Shown one piece after another: positions 1-64,000 of a stretch of DNA of 64,000 nucleotides (the first letter of the stretch is position 1; the number at the start of each line of letters is the position of its first letter). The position numbers were made by a program, and so were the translations under genes. Source of the stretch: Octopus vulgaris (taxonomy: Eukaryota); contig OX597815.1 in the NCBI GenBank assembly GCA_951406725.2, forward strand, positions 21,080,001-21,144,000. Direction: 5' to 3'. Under the pieces are notes generated by a model. It had not been told where the DNA came from. It saw nothing but the letters and a program-made list of their open reading frames with translations, and did not search any database.

Positions 1-723
1 CACACACACACTCACACACACTTACATACATACACAAACACACATACACATACATATACATACACGCACATACACACACACACACACACACTCACACACA
101 CTTACATACATACACAAACACACATACACATACATATACATACACGCACACACACACACACACACACACATACACACATACACAAACACAAACACACATA
201 CATATACATACACGCACATACACACACACACACACTCACACACACTTACATACATACACAAACACACATACACATACATATACATACACGCACACACACA
301 CACACACACTCACACACACTTACATACATACACAAACACACATACACATACATATACATACACGCACATACACACACACACACACTCACACACACTTACA
401 TACATACACAAACACACATACACACTACATACACACACACACACACTCACACACACTTACATACATACACAAACACACATACACATACATATACATACAC
501 GCACATACACACACACACACACTCACACACACTTACATACATACACAAACACACATACACATACATATACATACACGCACATACACACACACACTCACAC
601 ACACTTACATACATACACAAACACACATACACATACATATACATACACGCACATACACACACACACACACTCACACACACTTACATACATACACAAACAC
701 ACATACACATACATATACATACA

Positions 724-778
<55 letters not shown>

Positions 779-876
779 AAACACACATACACATACATAT
801 ACATACACGCACATACACACACACACACATTCACACACACTTACATACATACACAAACACACATACACATACATAT

Positions 877-922
<46 letters not shown>

Positions 923-935
923 ACATACATACACT
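1..935. repeat. CA-rich compound minisatellite (unit about 65-75 bp)
   Basis: Recurring unit cacacactcacacacacttacatacatacacaaacacacatacacatacatatacatacacgcacata with variable (CA)n length. Confidence 0.9.
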
Positions 936-954
936 GAAATCTGAACCATCTGTG

Positions 955-1130
955 CAACTAGCTGGGATTGAAGACTACAGTTAGATGACGTCAGCTGGAC
1001 TTTCAGTTAAGCAGGTGTTCGGCACGTGACCCACGAACGGACTACCACAACACTAGTCGCGTGTCGGACGTCACATAAATTACATCTCCCCCGCTAACTG
1101 CGGACGCGTGACATAAGGCTGGAGTGACCT
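955..1130. promoter_or_regulatory. CpG-rich putative promoter/enhancer island
   Basis: TGACGTCA (CRE) 986-993, GCACGTGAC E-box 1022-1030, GACGTCA 1067-1073, ACGCGTGAC 1104-1112 and GACTAC motifs, in CpG-dense unique sequence followed by a GA-rich tract. Confidence 0.45.
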
Positions 1131-1442
1131 GATTTTTACACGAGAAAAACCTTTATCAAAGAACTAGTAAATGAGCTAGAGAGAGAGAGAGAGGAGAGAG
1201 GAGGGAGGGGGAGGAGGAGGAAGCGTGTGGGTGAGCGTGACAGGCAGACAGACAGGCAGACTGACAGAGAGAGTGAGAGAGAGGGGGAGAGTGATGGAGA
1301 TGTGGGGAAGAAAGTGAAGAGACGTGTGTGGTGGTGGTGGTGGCAGAGGGCGAGTTGGGGGAGGGATAAAGAAAACCAGAAATGAGTGACATTGACAAAA
1401 AAAAAAATTAAAGCGGGAGGGGGACGGTAATCTTTGTGTGTA

Positions 1443-1517
<75 letters not shown>

Positions 1518-2100
1518 TCTATATGCGTATGTGCGTCTAGAGAGCAGTCATGCTACTGGAACCGTCACTTAAAAGATTACACTCCACACACACTTATTAC
1601 CCTGCTGCACTTTGAAAATTAAGCTTCTTCCTTGTTCTTTTTTATTCACAATCTGTCTTTACTATATATATATATCTATATCTCTACCCTCTCTCTCTCT
1701 CTCTCTCTCTCTTACACATTCTCCTCTCTCCTTCTCTCTCACCTTCGCTCTCTTTCTATCTCTCTTCCTTTCACTTTCTACCCCCCCACTCACACACTGC
1801 CCTTTCTATTAACCTATCTGTTTACACCGAGATTTTTACTCTTGTTTGTTTTATCAGTCCTATTTATCTCAGCCCATGTGCGCGCATGTGTATATGTATA
1901 CTGTGTGTATGTGTATGTATATTGTGTGTATGTGTGTATGTATATATATTGCGTGTGTGTGTATGTATATTATATGTGTGTGTGTAAACAAACACACACA
2001 CACACACAGATCGCATATTTACTTGAAAATTTCAATAATTGTTTAATCTATGAAGCAGATCAATCTCTGGCATGGCGATGGATTAATAGAAATTAACATA

Positions 2101-2286
2101 GACGTAAGCGTGGATGTGTGATAAGAAGTTTGCTTCCCAGACACAAGGCTCCAGGTTCAGTCTCAGAGCGTGACACCTTAGGCAAGTCTCTTCTACCATA
2201 GCCTCGGACCGACCAAAGCCTTGCGGGTGGTTTTGTTAGACGTGAGCTGAAAGATGCCCGTTGTGTATACATATACACACACACAC

Positions 2287-2371
<85 letters not shown>

Positions 2372-2820
2372 GAGGCGCAATGGCCCAGTGGTTAGGGCAG
2401 CGGACTCGCGGTTGTAGGATCGCGGTTCCGATTCCCAGACCGGGCCTTGTGAGTGTTTATTGAGCGAAAACAACCAAAGCTCCACGAAACTCCGGCAGGG
2501 GGTAGTGGCGATCCCTGCTGTACTCTTTCGCTACAATTTTCTCTCACTCTTTCTTCTGTCGGCCTGCTCGCTTAGCCAACGGGGTGGCGTCATTTGAAGG
2601 CTAAAACAATGCGAAGCGCATTGTGACCAGCGATGTGTAGCAACATCTGATAGCCTCGTCGGTCATGTGATCATGTGTGATATATACATATATATGTGTG
2701 TGTGACTTTGTGTTTTTTGGTTCTCACCACCACCACCAAAGCTTGACAACCGGTGTTGGTATGTTTAAGTCCCTGTAAACCAGCGGTTCGGCAAAAGAAA
2801 CCGATCGAATAAGTACCAAT
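2101..2820 (+). mobile_element. tRNA-headed CORE-like SINE (family B) with internal microsatellite, interrupted by a nested SINE
   Basis: Head gcgtggatgtgtg...ggttcagt, CORE-like ccttaggcaagt, then (CA)n/(TG)n. The 3' part gcttgacaaccggtgttgg...aataagtac resumes after 2700. Matches the copy at 58656-59014. Confidence 0.75.
2371..2680 (+). mobile_element. tRNA-derived SINE (family C) nested in the family B microsatellite
   Basis: A-box-like tggcccagtggttagg, B-box-like ggttccgattccc, a distinct body, and a short repeated tail catgtgatcatgtg. Confidence 0.7.
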
Positions 2821-3068
2821 TGAACACTGTAATCGACCTCCTCCCGTCCCCGAAATTACTGACCAAAATTAGAAAAAAATAAACGATATTAGTCTTCCTT
2901 GTGTGAGAATGTATATGTATGTTTGTGAATGGCTAAAAAGTTCGCTTTGCATCCAAGTATCTTTCACTCTGGCCCCGCGCCGACCAATATCTTGTGAGTG
3001 AGTTTGTAAGACCGGAACGTTCACACACGCACGCTCACCCACGCACACACGCACACACACACTCACAC

Positions 3069-3134
<66 letters not shown>

Positions 3135-3165
3135 GATTCTGTTTCCAATATCTGTAGAAACCCAA

Positions 3166-3732
3166 GGCGACGAGCTGGCAGAAACGTTAGCATGCCGGGC
3201 GAAATGCTTAGCGGTATTTCGTCTGCCGTTACGTTCTGAGTTCAAATTCTGCCGAGGTCGACTTTGCCCTTCATCCTTTCAGGGTCGATAAATTAAGTAC
3301 CAGTTACGCACAGAGGTCGATGTAATCGACTTAATCCGTTTGTCTGTCCTTGTTTGTCCTCTCTGTGTTTAGCCCCTTGTGGGTAGTAAAGAAATATGTA
3401 TTTTATCTACCGTTACGTTCTGAGTTTGCCTTTCATCCATTCGGGGTCGATAAATTAAGTACCAGTTACGCACTGGTGTTCGATGTAATCGACTTAATCC
3501 CTTTTATCTGGCCTTTTTGTCCCCTCTATGTTTAGCCCCTTGTGGGCAATAAAGAAATAAGAAACGTTAGCACGCCAGGCGAAATGCTTAGCGGCATTTC
3601 GTCTGCATTTACGACTTCTCCTTTCATCCTTTCGAGGTCGATAAATTAAGTACCAGTTGCGTACTGGGGCCGATCTAATCGACTGGCCCACTCCCCAAAA
3701 ATTCTGGGCCTTGTACCTATAGTAGAAAAGAA
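3166..3732 (+). mobile_element. Head-to-tail trimer of SINE family A (Meta-domain-like core)
   Basis: Three successive units (3166-3396, 3397-3560, 3561-3732), each with the core cctt(t)catcc...ggtcgataaattaagtaccag. The first two end in ...aaagaaata; the third has an alternative tail. Confidence 0.85.
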
Positions 3733-4777
3733 TATATCTAGTACCTAGCTACTTTTAAAGTCTGTTTGTCACAAATGGGAAGACGGAGAATCAGTAAAGG
3801 AACGTTTACGTAAAAATGCGAATTGCTTGAAATAGCAGCCAAATGTCTTTCTCAAAAACATTAGCAACGATATGCATAGGATGAATAATTCCTAAGCTTG
3901 AATAAAAGAAAAGATGCCATAGTTTGGCCAGAATCAAAACTGATCTAAAGCTAAACAACAAGGAAATAGTAAATTAATAATAGATAGCCCCTATTATATG
4001 TATTAATGTATTATTTATAAATTTCCCATTAAAATGATATTGATGTATTATTAATGATACAGGGACTTCACGTACTATTAATTCGCAATTTGTCCTTGTT
4101 ATGTGAAACAAATGAGAACATTTATCTTCACAAAACGCCATCCATGCAGCAAGTAAAAATGAAGTAATCAGTTGAAGATGTTTTCAGTCCGAAACTTTTT
4201 TAAGATTGTAGTTGAATGAATGGAAGAATGAAGGAATGAATGAAGGAATGAATGAATGAATGAATGAATGAATGAGACAATCATGTGTACCGTGATGAAA
4301 AATGGGATCCGGCATTTTGCTCAGGGCTCTTTATTTAATACATGAGAAATGTGTTGAAAAATTTGTGCAGAACAACAGAAGAAACGACGAAGCAGTGAAC
4401 CTGGTTAATGTTTCTTTCCTTGTCGGATTCACTCGGTTTCTTCCCCATAATTCAAAGTCTAAAGTTTAAACAATTTTTCGTTGCAACATTAATGTTGCTG
4501 GAAGTCAATAGTCTTTGAATGCTTTTTCAAAGTGTTTATTTAACAACAGACTATGTCATTTTTCTGGGTTAATTATTTCAGTTAAGGATTGACTTTTAAT
4601 TAATATTTCAATGATTTGATAATGGTTCATACCACATGGTGGATTGCCATTCTACCATGTTATAATTCATTCATACGATTCTTATTTTTTCCGATTTTTC
4701 TTATTGATCACATCACGCTACTGTCGAAAATAGATGAATCCAGATCTTGGTCCTATCTAACAATTTACTTCTGCCAT

Positions 4778-4977
4778 ATTGGTTTCAAATAGTGACACAA
4801 GGTCAGCAATTTCGGGGGATGGAGTAAGTCGAATACATCGAGCCCAGTGTTCATCGGCCCCGGAAGGATGAAAAGCAAAGTTGACTTCGGTGGAATTTGA
4901 ACTCACAAGGTAAAGACAGACGAAAAGCTGCTCAGCATTTTGCACGGCGCGGTAATGATTCTGCCAGCTCACCGCCT
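4778..4977 (-). mobile_element. Diverged SINE family A copy (alternative tail)
   Basis: Reverse complement reads aggcggtgagctggcagaatc...tgagttcaaattccaccgaagtcaactttgcttttcatccttccgggg. Confidence 0.75.
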
Positions 4978-6207
4978 TTTTGTCAAACGTAATATCTGAA
5001 AGAGAAAATAATTTTACGGTTTCGGGATCAGTCCTTCACTGAAAACAAATGACTTATCTTCACTTTTTTAATGAACTTGATGCACAATATTATTTCATTG
5101 TGTAAACAATATTGAACTTTATGGACGAATACCACTAGTTTCCTAAGACCTTAGTGCTTTACTTTATTATATTAAATAATATTCGGTTTTTCAATTTTTA
5201 TATCGCATTTTAGAGAACATGACTGGAAGACCTTCGTTTCATTTGATTCCCTCAATTTTTACCAGAAAAAGTGGTTTTCTAATAAAATGCCATGTTCTTT
5301 TATGCCTATGTGCGTGTCTTTATGCGGATTTGTATATATCTATTCTAAATGGATGGGTTCGTGATTCAGATATCAACAAGCAATTGTGCTTTTTATAGAA
5401 GAGTAGAGTTACTTTCAACAATATAGACGTATTTTCAATGGGATGAAAATTTGCAAGTATTTAAGATTGTGAACAACTACTAAGTACTTCAGAGTATCTC
5501 TCTTCAGACCACATCCTTATTTACTTACCGTTCTATATTGTTTGCAACTCTCTTGTTATAGCAGATTGTGTAGAGTTTAGGCATGTAATTGGCATGCAGC
5601 TTTTTTTTAACAATAAGATTCCTCCTTTCTTAGTAAGCAATGTTTTCCATACAACTGCTCAGCAATCTGGAATACTGTCCAGGGCATTCGTCTATCTGAT
5701 TATCAGGTCTCTTCTACTTGACGCAGAAGAGACCAAATAATCAACTTACTTGAAGGAAGAAGTGACATGTGCATGATATTTGCTCAGTAGTTCGTTTAAT
5801 CATGCTACATCTCAGGTATCCTGAAGAAACATTCCAGTTCCTTCTCAAGAATGACTTCACTTGTGGATTCTCAACTAAGTTACATGAGGGAATGCTGAAC
5901 ACAAAATCTTATCATTGCCATTTCGATGTCATAAACAAATTACACTAGATGAAAACGAGAGATTTCATAGGTTGTTGTTATGGAGGATATCAGATAGAAA
6001 TATTTAATGGAATATACCAAAATCATAGATTCTGCCTTCCGTCCCTCTTCCGTGACAAAATTAAAACACAGTAATTTTCTGAGATAGAAGCAGCCAGTCA
6101 ACAAAAACGAAAGAAAAAATCATTGTTGATATGTGTCTGCACCGATGTGTGTGTTAAAACGAAAGAAAAAAATATATTGTTGATATATGTACATGAGCAC
6201 GCGTGTA

Positions 6208-6565
<358 letters not shown>

Positions 6566-7642
6566 TTACTGTCCATTAGTATTTTGCTGATAACGTAATT
6601 ACAGATCCTAAATTCTTTCATAAACGGATCATTTCCCCACTTTTCTTGTTACTGCCCCGTAATATAAATTATTATAGCATATTTTGGGGAGCAAATGCAT
6701 TTACCCCTGTGTTTATGAGTTAGTTATTTCGTTAACCATCTAATGTTCAAATGCTCAAACTGGATATAATTCTGTTACATCGGATTTAGGTTGGCTACAC
6801 ATTTAAGATTAACGTGTTATTTTCTTCACTTCCTGTGTACTCCATTAATTTCAAATGTTTTTGTTGAATATTGTTTTGTGTTTGTTGTGCACATCCATTT
6901 TGACTGGTAAATACTGTTGTGTCTTCAATGATCCCAAGGAGTCACGTGAGTAATGACTTTTCCTGTTGAACTGACCTTGTGATATATCAATCAATGTACT
7001 CTAATCTAATATGTCTTCATTAACGACATCGGATTTAAAGAATTTCTCTTCTTTTCGCCTGGCATCGATATAGAAGCATCTGTAAAAGTTCATTCCTACT
7101 TCCTACATAGTTCCTGACCTTCATCATTCGTTTACTCCCTCGACAAGGAACTTATTATTGATCCACGTTATACAATCGGTTATCCCTAACTCCAAGTCTA
7201 ATCCTTCTGCATGCTACAAAGTTGTCAATTGCTGTATCATTCAGAGCAGTCTTAATAATTATCTTCCACATATATTTAGATTTTGATTTGTTTCCAGAAA
7301 CATCGTATCAACTTAGTCATCACCTCTTGAACAACAAATATATCCATCAAGACAACTCAACACTAGGCGTCATTTATTAAAATTCTTTCTGTGTTACTTG
7401 TAACATATCTTAGTCAATTTTCTTTAGTCTGAAATTGCGATAGATTAAGTTTTCGACAGAGACGAGAATATCAGAACTTTGGAAATAGATTTGCTTATAT
7501 TGAAATTACATCATGGAAAAGTCAGTTTAACTACTTAAGAATGTATATATATTTATACGTATATATGTATGTATATATAGTTAAGAATATGTGTGTGCGT
7601 TTGTGTGTGTGAGAGAGACAGTGCGTGTGTGCGCGTTTGTGT

Positions 7643-7872
7643 GGAGGCGCGTGGTTTAGTTGTTAAGGTGTTGCACTCATGACGTAAGACTGTGTTTTCT
7701 ATTCCTGGACCAGGCAATACATTGTGTTCTTGAGCAAAACTTCATTTCACGTTGCTCCAGTCCACTCAGCTGGCAAAAATGAGTAAACCAGCGTCTCGTC
7801 CTAGAAGGAAAAATATATGCCAAAGGATCCGGGGAAACCGGCCCAATAATGAACATATGACTAAGGAAGGAC
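7643..7872 (+). mobile_element. tRNA-headed SINE (family D)
   Basis: ggaggcgcgtggtttagttgttaagg head and cttgagcaaaacttcatttcacgttgctccagtccactcagctg core. Related segments at about 14545-14670 (+), 23180-23520 (-), 38790-38955 (-) and 56765-56840 (-). Confidence 0.7.
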
Positions 7873-8993
7873 GTTTGATCCTTTTTGATTGATGTGTGTG
7901 TGTCTGTGTCTGTGTATACCGTTTGGTACTAATACTACTTCTGTCACTAATAATTGATTTTTTTAAAACATAAGCCTGCTGGCTATTTGCGACACTAGCT
8001 CCTGAAAAGATACTGATATTCTATGTATACTGTAGCAGCCAGATTTGACTGATATGCGGTCACACGGTGCTTTCCACTGTGGGTTCCAGCAGAACAAAAT
8101 CACGTGCTATGGGAATTCCGGCACTCAGGGCGGACGAATTTTATCTGTTACGACCTGTGTGTGAGCTTTTTATGCACAAGCACCGTTGAGTATCTCTCAA
8201 GGCTAATAACGCAGTATTCGGTGTTCTAACAAGGCATTCGTGTTTAGTTGGATATAAAGAATGCCAATTGATATTTATTCTTTTATTCTTTTACTTGTTT
8301 CAGTCATTTGATTGTGGCCATACTGTTTGTGTGTGTATGTTTATGTATGTGTGTGCATGTGTGTGTATGTGTGTTTGTGTGTGCATACGTGTTAGTGAGT
8401 ACACGTAAGCACTTCAATATGGCTATTATTTGTAATATAAATATGTACATATGCACTCACGAACACACGCATGCGCACACATGCATACACACACACATAC
8501 TCACACACACACATACACACACACACGGATACGCATACAGTATCATAGGATTTTATCCCGCTATCAAAAATAAACGAAGTGATTATACTACATGATTTTA
8601 TCTCCCCAAGCAGAGAAAACGGGATCGGTTCGAATTGTTTCTAGACTTCTTAGATCCTCATTATCCCCACTACCAAAAAGTTTAGAAACTAGTCGAATCG
8701 ATTCCACTGGGAGAAAAACTTGTGACGAAACTACCATTGTATGCTTTTCAAAAAGCACGGTATACCTTACATTACACTTCAAATAAATTGCTTTCAAATC
8801 TTGGCAGAAGGCCCCTAATTTTGGGGGAAGAGGTAAATTTATTACAGCGACTCAAGAACTCAACTGGTACTTATTTTGTCGACCCCGAAAGAATGAAAGC
8901 CAATGTCGATCTCGGTGGAATTTTAACTCAGTTGATAAAGGACAAATGCCTTAGTTCACATTATGTATTAACACTATCATAGTAATATATAAA

Positions 8994-9262
8994 GGTGGCG
9001 AGCTGGCAGAAACGTCAGCACGCCGGGAGAAATGCTTATCGGTATTTCGTCTGCCGTTACGTTCTGAGTTCAAATTCCGCCGAGGTCGACTTTGCCTTTC
9101 ATCTTTTCGTGGTCGATTAAATAAGTACCAGTTACGCACTGGGGACGATATAATCGACTTAATCCGTTTGTCTGTCCTTGTTTGTCCCCTCTGTGTTTAG
9201 CCCCTTGTGGGTAGTAAAGAAATAGGTATTTCGTCTGCCGCTACGTTCTGAGTTCAAATTCC
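8994..9262 (+). mobile_element. SINE family A, full unit plus partial internal re-entry
   Basis: Full unit to aaagaaata (9224), followed directly by ggtatttcgtctgccgctacgttctgagttcaaattcc, a repeat of its own internal sequence. A degenerate inverted copy lies at about 8785-8955. Confidence 0.85.
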
Positions 9263-10489
9263 ACACTTATTGGTTCAGTGTTATTTTACAACCTAGTTTT
9301 GTCTTTGTGAAGCTCTTCCCTAGTTCCTTAGGGACAGCAAATGACAAATGTCATACTTGAAAATGGGGTGCAATCAGTATGATATTTGTCATCTGCTGGG
9401 TTTGACCTTGCCTGAGAAGCAATACAAAGATATGCCGTCGGTCTCGACGATGAGTATTCAGTGAATTCCTACTCGGGAAATTAACATATAGGTGGTTGAG
9501 TATTCTGTCTGAGAGAAAGAGTGATGAGTCGACCCCCAGTATTAAACTTATTGATCAACCGCAGTACTTGACTTGTACTTTAATGATCCCGGGATGCTGA
9601 AAAGCAAAAATTGACCTGAGAAGGATTTGAACTCTGTGCGTAAAGAACCTTTAAGCGTTTTTCCGACTCTAACAATTCAGCCACAGATTATTTGGTTCCA
9701 TATAGTTGTTTCTGATGTAGCCACTTGACCAGCAGTTTGGAGGAGAGGATGTTGGTCGATACCATTGATTCTAGAGCTATTAGGCAAGTACTTTATTTCA
9801 ATGTCACCGGATGGATAAAAGGCAATGTCGTCCTCCGCGGGATTTGAAATCAGAACTCAAAGAAAGAAGGCTTTTTTCTCTTTTCCGACGCTTTAACGAT
9901 TTACCTCTTCGTATTTTCTATGGGGACAAAACGATAACTAAAAGTTATATAATAGCAAATAATGTTAATATTACCTCCCTTGGCTGTTTCTTATGTTTGT
10001 TCTACTCGTATTTTTTGAGTACCTATTGTCGTTCAGTTATGAGATCTGAATTGTTTGTATTTATCACTGTTTCTGTCGTTTGTTTTACTGGACATCATTG
10101 CATGTTACAATATTTTCACATTTATTTTCGGTGGATGTAAATTTTTCTTGTTTGAAAATTATTTGCTTTTTGTATGTTGCTTTTATTGCTTTATACGGTT
10201 CTCTGAAATTTTTCCAATATATTTGTCTGGTATCCTTATATCTCTTTTAGATGTTTGCATCAAAATACAATACACATAAACACAATTATTTTCCCAAAGA
10301 CTGTGTATAAAATGGCATTAACGTTTTAAAAAGTAACGTCTCGCTGTGAAATAATATAGAAACATATTCACCTAATATTTATTTAATCCTTTCGGGTTTC
10401 TATTTACTCATATTTGTTTTTCATTTTTATCTATTTGTTTTAGCATAGATTATAGTCACTTTTTTGTTACAAACCATTCCTAAAGTTAA

Positions 10490-10721
10490 GGCGGCGAGCT
10501 GGCAGAAGCGTTAGCACGCCGGGCGAAATGCTTAGCAGTATTTCGTCTGCCGTTACGTTCTGAGTTCAAATTTCGCCGAGGTCGACTTTGCCTTTCATCC
10601 TTTCGGGGTCGATAATTTAAGTACCAGTTATGCACTGGGGTCGATGTAATCGGCTTAATCCCTTTGTCTGTCCTTGTTTGTCCCCTCTATGTTTAGCCCC
10701 TTGTGGGCAATAAAGAAATAA
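10490..10721 (+). mobile_element. SINE family A full-length monomer with probable target-site duplication
   Basis: ggcggcgagctggcagaagcg...ttgtgggcaataaagaaataa, flanked by accattcctaaag (10473-10485) and accattactaaag (10725-10737). Confidence 0.88.
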
Positions 10722-11199
10722 AACACCATTACTAAAGATTTAATATTTGATACTCTTAGCATATCAACTCCAAAATTAGGGCAGCTGATTAGTTTTCAAA
10801 CACTATTTGTATTGTTTGTTGTATAGCTAGTGATAAATTTGTCTGGTTTTGCTTATTATAATTTTTCATAAATTGTTGGAAAAGCGGGGCAATTCGCATG
10901 ACATTTGAAGGCCCTTCCAAAGAGACTAAGATCGATGTGTATGATTGAAGCGCAGCCTTAACATCTAAATGTCAACATCTACCAGAAAAAGTGTTTGGAA
11001 ACTGTTTAGTCCGAATAGTAAGACTACCTGGGTATCAGATGGTGTTAAAACGGATGTCATGCTATATACTTGCCACTCAGCCGCCATGTTTTGCACTGAT
11101 TTTATTTGATATTAGAGACTCATAGTCGGCAACCAGTGAAAACGTGTTTAATACTCAAACATCTATAATATTTGTAATTTGTGTTGTTCATGTTTTTAT

Positions 11200-11935
<736 letters not shown>

Positions 11936-12299
11936 ATAAAGTTTTGTTGTTATATTTATAGATGTTGTAAAGAGATGTTATAAGCGAACTAATTCTAAAT
12001 ACAGATTCAGTTTCCTGTTTAAAGCGCTATTATTTATGATGCGAATACTTTATGTATTCGTATGTACAAGAATAACCATCTACACTGCTATTTCGAAAGA
12101 GTAGTTTGCGATTTTGGTGAAATATTGGTAGAAATTAAGAAAAATTATATTTACTGCAGATATACAAATGACAAATTTGTTTCATTAAATCTATTTTAAT
12201 GTAGGAGATATTTTTCATTTGAAAATTGATATTCATTATATCATTTTTATAGCGAGCTAGAAGTTTGATAAAAGTTAAAGTATGCTCTCATTGTATACT

Positions 12300-12582
12300 C
12301 TTTTACTCTTTTACTCTTTTACTTGTTTCAGTCATTTGACTGCGGCCATGCTGGAGCACCGCCATTAGTCGAGCATATCGACCCCGGGACTTATTCTTTG
12401 TAAGCCCAGTACTTATTCTATCGGTCTCTTTTTGCCGAGCCGCTAGTTGACGGGGACGTAAACACACCAGCAACGGTTGTCAAGCAATGCTAGGGGGACA
12501 AACACACACACACAAACACACACACACACACAAATATATATACATATATATATATATATACATATATACGACAGGCTTCTTT
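12300..12582 (-). mobile_element. SINE family B, 3' portion
   Basis: Reverse complement of ...ggtgctccagcatggccgcagtcaaatgactgaaacaagtaaaa(agagtaaaa)n tail, with the internal microsatellite. Confidence 0.8.
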
Positions 12583-13311
12583 CAAAGTTAATCATCATAT
12601 TACAGGTAACAGTAGTAACACGCTCGTATATATGTGTGTGTGTGTGTGTGAGATTGCGTGCATGCGTGCGTGTGTGTATTGCATTTATGAGTGTGCAAGT
12701 GTGTGTGTGTGTGTGTGTGTGTAGCGTTGATACAGTTTTTTTCATTTGTCGTTCCTGTTGCACATGGTTCCACGTTGATGTGTGCTTATATTACCTATAT
12801 TAACCATCGCTATGTCGGGGACAAGTGAAAGAGTTATAAGCTGAAAAAGGCTTTCAGCCAAAACTATTTATAATATTTTCCACTTCCCAATATTAATAAT
12901 ACTGCACGAACAACGCGTAATGAGTATCTAAAATGCAAACCATGTTTGCCTTCAGGAAATTTTTTGAATGCAATAATGAATTCATAGAATAAAGAGGTTG
13001 GTCTGTCTAGGCAAGCTACGTTCAAACCCTTTCTCTATAGGCACGTACAAATTCTATGACCCAAATTGATCCCATCAATATCTACTCTTTGGATATACTA
13101 ATTTGTTCATCTTTATTTTTCTAGATTTTTTTCAATTCAATACAAGCTGCTTAATATGTAGTTGATTTAATATTCGATTCTAAGATGTCGGAGTTGAAAA
13201 TAAGCAATTAATATATATTCAATATTTGTGTCAGTAATCAAGTAATGAATAAACTCAAATTGTGTGTCGTTGTGTGCGTGCTTGCGTGTGCATCTCTATG
13301 CGTGTCCGTAT

Positions 13312-13375
<64 letters not shown>

Positions 13376-13382
13376 TACATAC

Positions 13383-13441
<59 letters not shown>

Positions 13442-13570
13442 TACATACATATATATATATACATATATATATATGTATGTATGTATGTGTGTATATACAA
13501 GCTATATTTTTATATATCCATATAGATTTGTATGTGTATTTGTGTGTCTATACATGCATATATATGTGTG

Positions 13571-13606
<36 letters not shown>

Positions 13607-14218
13607 CATATATGTATGTATGTATATGCATGTATATACATATATATGTACATACATGTATACATATACATATATAAATACTCATACATACTTTCGTCAT
13701 ATTTGTGTGTTTGGTAGTCAGTTTTCTTCAATCGGCATACCACTAGGCAGTCGTGTCTAGAGTTTTGGGTTGGCACTATACACCTCCGGGCTTATTAAAG
13801 ACCGTTCTTAATCTAATGATATTTGATTAATCGCACTCGGAATTTTGTAATAGTTGAAAATAATATACTGTCCTATGGTTGTAATATTTGATGTAGAAGG
13901 AAAGTACTGATTGGTGATGAGGCTTTTAGACGGTAGAGTGAGAAACAGAATAATTTGCTGTATTTAGTTATGTCTCTCGATGTTCCGATTTCAAATGCAG
14001 CCGAGGTCAATTTTGTCCTCTGTTATTCCAGAAGTCGATAAAATATATTAAGATATATTTATTAGTGATCAATATACTCTACTGCTTTCTCTCATCGATA
14101 AATTCTTGATTAAACTTGATTAAAGTTAGAAACCATTATTATCACAATTACCCTCGCCAAACCGCACCTTCCCACCCCGCCTCCATCATAATCTTCATTA
14201 TCGTTATCATTGTCGTCG

Positions 14219-14249
<31 letters not shown>

Positions 14250-14394
14250 TGTCATCATCATCATCACCACCGCCATAATTGTGATCATTATTTCGTTACT
14301 TGCGATGTGCTTTCAACATATAACCGAAGGTAACTCCGATGGTTTATGCATATTCAGTGTATAATTGTGCATGTACTTATGTATATTTATATAT

Positions 14395-14471
<77 letters not shown>

Positions 14472-14969
14472 TGTGTGTGTGTGCGCACGAATGAGTGCGT
14501 TTTCATTGTGCAAAGTATTGTATAAAGTATTCTGTGCTAGTGAATGTGCCTGGCCTAGTGGTTGGGGTTGTTTGGCTTACGATAAGTTGTGAGTTCTATT
14601 CCTGGACCAGGTAATGCGTCGTCTCTTTGAACAAGTCACTTCCTTTCACATTACTCCATCCTACCGAACTGAAAATAATTTCCCGCCTAATGCTGGAATA
14701 GTTTTCTTTCCTTCCAGCTAGCACATCCTCAAGGGTAGGATGGTGAGAGGGTGTTTGCTTGCTTGCTTGCAACTACGTAGCCATGCTTTTTTCTGCAATC
14801 AATAACAAAAATTCCAAGACGATGAAATTAAAATTTCCGTACAGTTTACGTAATTTTTACATAATTATTAAGATCTGCATAATTTTTAAGTCTCCATTTT
14901 ATGCTTAGACTGGTGTTTATAGAATTAGCACAGTTTATATACATACCAAATGTATATATATATATATAT

Positions 14970-15103
14970 TAGGTAGTCCCAAAAGTTCGTAAACACTTGC
15001 GAAAATTGAATTTTTACTCGCCAAGTACAAACAAAAACAACAAAAATTATTCCTCAACATAAAGACCATTATTTTCCAAGACTTTCTACGAACTTTTGGG
15101 ACA

Positions 15104-15108
<5 letters not shown>
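14970..15108. mobile_element. Tc1/mariner-type MITE (about 140 bp)
   Basis: Terminal inverted repeats aggtagtcccaaaagttcgta / tacgaacttttgggacaacct, inserted in a (TA)n tract. Confidence 0.8.
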
Positions 15109-15150
<42 letters not shown>

Positions 15151-18100
15151 TTAATTTTGAGTTGACCAACGCCACTGAGCATCTACACATCCAGAAACTT
15201 TGTTATAGGGACTTTCTTTGTATCCATCGCGTATTCTACTGTTATTTTCCGTTTATTTCAGTATTTAATATTCATTAATTGAATGACTTTTCATTTTCGA
15301 GTGAAAAGTCATTCAGTTACTGACTACAAGCAAGGGCATTTCCTTTTCGAATTTCTGCTTTCGCTTTCTCGAACTTTGCGAACTGAGGTAGATGTCTTTT
15401 CATGCTGGAAATCCTTACAATCCTTATCTGAAAAAAAAGTCGGTTGTAACTCTTTTGGTCATGAACGAACTTGAGACTAACAAAACAACTTCCCATGTTA
15501 TTCAATTTTGTTAGTTAATAGCCGTTTACCGTCGCCTGCCCTGACATCGGGGAAAATTATTTATAGTAGATGTAATGTTTTGTGTTTTTACGCCCTCCTT
15601 TACTGTTGTCTGGTCTTTGGTACTTCAGGCGGTGTTTGAAACATAGTAACCTCCTTCAGAATGGAAATTGATTTCCTGTTATATTTAGTTTGACTTTATT
15701 GTCAACCAGATGTCATTGTAATTTCCTTTCACTATCTTTTAATAAAAATTTGTAAGAAGTAACGGACATTTAGTTTGACAAGATCCTCTCTAACTGATTC
15801 TCCTTTTATTGTCTGAGGAGTGATGGAGGACAGAAATTCAAAGCCTCGATATTGGTTATATAAACTAACTAATCCTCCACCCTTACATCTATGATAGAAT
15901 CAACAAATGTTTCTCACACATTCTCCAACAACCTGGGGGTTTTTTAAGATGTTATCCTTCCAAGGACTCTTCTAATTAATATGGACACAAGAACTCAAAA
16001 ATTAGAGAGATCCAGTAATTGTGACTCTAAAGAAAATTTAAATCTGAAACTACATATATGCCTTCCAGTCTAAGATATCATAACGGTGGTTATAGTTATA
16101 TTATATCTCAGACGCTAAAGTAGAATAAAAAGAACAAATAATTCTAGATATGAAGAGCAAATATCAGCGAAAACAGAACATTACATTCTCCAAAATGGTA
16201 TAGATATTTAGATATCTTTTTTAAAAAAACAAAAACCAAGAAATAGAATAATTAGTTGTAAGGTTGAGAAAACTAGTATATCATCGTGTGTAAAAAATAA
16301 TGCGGCAACCTGTTTGGAAGTGCTAAAAACATATAAAAAAAGACTGGTTAAAATAAAAGAATTCTTTAAAAATATTCTAGAAAAAAATGGAGATATTATT
16401 TGAATTGAAAGATATGGGAATAGTGTCATGTATATCATGGGTGTTGACAACAACCTTTATCTTAGAATATAAAACAAGAAGAATAAGAACAGATACAAAA
16501 TAAACGCGAAGATGCAAACGCTGTAATGTTGAAAATCTCAACGAAGTCAACTTTGCCTTCCATTGCAGTCTAGGTGGGGATTAATCGCGTCCCTTCAAAA
16601 TTGCTGGCCTTGTGTCTTGATCTGAAACTATTGTAATATTTCCTCATATATCATAATAATTAACTTAGCTATGCCGAATACCTTTAACGTGGTGTAGACG
16701 CCAAATGAGACACAAAAGAATTACACTTAGCTTCTGAATCCTTAAATTTTACTTGTATGAAATCTGTCCATAATACAATTTGTGTCTGAAATAGCTGGAA
16801 TGGTACTTAATTGCTTCCATCCAGTAGGGGGGGTAGGATAAGTAATGTATAATACTGCATCAATATTAACAACAAAATATGTAGTATTTAAAAATCGTAC
16901 ATGAATTCTCCCCGAATTTACCATAATTTTTCTTTCTGAATCTTGGAAAGACACTGGAAAACTAAATGGGTGTTGATTATTGCTGTTATTGTTCTTGTTG
17001 CAGTTGTTACTCTTTAGCATTGGATCAACTGAATAACAGCTAGGATGTCTTAAAGGCATCCTAGCCGTGTCTTTGTCGTCTTTTGGAGAATTTCTAGGAA
17101 TACGTTGTTTACAGTGCCCTTCTCTTTTAAGACGGTATGGTATGGTTCTATGGAGACTTGGATGCTATTTCTAACAGATCGAGTGTCCAGTAGAGATTTC
17201 CATGATTTTCCATGCTTCTACGTTGTTAATTAGCATTTACATTAGGACCTATTTGGGTTTTCTTGAAGTTTGCTTTTTGAGTTTCTCTACGAGTTTTTGT
17301 ACCAAATAAGGAGCCTCTGTTACGGTGGCTCATTTAACAGCTAAATTTATCTCAAATCACCCCCAATATTTTACAAGTTAATGTATCCGGTTGGATACAT
17401 TACATTTTTTTTAAATGTCAGGATGAACACTGCTTCAACATCTTTTATCAAAAATTTGATTGATCGGAATTGACCAAGAGTTAAGCCACAACAACAACTG
17501 TTACTAATAGTACGACTATTTTTCCCCTCTGATAAGGAACATGATCCTAATATAGTGAATCAACAGACTGCAGAGCTAAGCTTGTCACTTGAATCCCTAA
17601 GTTGTAAACAAGTTACACAGCTCTTTAACCTTGCCATGAGATGAGATGATCAGCGAGCTCTGTTAATCGTGAAACAAGTTATAGTTATGAAAACAAAGGA
17701 TTTATAGTGATAACTGAAGGTCAGAGGTGAAGAGGAGGTCAAACACTTGTCGAGGGAGAGGCCAACGAAACGAAAAATGAATTAGCCACTGACACCGGAA
17801 ATTAACCTAATCTATAACGAACCGCTGAAAAATCAAAAAGATGGAATATTATATAATCTTCGCTTATATGTTATATATACATTCATACTCGCTCACACAC
17901 ACACACACAAGAACGTGTATAAATATATGTATATATGTGCATACGTATGTATATGCTATTGTGTGAATATGTGTGTATATGTGTGTTTCAGAATGTGCTC
18001 TGCATGTAAGTATACATATATTAAATACAAATAGAGTTAGTTTGGAAAATTGAATCGGCTAACCTAAAATTAGAGTGTGAATTTCGGGTGAAATAGTAGA

Positions 18101-18197
18101 GAAATGGCTGATTCGAAAGGATCATATGCATACTGACACATATACGTATTTATGTATATGTTTGTTCATATATACATACACACACATATATATAGAA

Positions 18198-18249
<52 letters not shown>

Positions 18250-18618
18250 GTATGTATATATATATATGTATGTATGTATGTATGTATGGATGGATGGATG
18301 GATGGATGCATGTATGTATGTATGTATGTATGTATGTATGTATATGTATATGTTTATACATAATTTTCATAGATTCGTGTGAGGGAGTGTGTGTATGTGT
18401 ATTTGTACATGTATCTCTCTTTTTTATCTCTCTCACTCTCTATTTCAGTATGTGTGTGCAAATATTTGTGTGCGCTTCTATGCGTGTGCTTTCGAGTTAT
18501 TCCAAAAGAAGGGTTAGTTCACGTTTCCTTGAAAGTTTATGAAATTCTTATGACAAGAATAATATACAGAATATCATATATATATATATATATTTATATA
18601 TAGTAAATCCCAAATATC

Positions 18619-18761
<143 letters not shown>

Positions 18762-18765
18762 GTAA

Positions 18766-18798
<33 letters not shown>

Positions 18799-18799
18799 G

Positions 18800-18840
<41 letters not shown>

Positions 18841-18948
18841 AATCCCAAAAAAGAACAACAAACACAAAACACAAAAAAAACAACAACCCAAGGAAGTAGT
18901 ACATGTAAAGTATTAGCAGATGCTGAGGGAAGGAAAGAAATGATGGTT

Positions 18949-18980
18949 TAACGTTTCGAGCAACGCTCTTCTTCAGAAAC
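18949..18980 (-). ncRNA. Minimal type I hammerhead ribozyme motif in a Penelope-like terminal repeat (about 18836-19050)
   Basis: Minus strand reads CUGAAGA-A-GAGC-GUU-GCUC-GAAAC-GUUA: intact core boxes and a 4-bp stem II. Stem I is weak. Confidence 0.6.
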
Positions 18981-19562
18981 AGAAGAAAGTCCAATAGAAA
19001 GGAAGACGGAGGAAGCAATTCGCCAACGATTCACATGTGGTTACATTCTGAAAAATGTATATAAATATATATAGACAGAAATATGTAATGTTTAACCAAA
19101 TAGGAAAACTATAGTTGTCACTAAATGTGACTACGATGTTAGAACACCCTACATTGCTAGAAATATGAGCCAAAAAGCTCTAATGTTGTAGTTAAAGCTC
19201 TCCAAAGTTCTATGCAAATATAACCTCAGAAATACAGCTGAAGCATTAAGAACACGGGATACGTGAAATTTAGGAGAAATAAGACGTACAATTGTGAACC
19301 AGGAAAGTATGACGCCAAATATGATTAGAAATTTGTATATACCGTGGAATGTAGATGTGTTTGTGTCTTCCTCTTTGTGCGTGTTTTTGTTGTATGCGTG
19401 CATGTTTATTTTCTGTGTGTGGAGGGTGGGGGTTTTCAGGCGTGTGGATTTTGTAGACATCTGTGAGCAGATACCATCTGATGGAAAAATCCGACAGTAC
19501 CGATGGAAATTAATTCACACATTTCTCTTCCATCGTTTTTCCTGTGAACTTTTACATACTCT

Positions 19563-19712
19563 AGCATAGCTAGTGGGGGCGATCCGCTCCGGGCGGCACT
19601 TTTAAAGGGGCACCACTTCTGGGTCTGCTGTAGGAAATATGTGTTCTTTTGCAGGGTCTGGGAGCGGCAAACGGAAGGGCCGCTTGGCCGGTACTCACTC
19701 TAGCTACTCTAT
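19563..19712. mobile_element. Degenerate GC-rich MITE (possibly hAT-type)
   Basis: GC-rich 150-bp island bounded by imperfect inverted ends agcatagctag / ctagctactct. Confidence 0.4.
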
Positions 19713-19803
19713 TGCTTACATATATTAACAGATATTCCATACTGAGGGTTTATATCGTCTTGGTATGGTATAACCTCAACAGAGAGCTAGCAAGCTAGCT
19801 AGG

Positions 19804-19868
<65 letters not shown>

Positions 19869-19941
19869 GGATGGATGGATGGATGGATGGATGGATGGAT
19901 GGATGGATGGATGGATGGATGGATAGATAGATAGATAGATA

Positions 19942-20012
19942 TGTTTCTTTATTAGCCACACAGGGCTGCACACAGATAGAACAAATTACAAGGTAGAGCT
20001 TTTCTTTTGAAG

Positions 20013-20048
<36 letters not shown>

Positions 20049-20128
20049 AAGGGGGAGTTTCGATCAAAAGGGATCGTAAAAGGAGAGAAAGAGGACAAAA
20101 AAAGGGGGTTAAAAAAAAGGGGGAGAGG

Positions 20129-20161
<33 letters not shown>

Positions 20162-22072
20162 CAATAGGGATCGTTATCACAGAAATGTCAATATGAAGTG
20201 TAAAGGGGAGGACAGGTGAGGTTTACCCGTGGAAAGAAAAGCCTACGGAAAAGACCACGGTAACCTCGGTCAATGAAGTCACATTTTATATTTCTTTTTT
20301 TTTTTTTTGCAAATAAGCAACTCTCTGTTTTCGATTTCTGGGTTCATAGGACTATGCTCAAGGTGGCTTCGTCATTCATACGTGCCATTCTTGCTACATT
20401 CACCCATCTTTTTTAAAACATTCGCTAGACAAAACTTGCCTCTCTACTCTCACTTTCCTTTTCAAGTGGTACTTGAAGAAGTTGATGAGTGATTGACCAG
20501 AGAGGAAAGTGTTTGTCTCCAATCCTTTCAGACGCGTCCACCAGATACATTCTTTCGCCATAGCCACCAGGATGATGAAAATAGCTCTTCCTTCCCGTTT
20601 GAAGGAAGGAGGCGTGACAATATTGACGATAGACTCAGCTGATAAACCGACTCGTCCCACACGTGACAGCAGTTGTTCGACATAAGCCCACAGGTCGGAA
20701 ATTGTTGGACACTGAACGAGTGCGTGCAGAACGGTTTCGTCGCTCTGACCGCATCTCGGGCAGGTCGGCCCCGTGTTTCTCGAGCCGTGTCTGTAGAGCT
20801 TATCCCGAACGGGTAGCGCTTCTCGGTAGCACTGCCAGGCCAGGGATCTCTGGAAGTTGTCCATGGGCCCTGGCCCGAAAGTCGTCCTGAACAGGCGGGT
20901 CAGGTACTCCTCGTCGACGTCCAGGTTCGCCCCGAGCTCGTCGTCGTACCTCCCCTCCACTAAACCCCTATAGAATGCTTTGGTTGTGTTGAAGTCACTT
21001 AAGGTCGACCCAGGACGGCAGAGTTGCTTGAGAGCAACGCGACACTCGCGGTGCCATTCGCCCTTCCTCGGCCTCTTTTTGATCCACGACTGCAGTTCGG
21101 TCATGGAGACGAGCTGCGGGAAAGCGTGCCTCACAAACGGCGACCACACCTGTTCACCGTCGTCTACATAGAGCCAGAGATGCCGCAGTCTCAGCGCGTG
21201 TCTGCGCATCATCAACCACGGCATGCCCAGCCCTCCTTTTAACGGGTGTTGACAGCAAATGGATCGCCTGACCATCGGGACGCATCCTTTCCACAAGAAG
21301 CGAAAGAGGATGCGTTGTAGTTTGGTGATGGTAGGGTCGGGACAAGGTACGACGGTCAGGCGGTAGTAGATGACGGACGCGATGTACGTGTTCGCCACCT
21401 CCGCTCGACCTTTTAGGGACAGTTTCCTCTCGGCCCATTGCCGGGCGAGAGTGACCACCCTACTCGTTATCTCGTTCCAGTTCTTCTCCACTTGGAGGTC
21501 CGGACCAAACCAGACCCCGAGCAACTCAACCGGGCCGTCGGTCCAGCGTCCCACGACGGAGGCGCTGGTGGACGGCATGGGCTTGCTTCTCCAGGTGCCT
21601 AGTCGCAAGCCCACTGACTTTTCCCGGTTGATTTTCGCTCCTGTCACCGCTTCGTAGTTTTTCAGTGTCTCGCCGACCAGCTCGATGTGCTCGTGGCTAG
21701 ACACTATGACGGTGACGTCGTCCGCGTATGCAGACACGCTCGTCCCGCATCCCAATTCTCGCGGGATGCCCTTAGAGTCGCCAGCTTCCGCAGTAGTGGC
21801 TCAAGAGTCAATACGTATAGAAGCGCCGAGAGGGGGCATCCCTGACGGACCGAACGTGCAATGTTGAAAGGTCTCGATAGATGTCCATTTACGCGAATTA
21901 CCGAACGGATGCCTCTGTACAAGGCAGCTATCCATCCGCGGAAAACGGGACCGAAACCAGCCGCTCTCAGGACTGCCCCCAAGTATCGATGGTCTACCCT
22001 ATCAAAGGCTTTCGATTGATCCAAGTTGATCAGGGCCCCACCCATGCCAGGTTCGTTAACTACCCTGTCTAT

Positions 22073-22075
<3 letters not shown>
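19942..22075 (-). mobile_element. 5'-truncated L1/Tx1-clade non-LTR retrotransposon inserted in (GATA)n
   Basis: RT motifs LDQSKAFDRV, RQGCPLS and YADD, C-terminal CPRC..ETVLHALVQC zinc knuckle, U-rich 3' UTR and AATAAA at the end. (GATA)n flanks both sides (19804-19941 and 22073-22144). Confidence 0.93.
20350..22072 (-). pseudogene. Truncated ORF2 (reverse transcriptase plus zf-RVT) of the Tx1/L1 element, with frameshifts
   Basis: ORFs 21704-22045 and 20400-21755 join via a frameshift near 21770. A second apparent 1-nt shift in an A-run near 20410 restores the ending KRWVNVARMARMNDEATLSIVL*. No endonuclease domain is present. Confidence 0.88.
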
Positions 22076-22145
<70 letters not shown>

Positions 22146-22831
22146 GATTATAAATAGCTATATAGATAGTTAGCTAGGTACACACAAATACACATACACG
22201 TATAAATATATTTATACCTTCATTCATACTAAGGAAGATTAATGAGTCGAGTAAGAAGGTGAGAGAGTATTTGGGTAGGCTGAAAGTTAAGGTACTTCTT
22301 TAATTCATATTTGTTTCTCTCTATATATATATGTGTGTATGAGTGTGTGTATACATGTATGTATATTTCTTTCCATGAGTGTGCGTATGTATGTATGTAC
22401 GCATTTGTATTATATCTTTGTATGCGCGCATCTGCATGTACTTTTGTATGTGTGCGAGTATTATTTCAATTAGTTGCTGCTGCTATCGTATGTAATGACA
22501 ATATAGCTTTGTACGTAATACACACACTTTCTCAATACGCTACCTTATCAATGCTGCCTTTTATCTGTGCCTTTTGTTGTTCATCCTTCTTTCACTTTCA
22601 CTTTCACTTCTATCATTGTTTATTAAAGTTACTACCTTTCATCATTCAGGGTTTCACTTGATGTCTTTTCTTTTCGTTTTCACATTGTTGGCGCTGATAC
22701 TGCCTCTTATGTACTCACCTGAGATAGTTGAACTAGTGATATAATAAAACACATGCGCACTCACACACGCACTTACATAGATTACAAACACACACACAGA
22801 CACACACACACACACATCACATAAGCATTAT

Positions 22832-23009
22832 ATGTGGATGTGTGGCTAGAAGTTTGTTTCTCAGCCACATGGTTCCGAGTTCAGTTCCACTGCGTGACAA
22901 CTTCGGCTTGTTGGGCAAGTGTCTTCAACTATAGCCTCGAACCGACTAAAGCCTTATGAGTGGATATGACCGACAGAAATTATATAAATATACATACAAA
23001 CATGTATAT

Positions 23010-23044
<35 letters not shown>

Positions 23045-23132
23045 TGTGTGTGTGTGCGTGTGTATGTTTGCGTGTGTGTGTGTGTATATGTATATATATA
23101 TGTGTATATATATGTATATATATATATATATG

Positions 23133-23179
<47 letters not shown>

Positions 23180-23592
23180 TCTGAGACCCCCTTCGGTCAT
23201 GACCGACCATGGGATTGTGCCGAGAAAGTTACCCTCCCAGGCACAAGTCCGAGCAAGGTTGTTTATGGAAGACCAGCAGTCGCCCATGCATACTGGCCTC
23301 CCCTCTCCACACCACCAGTCTTATCCAAGGGAAAGGCAACGGAGCCGATACAGCTTGGCACCTGTGACATTGCATCTCATTTCTACAGCTGAGTGAACTG
23401 GAGCAACGTGAAATAAAGTGTCTTGCTCAAGAACACAACACACAACTCGGTCCGGGATTCGAGCTCACAACCTCACGATCGTAAGCTTGACGTTCTAACC
23501 AGTGAGCCATGCACCTTCATTTATATATATATATATACACACACATACATATATATATATATACACATACATGTATATAGATGTATATATAT

Positions 23593-23631
<39 letters not shown>

Positions 23632-23686
23632 GATTATACACATATACATGTATATATGTATATATGTGTATGTATATATGTATATT

Positions 23687-23740
<54 letters not shown>

Positions 23741-24020
23741 AAATATATATGTATATGTATGTATTTATATATATGTATATATATATATACACACACACAC
23801 ACATATATGTATATATATACATATTAGTGTGTGTGCGGCTTGGCGTCTGTGTTTGTTCAGAACCACCGCTTGACAATCGGTGTTAGTGTGTTAACATCCC
23901 CGTAACTTCCAAATACCAGGCTTTGAAACAAATAAGTAGTGATTCGTATGAATATAATTCCTTAATGCAGTGCCCCTACACAGCCACAGTCAAATGCCTG
24001 GAACAAGTAACAGATAAAAG
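22832..24020 (+). mobile_element. SINE family B with expanded internal microsatellite hosting a nested SINE
   Basis: 5' part 22832-22980 (gtggatgtgtgg...ttgggcaagtgtcttc). 3' part about 23845-24020 (cgcttgacaatcggtgttag...cagtcaaatgcctggaacaagtaa). Confidence 0.7.
23180..23520 (-). mobile_element. tRNA-headed SINE (family D-related core, different tail), nested
   Basis: Reverse complement starts tgaaggtgcatggctcactggttaga...gagctcgaatcccgg...cttgagcaagacactttatttcacgttgctccagttcactcagctg. Confidence 0.75.
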
Positions 24021-24042
24021 ATGTGTGTGTGTGTGTGTGTGT

Positions 24043-24070
24043 GAAGTTTCTCGCTGCCGATCTTCAGACG
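24043..24070 (-). ncRNA. Hammerhead ribozyme core, 3'-truncated
   Basis: Minus strand reads CUGAAGA-UCG-GCAG-CGA-GAAAC-UUC, then runs into (CA)n. Confidence 0.5.
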
Positions 24071-24566
24071 ATTACAAAAACAGGAGTATGAAATTTGGTA
24101 TATATAAAGCACGCAGTAAAAAGGATTGAATAAGGATATACTCGTTGTTTGAAATATAATACTGGATGTGGTAGATATAAAAACAAAGTATACAATACTA
24201 AATAGAGAATATGAGAATATATAAATGTGTATACATGAAAAATATATAATAAAATCAATCACATATATAGAAAAATATATGTACACGTAAAAGTGAGAAA
24301 GTATTAGTATTACACGTGTGTGTAAGAAACAATATAAAGTGAAACAGCACGTAGCTGTTATGCATCTTTAGTTTCTTAAAACATGGACATAAAAGTGTTT
24401 CAAACGATATTAAAAAAAGTGGAGAACTCGGCGTAGATATATGTGTATTTCTCATCACATTGTGTGTGTTTGTGTGTGTGTGTGAGTAAGTTTTAATATA
24501 TATATATATGACAAAACGTCATTTGTTGGACACACTACTTTCATTTTATGATTGCATGTGCGAGAG

Positions 24567-24645
<79 letters not shown>

Positions 24646-24672
24646 TAATATATATAATATATATAATATATA

Positions 24673-24704
<32 letters not shown>

Positions 24705-24808
24705 CATATATATATACATGTTTATTTATATATTTATTAGTGTGTAACTGTATGTGAAAATATATATGTCTGTGCGTGTGTATATGCATATATATAGATA
24801 TATTTATC

Positions 24809-24839
<31 letters not shown>

Positions 24840-25133
24840 CACACACACACACATAAGTATGTATGTATATATATATATATATATGCATGCACTCGTAGAC
24901 TTAGCCGTAGATGTAGACATAGTATGATGATGTTTTAATTTAGGTTATTTTAAACTCTATGCCAATAAGAAAATATACGAAAAATAACAGCAGAGCAAGA
25001 CCTAAAACCGCCGTGATACACTGTGTTAAGAACCCGATATCTATTGTTAAACTCCTAAAAACCTGATAACGCCATTAAGAGACGAAATGTTGAGCGTTTG
25101 AAAGTCAAATCAAAAATTGCACGCATAACGCTT

Positions 25134-25178
<45 letters not shown>

Positions 25179-25179
25179 C

Positions 25180-25234
<55 letters not shown>

Positions 25235-25407
25235 CGTACGCAGCCAGACATACCTGCGCGTGCAAACAGTTGCATGCACATATATATATACACATATGTA
25301 TGTATCTGTATGTATATATATATTTTAAGTATACATATTTATGCATACGCATATATATGTGTGTGTGTGTGCGTATTTATGTATGTAAGTGCATATATAT
25401 ACATACT

Positions 25408-25498
<91 letters not shown>

Positions 25499-25866
25499 TC
25501 AGACGGAGAGATAGAAAGACAGATAAATAGAAAATATGTATATTGTTATATTATAAAATTGCACGTATGTAATGTCGTAATGTATTCGCTATCCACGGTG
25601 TGAATTTCTTGTTATTTCTATGTGTGTACGTTTGTGTGTTATATTATATATTTTACACATATATATATATATATATACGTATACATATGCATACACATAC
25701 ACACCCACATACACGCTTATATATATAAGAGAGAGGGATTTATACTTATATACTTATATGTATGTATTTATACGTATATTACTGGATGGAGAATCTTTTG
25801 TTGAGCTTACCTTAAACTATACACGCAGACACATACAAACACACACACACACACACACACGTAGAA

Positions 25867-25899
<33 letters not shown>

Positions 25900-26103
25900 T
25901 GTATGTATATACACGTGTATATATTCATAAATATATATATATGCATATATTTGTATGTGCACATACATGCATGCATGCATACATACATACATATTATCAC
26001 TCTCTCTATATATATATATATTATATATACATATATATATATATACTTACGTACATACATACATACATACATACATACATACATACATACATACATACAT
26101 ACA

Positions 26104-26134
<31 letters not shown>

Positions 26135-26274
26135 GATATTTCTCGAGTACAACAGCACATTTTCGTTCAAATTTTTTGAAATAGTAAATCGTAAAATGAA
26201 CTATATTCAAACGTAATGTAAACGGAATGACAAGTGAAAATTAATCGGGGCATACTTACTAAGAATACCTTTCC

Positions 26275-26391
<117 letters not shown>

Positions 26392-26998
26392 AGTATGTTT
26401 ATATTCATATACCAGTATACAGATTTGAATGTGGGTGAATTTGTCAAAAGTACAGCAGTGTTAAAGTATGCAATAGCGCGTGTACGTGATGAGGTAGCAA
26501 AAATCACAGCTTCGCGGTATGTGTGTATGTACGTGTGAGTATGTGCATCTGTATAATATATATATATATATATAATACAGACGCACATATGCAAACATGC
26601 ACATAAAAGTCACATTTCCACGCCCACGTATATATTTATTACACCCACAGTATTTTTAAGTACAACTTATCTTTAGATGTGCTTTGAAATATATATTTAC
26701 ACGAATTTATTCAGATTCATGCACAAACACACTGAAACAGATACACACACACACAAACACGCACACATATATATACACATACACACGCACACATACAAAC
26801 ATGCATACAAATACACACACACACACATATATACACATATATGCGCATTATGTGTATGCATATACATATAAACATATGTGTATATATATGTGTATATATA
26901 TATATATATACATGTGTGTGTGCGCATACTGTGTATACATTTTAATGTAATGTTTAAATATATGTATATGTATGAATACACACATGCATAATATATGC

Positions 26999-27043
<45 letters not shown>

Positions 27044-27086
27044 CGTGTATGCATATATATACATATATATATATATATATACATAC

Positions 27087-27178
<92 letters not shown>

Positions 27179-27297
27179 GCACATATGTATTCACACATAT
27201 ATATATATCAACATCTGCATACAAAATAAGTTCTAATTTTATAGTAAATAATTCGAGAGCATTTTTTAAAACTAATAATATATATTGAACTTCCCAG

Positions 27298-27387
27298 ATT
27301 ATCTTGCTTTGCTAATGAAGCATAGAAAAGAGCGAGGCGGTGATCCATCGGAAGAAACGGACGTCAGACAACTTATGAACACTCAAT
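27298..27387 (+). CDS. Candidate N-terminal coding exon of the Lhx3/4 gene (90 bp, phase 1-1)
   Basis: Branch-like actaat at 27271, acceptor ttcccag|, open frame [31 protein letters not shown], donor |gtgaga. Phase fits the exon at 43540. Unique-sequence island among microsatellites. Confidence 0.4.
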
Positions 27388-27679
27388 GTGAGATGCATGT
27401 TTATATATACATATATATATATATCTATATCTATTTACGTTATTTTACTTATTTAACAATTCTTATAAAGTGGTAGAATTTTTTACACAATTGTTTCGAA
27501 GTATATATATATATCAGTGTCCATATATTTTGTGTCACTAGCAACAATTAACGAGCTCTTCCCCTCTCTCTCTTTCTCTCCTTCCCCTCCTCTCTCTATT
27601 TCTTACTCTGTATATATGTATATATATATATGTGTGTGTGTGTGAGTATATATTTGCATATATATGTATATACATACAC

Positions 27680-27740
<61 letters not shown>

Positions 27741-27940
27741 CATATACACACATATATATGTATGTATATGTATATATATATAGATATATGCATACATATA
27801 TATATATACATGTATATCTCCCTCCTCTTTTCCTATCTCTCCCTCTTTCTCTTCTTGCCTCTCTCACTCAGTCGATCTGTCTATATCTTTCTGTCTACAG
27901 TCTATTTCTAAGTATATCTCTCCATATCGATATGTATCTC

Positions 27941-27978
<38 letters not shown>

Positions 27979-28087
27979 TTTTATCCACCAACTTCATATA
28001 TCTCACTGCATCTACATCTGTCTACCTGTCCACATTTCTATTCCTTTCTCTATATCTATTGATCTATATTTTTATCTATCTGTGTAT

Positions 28088-28189
<102 letters not shown>

Positions 28190-29239
28190 GTACATATATG
28201 TATGTATATAGAGCTGTCTAGCTATTTCTATCTATGGATCTATATCTTTATCAAATGATTACTACCATCTATCTAAATCAAACAATCAGTCTTCCTAATT
28301 AGCTATGCTCCGAGCTAGCTATGCTTGCTTATCTCATAAAGTTTTATCATTTTGAAAACAATACAAATTTCAAATCTCAATCAATATTGAATACATTAAC
28401 CCTATGATATCTAATAAATGCATAGACCCTATAAATAATAAAAGAAGCAATAAGGTTTCTTTGTATAAAATTCAGTAATTAAAATTATAAGTTGTAAAAA
28501 ATCCTACGACTATTTTTTCATTTAATGTTCACCTATTATTTAGGTCCGTGTTTGTATAAGCTTGCATGTATATATATTTATGTGTGTGTGTGCGCGCGTG
28601 TACATGTGTATATAGTGATGCATGTATATATATTGCTTCGTTCTTTCTTATGTGTATTCAGATTCACAATTTCTGTATTCAACTACTCTACAATAATACA
28701 AAATGATATCATTTATTACAACCATTAATTTAAGACAGAGAGAGCAACATGACCTCCTCTTTCCTATAATATCTAATACCATTTTACATGAAAGATCTTA
28801 GCAGTTAATTCATTCATGATATGAATGAATTATGTTAATTTTCTCATAATATAATGTAATCTCGATGTACTTCATGTCAGGAATCGTGCGTTATTTATTA
28901 AATAATACGTATAGATTATTTGATATCCACCATATTACAAGCCAGCGACGTTCATTATGGGATTGTTCTCGTAATATTAAATAAAACAACAGGTCTATAC
29001 TAACAAGTTTTGTTTCTTTTCAGTAAAATATGAAAAAGGAATTGAGCTCGCATTGGAATTGAGATAGCCAACTATAGGTTTCTTTCTATAAGTATCTGTT
29101 TAGACCTTTCTCGCTAATTCAGGAATTAATTTGGTTACGAGACAGATATATAAACAGAGAGAGAAGGAGAGAGGGAGACATACAAAAAAGGAGGCAGAAA
29201 GAGAGACAGAGAGACAGATAGATACATAGCTAGATAAAC

Positions 29240-29346
<107 letters not shown>

Positions 29347-29422
29347 GATAGATAGATAGAATTACTGAAAAAGCAAAAGTTAACCCTGCAAATTTTATGG
29401 CTAGAAAACGATAACATACATT

Positions 29423-29538
<116 letters not shown>

Positions 29539-29768
29539 CGCACACACATGTAATTCTACGTATAGTAATAATAATACATTAATTGTTATTGTTGAAGTTG
29601 ACTACGTTTCTGTCACTACAATTTTCTCACCGGAAAGATGTTTGTCAAATATGTCAACAAATACGTTTTTTTAATGTTCCACCATCTCTCTCACTCAGTC
29701 ACTCTCTCTTTCTCTCTCTCGCTATCTAAATATCTATCTATCTATATCTGTATTTGTGTATACATATG

Positions 29769-29826
<58 letters not shown>

Positions 29827-29907
29827 CACATATATGCATATGCATATATATATATATATATATACACATTATATGCATATTAATACATATGTGTGTATGT
29901 ATGTGTG

Positions 29908-29953
<46 letters not shown>

Positions 29954-30238
29954 GATACGTATATAGAAATAAATATATACATACATGTATACATGTGAAG
30001 TTACATACTTACAAATATCTAGAATTGCATACAAGCATATTTATATATGAATATTTGGGCTGCGTTGACTTGCGTTAAATACTGGTTTTGATATTTAAAT
30101 ATATTTGCTTTAAGCTTTACTCAATTTTCTTATATTTCACTTAGTCTTCGTTGACTGTCCATTATTTTCATTTCGTCAAATATATGCTTCATTAATTTCC
30201 CACATATATATATATATGCAGGTAGGTTGGTAGGTAGG

Positions 30239-30311
<73 letters not shown>

Positions 30312-30453
30312 CTTTATATCTTTATATACATATATATATATATTCATGCACGATATCAAAATAGGACAAGTTGTCAGGAAATGAAGAGAAAAGGTGGAGG
30401 GAGATTTTGATCAAGAGGGAAAAAATGGTGGGATATATGTGTAGGTATAAATG

Positions 30454-30520
<67 letters not shown>

Positions 30521-30616
30521 CATATACATATAAATAAATAAATAAATATTTATATATATATATATATATATATTTATATGTATATATTGTCTATATATAT
30601 AAATATATATATATAT

Positions 30617-31018
30617 TCTTTTTATTCTTTTACTTGTTTCAGTCGTTTGACTGTAGCCATGCTGGAGCAACGCCTTTAGTCGAGCAAATCGTCCTAGAAC
30701 CTATTCTGTGTAAGCTTAGTACTTATTATATCGGTCTCTTTTGCCGAACCGCTAAGTTACGGTGGCGTAAACTCATCAGCATCGTTTGTCAAGCGATTTG
30801 GGTGGGGGGGCAAACACAGACACAAACATATACACACATACATATATATATATACGACGTGCTTCTTTCAAATTCTGTCTACCAAATCCACTCACAATGC
30901 ATTGGTCGGCCCGATGCTATAGTAGAAGACACTTGCCCAAAGTGCCACGCAGTGGGACTGAACCCGGGACCATGAGGTTGGCAAGCAAGCTATTTACCAC
31001 ACAGCCACACCTGCGCCT
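30617..31018 (-). mobile_element. SINE family B, full-length copy
   Basis: Reverse complement ggcgcaggtgtggctgtgtggtaa...ggttcagtcccactgcgtggcactttgggcaagtgtcttc...gaaacaagtaaaagaataaa. Confidence 0.85.
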
Positions 31019-31046
31019 ATGTATGTGTGTGTATATACAGACATAC

Positions 31047-32098
31047 AGGAAGTAAATAGACACGTTTCATTTTCAAAATCTTTTATTTAATACGCAAAGC
31101 GAACAATTGAAATGTAATCGATCGGTAGGACTACATACTTTAGTATTTAGTTGTCATCTCCTTTACAGATTTTAATTAAGAAACTCTTTTTGGCATTGAA
31201 CTGATGAGCTTTGTGGTTGTATCTTGTGGAATTTCTGCCCACTTTTCAAACAGCAATCGAAACAATTCATCTTTAGATTTAAGTTTCTGTCGAGTTTTTC
31301 GTATAGCTCTATCTAGTATGCTCCAAAGATTTTCAATTGGGTTCATGTCAGGAGATTGGCTCGGCTAAGGAAGCTTTTTGATCTCATATTCAGTCAGCCA
31401 TTGTTGATTCCTTTGATTCCTTTTCGCTGTGTGGCATTGCACTCATCGAATAATAAATAAAAACTCATTCTTCGTTATCTTATCGTGTGAATACATCGGA
31501 AGTAGTCCTTGCTTAAGTATTTCGATGTATTTTTCAGAGCTTATGGTTCCAACGCATTCGATCAGCTCAGAACGACCATTGTTGGTGCAGCTCCCCATAC
31601 CATTACAGAAATATCACCGTGTTTCACCGATGGCTGGAGTCGTTTCAAATCAAATCCTTGATTGGGAAGCCTCCAGGCCCAAACATGTCCACTGTCTGAA
31701 AATAATGCAAACCTGGATTCATCATTCTATCCCAAAATGAACTGGAGTTTTCTGACATCTCCTTAGCCCATTTCTTTCTTTTCATGATATTAATTGGTTG
31801 AAGGAGAGGTTTTCTTCTAGCTGCTCGCCCATAATACCCAAGCTTATGCAGATACGTTACACACGTGCTTGGACTAACTTCTAGCTGTTTTGCAATGTCA
31901 AAAGCCTTCGAATGGGGTTCGTTTTCCACAATTCTCTTCAAACAGCGAAGCTTCCTTTCCGAGGGCCCAGGTCGGCCGGGACGAGAATCTGTTGATTCTT
32001 TTCTTTGGCTTTTGAATTGCACTATAATTCTATCAGCAGTAGCAAGGGGAATTTGAAGATTTTCGGCAATTGTTCGCTGGTTAAGACCTCAGATTGCC
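31047..32098 (-). mobile_element. Decayed Tc1-family DNA transposon
   Basis: ORF 31645-32022 has RPGRP, an HTH and AARRKPLL. A downstream minus frame gives *PSQSPDMNPIENLWSIL (Tc1 catalytic-domain motif) at about 31315-31370. Stops and frameshifts present. Confidence 0.9.
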
Positions 32099-32911
32099 CA
32101 ACGATGTCTCTATACCTCTGTCATTTCACTACATTACATCTAGAGTTCTGTCTTTCTTCCATTCCTCCCGTTATTTAGATGTCTGCTTGCTTGACTATTT
32201 AGTAACTGTTGAGTCTCTCTCCTCCTCTCTCTCTCTCGCTCTCTCTATCTCTTTCTCTCTTTGTCTCCTTCTCTTTCTTTTTTTCTCTTTTTTTCTTTCT
32301 CTCCCCGTCTTACATGCGTTTTTATGTATCAATCAATCTAATCTATCACTGTGTAAAGCGCATTGTTTCCCTCTCTTCAACATACTCAACATGGCCACTA
32401 CTTTCTCCTTTCAATATAACAGGGAAAGAAAAAATCAACAGATGTAACCCATCGCTATAACAAGATAATAATGTACAGTTTATATGTGTGTGAGTGCACG
32501 AACAGATATATGTAAATATATTTATATACAAACACATGCATATATATTATATATAGATAAACATACATGTGTGTGTACGCTCGCACATGTGTGTGTGTGT
32601 CTGTGTGTGTGTGTGTGTGTGTGCATTTAGATCGTATTTTGAATAATTGAGAAATTTATAGCATTAGTCTTTTTACGAAATTGTTCAAACGTAAATGTAT
32701 ATGAACAATAGCTACTAATATGAGGAAAAACTGAACAATTTCAAGGGTTTTTCACATATATTACAACCTATTATTGATAGCTACAGTTACGTTGGATCAA
32801 CTTCGTAAAAATAAGTATATGTGTATTTGTAGATATATGTATGTATATATATATGTGTGTGTGTCTATGTATGTATATAGATAGATATAGATATATGTAT
32901 GTGTGTATATA

Positions 32912-32949
<38 letters not shown>

Positions 32950-32957
<8 letters not shown>

Positions 32958-33200
32958 ATCGATATCTATATATGTTATATTATATCTATATCTGTCAATC
33001 TATGTCTATCTATATATCTATATATTTATTTGCATATATATATATACATATATACATATATATATATATGTGTATATATATATGTGTATATATATATATA
33101 TTGTATCGATATCTATATATATTATATTATATCTATATCTGTCAATCTATGTCTATCTATATTTCTATATATTTATTTGCATATATATATATATACATAC
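32950..33200. repeat. Tandem duplication of a roughly 150-bp low-complexity unit
   Basis: attgtatcgatatctatatat...ctgtcaatctatgtctatctat...atttatttgcata occurs at about 32953 and 33100. Confidence 0.8.
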
Positions 33201-33952
33201 ATATATGAATACATTTAAATATATCTATATTTTATACATATGTATATATACATGCATATATATATATTTGTATGTATGTATGTATGCATGTATGTATCGC
33301 TTTTGACAAATTCATAACAAATGTCAACCAATATTTTTGATATTTAAATAACCTTTGGATGTGCGTGGTTATGTGTGCGTGTGCGCGTGTGTGCGTGTAT
33401 GTGTGTGTGTACTTGCGTACGTATTTATGTATATATATATATATATATACAAATAAATAATTTCCAAACTTTGCGCCGCAAGGTGTGTTTAAGTGCATGC
33501 CTGATTACTGAAACTATAATTTAAGGCTTTAGAAAATCCAAACTAATGCTTCAGTGTTTTCATAAAAGCGTGTTAAACATTTTTTTTTTTTACAAAGGTA
33601 TGTTTAGAATACACTAAAGACAAAAATTTCTTAATTTTTTTTTTTTTCTAAATTCATGACTTTAAAATAGCTTCAATTTTTATTTTTCCATACTAAGTGC
33701 GCCAATAATTTTTTTTTATTTGATATCCGGTTCGTCACGAAATGAAAAGAAAATTAAGAACAAGTGACGTGTGTATATGCGGTGTCTGTTTGAGTGCGTA
33801 TGAAAGCAAGTATGCATCTATGTATATTTTAATATCTATATGCCTTTATGTATATGTCCATACGTGGATGTTTTGTGTATGTGTACTGTATATATAGATG
33901 TATGCATAAATGTGTATATATATATATGTATATATATATATATGCATGTATG

Positions 33953-34002
<50 letters not shown>

Positions 34003-35267
34003 GTGTATATGTATATATATATATATATACACATATATATATATACATATATATATATATATGTATGTATATATATATATATATATGTACATATATATAC
34101 ATACATACATACATGCATACATACATACATACATATATACATACATACATGCATGTACATATCATCAGCAAAGTTGAAGCTACCATGTTCGTGTCTGTAC
34201 ATGTGTGTTTGTAACATATACGCATAATCTGAGGGTACTTGACTGTAACAAGATGTATCGACGTATAGAACCTGAAAACGTTAAATTCTAGCACTGTCAA
34301 TCAAATTAACCCTTACGTTATCAGAAAGCACCAAATTTATGAAAGAATGATACCATGAATGAGCAGGCACGAGTTTATAACTGGTATTCAATTTAACCAC
34401 TCCAGAATCATTTGAAATTGAGGAGATGTGATCTCGGTGGAGAAATGAGAGTTAACTAAATAATGCAAGATATTTTTATTGTATTATACTGACTCTGTCA
34501 CAATGCTTTTAGTAATTTCAAACCATATATCAGTGCTGATACGAAATATGAATATGAAGCTGGATTTCAGCAGGATTTGAAATCATATAAGCATTAAGCA
34601 TCAACCCTGGTTCTCTATTCACCGTAAGAATTTAAGATATTCGTTTCATATTATTCAAGCTAAACAGCATTCTCATTTCATTTTCCGAAATCCACCGACA
34701 AGGTTTCTTAAATGTTCTTTCACCATGGATTTATAGCTTTCTTGCTAAAGGATGTCTATCTTAAATCTCAAAACATAAGCGTACACAATGACAAAAAATG
34801 TAGAAAGGAATTAATTTTACGCAAGAAAAAGACTGTCCTCATAGAGCAAGATGGCAATATTTCCAGTCAAATTATTTCGGCCTGACTACCATCCCTTATA
34901 TCAATCGCTTTATTCTCCTAATGCCATATTCTTGGATTTATATTCTTCTCTGTAAAGCTAGAGAGTGTGTTTGTTGTTTTTTATATACTGAGTTGAAAGA
35001 AAAATAAACGAATCGAAATATATTTAATAATTATTTCTATCTAACATTGAAAAGAAGCCACAAATAGGAGACTGGTTTAGTCGATTAAGATGGCGTCCAA
35101 TGCCTGACTGGTACTTATTTTATCTACCTCAAGAGGACGAAAGCTAAATTCTTTCTCGGCGGAACTTAAGCGTACAATGTAAATAGACGTACATAAATAT
35201 CACAAATTTCAGATTCAATCACTCATGGCCTTCGAGCTATATGTGCGAGTGTGTGTATGTGTGTGTG

Positions 35268-35299
<32 letters not shown>

Positions 35300-35389
35300 T
35301 ATGTATGTATATATCAAATAAAATCAAAAACAGAACACAAAGGATATCGCGGTACACGTGTTCCAAGCTTTATAAATGACATACATATA

Positions 35390-35447
<58 letters not shown>

Positions 35448-35572
35448 GTGTGTGTATGTATATGTATATATATATGTAGATATATATGTATATATATATA
35501 TGTATATATATATGTATATATATATATATATATAATTGTATGTATGTATATATATATATGTATATATATGTG

Positions 35573-35611
<39 letters not shown>

Positions 35612-35614
35612 TTG

Positions 35615-35655
<41 letters not shown>

Positions 35656-36258
35656 GTAAAGATAAATGATATTAAATGAAATATGGAAGTCAAATGCATG
35701 CACAATAATTTATTCTTGTTCACGAAGGGTCACAATGGATTACTTAAATTTCATATTTCAAGTTCGACAAAATAAGTGAATTACTGACTTCCTTTTATGA
35801 TTTGGATTTTTTTTTCTGTCTTTCAAACGGAAAATCGATAGACGGGTCATACTACTGTAATCCCAGTAGTTTACAGTCAAATTAATTCAAAAAGGCAAAA
35901 ACATTCCCAGTACACAAAAAGTAAAAATAAGCGAGGAAAAAATTCTGGTCGCTTAGAGGCGAATTTCCATAATTTTCCTTTTGTGTCCGAATCGCTGTAC
36001 ACACCGACAATAAGATAAACTACCTTCATTTATGTGTGGCTCAGTTAATTCATTGAAAAGAGGCCGACCGAACTCTGGTTCAGTTAGTTTGTACAAGAGG
36101 AAATGTTGAATATTATTTCCTCGTTTAAAAATATTATATATGCTCAAAATCCTCCAATCTAGAAATAGTTATATTCGCATATATATGCAGCATATTTGCA
36201 TACATGTATATACAATCACGCGCACACATTTATATACATATGTCTACTTATATGTATG

Positions 36259-36348
<90 letters not shown>

Positions 36349-36684
36349 CTTCATTTAATTGAACAATGCAATCAATACATCTGTTTAAATGCAATGCCAT
36401 CTTCGGCTGCACAAATAAATAAATGGAATTTTAACAAGTAGGACACATTAAAATAATTTTTTTAAATATCTTAAAAGGGTAAGAGGGAAGAAATGTTTAT
36501 AAAAGTATACTTTGTTGTGCAAACATTATGTGTGTGCTGGCGTCTGTGTATATATATATATGTGTGTGTACGTGTGTGTGCGATTGCGTGCGTGTGTGTG
36601 CGTATGTGTGTGTGTGTACACATAGGACTTTAGAAACTTCGCGAGATGAAGAAAATTGGTAAAGCTATAAATAATCTGTCAATG

Positions 36685-36872
36685 ATAGGCACAAGGCCTG
36701 AAATTTAGGGGATGAGGCTAGTCGATTACATCGCCCCCATTGTTTAACTGGTACTTATTTTATCCATCCCGAAAAGATGAAAGATAAAGTCGTCCTCAGA
36801 CTGTAAAACCAGACGAAATACCGCTAAGGATTTTGTCCGCCGTACAAACGATTGTGTCAGTTCACCGCCTTA
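36685..36872 (-). mobile_element. Diverged SINE family A copy (alternative tail)
   Basis: ctggtacttattttatc..cccgaaaagatgaaag...gacgaaataccgctaag...tcaccgcct is the reverse of the family A consensus. Confidence 0.75.
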
Positions 36873-36938
36873 TAAGGCTATAAATAATAGCGTGCAAAAT
36901 ATTGGATTTAAAAAGAACATATAAACATGTGTGTGTGC

Positions 36939-36993
<55 letters not shown>

Positions 36994-37544
36994 TTAACCA
37001 TCCGGTCGATTTCGACGTATATGTACACAATTCTAGACGATTTACTTAGTGTATTCGCATGTGAAGTACCTGTGTACCCTTAACGTAAATCACTATTAAA
37101 TTAAGCATGATATTGCGTACCAAAGCTGGACCTTTATATTACAAGTAGAATTGAATGTTAAACGAAGATTGTGGCTATTGAATCTAGTCCTAAAGAGACC
37201 TTCTCTTGCACCCACATGTTTCCATGAGTTCGTTGCTTTCTAGGATCCTTCGACACCACCTACGCCTCATACAAAGTGGCTTCTGTATTGCATTGGCTGC
37301 TTAATGAGCATGTGAAATTACCTCTGCATGAGCAGCCAGACTCCGTTCTAGGTTTAGGCCAACTTACGTTTCTCTTCATGCTAGGAGCAAAGCTAAAACA
37401 GACTCTCAGTATATGACTTTTGATGACTTTCACGTATCCAAGAGATTCACTGTAGAGTAAAATTTTCTACAGACGCATAATAGTAGATAAACATTTTACA
37501 CGCACAATCACACACACACACATATATATATATATATGTATATA

Positions 37545-37716
37545 CAGAGCCGGATTTATCATTCTATTTAGATGTGCCCAAGCATAGGGCCCCGTTTATC
37601 ATCCTCCTGCGTCCAAAATTTTTACAATGAATTTCCTGAGCATGTATGTCTAACTGTCCAAGTAAGGGGCCTCATAACTTTACTAGCACAGGACCTCATT
37701 TGTCCTAAATCTGGCA

Positions 37717-37719
<3 letters not shown>
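37545..37719. mobile_element. MITE (175 bp) with CAG-terminated inverted repeats
   Basis: cagagccggattta / taaatctggcactg termini, internal gggcccc and ggggcc motifs, inserted in (TA)n. Confidence 0.75.
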
Positions 37720-37761
<42 letters not shown>

Positions 37762-37857
37762 CATACATACATACATACATACATACATACATACATACAT
37801 ACATACATAGGCACAGACATATATTTATACATACATACAAATATATATATATATATT

Positions 37858-37889
<32 letters not shown>

Positions 37890-39310
37890 TGTATGTATGT
37901 ATGTATGTATGTATGTATGTATGTATGTGTCTACGTATGTGTCTATGTATGTATTATGTAAATATATTTATTTATTTATTATTATATCTGCATATAATGG
38001 GACTGCCACAGTTGGAACGCATTCTGCATCATAGTTATGTTTGATCGAGACTAAACCAGACCAAAACAACTAAAACAATATCAAACATCATTATGCAGCT
38101 CATTTTTTTAGTGGCCTTATTTATTTATTTATTTATTTAATTATTGTTGCTTCTCCTAGTAATGTTTTTACTTTATTTGCAAAATGTTGGCCTTGCACCC
38201 TCTGCTTCTACTTCTCGTGATGATATTGCTTCGTTATATTTTGTTCCGAATATTATTTTAAATATTTTATATCTCGCGCATTGTTTTCTTCAAATGTCAC
38301 CATATGTTGCCAAATTTCATGCTGAGTTCTCTTCTTTTTTACGTTTATCCTTTAAAAACGAATATTGTTCCAAAATGTTAATATTAAATAAGTAATGTTG
38401 ATATGAAACAACTAAAATAGCTGTAGTTAGCAAAACAGGTAGAGTACACCTCACAAATACATACGGGTTTTATACAAGAATTTGGCGAGTTTATGAAAGA
38501 TTAGTTTTCATTACATGCTTCCATTTTTACAATCCAAAGCGGGAACCGGTAAAAGATATATCAGTTGCTTGAAATAGCAGCCACATAACTTTCAAATCAC
38601 ATTCTATCGTCTTGAAAAAACACACCCTAATACTAATATGTGACAATGTTATAAATCAATATTAAACGACGCTGGAGTAATAGACAAAATGTCGTCCAGC
38701 AATAATTAAGTACTTTAATGTTCTAAGTTATATCTTCCTAAGATCGATAAAATAGTTGGTAGATCTAATCTACTACCAAAATGATCAAAGGTCCTTCCCG
38801 AGCCATAAGCTCATAGGGCCGTTTTCCCCAGTTATGTGGTGTTTATACTCTCCCTTGGACGGGACTCCGATTCGTCGCAGGGTTACTCATTTTTGCCAGC
38901 TGAGTGAACTGGAGCAGCTTGAAATGAAGTGTTTTGCTCAAGAACACAACGCATCGAGGTATTTGGAATTTGTTGAAGATGCTCATAGTTCAAATCCTAC
39001 AAGGACGAACTGAGTTTTTCATCTTTAATGGGTGATGAAATCAATAAAACCAGTAATATACCAGTACCAAGTCTAACGATTACCGTCTAACCAATTCCCT
39101 TTTTTTTTAGAAAATTGGCTTTGTACATTTAGATGTCAAATAAAAGGTTTGGAATATAGACCCGAGAAAATTCAAAGTGGATGAAGCCAACTTAATGAAG
39201 AATAGAATAAGAATGTCGGCGATTTGCCAGAAAAAGAACAGATAGATGCAGCACCAAGAGTAGCGGGACATTCAGATGAGAATAACAATAAATCAATGTA
39301 TAGTGTGTAC

Positions 39311-39346
<36 letters not shown>

Positions 39347-40004
39347 CAATGGTTTCTAAGATTGGCACAAGGCCACACACTTTGGAGAAGAAGTGTAGTC
39401 GACCTAATCGACCTCATTATTTGACTATGTAAGAACGAAAGTCTGTGTTGACTTTGGCGGGATTTGAACTACGAGCTAAATACCGCAAGGCATTTCATTT
39501 GGCGATCTACCCATTCCGATACACATACCTAATTTTTATAATAATTATTTCTATCTAGAAACGAGGCCATAAATTTTGGCGGTTGTGTAGAGTGTGTGTA
39601 ATCAAATATGGATAAATTCTGGAATCCGAAGAAACTAGAGAGGGACCGGCACCAACAGAGATAGTAAGAAGTTTGTTGAGTGCCAATAAATTTGTTATCT
39701 GTGGGGTGTGGAAAAATCTGCCGTTTCGTGTTTTAGCACTTCAACTAAGTAAGTGTAGTGCTCAAATAATAACCGGCAATTTTTTCAATACTCTTCACAA
39801 TAAATGGCAAATGCCCAGCATATTTTCCTGTATGTACTTACTATATTCAATTTAATCATCCTCAGTGCTTGACTGGTACTTATTTTATCTAAAACAAAAT
39901 GTACATGCATACGTGCATACATACATGCATAGATACATACACACATATGTGTGTATGTGTGTGTATGTGTATACATATATAAACATAAGTGTACTTATAC
40001 ATAT

Positions 40005-40047
<43 letters not shown>

Positions 40048-40705
40048 GGTGAGTGTGCTAAATTGTAAAATTTCCGTGTTAAATGATAAGGCACTAAAAA
40101 GAGAATGACTCTCCCCAAACACAACACAATATGCTTCAACACACCAACGCACATAAAGAATCTTGCAAACCAAATCCCAAAACGAATTGTATACACACAC
40201 TTATGCATATAAGATATATGCATAAGTATATAGGATATAAGATATAAGATATATGGTGGGATATATGTATGTAGCGTGTAGTGGTTTCACACTTGTGTGA
40301 AGTCGAATTCTCTTAGATATATGGGAATAGCATTCTTTATTCACAGCCGAGCTTGTGTGAGTCGTTACTCGCAGTTTCTCGGTCCTAGTCTTCAAGTGAT
40401 TAATACATATGTTTGTGCGCATGCGTGTATATGTCGTAACCCATATGTGTCTATAGAAATTCTTATTTTGGTATGTGTGTGTGTGTATCGTAAAGAAATA
40501 GAGATTTAAATCGGGACGGGTACCATATAAGCAATCTGATGCAATCCAAATCTGACTAACCACATCAAATAATGAGGGACATTCAAAATCGTTTAAAATA
40601 AACAATTAAACTATATTTTTTCCCAGAGTTCGCTTCATTGGATTTCATATGTCATTCAGGGTATATAATCAAGACATAATAATGAAGAAGAATGGAATAC
40701 TTTAC

Positions 40706-42115
40706 ATCTTCAAAAGTTAAAGTATTTTCTTCTTATACCATTCGGAAACGTGTTTCTACTGGATAAGGGTCCTTGTGTCCTTTGATATAGCACAAATATG
40801 CATTTAAATCAATTGCAACGCATTCATATCTAAAGGTTGACAATCCTATGCAGCTTTATTCGAAGTGTTACCCATACAGGTGCGTGAAGCGAACTGAAGA
40901 TCCGAGTATTAAATATGCGTTCTTGAAGTATACTTTTGATGAGGAAACATGAAATATCGAGGTAAAGGGCATTGAAGATGGTGAAATTTGATATAACCAT
41001 AGTTCTGATATCCTTTAAACTTAGAATGACCATTTTAGACATTAAGGGAACAGATTAGTTTATTGCACTTGTAAAGGGTGTCTTAAGTAGGTCATTAAGT
41101 AGGACACAACTGATTACTCATATTAAAGGTGTAATATAAATAAAAGGTAAATGGGTAGAATTAAAGGAAAACGAAACAGAAAAAGATATTAATATTGCTT
41201 CATTTCGGTAATTTAACTTGTCCACAGCAACAAAATTCTATATTTTTTTAATATTAGGTGTCCAATAATAACTGATTTGAATAAAATATAGTAAAACTCT
41301 AGCATTATTTTTCGTTTAGTAGATGAAAACAATACTAATGTGAGGTTATCCAATCTGTTGGAATTGTAGACTAATGTAAATTAGATAAAATTTATATTAG
41401 TTAAATTTATAAGTATTGGACTTTACATAGGTTCATGTTCTACAGATTTTAAATAAAGATGACATAACCATCTTTCTTCTTTCAAAAACAGAGAAAATGA
41501 ACGAAAGGGACACTAAATACGACATTAAATGGTCAATTATTGGTAATGCGTTACCATATACGAATAGGAGTCGGAAATGGGATCTAAATACAAGTTATTA
41601 AACTGAGGAAATTAATTAGAGATGAAGTGTATATACATTCATACAGAAAAATTACTTATTAAATATTTTCCAAATAAGTAATTTTCATTTGAGCTCACTT
41701 AGATAGAAGGGCACACATGTTTACCTCGTCAAATACACACGAGTTTATTCTCATAATGTCTAAAGTGCTCATTCCAATTTCAGACGATACCAGAACTACG
41801 AATGTATCAATTTTCACCACTCCAATGTCCTCTACTCTGATATTTCATGTTCTCTCCCCAAAAGTATATTTTACGAACTTTTAGCTAATACTTGAATTTT
41901 CAGGTCGCTTCATCGACCTACGTGAGTAATATCTCACATAAAGCAGCATAGGATTGTTAACCTTTAGATTTGAATGTGTTGCAATTGATTTAATATAAAT
42001 CAACTAAATGCACATTTGTGTTATATCAGAGGACACAGGGACCCTTATCCAACAGAAACGCGTGTCGGAATGAATGGATTATGAAGAAAATATTTTAATA
42101 AATAAATTTGAAGAT
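40706..42115 (+). mobile_element. Decayed Penelope-like element (Naiad-like GIY-YIG) with inverted terminal repeats
   Basis: Inverted arms at about 40706-40880 and 41917-42115. Internal + frames give LYIGSCSTDFK*R*HNHLSSFKN (from 41421) and KWSIIGNALPYTNRSRKWDL (from about 41527). Degenerate HHR CAGAGGA...GAAACGCGUGUC at 42027-42066. Confidence 0.7.
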
Positions 42116-42616
42116 TATTATTGCTGCCTAGATTTTCTACATTGGCGTAAAGTTACATATATAAAAGGTAGTCATGGGAATTTAACCAGTGCATAGCTGG
42201 TAATTACAAATGTGCTACATCAAGTCTTGTGTAAATCAGTAAAACTAAATACTGTAAATATTGTCAGACGCTCGACCTTTCTGCCATGCCATCTCCGTGG
42301 TTTTAAAAAGTGTTGAGCAAAAAGTGTTGAGTTTGTTTCGGTTCTTCAACTACTAATTTCAAATTCTATCAAGGTTGATTTTCGCCTTTGGGTCGATAAA
42401 ATAAGAACCAGTTAAGCCGAAGTAATCGATTAACCCCTTCCCTTCGACTAACCTTGTGCCTACAGTCTCGAAGAATCGTTAGAGAGTCGAACGAAATACA
42501 TAGCAGCATTTTGTTCGTCTTTAGGTTCTTAGCTCAATTTCCGCCGAGGTCGGCTTTGCCTTTCATTCTTTTGAGATCGATAAAATTAGTACTGGTTATG
42601 TCCTGGAATAGAAAGG

Positions 42617-42715
<99 letters not shown>

Positions 42716-43539
42716 TAGATGAGGAAAGTTTTGAGTTCGAATTCTGTGCGGATTGGGTTTTTTTCTTTCAACCTTTCGGGGCCAAATGAATCTAATTGCC
42801 TCCGCTCTGAAAATTTGTAAAATTGTACCCATGTTAGAAGTCATAATTTACGGAACATTGGACATTCAGTAAATGGACCTGACATTTTATTCCTCGAGTC
42901 TTTACACAAGATTTCCTGTACATACGGCACTTATAACAACACGTATATCACATTTCTTCACCGAATTCATTCGCTCTTACTCTTCTCATACATTTCTAAC
43001 TTTCCCCGCAAAGGAACTCGGTTGCTTTATGAATGTTCTCTTAATATATCAAGTGCTTCGTCACCAATATTCTGTAGCGCATTTGAAAGGAAAACGTCTG
43101 CTTGATTGGCACTCACGTTTATGGCTTTTCTTTATCAAGTCATTGCTTCATCTTGTTGCTTCTACCATTACGATAATGGATTTGTCTTCTCAGAAGATTT
43201 AGATTTCACCCTCCTGTAACTGCTGCAACTAATCACTTTTCATCCCTATATTCCCATTATATTAATTACTATGATCCCTGCCCTTTCACCTTATATGCTA
43301 AAAACATTTGGTACTTCGAATTCCTCTATTTTCGTTTTTATAATTACGTTTGATATTCTAAAAACCGTGTGCTTATTGTTGCTGTTGCTTATTTCTTTTT
43401 TATATATTTGTGTTTGCTTTTTGTTAGTATGTTTTTCGTTTTTGTCTTTTGTTTTTGTTTTTGTTTTGTTTTGTATTTTTTCTTCATCATTCTGTATTTC
43501 TTTTACTGATCAATTCCTTATAATTTTTCTTTCTCTTAG

Positions 43540-43711
43540 CAATCCCAAAATGTGCAGGCTGCAGTGAACAGATTCTTGATAGATTTATTTTAAAAGTACT
43601 CGACCGGTCATGGCATTCGAAATGCTTGAAATGTACTGATTGCCGCGCACAACTTACAGACAAGTGTTTTTCAAAAAATGATGAAGTATTTTGTAAAGAT
43701 GATTTCTTCAG
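43540..43711 (+). CDS. Lhx3/4: Internal coding exon: LIM domain 1 of LIM-homeobox protein Lhx3/4 (Lim3)
   Basis: Polypyrimidine tract plus ttctcttag| acceptor and AG|gtaagt donor; 172 bp, phase 1 to phase 2. Translation [56 protein letters not shown] has full LIM Cys/His spacing and the [16 protein letters not shown] signature of Lhx3/Lhx4/Lim3. Confidence 0.96.
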
Positions 43712-44564
43712 GTAAGTTTCTCATATCAATCTTCTTCTTCTTCGGCAATTATAATCACGCAAACTTAAAAACATTTCTGCTGTTTTGAACACTTCTAATT
43801 CAACTAAAATCTTATCAAAAATAAGTATTAAAAAGCAAGGATTTTAATAAAGATTTTTTTTTATTTTTCCATAAAAATTCTAAATGGTAAACTGACATCT
43901 CCTTTGTTTTCCCTTATCTTATATTTTAACTACAATCTGTTTTTCTTTAATGAGAGACGGTTTGAGCATTTTAAGGTAGTTCTGTTGAGTGGCATTATTG
44001 ATTTGAATTTTTCAATTAATGTTATTAGTGAAATGATTGCTTGTTTAGCCGACAGGATCATCAACAACAAATCAATAACCAATCACTTTTCTACAAATTG
44101 AGGAAGAAATACCTGATGAAAACTGTCAGTTTATACTCACACAACATTGATGATGATGATATATTCTTTTATTTTCCAATCCATTCATCTATACATACAT
44201 TCTTCAAACATTTATGAATTTCATCATCATTAGAAATTTATACGAATAATTATAATTATATTTCTATATTTTTCGTTGTGTTCTTCCGGTTATTTTGGCT
44301 ATATCGTGTTATATAATTTAATAACATTTGATCCAAGTAGACTATACTGAGATTTGAAATAAATATTTTTCGGCTTGGACTATAGCTTGACACATGTAGA
44401 ATATCAACCACATCGATAAACTCACCACAACTTAGGATCTAGCAAAAATAAAACTAAAATTATGCAGTAAAATATATTTAGATTGAAGCACATTATTTTA
44501 CATAACTGTATTTGAATTGCTAGTTAAACTATATATATAGGCAAATATAAAATAATCAAATGAG

Positions 44565-44601
<37 letters not shown>

Positions 44602-44989
44602 ACTCATCACTTTACAATGATAGTGCTCACTATACAGTTATAGCATACCATTCTTTTGATATCAGAAATTAATGCTTTTGATATCAGGAAAATGGTAACA
44701 ATGGAAGATGGATATGAGTTGACCATGGTACTGTTCTATATCAGCACTAGGGTAAAGTTAACGCAAACTCTTCGAGAAAGTCGTGTCAAGAGTATCCATT
44801 CTTTCATTGAAATTTATCGGTCAGCAATTGTTTAAAGTATGAAGGTGCATCTTTAGAAGTATCCCGTCTCATGAATGCAGATAATACATTGACACACATC
44901 TGGTATCTACAAAAATGCAGAACGATGAATTTGATTTTTAAAATTGATCTAAATTTATTTTCAAAAAGTTACTTGGTTGAATATGCTAT

Positions 44990-45345
44990 ATTCTAAACCT
45001 CATTATTTATTCCAATTTCGGGGTGGATAAAATAAGTACCAATTGAGCACTGGGATCGATGTAATCGACTTCCCCACTCCTCAAAATTGCTGGCGTTGTG
45101 TCAACATAATGGATTATTATAATCAAAGCGATGAGCCGGCAGAAACATTAGCACGCCGGACAACATGCTTTTTAGCATTTCTTCCGAGTTTAACGTTCTA
45201 AGATCAAATACTGTCGCGGTCAGCTTTGCTGTTCATCCTTTCGGGGTCGATAACATAAAGTACCACTCAAATACTGGGTTCGATGTCACTGACTAACAAC
45301 CCACCTCAAAATGTCAGTCCTTGTTCATATAGTAAAGAGATTATT
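44990..45345 (+). mobile_element. Tandem of diverged SINE family A units
   Basis: Two cores (ggggtggataaaataagtacc and catcctttcggggtcgataacataagtacc) with the alternative tail. Similar decayed arrays at about 42340-42845 and 9500-9900. Confidence 0.7.
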
Positions 45346-46071
45346 ATTTTTGATGTTTATTCTCTTCCATCATGTCAGTTAAAAATGTGTGAATATTTGT
45401 GTGTGCGTGTGGTGGTGGGGAGGAGTCATTTTCAATGTTTGCAAAAATGTTTTGCTGGAAAGAAATATTTCATAGACAGTCATCAACTATTGAAACGACA
45501 GGGGCATATAAACTATGAACTTGCATGCGTTCGTTGCCTCGTCCTTAAATAAGCTAATATGAAAACACCATTACAAGGAAAGACATCATTTACCGTGGTA
45601 CTTGGTTCATTTCGTATGCAGTTTCAATTTCAGCTCCATTAATATTTTATGAACATTACATTGTCTTTTAGCAGGCTGACTCGTTCACCAATCGTATCGT
45701 ACAATATACTGACGTATCTGACAGATGTCGAAACATCACTCTTCTAGACAAAAACGCCAATATTTTAGACGGCTCTTCCTCCTGGTCATCTAGTTTTAGC
45801 AATAACTTTCATTTCACACTTATACTATATCGCTCACATCTGTCCATCATAAGAGAATAGCCTTCTAATATCTATTATGAATAACTCTCACCAGTAAAAT
45901 GTTACTACTTACTTATATAATATAAATCACTTCTAATAAAACGTCTTTGTTTAAATTTATTTCTACTTCCACAGTTAATTATTTTTTTTCCAAAATTATA
46001 AATATTTTAGTTTCGCTATTTACTTTTCTTTTGTTTCACATATTTATTTTATCAATATTTCCTAGTTTTTT

Positions 46072-46147
<76 letters not shown>

Positions 46148-46148
46148 C

Positions 46149-46184
<36 letters not shown>

Positions 46185-46185
46185 A

Positions 46186-46280
<95 letters not shown>

Positions 46281-46661
46281 ACACCACACAGTTGTTGAAA
46301 GAAAGAAACTGTAAAGTTCCAGTAAACATCTCGGTAGTCAAAAACAGACTTTCAAGAAAAGAAATAAATGTTATATATGAAATGTAAAAGATTGAGTTGG
46401 TTGTATTATATATCATATAGATAGGGAAAATATTGAATAAATAAATATTAGCAAATTGAATTATTATGCTGAATTTATGCATAAACTATACATATTTGCC
46501 TTTCTCTCCTACTTACTAACCAACTATAGTGTCTCCCTCCCTCTTCTTGATATATAAATATATGTTTGTGTATGTATATATGTATGCACGCATGTATGAA
46601 AATATACGTGTATGTATATGTATATATATATACGCATGTAAATATATATATGTATATACAT

Positions 46662-46692
<31 letters not shown>

Positions 46693-47712
46693 ATATAATG
46701 ATAATTATAATATTTTATATGCTTATATATATATGTATAAATATGCATATATATATAAATATGTATCATACATATATGTATATGTATCATTCATGTGTAT
46801 GTATATATATATATATGCATGTATATATGTGTGTGTATATATATATATACATACATACAATCACACTCTCTCTCTTTCTCTCTTTCTCTCTCTCTCTCCC
46901 TCTCTCTGATTTACTCTTTCATTCTCTCTATCTATATATCTTTCTGTCTATACATTTCATCATTGAGGCATTTATTTATGATCTCCATCAGTGCCATAAG
47001 GAAAATTATGCACAATTTTTCTTTTTTTTCTTTTAATTCTTTGTTGTGGGATTGCTTTCTTAGCAAAAAGATCTAATCTATTGTTTTGTTGACCAACCAA
47101 CACCCAAATGAAATTCAAACAAAAATGTTTGGCTTGGCAGGTAAAAGTTTCTCGGATTTAGATATTCATCGATGAAATTCTAACCAACTTCCAAGCATCA
47201 ACACAGAAAGCATTTTCATGTTGACTTAAGCAGTAATAATTTTCTTTCTGCTTGCCTAAAGACATTTGGTGAAAACATTTGTATATATGTGTGTATAACT
47301 AATATTATATTGGTTACAAGCGCAGTATTACAATACGAAGTTCTTTCAGTTTAACAGACTTCTGACAGACATCAAGAGAGATCGTATCTTTTACGAATCA
47401 CTCATGCTCTCTCCTCTCTCTCTCTCTCTCTCCCACTCTCTTTATCACTCTCTTTCTTTCTTCAGATCGATTGGAAGTTTTTTTTCATATTTATTTATCA
47501 AATTCTTTTCCAGCTATATACTGATATTAAATAGAAAAGCTAATTAGTACAAAGAAATTATATTTGCCTTGTAAAACATATGTTTGGTGCTTGATTATTG
47601 ATAGCAAAAACAAGTATCTAGGAATTATATTTCTATTTAGACACTCCTTTGTATTGTGGAATAGACAGACAGACAGGCACACAGAAAGACAGAAAGACAG
47701 ACAGACAGACAT

Positions 47713-47787
<75 letters not shown>

Positions 47788-47978
47788 TACATATATTTAT
47801 ATATATATATATATATACACACTTATATGCAAACACATACTCACTCACATATATATATATCTATATATAATATACATTATATATATATTTATATGTATAT
47901 ATATATTTATATACAGACGCCATGATAGGTCGTTAGCTACTACACACATTTTTTTCTCTCCTTGTTTTTTTCTGTGTA

Positions 47979-48016
47979 TCTTTCTGTAGAAGAGCGTAGG
48001 GTCGAAACGTAAAAGA
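47979..48016 (+). ncRNA. Hammerhead-like motif with non-canonical core in a Penelope-type repeat (about 47915-48110)
   Basis: UCUUU-CUGUAGA-AGAGCGUAGGGUC-GAAAC-GUA-AAAGA. Stem I pairs perfectly, core A6 is replaced by U, and stem II has a mismatch. Confidence 0.5.
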
Positions 48017-48142
48017 CTTTTTTCTATTCCTGAGCGCTATACTAATACATCTGTTTGTTTTGTACACCACCTGCCTTCGTCTTTTGTTTATTTTCGTAAA
48101 CTTTCCTTTTATATATATATATGTATGCGTGTGTGTGTGTGC

Positions 48143-48177
<35 letters not shown>

Positions 48178-50077
48178 CGTAAATATATATATATATATAG
48201 TATAAGAAAAAGAAAAATAGAAGTGTAGACGTTACTTTATTCTAAGTTGGTACATATATCCAACAAAATCTCTACAAGTTGTTTCCAACCTTAATTAATT
48301 CAAGACAAAACGAAATATAATCCGTTTAAATCACAAATTAGGCCTTTCCTCGGGAATTCATTATTGGAGTGAATGGGTTCTACCAATAAAAATATAAAGA
48401 CCTTTACAATAGCCCAGAAAGGAGCAAGCAATTAAATTATAATAGAAAGAAATTAACCGAACCCCCAGACCGATCAAAAACAGAAAAATATATAAATCCA
48501 TTTCAGCGTTAATTCAAATGACAATTCACAATATGTAAATACGTGTTAACGACATTTGCAATTATATATAACGGTGCTTTTAACGAGCTACCAGCATGGG
48601 TACCGGTTACGCAACACTGGCATCAGTCACGACTACGATTTCATTACGAGTGGTGTGTGGTAAGAAGCATGTTTCCCAACCACATGGCTTCGAGTTCAGT
48701 CCCTCTGTATGGCACCTCGAGCAAGTGTCTTCTACTATAGCCTTCTACTATAGACTTGTGAGTGGATTTGATAGACAGAAACTGTGTTGTATGGTTGCCA
48801 GGAAAAATCAAAGTGACAATATGAGCCTTTAGCCTTCAACATGAGAATGAGTCCCTCTTGAAAAAGGCAAATCTAAATACACCGACTGGTGCCAGGTCGA
48901 CACTGAATCGATTGAAAAGACACTTTAATGCCACTGTCATTTTAATTCTAGAACAAAAACAAAATTAATTTTCCCCCATTCTCTAAACCCTACCATAAAA
49001 ATAAATGCAATTTTTCGTTCACATTTTTTGTCGCTCTTTTATTAGTTTTTATCATTTTTCATTTGGTTTAACTTTTCGAGGCAGCTCACATCTAAACTAA
49101 TCAATTGTTTAAAGATACTTCGATTAGTTATGGTAATGTGCGACATATTTCTCGCCTCCCGTGCTCGCAGATAACATCATCTGGTATTATATTCTAAGAT
49201 CACGTTTCTCCCCTTTTGTTTGCTTACACATTTTGCATTCGTGACTTCTGGTGTATTCCTCTGATTATGATGATTCGTTGCGGTTTGATCTGGGTGACTA
49301 AATATGCATGATTATTTCGACTTCGAGAGGCATTTGTTTACTAATATTAAACATATATACACATGTGTGCGTGGTGTGTGTGGAGGAGTGTAATATTACA
49401 TTGTATACTATCATAATATATAACATATATATAGTTTACATATAATATATATTCATGTCGACATATGTACATGCATGTATGTATACACTAAATATGTATA
49501 TAATATCGCACTTACATCGTTGAGAAAGTAAATTAACCACCTTAAAACGCAAAAAACTGTAAAATTTACTGATCATTTATATTCCAATGTGTCAATTTCA
49601 TTCGCCTCTCTATACACACTATATATAAGCATACATACATATATACATTACTAAGGATATATCATAAACAATTAATAATTATTTATGAATAAATTACATA
49701 AAAGAAGAGTGTTTATAACGAAGAGGGTTGCAAAAGCCCTTACATGTTTAGAAATAACAGTCAAAAACCACTATAAAGCCACTATTATCACTCATATTTT
49801 ATTTCCTCACGAACGACATGACATATAAAATCCACTATTTAAAAATAAAAGATTAATTCTCTATTGCAATTTCGAAACAATATAACGATTCCATTCTTCT
49901 CATCATAGATACAAATTGATACAAATTCACACCCTGGGGCTAAATGTATCTCGACCGGCAATAATAATATGTCAACCTCTATCTACGTACTCAAATTCTG
50001 AATTCGAACGTCATGCAAGGGGTTTTGCAACCATCTTCGTTATAATTGTGATTTATTCATAATTATAAACACTCTTC

Positions 50078-50230
50078 TTTCAGTTTCCGTCTACTAAATC
50101 CACTCACACGGCTTTGGTCAGCCCGAGGCTATAGTAGAAGACACCTGCGCAAGGTGCTGCGCAGTGAGACTGAACCTGGAACTATGTGGTTGGGAAGCAA
50201 GCTTCTTACCACACAGCCACGCCTGCGCCT
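50078..50230 (-). mobile_element. SINE family B 5' half next to a long (GATA)n/(GACA)n tract (50231-50648)
   Basis: Reverse complement ggcgcaggcgtggctgtgtggtaagaagcttgcttcccaaccac...gtagacggaaactgaaagaag. Confidence 0.85.
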
Positions 50231-50635
<405 letters not shown>

Positions 50636-51131
50636 GAGATAGATAGATGTACGAACGCGCATACACTTACATACACAAACGCAGACAAAGAAAGACAGAG
50701 CTAGGTAAGTAGATAGACATACAGAGACTGAGACATTGATATGTTTATTATTTGCCAAATATATTATTCCATTAGAAACTAGTTATATAATGACATGTCC
50801 TCAATACAAATTGCATATGTTTTAGTATAATCTTCAATTAACAAAAGAGAGAAATCTACGAAAGAAAAGGTGAGAAAATGATTGTATGCAAATACTGAAG
50901 TAGAGAAATTAGTTGAAGAATCGGGAAAGGTAATGTCTCTTAGACTAAATTATCTTCAGAACATTACTGATATAAACTAAATGAAAGAAGGGATAAAAGA
51001 AAAATGTATATCAAGGCATACTGATCGAGCATGGGAAGGTTGGTTTAATGAGAAATAATGTATCTTTATATGCCATATACAGGTATATGACATATAAACA
51101 GATACATTTTCTCATATTTATATATAAATAC

Positions 51132-51178
<47 letters not shown>

Positions 51179-51193
51179 AACAAACACACACAC

Positions 51194-51273
<80 letters not shown>

Positions 51274-52237
51274 TTATATATATATATAACAGTGTGTTTG
51301 TGTGTGTATCAGTGCAAGCAAAATGGTTGGCTCCATTAATCCTGCAGCTTCCACCTATAATACTTTTTTAATCACATCTATTTATCTAGTAATTTAGATT
51401 TTTTTCTTTTACCTAGTTTTGCGATTGCAGACATTATTGCACTTCTGAAAAATTTATGTGTTTTTACAATTCTTAGTGTCTTCTTTTCACATTTTGCATA
51501 TTTTATTTTTTTATTATGCTAATTATACTAACCAAAAATCATTCTTTACTCTCTATATGTAAAAAGTCTTCGTCAGGTGATAAGGCAGGATTGAGTAGTA
51601 CATAGTATTCTGATGAGATTTAATAAACCGAAACACATCCATAGTTGTCGTCTGAAAATAAAGATTAAACTTCCCTCTAAGGAAGTGAATTAAATTTGAG
51701 AGATTAGTTCCTTTTTTTTTTTCTTTCACTTTTGGGCGATGGTGGGAATGACTAACAATTGCCGCCATTTTTGTTAGTATTTTTTGTTTTCTTTCTCCAA
51801 CTAAGAGGGAGTATCCTATATTTAAGAATTTTTTCCATATTGCATCTAGTATATCACCCCTTGACGAATTTATACGAATTCATGCCACTGACTCAACTGA
51901 GCTAGTTCCATTAAGGCAATTATGCTTTGTGCACATATATCATACAATTTGCATAATTCTTTTACTGAATTGAATATCTTTTCAAGTTTATTTTATCACT
52001 TTTTCTTTAGTAAACTCGCAATATAAATATGAACATGCGTACATGGACACACACACACATACACGCGCATATATAGTATTATATAGTCCGTTAAAGCTAA
52101 TACATCACTTCACGCTTCATGCGTTCTTAAAAACTTACGAATCTTCAGACGATGAACAAAATCTTTTTCTAGAAAAATCTAGTTTTATGAATGTAGGCAT
52201 AGAACAGATAGACAGACAGAAATATATATATATAGAT

Positions 52238-52319
<82 letters not shown>

Positions 52320-52320
52320 G

Positions 52321-52405
<85 letters not shown>

Positions 52406-54019
52406 GGGAGGGAGAGAGAGATAAACAGAGAGGTTGATTGATTGAGACTGACTGATTGATTTTATGCTTGCGTATGTCTGTATTATATGCAAGTAAATGA
52501 GTCTTTCTCTGTGTGTATGACGTACATTTGTATTTGTAAGTGAATGCAATGTACTTATGTATGTTTGCATAGAGGGGATGAGTGTGAGTTTGCGCGCGTC
52601 TTAGGTAGTTAACACAAAGTAAGTAAGTAAATAAATAAATAAATAAATATTGTTTCCTATACTATGTCCAACTTCTGATTTACTGAAATCATGCAGAGAA
52701 TATCTAACGTCCAATCGGACGAAATTGTTATACTAGTATTGACTTGTAGGAAGTAATCAAGATTTCGTATAGTTCATTATATTAGCATTTTAATGCAATA
52801 CTTCCCCCATCATTAATCAATATTTAATGATGCCACACACAGTAAAGTATTGTGTGCAGTATTGTTCTGAAAAATATTAACAATCTTGCCTAACATTTGA
52901 TTGAATTGTTAATAGCTAATATTGCCGGTTATGCCAGCCAAGCGAGAGCTAGACCGACATTATATTTTATCTATATGACTGCTTGCTGAAAGCTTGCAAC
53001 CATTTGCACCATAATAAAAATAAATTATATTTCCGTATTAGAAGCCATTTTTATTTTTATTTTTATTTTCCAAAGAAATATATTGAGACTATACGAATCT
53101 AATTTAGATTTAGTTAACTACTATTTTTAAAAAATCGACTTATTAATCTGAATATGTGTGAGCATGTGTGTGTGTGTGTATGTGTGTATATCTGAGTATG
53201 TGTATTTATATATGATGCACACGCTTGCACACATAGACATATATTGAGGTACATTGATGGTTTCTCGAATGGAAGAGAATTAGTCTTGTAAAAATCACTT
53301 CCCATTAAATGAATTGATAATCTCTACGTGATGTACTTGAGGACTTCCCTTTAATTGTGGTTCTTTCCATTTTTAAGGGAATAACCAGAAAGAACACGCT
53401 CACATACACACACACACACAGCCACATCTAGTACGTGTTATATATCCTCTTGAGGTGGAGTTAACTTTAGTAACTCAAGAATTTATGTTGTATGGTATTT
53501 GATTTACCTGTATTTCATATCTGTATTTGTCTATGATGTTCCATGCCACTGACCACTCTGAGTTATTTCCTTTACCACATTTTTGTTTCACTTATACAAT
53601 TTACGAATGCCACAAATAAGTTCTACTCTTTTTGTATTTACCTAAGTCTCTCACCTACTGTTGTGCTGATGATGCTTAAAGAGGTAGAAACACATGTCCA
53701 AAACTCCCTTCTCGTCTCCAGAAAAAAGTCTGACTTCTTTTTGTTAATGGCATGTCAACTTTGGAAAATTGTTAACATTATCCTCTCTTCTCATATGGAG
53801 GTGATCTTAATTCTTATCTGATCATTATGACATATCCTCTCGAGTCGAAGATAATTTTAATAAATCAAGTGTTTATGTCGCATGGTATTTGATATACCTG
53901 TATTTGTTGATGTTTATATACATACCACTGGACTCCATGAGTTACATTCAACAATGTAATTGTACGTGTACCATTGATGACATGATTCCTCTTCCTTCTT
54001 TGAACTTTTCCCTTTCTCC

Positions 54020-54055
54020 TTTTCGGCGAAGAGCTATGCTCGAAACGTCAAAATC
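54020..54055 (+). other. Degenerate hammerhead-like motif (same repeat type as 18949 and 47979)
   Basis: CGGCGAA-GAGC-UAU-GCUC-GAAAC-GUC. Stem II and the GAAAC box are intact, the CUGANGA box is decayed, and the same T-rich tail follows. Confidence 0.4.
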
Positions 54056-54260
54056 TCTCCTATCACCGAGCAAGCTAAAACATTTCTTATGTACGTCCTC
54101 ATGTTGTTCGTTTTTAGTCGTTTATTTGAACTGTTTGTTTATTTGCATTGATTATATATATATATATATATATAAACACAGACACATACACACACACACA
54201 TACATACATACATACACACATACATACATACATACATACATACATACATACATACATACA

Positions 54261-54295
<35 letters not shown>

Positions 54296-54529
54296 GCATA
54301 CATATATACATACATACATACATAGCCGATTAAATTGACCTCAGTACTTCACTGATACTTTATCTAGAATGATAGATAGATAGATTGATAAGTAGGTAGG
54401 TAGGTAGGTAGGCAGGCAGGCAGGCAGGCAGGCAAGTAGGTAGGTACGTAGGTAGGTAGGCAGGCAGGCAGACACACTCACACACAACACACATACAGAC
54501 AGACAGACAAACATGATATTAACATTGAT

Positions 54530-55460
54530 CATCAAAGCAGTTTATCATGGAACAATAACCTCCCACTTTTAAGGGTATGCGTTTGTAATCCAGGAAGAGG
54601 AAATATCAATCAAGTACTTAATGCACAAAAGGGACAGAGATGCTGGAAAAGCAGTAAAATGTGATAACTGCTGCAGACTGTGTGGAGTTAACACCGAAGA
54701 TATTACCCACACCATAAGCAGTCGTCCGAAAAAGTCATTACGTTATAATCTACCAATGAGACATGATGTTGTAGCTAAAACACTCTATAATGAAATCTGT
54801 CGGAAGGATAACCCCGAGGACAAAGAAATAAGAACCCACAGTATGGTTGAAGCTATAGAAACTCGTAATAAAAGAGAGTACTGGTGGAATGTCCTAGTGA
54901 AGATCTCAATAAAATGTAAGCACAACAGACCTGATATAATGATTTAGGGTAAGGAAACTGTGTACAGTTGTGGAAATTACCTGCCCTGCGGATGTTAACA
55001 TAAAGCTAAAGATCAGTGAAAGAGAAAATACCTGCGCTGAACTACTGAGAAATCTGCAGTTACTCTATCCACATTACAAGTTCAGGTGTATACCTGTAAT
55101 TATTGGGGCCCTGAGATATGTAACACACTGCCTGAGACATTAGGCATCTCAAAACGAGAAAGGAGAAAGCTAATTCGAAGACTACAGATCCAATCCATCA
55201 TTGGAATTGTAAAAATCTGTAAAACTTTCCAGAAGTTTATCATTTAAATATATATGAGTATGTCTAGATATGCAACTATATGTATGAGAATACATACATA
55301 CATAAAGCAAAACATACAAATCTGCACATGTACATACATGCATACATTCAAACAAAAATACTCTGTTGGTTGATGTTGAAATTCCACTAAAGGAACCTTG
55401 AATCTAGGTTAGAAACCGGCCCTTTCTCTATTAGCAAAAACTGTTGAAATAAAAATGAAC
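54530..55460 (+). mobile_element. 3' fragment of an R4/Dong-like non-LTR retrotransposon (restriction-like endonuclease)
   Basis: ORF 54621-54947 has the CRLCG...EDITH knuckle, RHD and HNRPDI. It continues past a stop with VVEITCP...IPVIIGAL. AATAAA near 55448. Confidence 0.85.
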
Positions 55461-56534
55461 AATGCCTTACATGTGCATATTAAACTGTTGTATGAAATAT
55501 AATTATTTCTTACTCGCATCCACTATTATGATGGTTAGGGTATGATGCTTGATCTTTCGCGAACATTTTATCTACCTAGAATTATCAGTTGCATAGACAG
55601 CAAGCCGTGGGACTGTGGCATTCATTAGTTTCTCAAATAATAAATGAAATATTACGCAAATCGAACTTACTTCATAATTTCAAATCATTGAAAACATTCT
55701 CGATACCGCTCACCATTTACATACACAAACAAACATCTATCAACAATGTCCTCCAAACTTTGTATTGTAACGAAAACTTAAACCTTCCGCCAAACATATT
55801 TTTCTGCCACAAGCTACTTACTGTACAATGTCTGTGAACAATGCACGTATGTTTACACAAAAGACCATTTGATATCAGTCCATAAATAATAGAAATATAT
55901 ACCTAATAACAAACAAATCTGAAGTTAATCGAAACTTTTATCGACCCATGAACTCGGACAATCAAGCACTAATTATTGTTTTAAGCTATATCAAAGTACA
56001 GCAAGTCCCCATATTGAAAAATGCCCCTTTGTTAGAACAAGTAATTTATTATTCTAGGGATAAATATCTTATAGTTTCATTTGTCAATAATATGTACATT
56101 TGTGCTATTATACACTTAATACATGAGAGTTGTGGATGACCGAATCGATCGCGTACTAGACAGAATGTCGGTTAGCATTATCCTATGTCTACAGCCAAGA
56201 AACTTCACTCTCAAATAGACCTGTCCGACCAACCTTTAAACAGTTATCAAAGATTAAAGGAAGAGTAACTCATACCTATAAACCAAACATCGAAAGTGTT
56301 TTGTCTGACACTCTATAAATCCACTGACAATCCCACTCTTTTAAATTTGATTTATATAAATAAATGGTTATAAGGATTTTAAGAATGTTTCATCTTCCCG
56401 TCGCCTTATGTATATTATGCAATTGTAGAAATTAGTTTATATTTTATCTCATTAAATAACTTAATTTCAGACGTTATGTGTGTGTGCCTGAATGTATATT
56501 TATAAACACGCACACATACACACACACACACACT

Positions 56535-56737
<203 letters not shown>

Positions 56738-56929
56738 TCGTGCACGTTGTGCCACGCGTCAAGTGTTGAAGTGATCACAAAACAACATGAGATGAAGTGT
56801 CTTGCTGAAGATCAAAACGCACCACTCGGTTTAGGAATTGAAATATATATATATACAGACCTGTATATCATACTTATTGCAAATTCATCAAGAAAAACAA
56901 ATTAACTGCAGCCCTCCTCCAGAACGTAC

Positions 56930-57275
56930 TGTGTTAAATAACACAAATATATCAGTAGCAGACGAAAATCACTCAGCAGTGTTTGTGGGAATGCTGGAAG
57001 CGCATTTCTGTCCCTTGGGCTCTGTCAGTAGCTTGTATTCGCTACCAACAGAATGTTAAGACAAAATCTGTCGTCACTGATATAGGAAACTAATGACTGA
57101 AAAATCACTAGTGCTGCAATTAGCCGACTGACGGATTTTGTCTTAACATAAGGTTGACAGTGAGGACATGCTACTGACAGAACATAAAGTGGCGGGAATA
57201 CTCATCTCGCATTCTTTCCCATCACTGCGCGACGATTTTCGCATGTTACTGATATATTTGTGCTTCAAAACAACA
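56930..57275. repeat. Roughly 345-bp imperfect palindrome (foldback/MITE-like)
   Basis: Collinear inverted matches cacaaatatatcagtagc / gttactgatatatttgtg, tctgtcagtagc / gctactgacaga and atgttaagacaaaatc / gattttgtcttaacat. Centre near 57100. Confidence 0.8.
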
Positions 57276-57352
57276 CAACACGTCCGTAAGCGTGATCTCC
57301 AGACTAATACCGCAATTAACTCAGCTTGCATATAACTGATAACTATATATAT

Positions 57353-57422
<70 letters not shown>

Positions 57423-57593
57423 CATACATACATACATACATACATACATACATGCATACATACATACATGTACATATATATATATATACATATATATATT
57501 TATACGCAATACACACGCACGCACGCGCGCGCACACAAATGTTTGTGCAAGTGTGCATATGAGACACGTTTATGTACACAATGATATATTCAA

Positions 57594-57780
57594 ATGAGGG
57601 GGAACTGCAAAGTTTCTGGCTTTGGGTAAAAGAAAATACAGGAGTTTCAGTTAATTATGATTCTATTCAACATATTCCCGTCTCAGATTCACGCACTTAT
57701 GGTAACGGTCCTTCAGTTTTTCTAAGCCCTGTAAAAGAACCTAGAATGTTGGGCCTCCAAACAGGCCTTTCGCGATCCCC
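57594..57780 (-). mobile_element. Mariner transposon 3' end remnant
   Basis: Minus frame EKLKDRYHKCVNLRREYVE* resembles the mariner transposase C-terminus, followed by a gaggggg..caaagtt TIR-like end. Confidence 0.7.
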
Positions 57781-58525
57781 TAAAGCCAGGAACTTTTCAG
57801 TAACCCCTCGTATATTTGTCTTCATAGCATCTCTTTTTCCTTTCACTGTGTATGAGCATATACTTTCTTCCAGGTCCAACTCATGCAGAGATGAAATAAT
57901 TGATCCTTTCATTCAATCCATATTCGTCATTCTCACTCATCTTTCATACAAATTACTGGAAGTAGTCACTTCTTTTTCCTCCATCATTTCCTGCTTCGAG
58001 TACAATAAAACTTGCTCGAAGTTTTCGTCTGTAGTTTTCTCGAGTAAATTCCATTGGTTTAATTAAAATTGAAACCTTTACAGCAAACAGGATTCATTGT
58101 GCATTAACTGACGATTTATTCGTTCAACTAACTCTGGAAATTTGGACAGATATTTTGAATCAATAATCTCTGAAACAAGATTTGATGTATAGTAGATGAA
58201 AATGTTAAGCATTGAGATGTAGCTTATCTCTCTTTTCTTAAAATTGATTTCTCTGCTCATACTTTTCTAAGATTAAAATATAGATTTTAAACATCTCTAT
58301 TTTACACAGAATACAAGCTTCTGTTTCTATTTTAAATCAGTGACAACTCACATTTTGTGATCAAATCCATTTTAAATTAAGAATATTAAAAATTATAGAC
58401 TTCAAAACTGATTTGTTAAGAAAAACCTTCCTATACATCTATCACACTGGGTTCAAAATATCTATATATACACATTCATATACGTACTCCCACATACAAA
58501 TATATATGTGTGTGTGTGTGTATGA

Positions 58526-58575
<50 letters not shown>

Positions 58576-58578
58576 CTG

Positions 58579-58613
<35 letters not shown>

Positions 58614-58655
58614 CATGGAACATATGGATGATATATATTGTTTACATATATAACA

Positions 58656-59010
58656 AGGAGTGGCTGTGTGATATGGAGTAGCTTGCTTACCAACCACATG
58701 GACCCGAATTCAGTCCCAATGCGTGGCACCTTGGGCAAATGTCTTCTACTATATCTTCGGGCCGACCAAAGTCTTGTGAGTGGATTTGGTAGACGGAAAC
58801 TGAAAGACGCTTGTCGTATATGTGTGTGCGTGTGTGTGTATGTGTATTTGCGTGTCAGTGTTTGTCCCCCACCATCGCTTGACAACCGATGATGGTGTGT
58901 TTACGTCCCCGTAACCTAGCGGTTTGGCAAAAAGACCGCTATAATAAATACTAGGCTTACAAACAATAAGTCTTGGGGTCGATTTGTTCGACTAAAAAGG
59001 CGGTGCTCTA

Positions 59011-59014
<4 letters not shown>
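58656..59014 (+). mobile_element. SINE family B, near full-length copy
   Basis: ggagtggctgtgtg...gcgtggcaccttgggcaaatgtcttc...(TG)n...cgcttgacaaccgatgatggtgtgtttacgtccccgtaac...ggcggtgctctagca. Confidence 0.85.
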
Positions 59015-59074
<60 letters not shown>

Positions 59075-60910
59075 ATTCTTTTTTGTAATCAGTAAATGTT
59101 ATTTCAAGTTTATGTACCGTATAATCATTAAAAAAATTTAGTAGATTTTATCTTCTGCAATTGAGCATAAGAAAGCAAAAGACAAATGAAACAATTTCAA
59201 AAGTCGAACTTAAGAACACCAACCAGTTGTTTTTAATATCATCTATGTGTATCGAATTCTCTCTGTAACCGCTTCTTCTTTTGAATAATCATACCCTTAT
59301 ACTGTCAGATATGAACTCTAGAAAATCAACGAGGCAGTTACCATGTGGTCATCCTTTAAACTACAACCATAAAAAGGACTCGGATAATAGTCTAAGCTAC
59401 ATTGTGAGTTAAAAAATACATAATGATAATACCAGGTTCGCCTTTTGATCATAGGTCTTCTCGATCACGGATGACTAAGGGCCAAGCAACAACAAAACCA
59501 ATGGAATAATCACCAGGAAATAGCATAATTTTTTAGAAATCCTAAATTCTCCTCACATAATGAGTACTTTTACTGAGAAAGAAATGAGTTTCATTCGAAG
59601 ACAATTGTTTTAAATTACTGAAGGGCGAATCAAAATAGATTGCCACTTTTAGTTTCCTCATGTTCAAATTTCTGGGATAAATTGCAGTTTGTTTAGCTTG
59701 ATCGAGCTATAACCAGAAACGTCCCCATTCATGATCATCTTGCACCTTTACAGGTGGCTAACACTGCGTTATCTAATTTATTCTGTAAGACTGTAAGTTG
59801 TGATTTGAAAGAAATTTGACTACTATTTCTAGCAGGCCGAACATATCCGAAAAGGCATTCTCGTTAGTTCGATTAAGTCCCAGTAATACGGTGCAATCAA
59901 TAAATTCATTTGCCTGTATGCTACCACTACAGACTTAGTGTATTGTATATGAAGAAAAGACATTAATATTAAACCAGTAGAGCTCTGATTTATGAGAAAT
60001 GATAGATCACCTTAAGTACAAATAATGCCTTATTTATTGTATCGATCTCTAGTGTGTGCTGGGGTTGATCCGATCGTCTATATCCCACCAAAAGCTGGCT
60101 ATGTGCCTAAGTAAAAATCAATATTTTCTACTTCATTTTTTTCTTTATTTATTTATTTTTATTTTTTCAGATGAGCCTTTCTTGTATGTACGCTTGTGGT
60201 TAGAAGAATTTTAATATATCCTGCGAAGTGTTTTACATCATATTTCTTATAACCTTACTTAAAAATCTATAATACACGTCTACAATTGTAGTAGTCGTAA
60301 TAAATATTACTGAAGCGTGACATTAGGGACAAATAAAACATCTTCATAAAATTGTCAACGAACCTATTTAAAGTCTTGAATTATCATCGCAATTTAACAT
60401 ATTGGTATATAATCAATCACAATTAAGACTGGCTTCAGAGTTGAATACTGCAAATGTCAACTGGTTATTTATGTATACACAAGGGAGCGATATCTTCATT
60501 CTACTTCTACTTTGACATTTAAACGGTATCATAAAAGTTAGAAAAGCCTAAACAAGACAACAAAAATATTGCTTTCATTTCGACTAGACACAAAGGACCC
60601 ATATTTTAGGGGAAGGTCATTAACGGCGTAAGTGAAGTGAAATAGTTTCAACCAGTTATCGAAACCGTGGCGTAGCCGAAGCGTATTAGAAATTTACGTC
60701 CTACTCTGACATTCGCTGCAAGACAACAACAATATTGAATAGTTGTAGCACGCGTTGTGCAACAAACTGCGCTGTTTCATTAACAAAGTCACGTCGTTTA
60801 CTATACTATACTCTTGGGAAAGCAATGCGTGTCACAACTTCTTATATACATATATTCATATGTGTATGTATATATATATGTATATATATATATATATTCA
60901 TATACGTGTA

Positions 60911-60968
<58 letters not shown>

Positions 60969-60972
60969 TATA

Positions 60973-61037
<65 letters not shown>

Positions 61038-61066
61038 TTTATTAATAAAGCTGCAAAGATATTACA

Positions 61067-61112
61067 AAAACTGTTACTCGGAGTTTCACGTTCCCGATCG
61101 TCAGACAGTTTT
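61067..61112 (-). ncRNA. Type I hammerhead ribozyme
   Basis: AAAACUGU-CUGACGA-UCGGGAACGU-GAAAC-UCCGAGUA-ACAGUUUU: 8-bp stem I, intact core, near-palindromic stem III (ACUC-C-GAGU) and a GUA cleavage triplet. Stem II is short with a U-U mismatch. Confidence 0.75.
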
Positions 61113-61239
61113 GGCTGAGAAAGGAACAAAGTAAGAGTTTTGTTATGTCTTTACTGCTTTATTAATAAACCATATTGCTCTACCTCCGGTATTCGAGTAT
61201 TATTTTTTCCACCTTGTTTCACATTTATGTGCTTACCCT

Positions 61240-61278
<39 letters not shown>

Positions 61279-61283
<5 letters not shown>

Positions 61284-61394
61284 ATATACATACAATATTA
61301 GATATGTACATATATACACAAGGTTACTACATGAGTACTCATGTAGTACCCTTGTGTATATATGTACATATCTAATATTGAATGTATATATTTT
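61279..61394. repeat. 116-bp spacer-less palindrome
   Basis: 58-bp arms centred on atgagt|actcat (61336/61337), with two mismatches. Confidence 0.92.
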
Positions 61395-61481
61395 ATTAAT
61401 TTGCCTGTACGGCTAATAATTCGCTTACCACTTGCGATGGTATTTTAATAATACCATCCCTATATTTATTTATATATACAT

Positions 61482-61528
<47 letters not shown>

Positions 61529-61655
61529 CATATATATATGTAGTAGTGTTTGCTTTTATGTTGTTATAATAGAAACATTTTTGTATTCATTCGAATAGTA
61601 TACTCCATACTTTTGTAGAGTACAAACTTATTATTTTTTAACAAGAATAATATTG

Positions 61656-61700
61656 ACAGTGACTTCGAAGTTTCAGCCAGCTAAGCCATCATCAGACTGT
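61656..61700 (-). ncRNA. Type I hammerhead ribozyme
   Basis: ACAGU-CUGAUGA-UGGCUUAGCUGGCU-GAAAC-UUCGAAGUC-ACUGU: 5-bp stem I, intact core, perfect palindrome ACUUCGAAGU as stem III and a canonical GUC triplet. Confidence 0.8.
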
Positions 61701-62128
61701 GCAGCATTAAGTTAATAATTTTCCTTGAGGTTTGTGGGATTCAGATGAATGGTAATTAGGTTGTAAGGTGGTTTGTGATGTAGAGGTATTGTAGAGAATT
61801 TTTTATTGATTACATTTGGAGTTGTGCAAATAGAACTTTATGTGTGTATTTAGGTGTGTCAGCTTCAGGTCGTGTATGTATATATATATATATAAAAAGA
61901 ACATAACAATAATATGCAGTATTAATCCATTCAATCTATTTTCAAGTAGTTGAAAAGAGAGTAGCTTCTGTTCTATGGTGTAACTATCAGTCTTTTTGAT
62001 GGAAAGGAAAGTGACGTCTTCCTTGTCCTACAGAGAGGCAAAAAGCGATAAGACGAATATTCTCTTGAGTTCCGCTTTATGTAGCTACCTTGGTGGCCTG
62101 AATACTGTTTTTGTGGTCTGGATGTATG

Positions 62129-62189
<61 letters not shown>

Positions 62190-62200
62190 TGGATTAACTT

Positions 62201-62231
<31 letters not shown>

Positions 62232-62338
62232 GTTATATCACACGTTCGGATGACCTCTACTCAACTCCTCGATGTCTAGACTTCTCCCGCTATATCTACG
62301 TATTGGGCTAGCCTACTTCATCGTCTGGGGGCGTTGAC

Positions 62339-62409
<71 letters not shown>

Positions 62410-62765
62410 CATAACTCAAGAATTTATTTATCAATTTTACTTAGGAATTTAAAAGTTTATCAATTATTGTTTATGTTCTTATTTTCCAACATTGACCCTA
62501 CATAGCTCAGTATCTTCGCTTGTGGGTTCGCTAGAGTGTCAAACAAAATACCTTGCCTTATTTTAGTTACCCCCTTTTATCTCCTTAGTGTTTACTAGTT
62601 ATGTACTAGGGTCGATTTAATTTACTGTTTTTTCCGCTTTCAAACTGTATGGTTTTAATGTCTGATAGAAATTTATATGCTTCATAGATATTTAATATGA
62701 ACAGAAATGTCTACTTCATAATTAACATTACTTTATTACCGTGTTTAAAAGTATTTGCCTAAAAT

Positions 62766-62834
<69 letters not shown>

Positions 62835-64000
62835 CTCTTTTACTGTTATTTTCAATTTAATCATACGATCTAACAAATTTTTCTTTCTTAAACTAGAAAC
62901 CTCATATTCATGTTTGATAAAAGTCAGTTTGATACTTTTTGATGTCGGGTTTATAGTTTCTTATTTTTGTGTTAATCCTGCAAAAGTTGATTTTTCCTTT
63001 TATACCTACATATTCATAAAAGGAATACAAGTAAATACGTTGAATCATTCCAAACGATGATGATTGCTCTGAGGCAAAATTTGAAATTATTCCTATTTAA
63101 AAGGAAAAACTACGTTATTAAGTACAATCATTTTTACCTTTATTTTTGTTTGTTTGTTTGTTTGTTTCGTTAGATTTTCTTATCAAATTCTCCCATCTTT
63201 TTCATGTCCCTAAATATAAATATTGAGAATTTACTCTGTAATCTTTTTTTTTTTGCTCTGTATTCCTCTGAAAATTTCAAGCAAAATGAAAATATCTTTG
63301 TAATTGATCTTTAACCGCTAACCAAGTTGAATTACCAGAATCGATATATTAATATACTTCAAGAGTGGTCTTAGAAAACATTCAACAAAAAAATATATAA
63401 GAAAGACATAGCCGTAGGTGGTAATATATTCTATAACGGTCACCTGCAAAGTACTAATAGTTTAGTACCATGCAGAAATTTTCCTTATTCCTTAATAAAT
63501 GATTGATGAATTTTTTTAAACTTCAGTCATTGTAATGCGATAAACTATGTACAATTCATGTTGACTTTGGTGATTCAAACGCATTCACCTTTGCCTCATT
63601 AGTTAAACATCTAAACAATAACAAAAGGCTTCAAATAATTTTCTGTTTTGCAAGTTATCATCATTCTTTATGCCACTGAACAAAGCATAAATTTAATTCA
63701 TTTCATCAAAAGGACATCATGCTGAATAAAGCTAATTCCCAAACACCCTTCCTATGTTCTATTCCTTCTGAGATTGATAGTTAAATGTCTACTAAGATTC
63801 ACAGGTATAACTGTGGTTAAGAAGTTCGCTTCAAAACCACTTTCTTCTAGGTTCTGTTCTACAGTTCCATTGGGTTGACAAATATCATGTGAGTGTGGGA
63901 TTTATTAGACGAAAAGCGTGCAGAAGCCTATTGTGCATGTGTGTGGATATTGGTGTGTTTATGTTTACGAATGTAGAGCCGATATTGTATCAGAAAGCAT

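What the first reader, a model, noticed from the sequence alone, without database searches (positions are those of the whole stretch)
3166..3732. SINE A multimers resume at recurring internal positions: possible self-targeting (homing) or concatemeric intermediate
Seen: after the tail ...gggtagtaaagaaata the sequence resumes at the same internal point (gtattt..tct.ccg.tacgttctgagt) at both 3397 and 9225. After the variant tail ...gggcaataaagaaataa it resumes at gaaacgttagcacgcc (3561). The outermost unit carries a different tail, as if a host copy had been split. The 9219-9232 junction GAAATA-GG-TATTTC is itself a hairpin, and the re-entry point is the 3' arm of the SINE's internal cgaaatgc..gtatttcg hairpin. 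Established: several Tx1-clade families are target-sequence specific. Inference: the partner endonuclease nicks existing SINE copies at fixed sites with homology-resolved 5' junctions, or the RNA is multimeric or circular.
Basis: partly seen in the sequence, partly recalled or inferred. Interest (0 to 1): 0.72.

Follow-up and report, generated by a model that had tools for sequence, protein, structure and literature searches.

The report
Inherited three-unit octopus SINE
Three copies of a short jumping element sit fused head-to-tail, the second and third restarting at fixed points inside the head; the same joints recur at other loci and in a second species, most likely because a fused master was copied as one piece rather than because the element homes into itself.

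Summary
3165-3732 is three fused units of a 232-nt SINE whose named relatives are in Octopus bimaculoides. Tail A resumes at unit position 49 (3397 and 9225), tail B at position 16 (3560), and tail C ends the element. Tails A/B match the 3' end of an L1/Tx1-type LINE at 19944-19993, which supports the Tx1-partner lead.

The joints recur outside the window. Tail B to 16 is the best-supported listed tail joint in contigs of two species labels; tail to 49 shows at two further read loci.

The units of one multimer are not copies of one molecule: they differ at four subfamily sites and share no private changes, so a rolling circle is excluded here. All units are equally young (3-6% diverged, against 12-28% for 11 other segments), and no half-host-plus-duplication joint was among the 15 listed. 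Best reading (0.6): composite master copies with inherited joints, reshuffled by recombination.

Recurrent structure-guided joining or homing is not excluded (about 0.28). A-49-A and B-16-B forms exist, and position 49 lies exactly at a hairpin loop edge. No genome was available, so the decisive genome-wide table was not made.

The parts
3165..3396 (+). Unit 1: full head, body and tail A (unit positions 1-232)
3397..3559 (+). Unit 2: starts at unit position 49, has a private 22-nt deletion, ends in tail B
3560..3732 (+). Unit 3: starts at unit position 16, has a private 27-nt deletion, C-type body letters and tail C (3685-3732)
3198..3223 (+). Head hairpin (unit 34-59, loop 45-48); re-entry position 49 is the first base of its 3' arm
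8993..9224 (+). Second locus, full unit with tail A
9225..9262 (+). Second locus, unit positions 49-86, then unrelated flank; weak junction hairpin at 9219-9232
10489..10720 (+). Stand-alone full unit with tail B, flanked by a roughly 15-bp target-site duplication (about 10471-10488 and 10721-10740)
19944..22070 (-). 5'-truncated L1/Tx1-type LINE (RVT_1 and zf-RVT, frameshifted) lying in a (CTAT)n microsatellite; its last 50 nt (19944-19993) match tails A/B and carry no poly(A)
42385..42615 (+). Old tandem of the same family: a 3'-shortened tail C followed by a unit starting at about position 11
45016..45345 (+). Old tandem: tail C plus an ATT-repeat stretch followed by a full-head unit

Best explanation
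The element is three fused SINE units (head-A, 49-B, 16-C) that were likely copied as one piece from a composite master, so the fixed re-entry points are likely inherited joints, not fresh insertions. Shown: the structure, the exact registers, the recurrence of the joints elsewhere, and the match of tails A/B to an L1/Tx1-type LINE end. Inferred: each joint arose once or a few times during reverse transcription (a 5'-truncated copy landing at an older copy's tail, a template jump, or an insertion into a head whose left part was then not transcribed). Inferred: RNA polymerase III starting at the first head read through the tails, as the unit has no run of four T, and made a longer master RNA. 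Inferred: recombination or template switching between the near-identical bodies, and priming at an inner tail, gave the other forms (head-B alone, A-49-A, B-16-B).
For: (1) Tail type and site are paired in young copies. A goes to 49 in 2 of 2 window copies and at one read locus. B goes to 16 in the window and in the top listed tail joints: 10720>10504 (5 contigs in X15, 15 in X9), 10719>10504 (6) and 10721>10509 (11). None of the 15 listed joints leaves the tail-A end. (2) Of the 5 B-to-head joints whose register can be read (tables 5 and 5c), 4 keep the same 16-nt register and 1 has a 3-nt deletion (read by hand). (3) The joint is in contigs of two species labels, organism A (X15) and organism E (X9). 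(4) Over unit positions 1-167 the five multimer units and the stand-alone copy are 2.9-5.6% from the majority of the three full copies; the 11 other family segments tested are 11.7-27.8%. There is no gradient between unit 1 and units 2+3 (Fisher p=0.81). (5) No joint from positions 16-70 back to a head is among the 15 listed. (6) The majority unit has no T4 run. (7) The LINE has the tail letters TAAT, one change from both A and B, and TAAT or non-B tails occur at both 49 (X23) and about 17 (P0008). This fits one ancestral tail at both joints that later split into A and B. (8) Clam multimers with a full first head and later units cut at the same head position are published (PMC11481361, section 15).
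Against: The unit after a joint varies: A-49-A at one X23 locus (loose ends at 9159 and 9237), B-16-B in P0025 and probably P0011, a tail to about 17 followed by a C unit in P0036. One fixed trimer cannot explain these without recombination. A fixed register is also what targeted insertion would give, since neither this LINE copy nor the stand-alone B copy has a variable poly(A). An old C tail resumes at about position 11, a separate joint close to 16. Position 49 is exactly at a loop edge; by a post-hoc count 29 of 170 positions are in or next to a predicted loop. Only 15 of 1578 joints were shown, and B-to-49 forms would have been laid without a joint. The three full copies define the majority sequence, which lowers their own divergence. 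An outer duplication around 3165-3732 is not significant (0.11).
Confidence: 0.6

Rival explanations
1. Multimers are made again and again during reverse transcription. The RT stops, or the RNA is cut, at the edges of the head hairpins (16 and 49), and the RT jumps to the 3' end of another SINE RNA or joins an older copy's tail. For 49 the tail end GAAAUA could pair with positions 51-56 and hold the two ends together.
For: Position 49 is the first base after the loop of the strongest hairpin. Position 16 is the first loop base of a local hairpin. All tails are complete to their natural end. Downstream unit types vary. Template jumps and repeated 5' additions are discussed for SINEU (PMC4494074, passages).
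Against: It does not explain why A goes to 49 and B to 16 when both tails end in the same nine bases. The hairpin around 16 is not in the best fold of unit positions 1-170 or of the six-copy alignment. The junction hairpin is only -1.4 kcal/mol. In SINEU, repeated events gave joints scattered over 22 nt, unlike these.
Confidence: 0.18
2. Homing: a Tx1-type endonuclease nicks existing SINE heads at 16 or 49, the new copy is joined by its tail, and the 5' side is resolved by homology so that no seam is left.
For: Tails A/B match an L1/Tx1-type LINE end (scores 52 and 48 against shuffle maxima 39 and 28 in 500 shuffles; tail C 15). Tx1 families target other repeats, and SINEU-3 tandems arise by sequential insertion (PMC4494074, passages). 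Variable downstream units fit.
Against: It needs two unrelated target sequences, one per tail type. The stand-alone B copy is at a non-SINE site, and the LINE copy is in a (CTAT)n repeat. All three 'host' parts are young while the other segments are old. No unresolved host-left + duplication + head joint is among the 15 listed, whereas SINEU-3 tandems keep a duplication between units.
Confidence: 0.1
3. DNA-level tandem duplication or unequal crossing-over at each locus (a SINE-derived satellite in the making).
For: SINE-derived tandem repeats are known (PMC10702118, passages). The X23 loci look like shortened same-type repeats.
Against: Units 1 and 2 share no private changes and differ at 4 subfamily sites, and unit 3 has another tail. 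Both joints break exactly at the natural tail end. The same joints occur at unrelated loci.
Confidence: 0.07
4. The RNA is circular (positions 49-232 or 16-232) and is reverse-transcribed as a rolling circle.
For: Same-type repeats A-49-A and B-16-B exist. The B-16 joint is present in contigs of a run guessed to be RNA (X15).
Against: It cannot give A-49-B-16-C or a full first head. Contigs cannot show circularity, and X15 may hold DNA or read-through transcripts of genomic multimers.
Confidence: 0.05

Closest known systems
Direct SINE multimers of the blood clam S. broughtonii, type TSD1-(SINE)n-TSD1 (PMC11481361; section 15 and passages read)
   Same: Full head in the first unit, later units cut at the same head position, a different 3' end on the last unit, in a mollusc.
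   Different: There the inner tails are truncated versions of one tail. Here the inner tails are complete LINE-derived tails (A, B) unrelated to the last tail (C), and there are two re-entry points.
Complex (dimeric or trimeric) SINEs as defined in SINEBase, e.g. Alu; Dip/B1 multimers (PMC3531059 and PMC10702118; passages)
   Same: Several SINE units fused and, on the best reading, amplified together.
   Different: The published definition speaks of complete or almost complete units; here units 2 and 3 lack part of the head (unit 2 lacks the presumed A box). Amplification as one unit was not counted genome-wide.
SINEU-3 with Tx1-Mar in crocodilians (PMC4494074; passages)
   Same: A SINE linked to Tx1-type LINEs, with tandem copies at fixed sites.
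   Different: SINEU-3 targets another transposon and its tandems keep a duplication between units. Here the joint is to the SINE's own head and has no duplication.
Octopus tRNA-derived SINEs of Ohshima and Okada 1994 (seen only as a reference entry; the family name OK is recalled)
   Same: Short retroposons of octopus; this family may be one of them.
   Different: No sequence could be seen, so identity with OK, OR1 or OR2, and whether a published consensus already holds a joint, are untested.

Membership tests
SINE | Short, interspersed, many copies | tested here: met
   21 BLAST segments in 64 kb; 35,954 and 359,518 contigs laid in X15 and X9
SINE | Head at least 60% identical to a tRNA, 5S or 7SL RNA | tested here: inconclusive
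   No ARAGORN hit and no Rfam hit at gathering score or at E<=10. A-box-like (about 8-19) and B-box-like (about 75-86) motifs are seen by eye, spaced wider than in tRNA.
SINE | 3' tail shared with a partner LINE | tested here: met
   Tails A/B against the LINE end at 19944-19993: 38 of 47 aligned letters for A, above all 500 shuffles; tail C has no such match
SINE | Target-site duplication | tested here: met
   Met for the copy at 10489 (p=0.0004); not significant for 3165-3732 (0.11) or 8993-9262 (0.59)
Complex (multimeric) SINE | The multimer is amplified as one unit from a master | tested here: inconclusive
   Same joints at several loci and in two species labels, equal age of units; no second full trimer was seen, and other combinations exist
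Target-specific Tx1 LINE/SINE pair (SINEU/Tx1-Mar type) | More than 20% of copies flanked by one target sequence (criterion in PMC4494074) | not testable with these tools
   No genome held; one B copy and one LINE copy lie outside SINE heads
Target-specific Tx1 LINE/SINE pair (SINEU/Tx1-Mar type) | Partner LINE belongs to the Tx1 clade | tested here: inconclusive
   RVT_1 plus zf-RVT; the only solved relatives are human L1 ORF2 chains; no tree was built, so L1/Tx1 group only
Target-specific Tx1 LINE/SINE pair (SINEU/Tx1-Mar type) | Duplication between sequentially inserted tandem copies | tested here: not met
   0 of 3 young window joints have a spacer or duplication; none among the B-16 joints with readable letters
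V/Vhc or Meta central-domain SINE superfamily | Sequence match to the published domain consensus | not testable with these tools
   A block of about 40 nt (unit about 90-135) is shared with another SINE family in 121 of 121 metagenome loci. Its length fits the 39-bp Vhc block, but the consensus is only in figures.

The most novel reading that the evidence does not exclude
The SINE builds its own multimers again and again: an L1/Tx1-type machinery joins complete tails to two fixed points in the SINE's own head, by nicking existing copies or by structure-guided template jumps. It would be a self-targeting retroposon that swaps LINE partners by stacking tails.
Probability: 0.27. Interest if true: 0.65.

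Novelty: new member of a known kind. Interest (0 to 1): 0.3.

Why it matters
On the best reading this is a catalogue fact: a very abundant octopus SINE family includes a composite that carries two unrelated kinds of tail, one from an L1/Tx1-type LINE. That matters for repeat annotation and as an example of tail exchange between SINE subfamilies. If the joints were made repeatedly, it would be a case of a SINE targeting its own head and a natural assay for structure-guided template jumping, testable on existing octopus assemblies.

Tried and rejected
No whole genome is held, so tail ends could not be tabulated. The A/B tail pattern found 0 matches in viral, metagenome and genome contigs. The central pattern found 0 in viral and genome contigs and 121 metagenome loci that share only the central block, so they say nothing on the joints. 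The two raw-read runs gave only 23 and 265 laid reads of 12.9 million each; they represent a few loci, give no frequencies and list no joints. No RNA holder was listed; X15 is only guessed to be RNA and held 0.17 of the words. Two word-based protein searches were blank; the third added 2 proteins. P0006 (a 15-fold repeat protein) was dropped as a chance match. P0039 (possible C tail to 16, p=0.49) and P0034 (p=0.047, read as a frameshifted head) were not counted. An age gradient from unit 1 to units 2+3 was tested and not found (p=0.81). No LINE end matching tail C was found in the window. The Atlas search named only RVT_1/zf-RVT clusters. Five of six look-ups of earlier findings were blank. 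No description of this trimer appeared in the listings of nine paper searches. The 1994 octopus SINE paper, Repbase, SINEBase and the O. vulgaris consensus library on Zenodo were not visible and may already hold it.

Full report
What is there. The family unit is 232 nt, with position 1 at 3165, 8993 and 10489. At 3165-3732 a full unit with tail A is followed by a unit that starts at position 49 and ends in tail B, then by a unit that starts at position 16 and ends in an unrelated tail C. At 8993-9262 a full tail-A unit is again followed by position 49, and stops at 86. At 10489-10720 a full tail-B unit stands alone with a roughly 15-bp target-site duplication. All four A/B tails end in the same nine bases. 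Tails A and B differ at unit positions 174, 201, 220 and 222, and each type is seen twice in the window. Spurious translations of the family are annotated in Octopus bimaculoides (3 of the 10 proteins looked up), so the window is inferred to come from an octopus. A tRNA origin of the head was not shown.

Partner. Apart from the four SINE tails, the only match to tail B in the window at the score cut-off used is 19944-19993 on the minus strand. This is the 3' end of a 5'-truncated LINE with RVT_1 and zf-RVT domains whose only solved relatives are L1 ORF2 chains. The match exceeds all 500 shuffles for A and B and not for C. The LINE copy lies in a (CTAT)n repeat and has no poly(A). So tails A/B likely come from an L1/Tx1-type LINE; placement in the Tx1 clade proper was not tested.

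Recurrence outside the window. Four public runs were laid on 8960-10780, which holds one A and one B unit. The raw-read runs were nearly empty (23 and 265 of 12.9 million reads). The contig sets were deep (35,954 and 359,518 laid), but only 15 of 1578 joints were shown. Among those 15, three rows join the tail-B end to positions 16-21 (32 contigs in X9, organism E; 5 in X15, organism A), one joins tail B to a full head (13 contigs) and one joins tail C to a full head (11 contigs). None leaves the tail-A end, and none runs from positions 16-70 back to a head. Read by hand, 4 of 5 B-to-head joints with readable register match the window's joint letter for letter in length. Depth over 9204-9264 is 0.66 (X15) and 0.56 (X9) of the bin before, against 0.34 if no tail A continued; contigs that fit two places inflate this, so it is an upper bound. 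Loose ends in X23 show two more loci with a tail joined to 49: one A tail followed by a shortened A-type unit, and one TAAT tail.

Translated copies. A full HMMER search with a minus-strand translation of the stand-alone copy gave 44 proteins, and a profile search added 2. After dropping P0006, 45 were read. A tail lies directly 5' of a unit near position 16 in P0025, P0008 and P0036 (shuffle p<=0.01) and probably P0011 (tblastn and eye only). It lies near 49-61 in P0043 (tblastn and eye only), and at or near a full head in P0002, P0013, P0029 (p<=0.043) and P0053 (eye). The unit after the 16 joint is B-tailed in P0025 and C-tailed in P0036. These are decayed copies read at codon resolution and biased to in-frame joints.

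Weighing. A rolling circle or a local duplication cannot make 3165-3732: units 1 and 2 share none of their private changes and differ at the four subfamily sites. Homing predicts hosts drawn from the resident copies, some unresolved 5' sides, and one target per partner. Instead, the three downstream units are 2.9-5.6% from the majority sequence, like the full units (3.7-5.6%), while the 11 other segments are 11.7-27.8%. No unresolved joint was listed, the two sites have unrelated sequences, and a B copy sits elsewhere. A composite master explains the pairing of A with 49 and B with 16, the equal ages and the sharing between species labels, and the unit has no T4 terminator to stop read-through. 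Against it, the unit after a joint varies, so recombination or several masters must be added. The fixed register does not separate the models because these tails have no variable poly(A). An old C tail resumes near position 11 (42467), and position 49 lies exactly at a loop edge. I put the inherited-joint model at 0.6, repeated template jumps at 0.18, homing at 0.10, DNA duplication at 0.07 and circular RNA at 0.05.

What is known. Complex SINEs and SINE multimers are established (PMC3531059, passages, supplements not readable; PMC10702118, passages). Clam multimers with one fixed head truncation are the closest architecture (PMC11481361, section 15 and passages). Tx1 targeting of other repeats and sequential SINEU-3 tandems are the precedent for the homing reading (PMC4494074, passages). 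O. vulgaris has 11.6% SINE and recently active L1-Tx1 families; the two of three text parts read describe no SINE structure (PMC13282606; supplement searched; Zenodo library not seen). PMC4824008 (passages, part 2 of 6, supplement search), PMC4758252 (passages, section 11 part 1, supplement search), PMC5804259 and PMC8967140 (passages) gave no sequence to name the family or its central block. Nine paper searches listed no description of this trimer; it may stand in Repbase, SINEBase or the 1994 octopus SINE paper, which I could not see.

Verdict. The structure is real and recurrent, and the partner-LINE tail is plausible. It is most likely a composite SINE lineage, a new member of a known kind. 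Interest 0.3; the self-targeting reading keeps about 0.27 and is directly testable on an assembly.

Noticed in passing
window 19944-22070 (-): A 5'-truncated L1/Tx1-type LINE sits between (CTAT)n runs on both sides, a candidate microsatellite-targeting family; it ends without poly(A).
   Followed up: partly
window 54540-55250 (+): Decayed LINE 3' part with CCHC-like and RHD...RPDI motifs, resembling a restriction-like endonuclease (R4/Dong-type, recalled); no Pfam hit.
   Followed up: partly
window 31648-32088 (-): Tc1/mariner transposase fragment (HTH_Tnp_Tc3_2, E=9e-12).
   Followed up: partly
L001-L121: A different SINE family in metagenome contigs shares only a block of about 40 nt (unit about 90-135) with this one, with other heads and several tails.
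   Followed up: partly
run X23, place 9098: Thirteen reads show a full SINE head directly after unit position 106: one nested insertion at a site other than 16 or 49.
   Followed up: no
run X9, joints 10615>9057 and 10615>10553: 26 contigs join unit position 127 back to position 65 with unknown letters between; possibly tandems of an older subfamily or a further fixed joint.
   Followed up: no
window 8792-8931 (-) and 8993-9262 (+): An old C-type fragment lies back-to-back with the tail-A copy, about 60 nt apart.
   Followed up: no
window 2371-2470 (+) and about 7644 (+): Another short repeat family starting GGAGGCGC directly after (TG)n runs.
   Followed up: no
P0005: An O. bimaculoides gene model of 706 aa begins with about 55 residues translated from an antisense copy of this SINE, fused to what looks like an aminopeptidase; probably an annotation artefact.
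   Followed up: no

Follow-up and report, generated by a model that had tools for sequence, protein, structure and literature searches.

The 3' tail of an octopus SINE is common to a radiation of L1-clade, Tx1-like LINEs, one of which targets the SINE and probably copies it

The 58-nt tail of SINE A, an abundant short repeat of Octopus vulgaris, is common to a radiation of L1-clade, Tx1-like LINEs. The SINE is probably copied mainly by one of these, family S, whose own insertion site lies in the head of the SINE, and not by family A, the LINE found together with it in the window (the whole stretch of 64,000 nucleotides that we analyzed).

Results

The window contains a young, 5'-truncated copy of family A, an L1-clade, Tx1-like and (TATC)n-targeting LINE (19942-22075, minus strand), and within it an ORF2 remnant on the same strand runs from the RT to the zf-RVT domain, its frame broken by frameshifts. 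The 3' tail of this LINE (19942-19993, minus strand) is composed of a TGT/pyrimidine tract, a hairpin with the sequence AGCC-ctgtgt-GGCT (19954-19967, minus strand) and AATAAAGAAACA. It adjoins a (TATC)n/(TCCA)n microsatellite, the target at the 3' junction (19803-19941, minus strand), and the other half of the target, (TATC)n, lies at the 5' junction (22076-22143, minus strand). A 231-nt copy of SINE A (8994-9224, plus strand) consists of a tRNA-like head with box A- and box B-like motifs, a body and a Tx1-like, apparently LINE-derived tail of about 58 nt (9167-9224, plus strand) whose hairpin, GCCC-cttgt-GGGT, is at 9200-9212. In a second copy, a GGGC-AATAAA variant (10490-10720, plus strand), the hairpin reads GCCC-cttgt-GGGC (10696-10708).

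Global alignment of the LINE tail (19942-19993, minus strand) with the SINE tail (9176-9224, plus strand) gave 39 identities in 49 positions and one 3-nt gap, reproducing exactly the hand count in the original prediction, and the hairpin described there just before the A-rich end was seen in both elements. In a blastn search of the window, the LINE tail matched only four SINE tails and itself (E 1.6e-6 to 8e-4). Among three SINE copies of the window, the best match reached 40/49, above every one of 200 dinucleotide shuffles of the LINE tail (mean 25.9, maximum 35 of 49), and a chance match was therefore rejected. A stray SINE fragment at the end of one LINE copy was also rejected, since the tail was present at 28 of the 30 family A loci recovered with an ORF-only query, a set that includes the window copy. 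Thus, the tail is not lacking from most copies, one of two outcomes that the prediction had named as speaking against itself. The other, a better fit to a different LINE clade, was not seen either: downstream of six randomly sampled RT hits of other kinds, no match to the tail was found (scores 16-19). In a scan of 464 kb, made up of the window and 400 kb taken at fixed positions, which is insensitive because family B was missed by it, all clear tail matches were SINE A or family A, along with two weak unrelated ones. The LINE and SINE hairpins showed no unusual folding stability in six folds (z -0.03 to -1.35), and the minimum-energy fold of the 49-mer from the SINE copy at 10490 is a different structure. 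Folding energy was thus rejected as support for the hairpin because it was not significant.

Full-length relatives of family A have an ORF1, in which a CCHC knuckle was recognized by eye, and a stop-to-stop ORF2 of 1149 residues with the order APE-RT-zf. PF03372, PF00078 and PF13966 domains were found in the family A ORF2 protein (P0002). Its best PDB match by sequence was human L1 ORF2p (E 1e-53; R2, E 3e-20), and the nearest named homolog was a sequence of Argonauta hians (69%, with 47% of the query covered). Family A is therefore an L1-clade non-LTR retrotransposon with an APE, an RT, a C-terminal zinc motif and a separate ORF1. Target-sequence preference, a trait of the Tx1 clade, is present in both family A and family S. 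We use the label Tx1-like rather than Tx1 because no named Tx1 reference sequence was among the homologs returned. Genome-wide, 6,933 of 7,787 exact family A tails precede TATCT (89%), and 19 of 24 distinct 5' junctions, read by eye, lie in (TATC)n. Family A is thus a microsatellite-targeting family, as Kibi and Koshi are described to be (PMC4494074). Its median divergence was 1.2%, a figure from a biased, best-hit set, and copies with a long open ORF2 exist.

The families were surveyed by a zf-RVT search and two protein searches, for which 60 and 30 loci were cut and 60 more of the places listed were fetched. Among these loci, more than a dozen L1-clade, Tx1-like families were recovered. Their targets include microsatellites, namely (TATC)n, (TC)n and (ATT)n, as well as U1 snRNA, the head region of a further SINE-like repeat and various other repeats. 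At the C-terminus, a dozen or more sister ORF2s with different targets are 45-75% identical. Nearly all readable family ends showed a TGT/pyrimidine tract, a short hairpin and then AATAAAGA-like letters. A Watson-Crick stem of at least 3 pairs was present just before the AATAAA box in 21 of 23 representative tails, as compared with 6.1 expected from shuffles; for family M the position of the box was set by eye, and in two families no such stem was found. We used this test because the permissive one, which allows G-U pairs, was weak (30/34 vs 19.2 expected). The stem letters vary among the families (GCC/GGC, CCC/GGG, ACC/GGT, CCT/AGG, AATC/GATT and GATT/AATC). In a MAFFT alignment of the 23 tails, two-sided changes occurred at all four stem pairs and 75% of cells paired, against 26-49% when the positions were slid, values that are controls and not probabilities because the tails share ancestry and the structure was derived from these same sequences. 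The covariation check proposed in the original prediction thus revealed compensatory changes, and these data support the view that such changes have conserved the hairpin across families. The tail is a property of the whole radiation and extends beyond the family in the window.

Several other features of the radiation were observed. At one locus (L251:796-959), a match to the full U1 snRNA (Rfam E 8.6e-32) begins immediately behind a Tx1-like tail; this may be a U1-targeting family, of which one copy was seen. Another family (L344-L348, L350, L351, L353-L357), young and with copies in which a long ORF2 is open, occupies a single position within the tRNA-like head of a different abundant repeat (12 ends read), and its tail has 26 nt in common with SINE A, exact in 10 of the 12. 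Sister families on (TC)n and (ATT)n were found at L151-L162 and at L248, L257 and L260. Further Tx1-like families (L186, L225-L237, L245, L246, L254) each precede one recurring target sequence, and those of the targets that were scanned had no convincing match in Rfam. At many loci (L264-L299), a Helitron-like 3' end, a hairpin with CTAG followed by (TA)n, lies behind family D tails and was either captured or targeted by family D; the same end also lies behind two other upstream sequences. A supposed short element with a Tx1 tail was rejected, as it proved to be a Helitron-like 3' end.

SINE A is short, non-coding, high in copy number (83,868 exact tails genome-wide) and flanked by target duplications, as SINEs are. 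Duplications of 13-21 nt were found at most full-length copies, and among full-length copies off the preferred site they were found at 20 of 31 (median 16 nt). The head has a box A-like motif at position 11 and a GTTCAAA motif at 75; a strict box B pattern had no match in it, and neither ARAGORN nor Rfam matched a tRNA in the element. The 3' end of the copies is precise, at AAAGAAATA, and poly(A) is absent. The commonest variant carries AGTAAA, and the variants retain the stem, with G-U or G-C as the closing pair. Other repeats in the window, at 12309-12542, 30659-31020, 50074-50359 and 58527-59014, are probably further SINEs, and an inverted pair lies at 11241-11371 and 11676-11808.

Median divergence of SINE A was 5.3% in a random sample (n=31). 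Older relatives with the same head and body but without the tail were 14.1% diverged (32 pieces), so the tail most likely moved from a LINE to the SINE. The 3'-terminal sequence is shared between SINE and LINE, as in a stringent SINE/LINE pair. Taken together, these comparisons support the derivation of the SINE tail from the L1-clade, Tx1-like lineage. The tail is a mosaic of best matches to several families; over its upstream 26 nt, families G and M are identical to it. Four search patterns yielded no LINE whose tail equals that of the SINE among the 1, 6, 30 of 189 and 30 of 119 matches inspected, and neither did a fifth among 20 of 20. Since family C reaches 45/49 and G and M agree fully over those 26 nt, the actual tail donor may be extinct or unsampled.

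We then compared the insertion sites. Genome-wide, 39,027 of the 83,868 SINE tails precede GGTAT, and GGTATTTCG is SINE A's own position 48 (in the window copy, GGTATTTCGTCTG at 9041-9055, plus strand, the site of both family S and SINE A tails). Such a joint is seen directly after the tail of that copy, where a head fragment begins at position 48 (9225-9262, plus strand). At 137 SINE ends, from loci chosen independently of the downstream letters, 54 were at site 48, 9 at position 14/15 and none at TATCTATC; of the remaining 74, 44 had TAT at +3 to +5, against a background of 3.6%. An older head piece of the tail-less type (10.1% diverged vs 6.2%) lies behind 9 of 120 full-length SINE copies, and at one locus (L449) a truncated tail of 14 nt sits within a SINE head and is accompanied by a 14-nt duplication; these cases indicate independent insertion at site 48. 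(TA)n insertions were also among the SINE A sites.

Both self-insertion sites are represented in a SINE A cluster in the window (3166-3684, plus strand), where a full copy extending to 3396 is followed by a site-48 fragment, a truncated tailed copy to 3559 and a piece starting at position 14/15. This second site (window 3560-3684; also L064 and L090) was used mostly by the GGGC-AATAAA variant. The 184-bp units of SINE arrays at L416-L418 and L452-L455 have private variants in common, pointing to local amplification, and the GGTAT count is therefore inflated by local duplication. At most joints between a tail and site 48, the stub that simple target-primed insertion would leave from the first 62 nt of the target is missing. 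This could be explained by overwriting, by homologous 5' joining or by read-through copying, the majority sequence of the SINE having no stretch of four T. Of 200 joints, 69 are whole units whose 5' flank is unique.

A pattern for non-SINE ends before site 48 gave 520 matches, 30 of which were inspected, and a distinct LINE family, S, was present in 5 of the 30, with ORF2 homology upstream in four of the five. With a LINE-only query, 40 S copies were obtained and 37 new ends fetched; 36 of these begin with the site-48 motif, one having a readable stretch of just six letters. A target-free pattern for one S variant, applied genome-wide and read by eye, placed 78 of 82 S tails at site 48, and three of the four off-site tails also begin NNTAT. 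The apparent shortfall among exact S tails (21/81) arises because many targets read CGTAT. Over the last 30 nt of the SINE, S matches 26-28 positions and family A 23; over the last 49 nt, S matches 41-42 and family C 39-45, so that some copies of C exceed S. In a phylogeny built from 28 rows and 158 columns, with less than half of the columns filled in two of the rows, S clusters with C, D, E and R (100/98) and apart from family A. The GCCC/GGGY hairpin of the SINE is carried by C, D and E, and family A falls outside that subclade. Median divergence from the majority sequence was 4.5% for S1 (n=23) and 4.4% for S2 (n=15) vs 5.3% for SINE A, the LINE ages being biased because they derive from best-hit sets. 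S therefore shares a site profile and an overlapping age with the SINE, as in a stringent pair, with about half of the SINE tails off-site. S is rare, with 81 exact tails vs 83,868 for the SINE. The four long S copies that were read are all broken by frameshifts or deletions, and no intact copy was seen among the copies read. At two loci (L481, L483), the sequence in front of the S copy is SINE sequence that reaches as far as positions 106-112. This exceeds the length of a target duplication and suggests that template switching or homologous joining took place at the 5' end.

Discussion

The original prediction paired the SINE with the LINE at 19942. Its assignment of the tail to an L1-clade, Tx1-like lineage was supported, and its choice of partner was not: only 243 of 83,868 SINE tails (0.29%) precede TATCT, vs 89% of family A tails, so the site profile is not shared. 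Family A is disfavored as the partner because the SINE is almost never in (TATC)n, because family A lies outside the subclade with the GCCC/GGGY hairpin and because its sister S shares both the tail and the insertion nucleotide with the SINE. In the mechanism that we propose, S ORF2 would bind the tail of a Pol III-transcribed SINE RNA, presumably by recognition of the hairpin by the RT, and would nick GGTAT- or NNTAT-like sites, where reverse transcription of the SINE RNA would be primed. SINE A would have originated when an older tail-less SINE with the same head acquired a Tx1 tail, and the 184-bp arrays would have expanded, through local duplication or read-through copying, out of joints between a tail and site 48. 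A limit on S as the helper is that roughly half of the SINE tails precede letters other than GGTAT, whereas S is about 95% site-specific.

The strongest rival, which we regard as unlikely but worth weighing, is that SINE A is a generalist passenger. Part of its copies would have been moved by each of several Tx1-like families with the same tail layout, among them S, C, D and others that may be living or extinct, and pairing of the SINE RNA 3' end with the target would help to choose the site. It would account for a tail layout common to the radiation, for the mosaic of best matches, for downstream letters that differ by SINE variant (AGAA follows 9 of 19 GCAAT tails vs 1 of 43 GTAGT tails) and for insertions at site 14/15 and in (TA)n, which are not S sites. 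However, the NNTAT core of the S site is kept at 44 of the 74 off-site SINE insertions, three of four off-site S tails start in the same way, and 19 family C ends showed no GGTAT preference, all of which argue against this rival. Family A could still be the helper if the RNA end, and not the endonuclease, set the SINE site. Its tail matches at 39/49 (older A subfamilies at 40-41 of 49), and it is abundant (7,787 tails) and has long open ORF2 copies. Nevertheless, we consider this very improbable given the scarcity of SINE tails before TATCT, a hairpin unlike the SINE's and best hits that are younger (the biased median of 1.2%); in addition, the target is reportedly set by the endonuclease (PMC4494074). 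The tail could instead be a relic of Tx1 origin whose hairpin and AATAAA serve 3'-end processing of the LINE, with the RT taking the SINE RNA without reading them. AATAAA is the usual polyadenylation signal, which fits such a role. The relic reading is also consistent with the thermodynamically weak hairpins, with AGTAAA in the commonest SINE variant and with the ascription of SINEU to Tx1-Mar in spite of an unshared tail (PMC4494074), but it is the least credible of all, as SINE ends are precise and lack poly(A), the stem is kept in the variants and copies with the tail are far younger than the relatives lacking it (5.3% vs 14.1%).

A closed loop can be envisaged, which we put forward tentatively and with somewhat more doubt than belief: a Tx1-like LINE targeting the SINE head gave its tail to the SINE, and the SINE then hijacked the LINE, came to exceed it in number by about a thousandfold and in doing so multiplied the landing sites of the LINE. 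Such a loop, if true, would be the first animal pair of L1/Tx1 type with stringent hairpin recognition, set in a radiation with one tail architecture and many rapidly switched targets. The SINE A/site-48 system would explain tens of thousands of head-to-tail SINE joints in the genome. With sister ORF2s whose tails are known and a single passenger SINE, both the recognition of tails and the switching of targets become directly testable by swaps. SINE A may be one of the octopus SINEs OK, OR1 and OR2. These are tRNA-derived (Ohshima and Okada 1994, as cited in PMC4758252 and PMC4824008), and the relevant parts of those two papers give no partner LINE for them; the partners named there for mollusc SINEs are CR1 or L2. 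Thirteen active L1-Tx1 families are counted in PMC13282606, with no SINE pairing given in the part available. In the literature, we found no description of an animal SINE/LINE pair of this sort; the sequences in Repbase, Dfam and SINEBase lay outside the search.

Fixed targets are known for the APE-bearing Tx1 families Kibi, (TC)n; Koshi, (TTC)n; Keno, U2 snRNA; and Tx1L, Tx1D (PMC4494074). The families described here have fixed targets likewise, (TATC)n, (TC)n, (ATT)n, U1 snRNA and a SINE head, and (TATC)n, U1 and SINE heads are not among the targets named in the available part of PMC4494074, the families being compared by target only. In crocodilians, SINEU was assigned to the Tx1-Mar family by a shared target and overlapping age (Kojima 2015, PMC4494074). 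As with SINE A and S, the target there is another mobile element and insertions are in tandem. SINEU differs in having snRNA heads, poly(A) and a Mariner target, whereas SINE A has no poly(A) and is targeted at its own head; moreover, the 3' half of SINEU-1 was reported to resemble no Repbase LINE (PMC4494074), whereas the SINE A tail is shared with LINEs. L1-clade LINEs are a stated exception to tail sharing: among 58 tabulated SINE/LINE pairs, three are L1-tailed, all of them plant or algal and none animal (Ohshima 2013, PMC3747384). An animal case with a covarying hairpin therefore bears on whether stringent 3'-end recognition was ancestral in the L1/Tx1 group. The L1-tailed SINEs ZmSINE2 and ZmSINE3, with LINE1-1_ZM, and SINEX-3_CR, with L1-1_CR (PMC3472496, PMC3747384), resemble SINE A in that a 3' end of about 50 nt with a compensated hairpin is shared with an L1-clade LINE. 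The octopus case differs from them in its animal host and in a LINE lineage that is target-specific.
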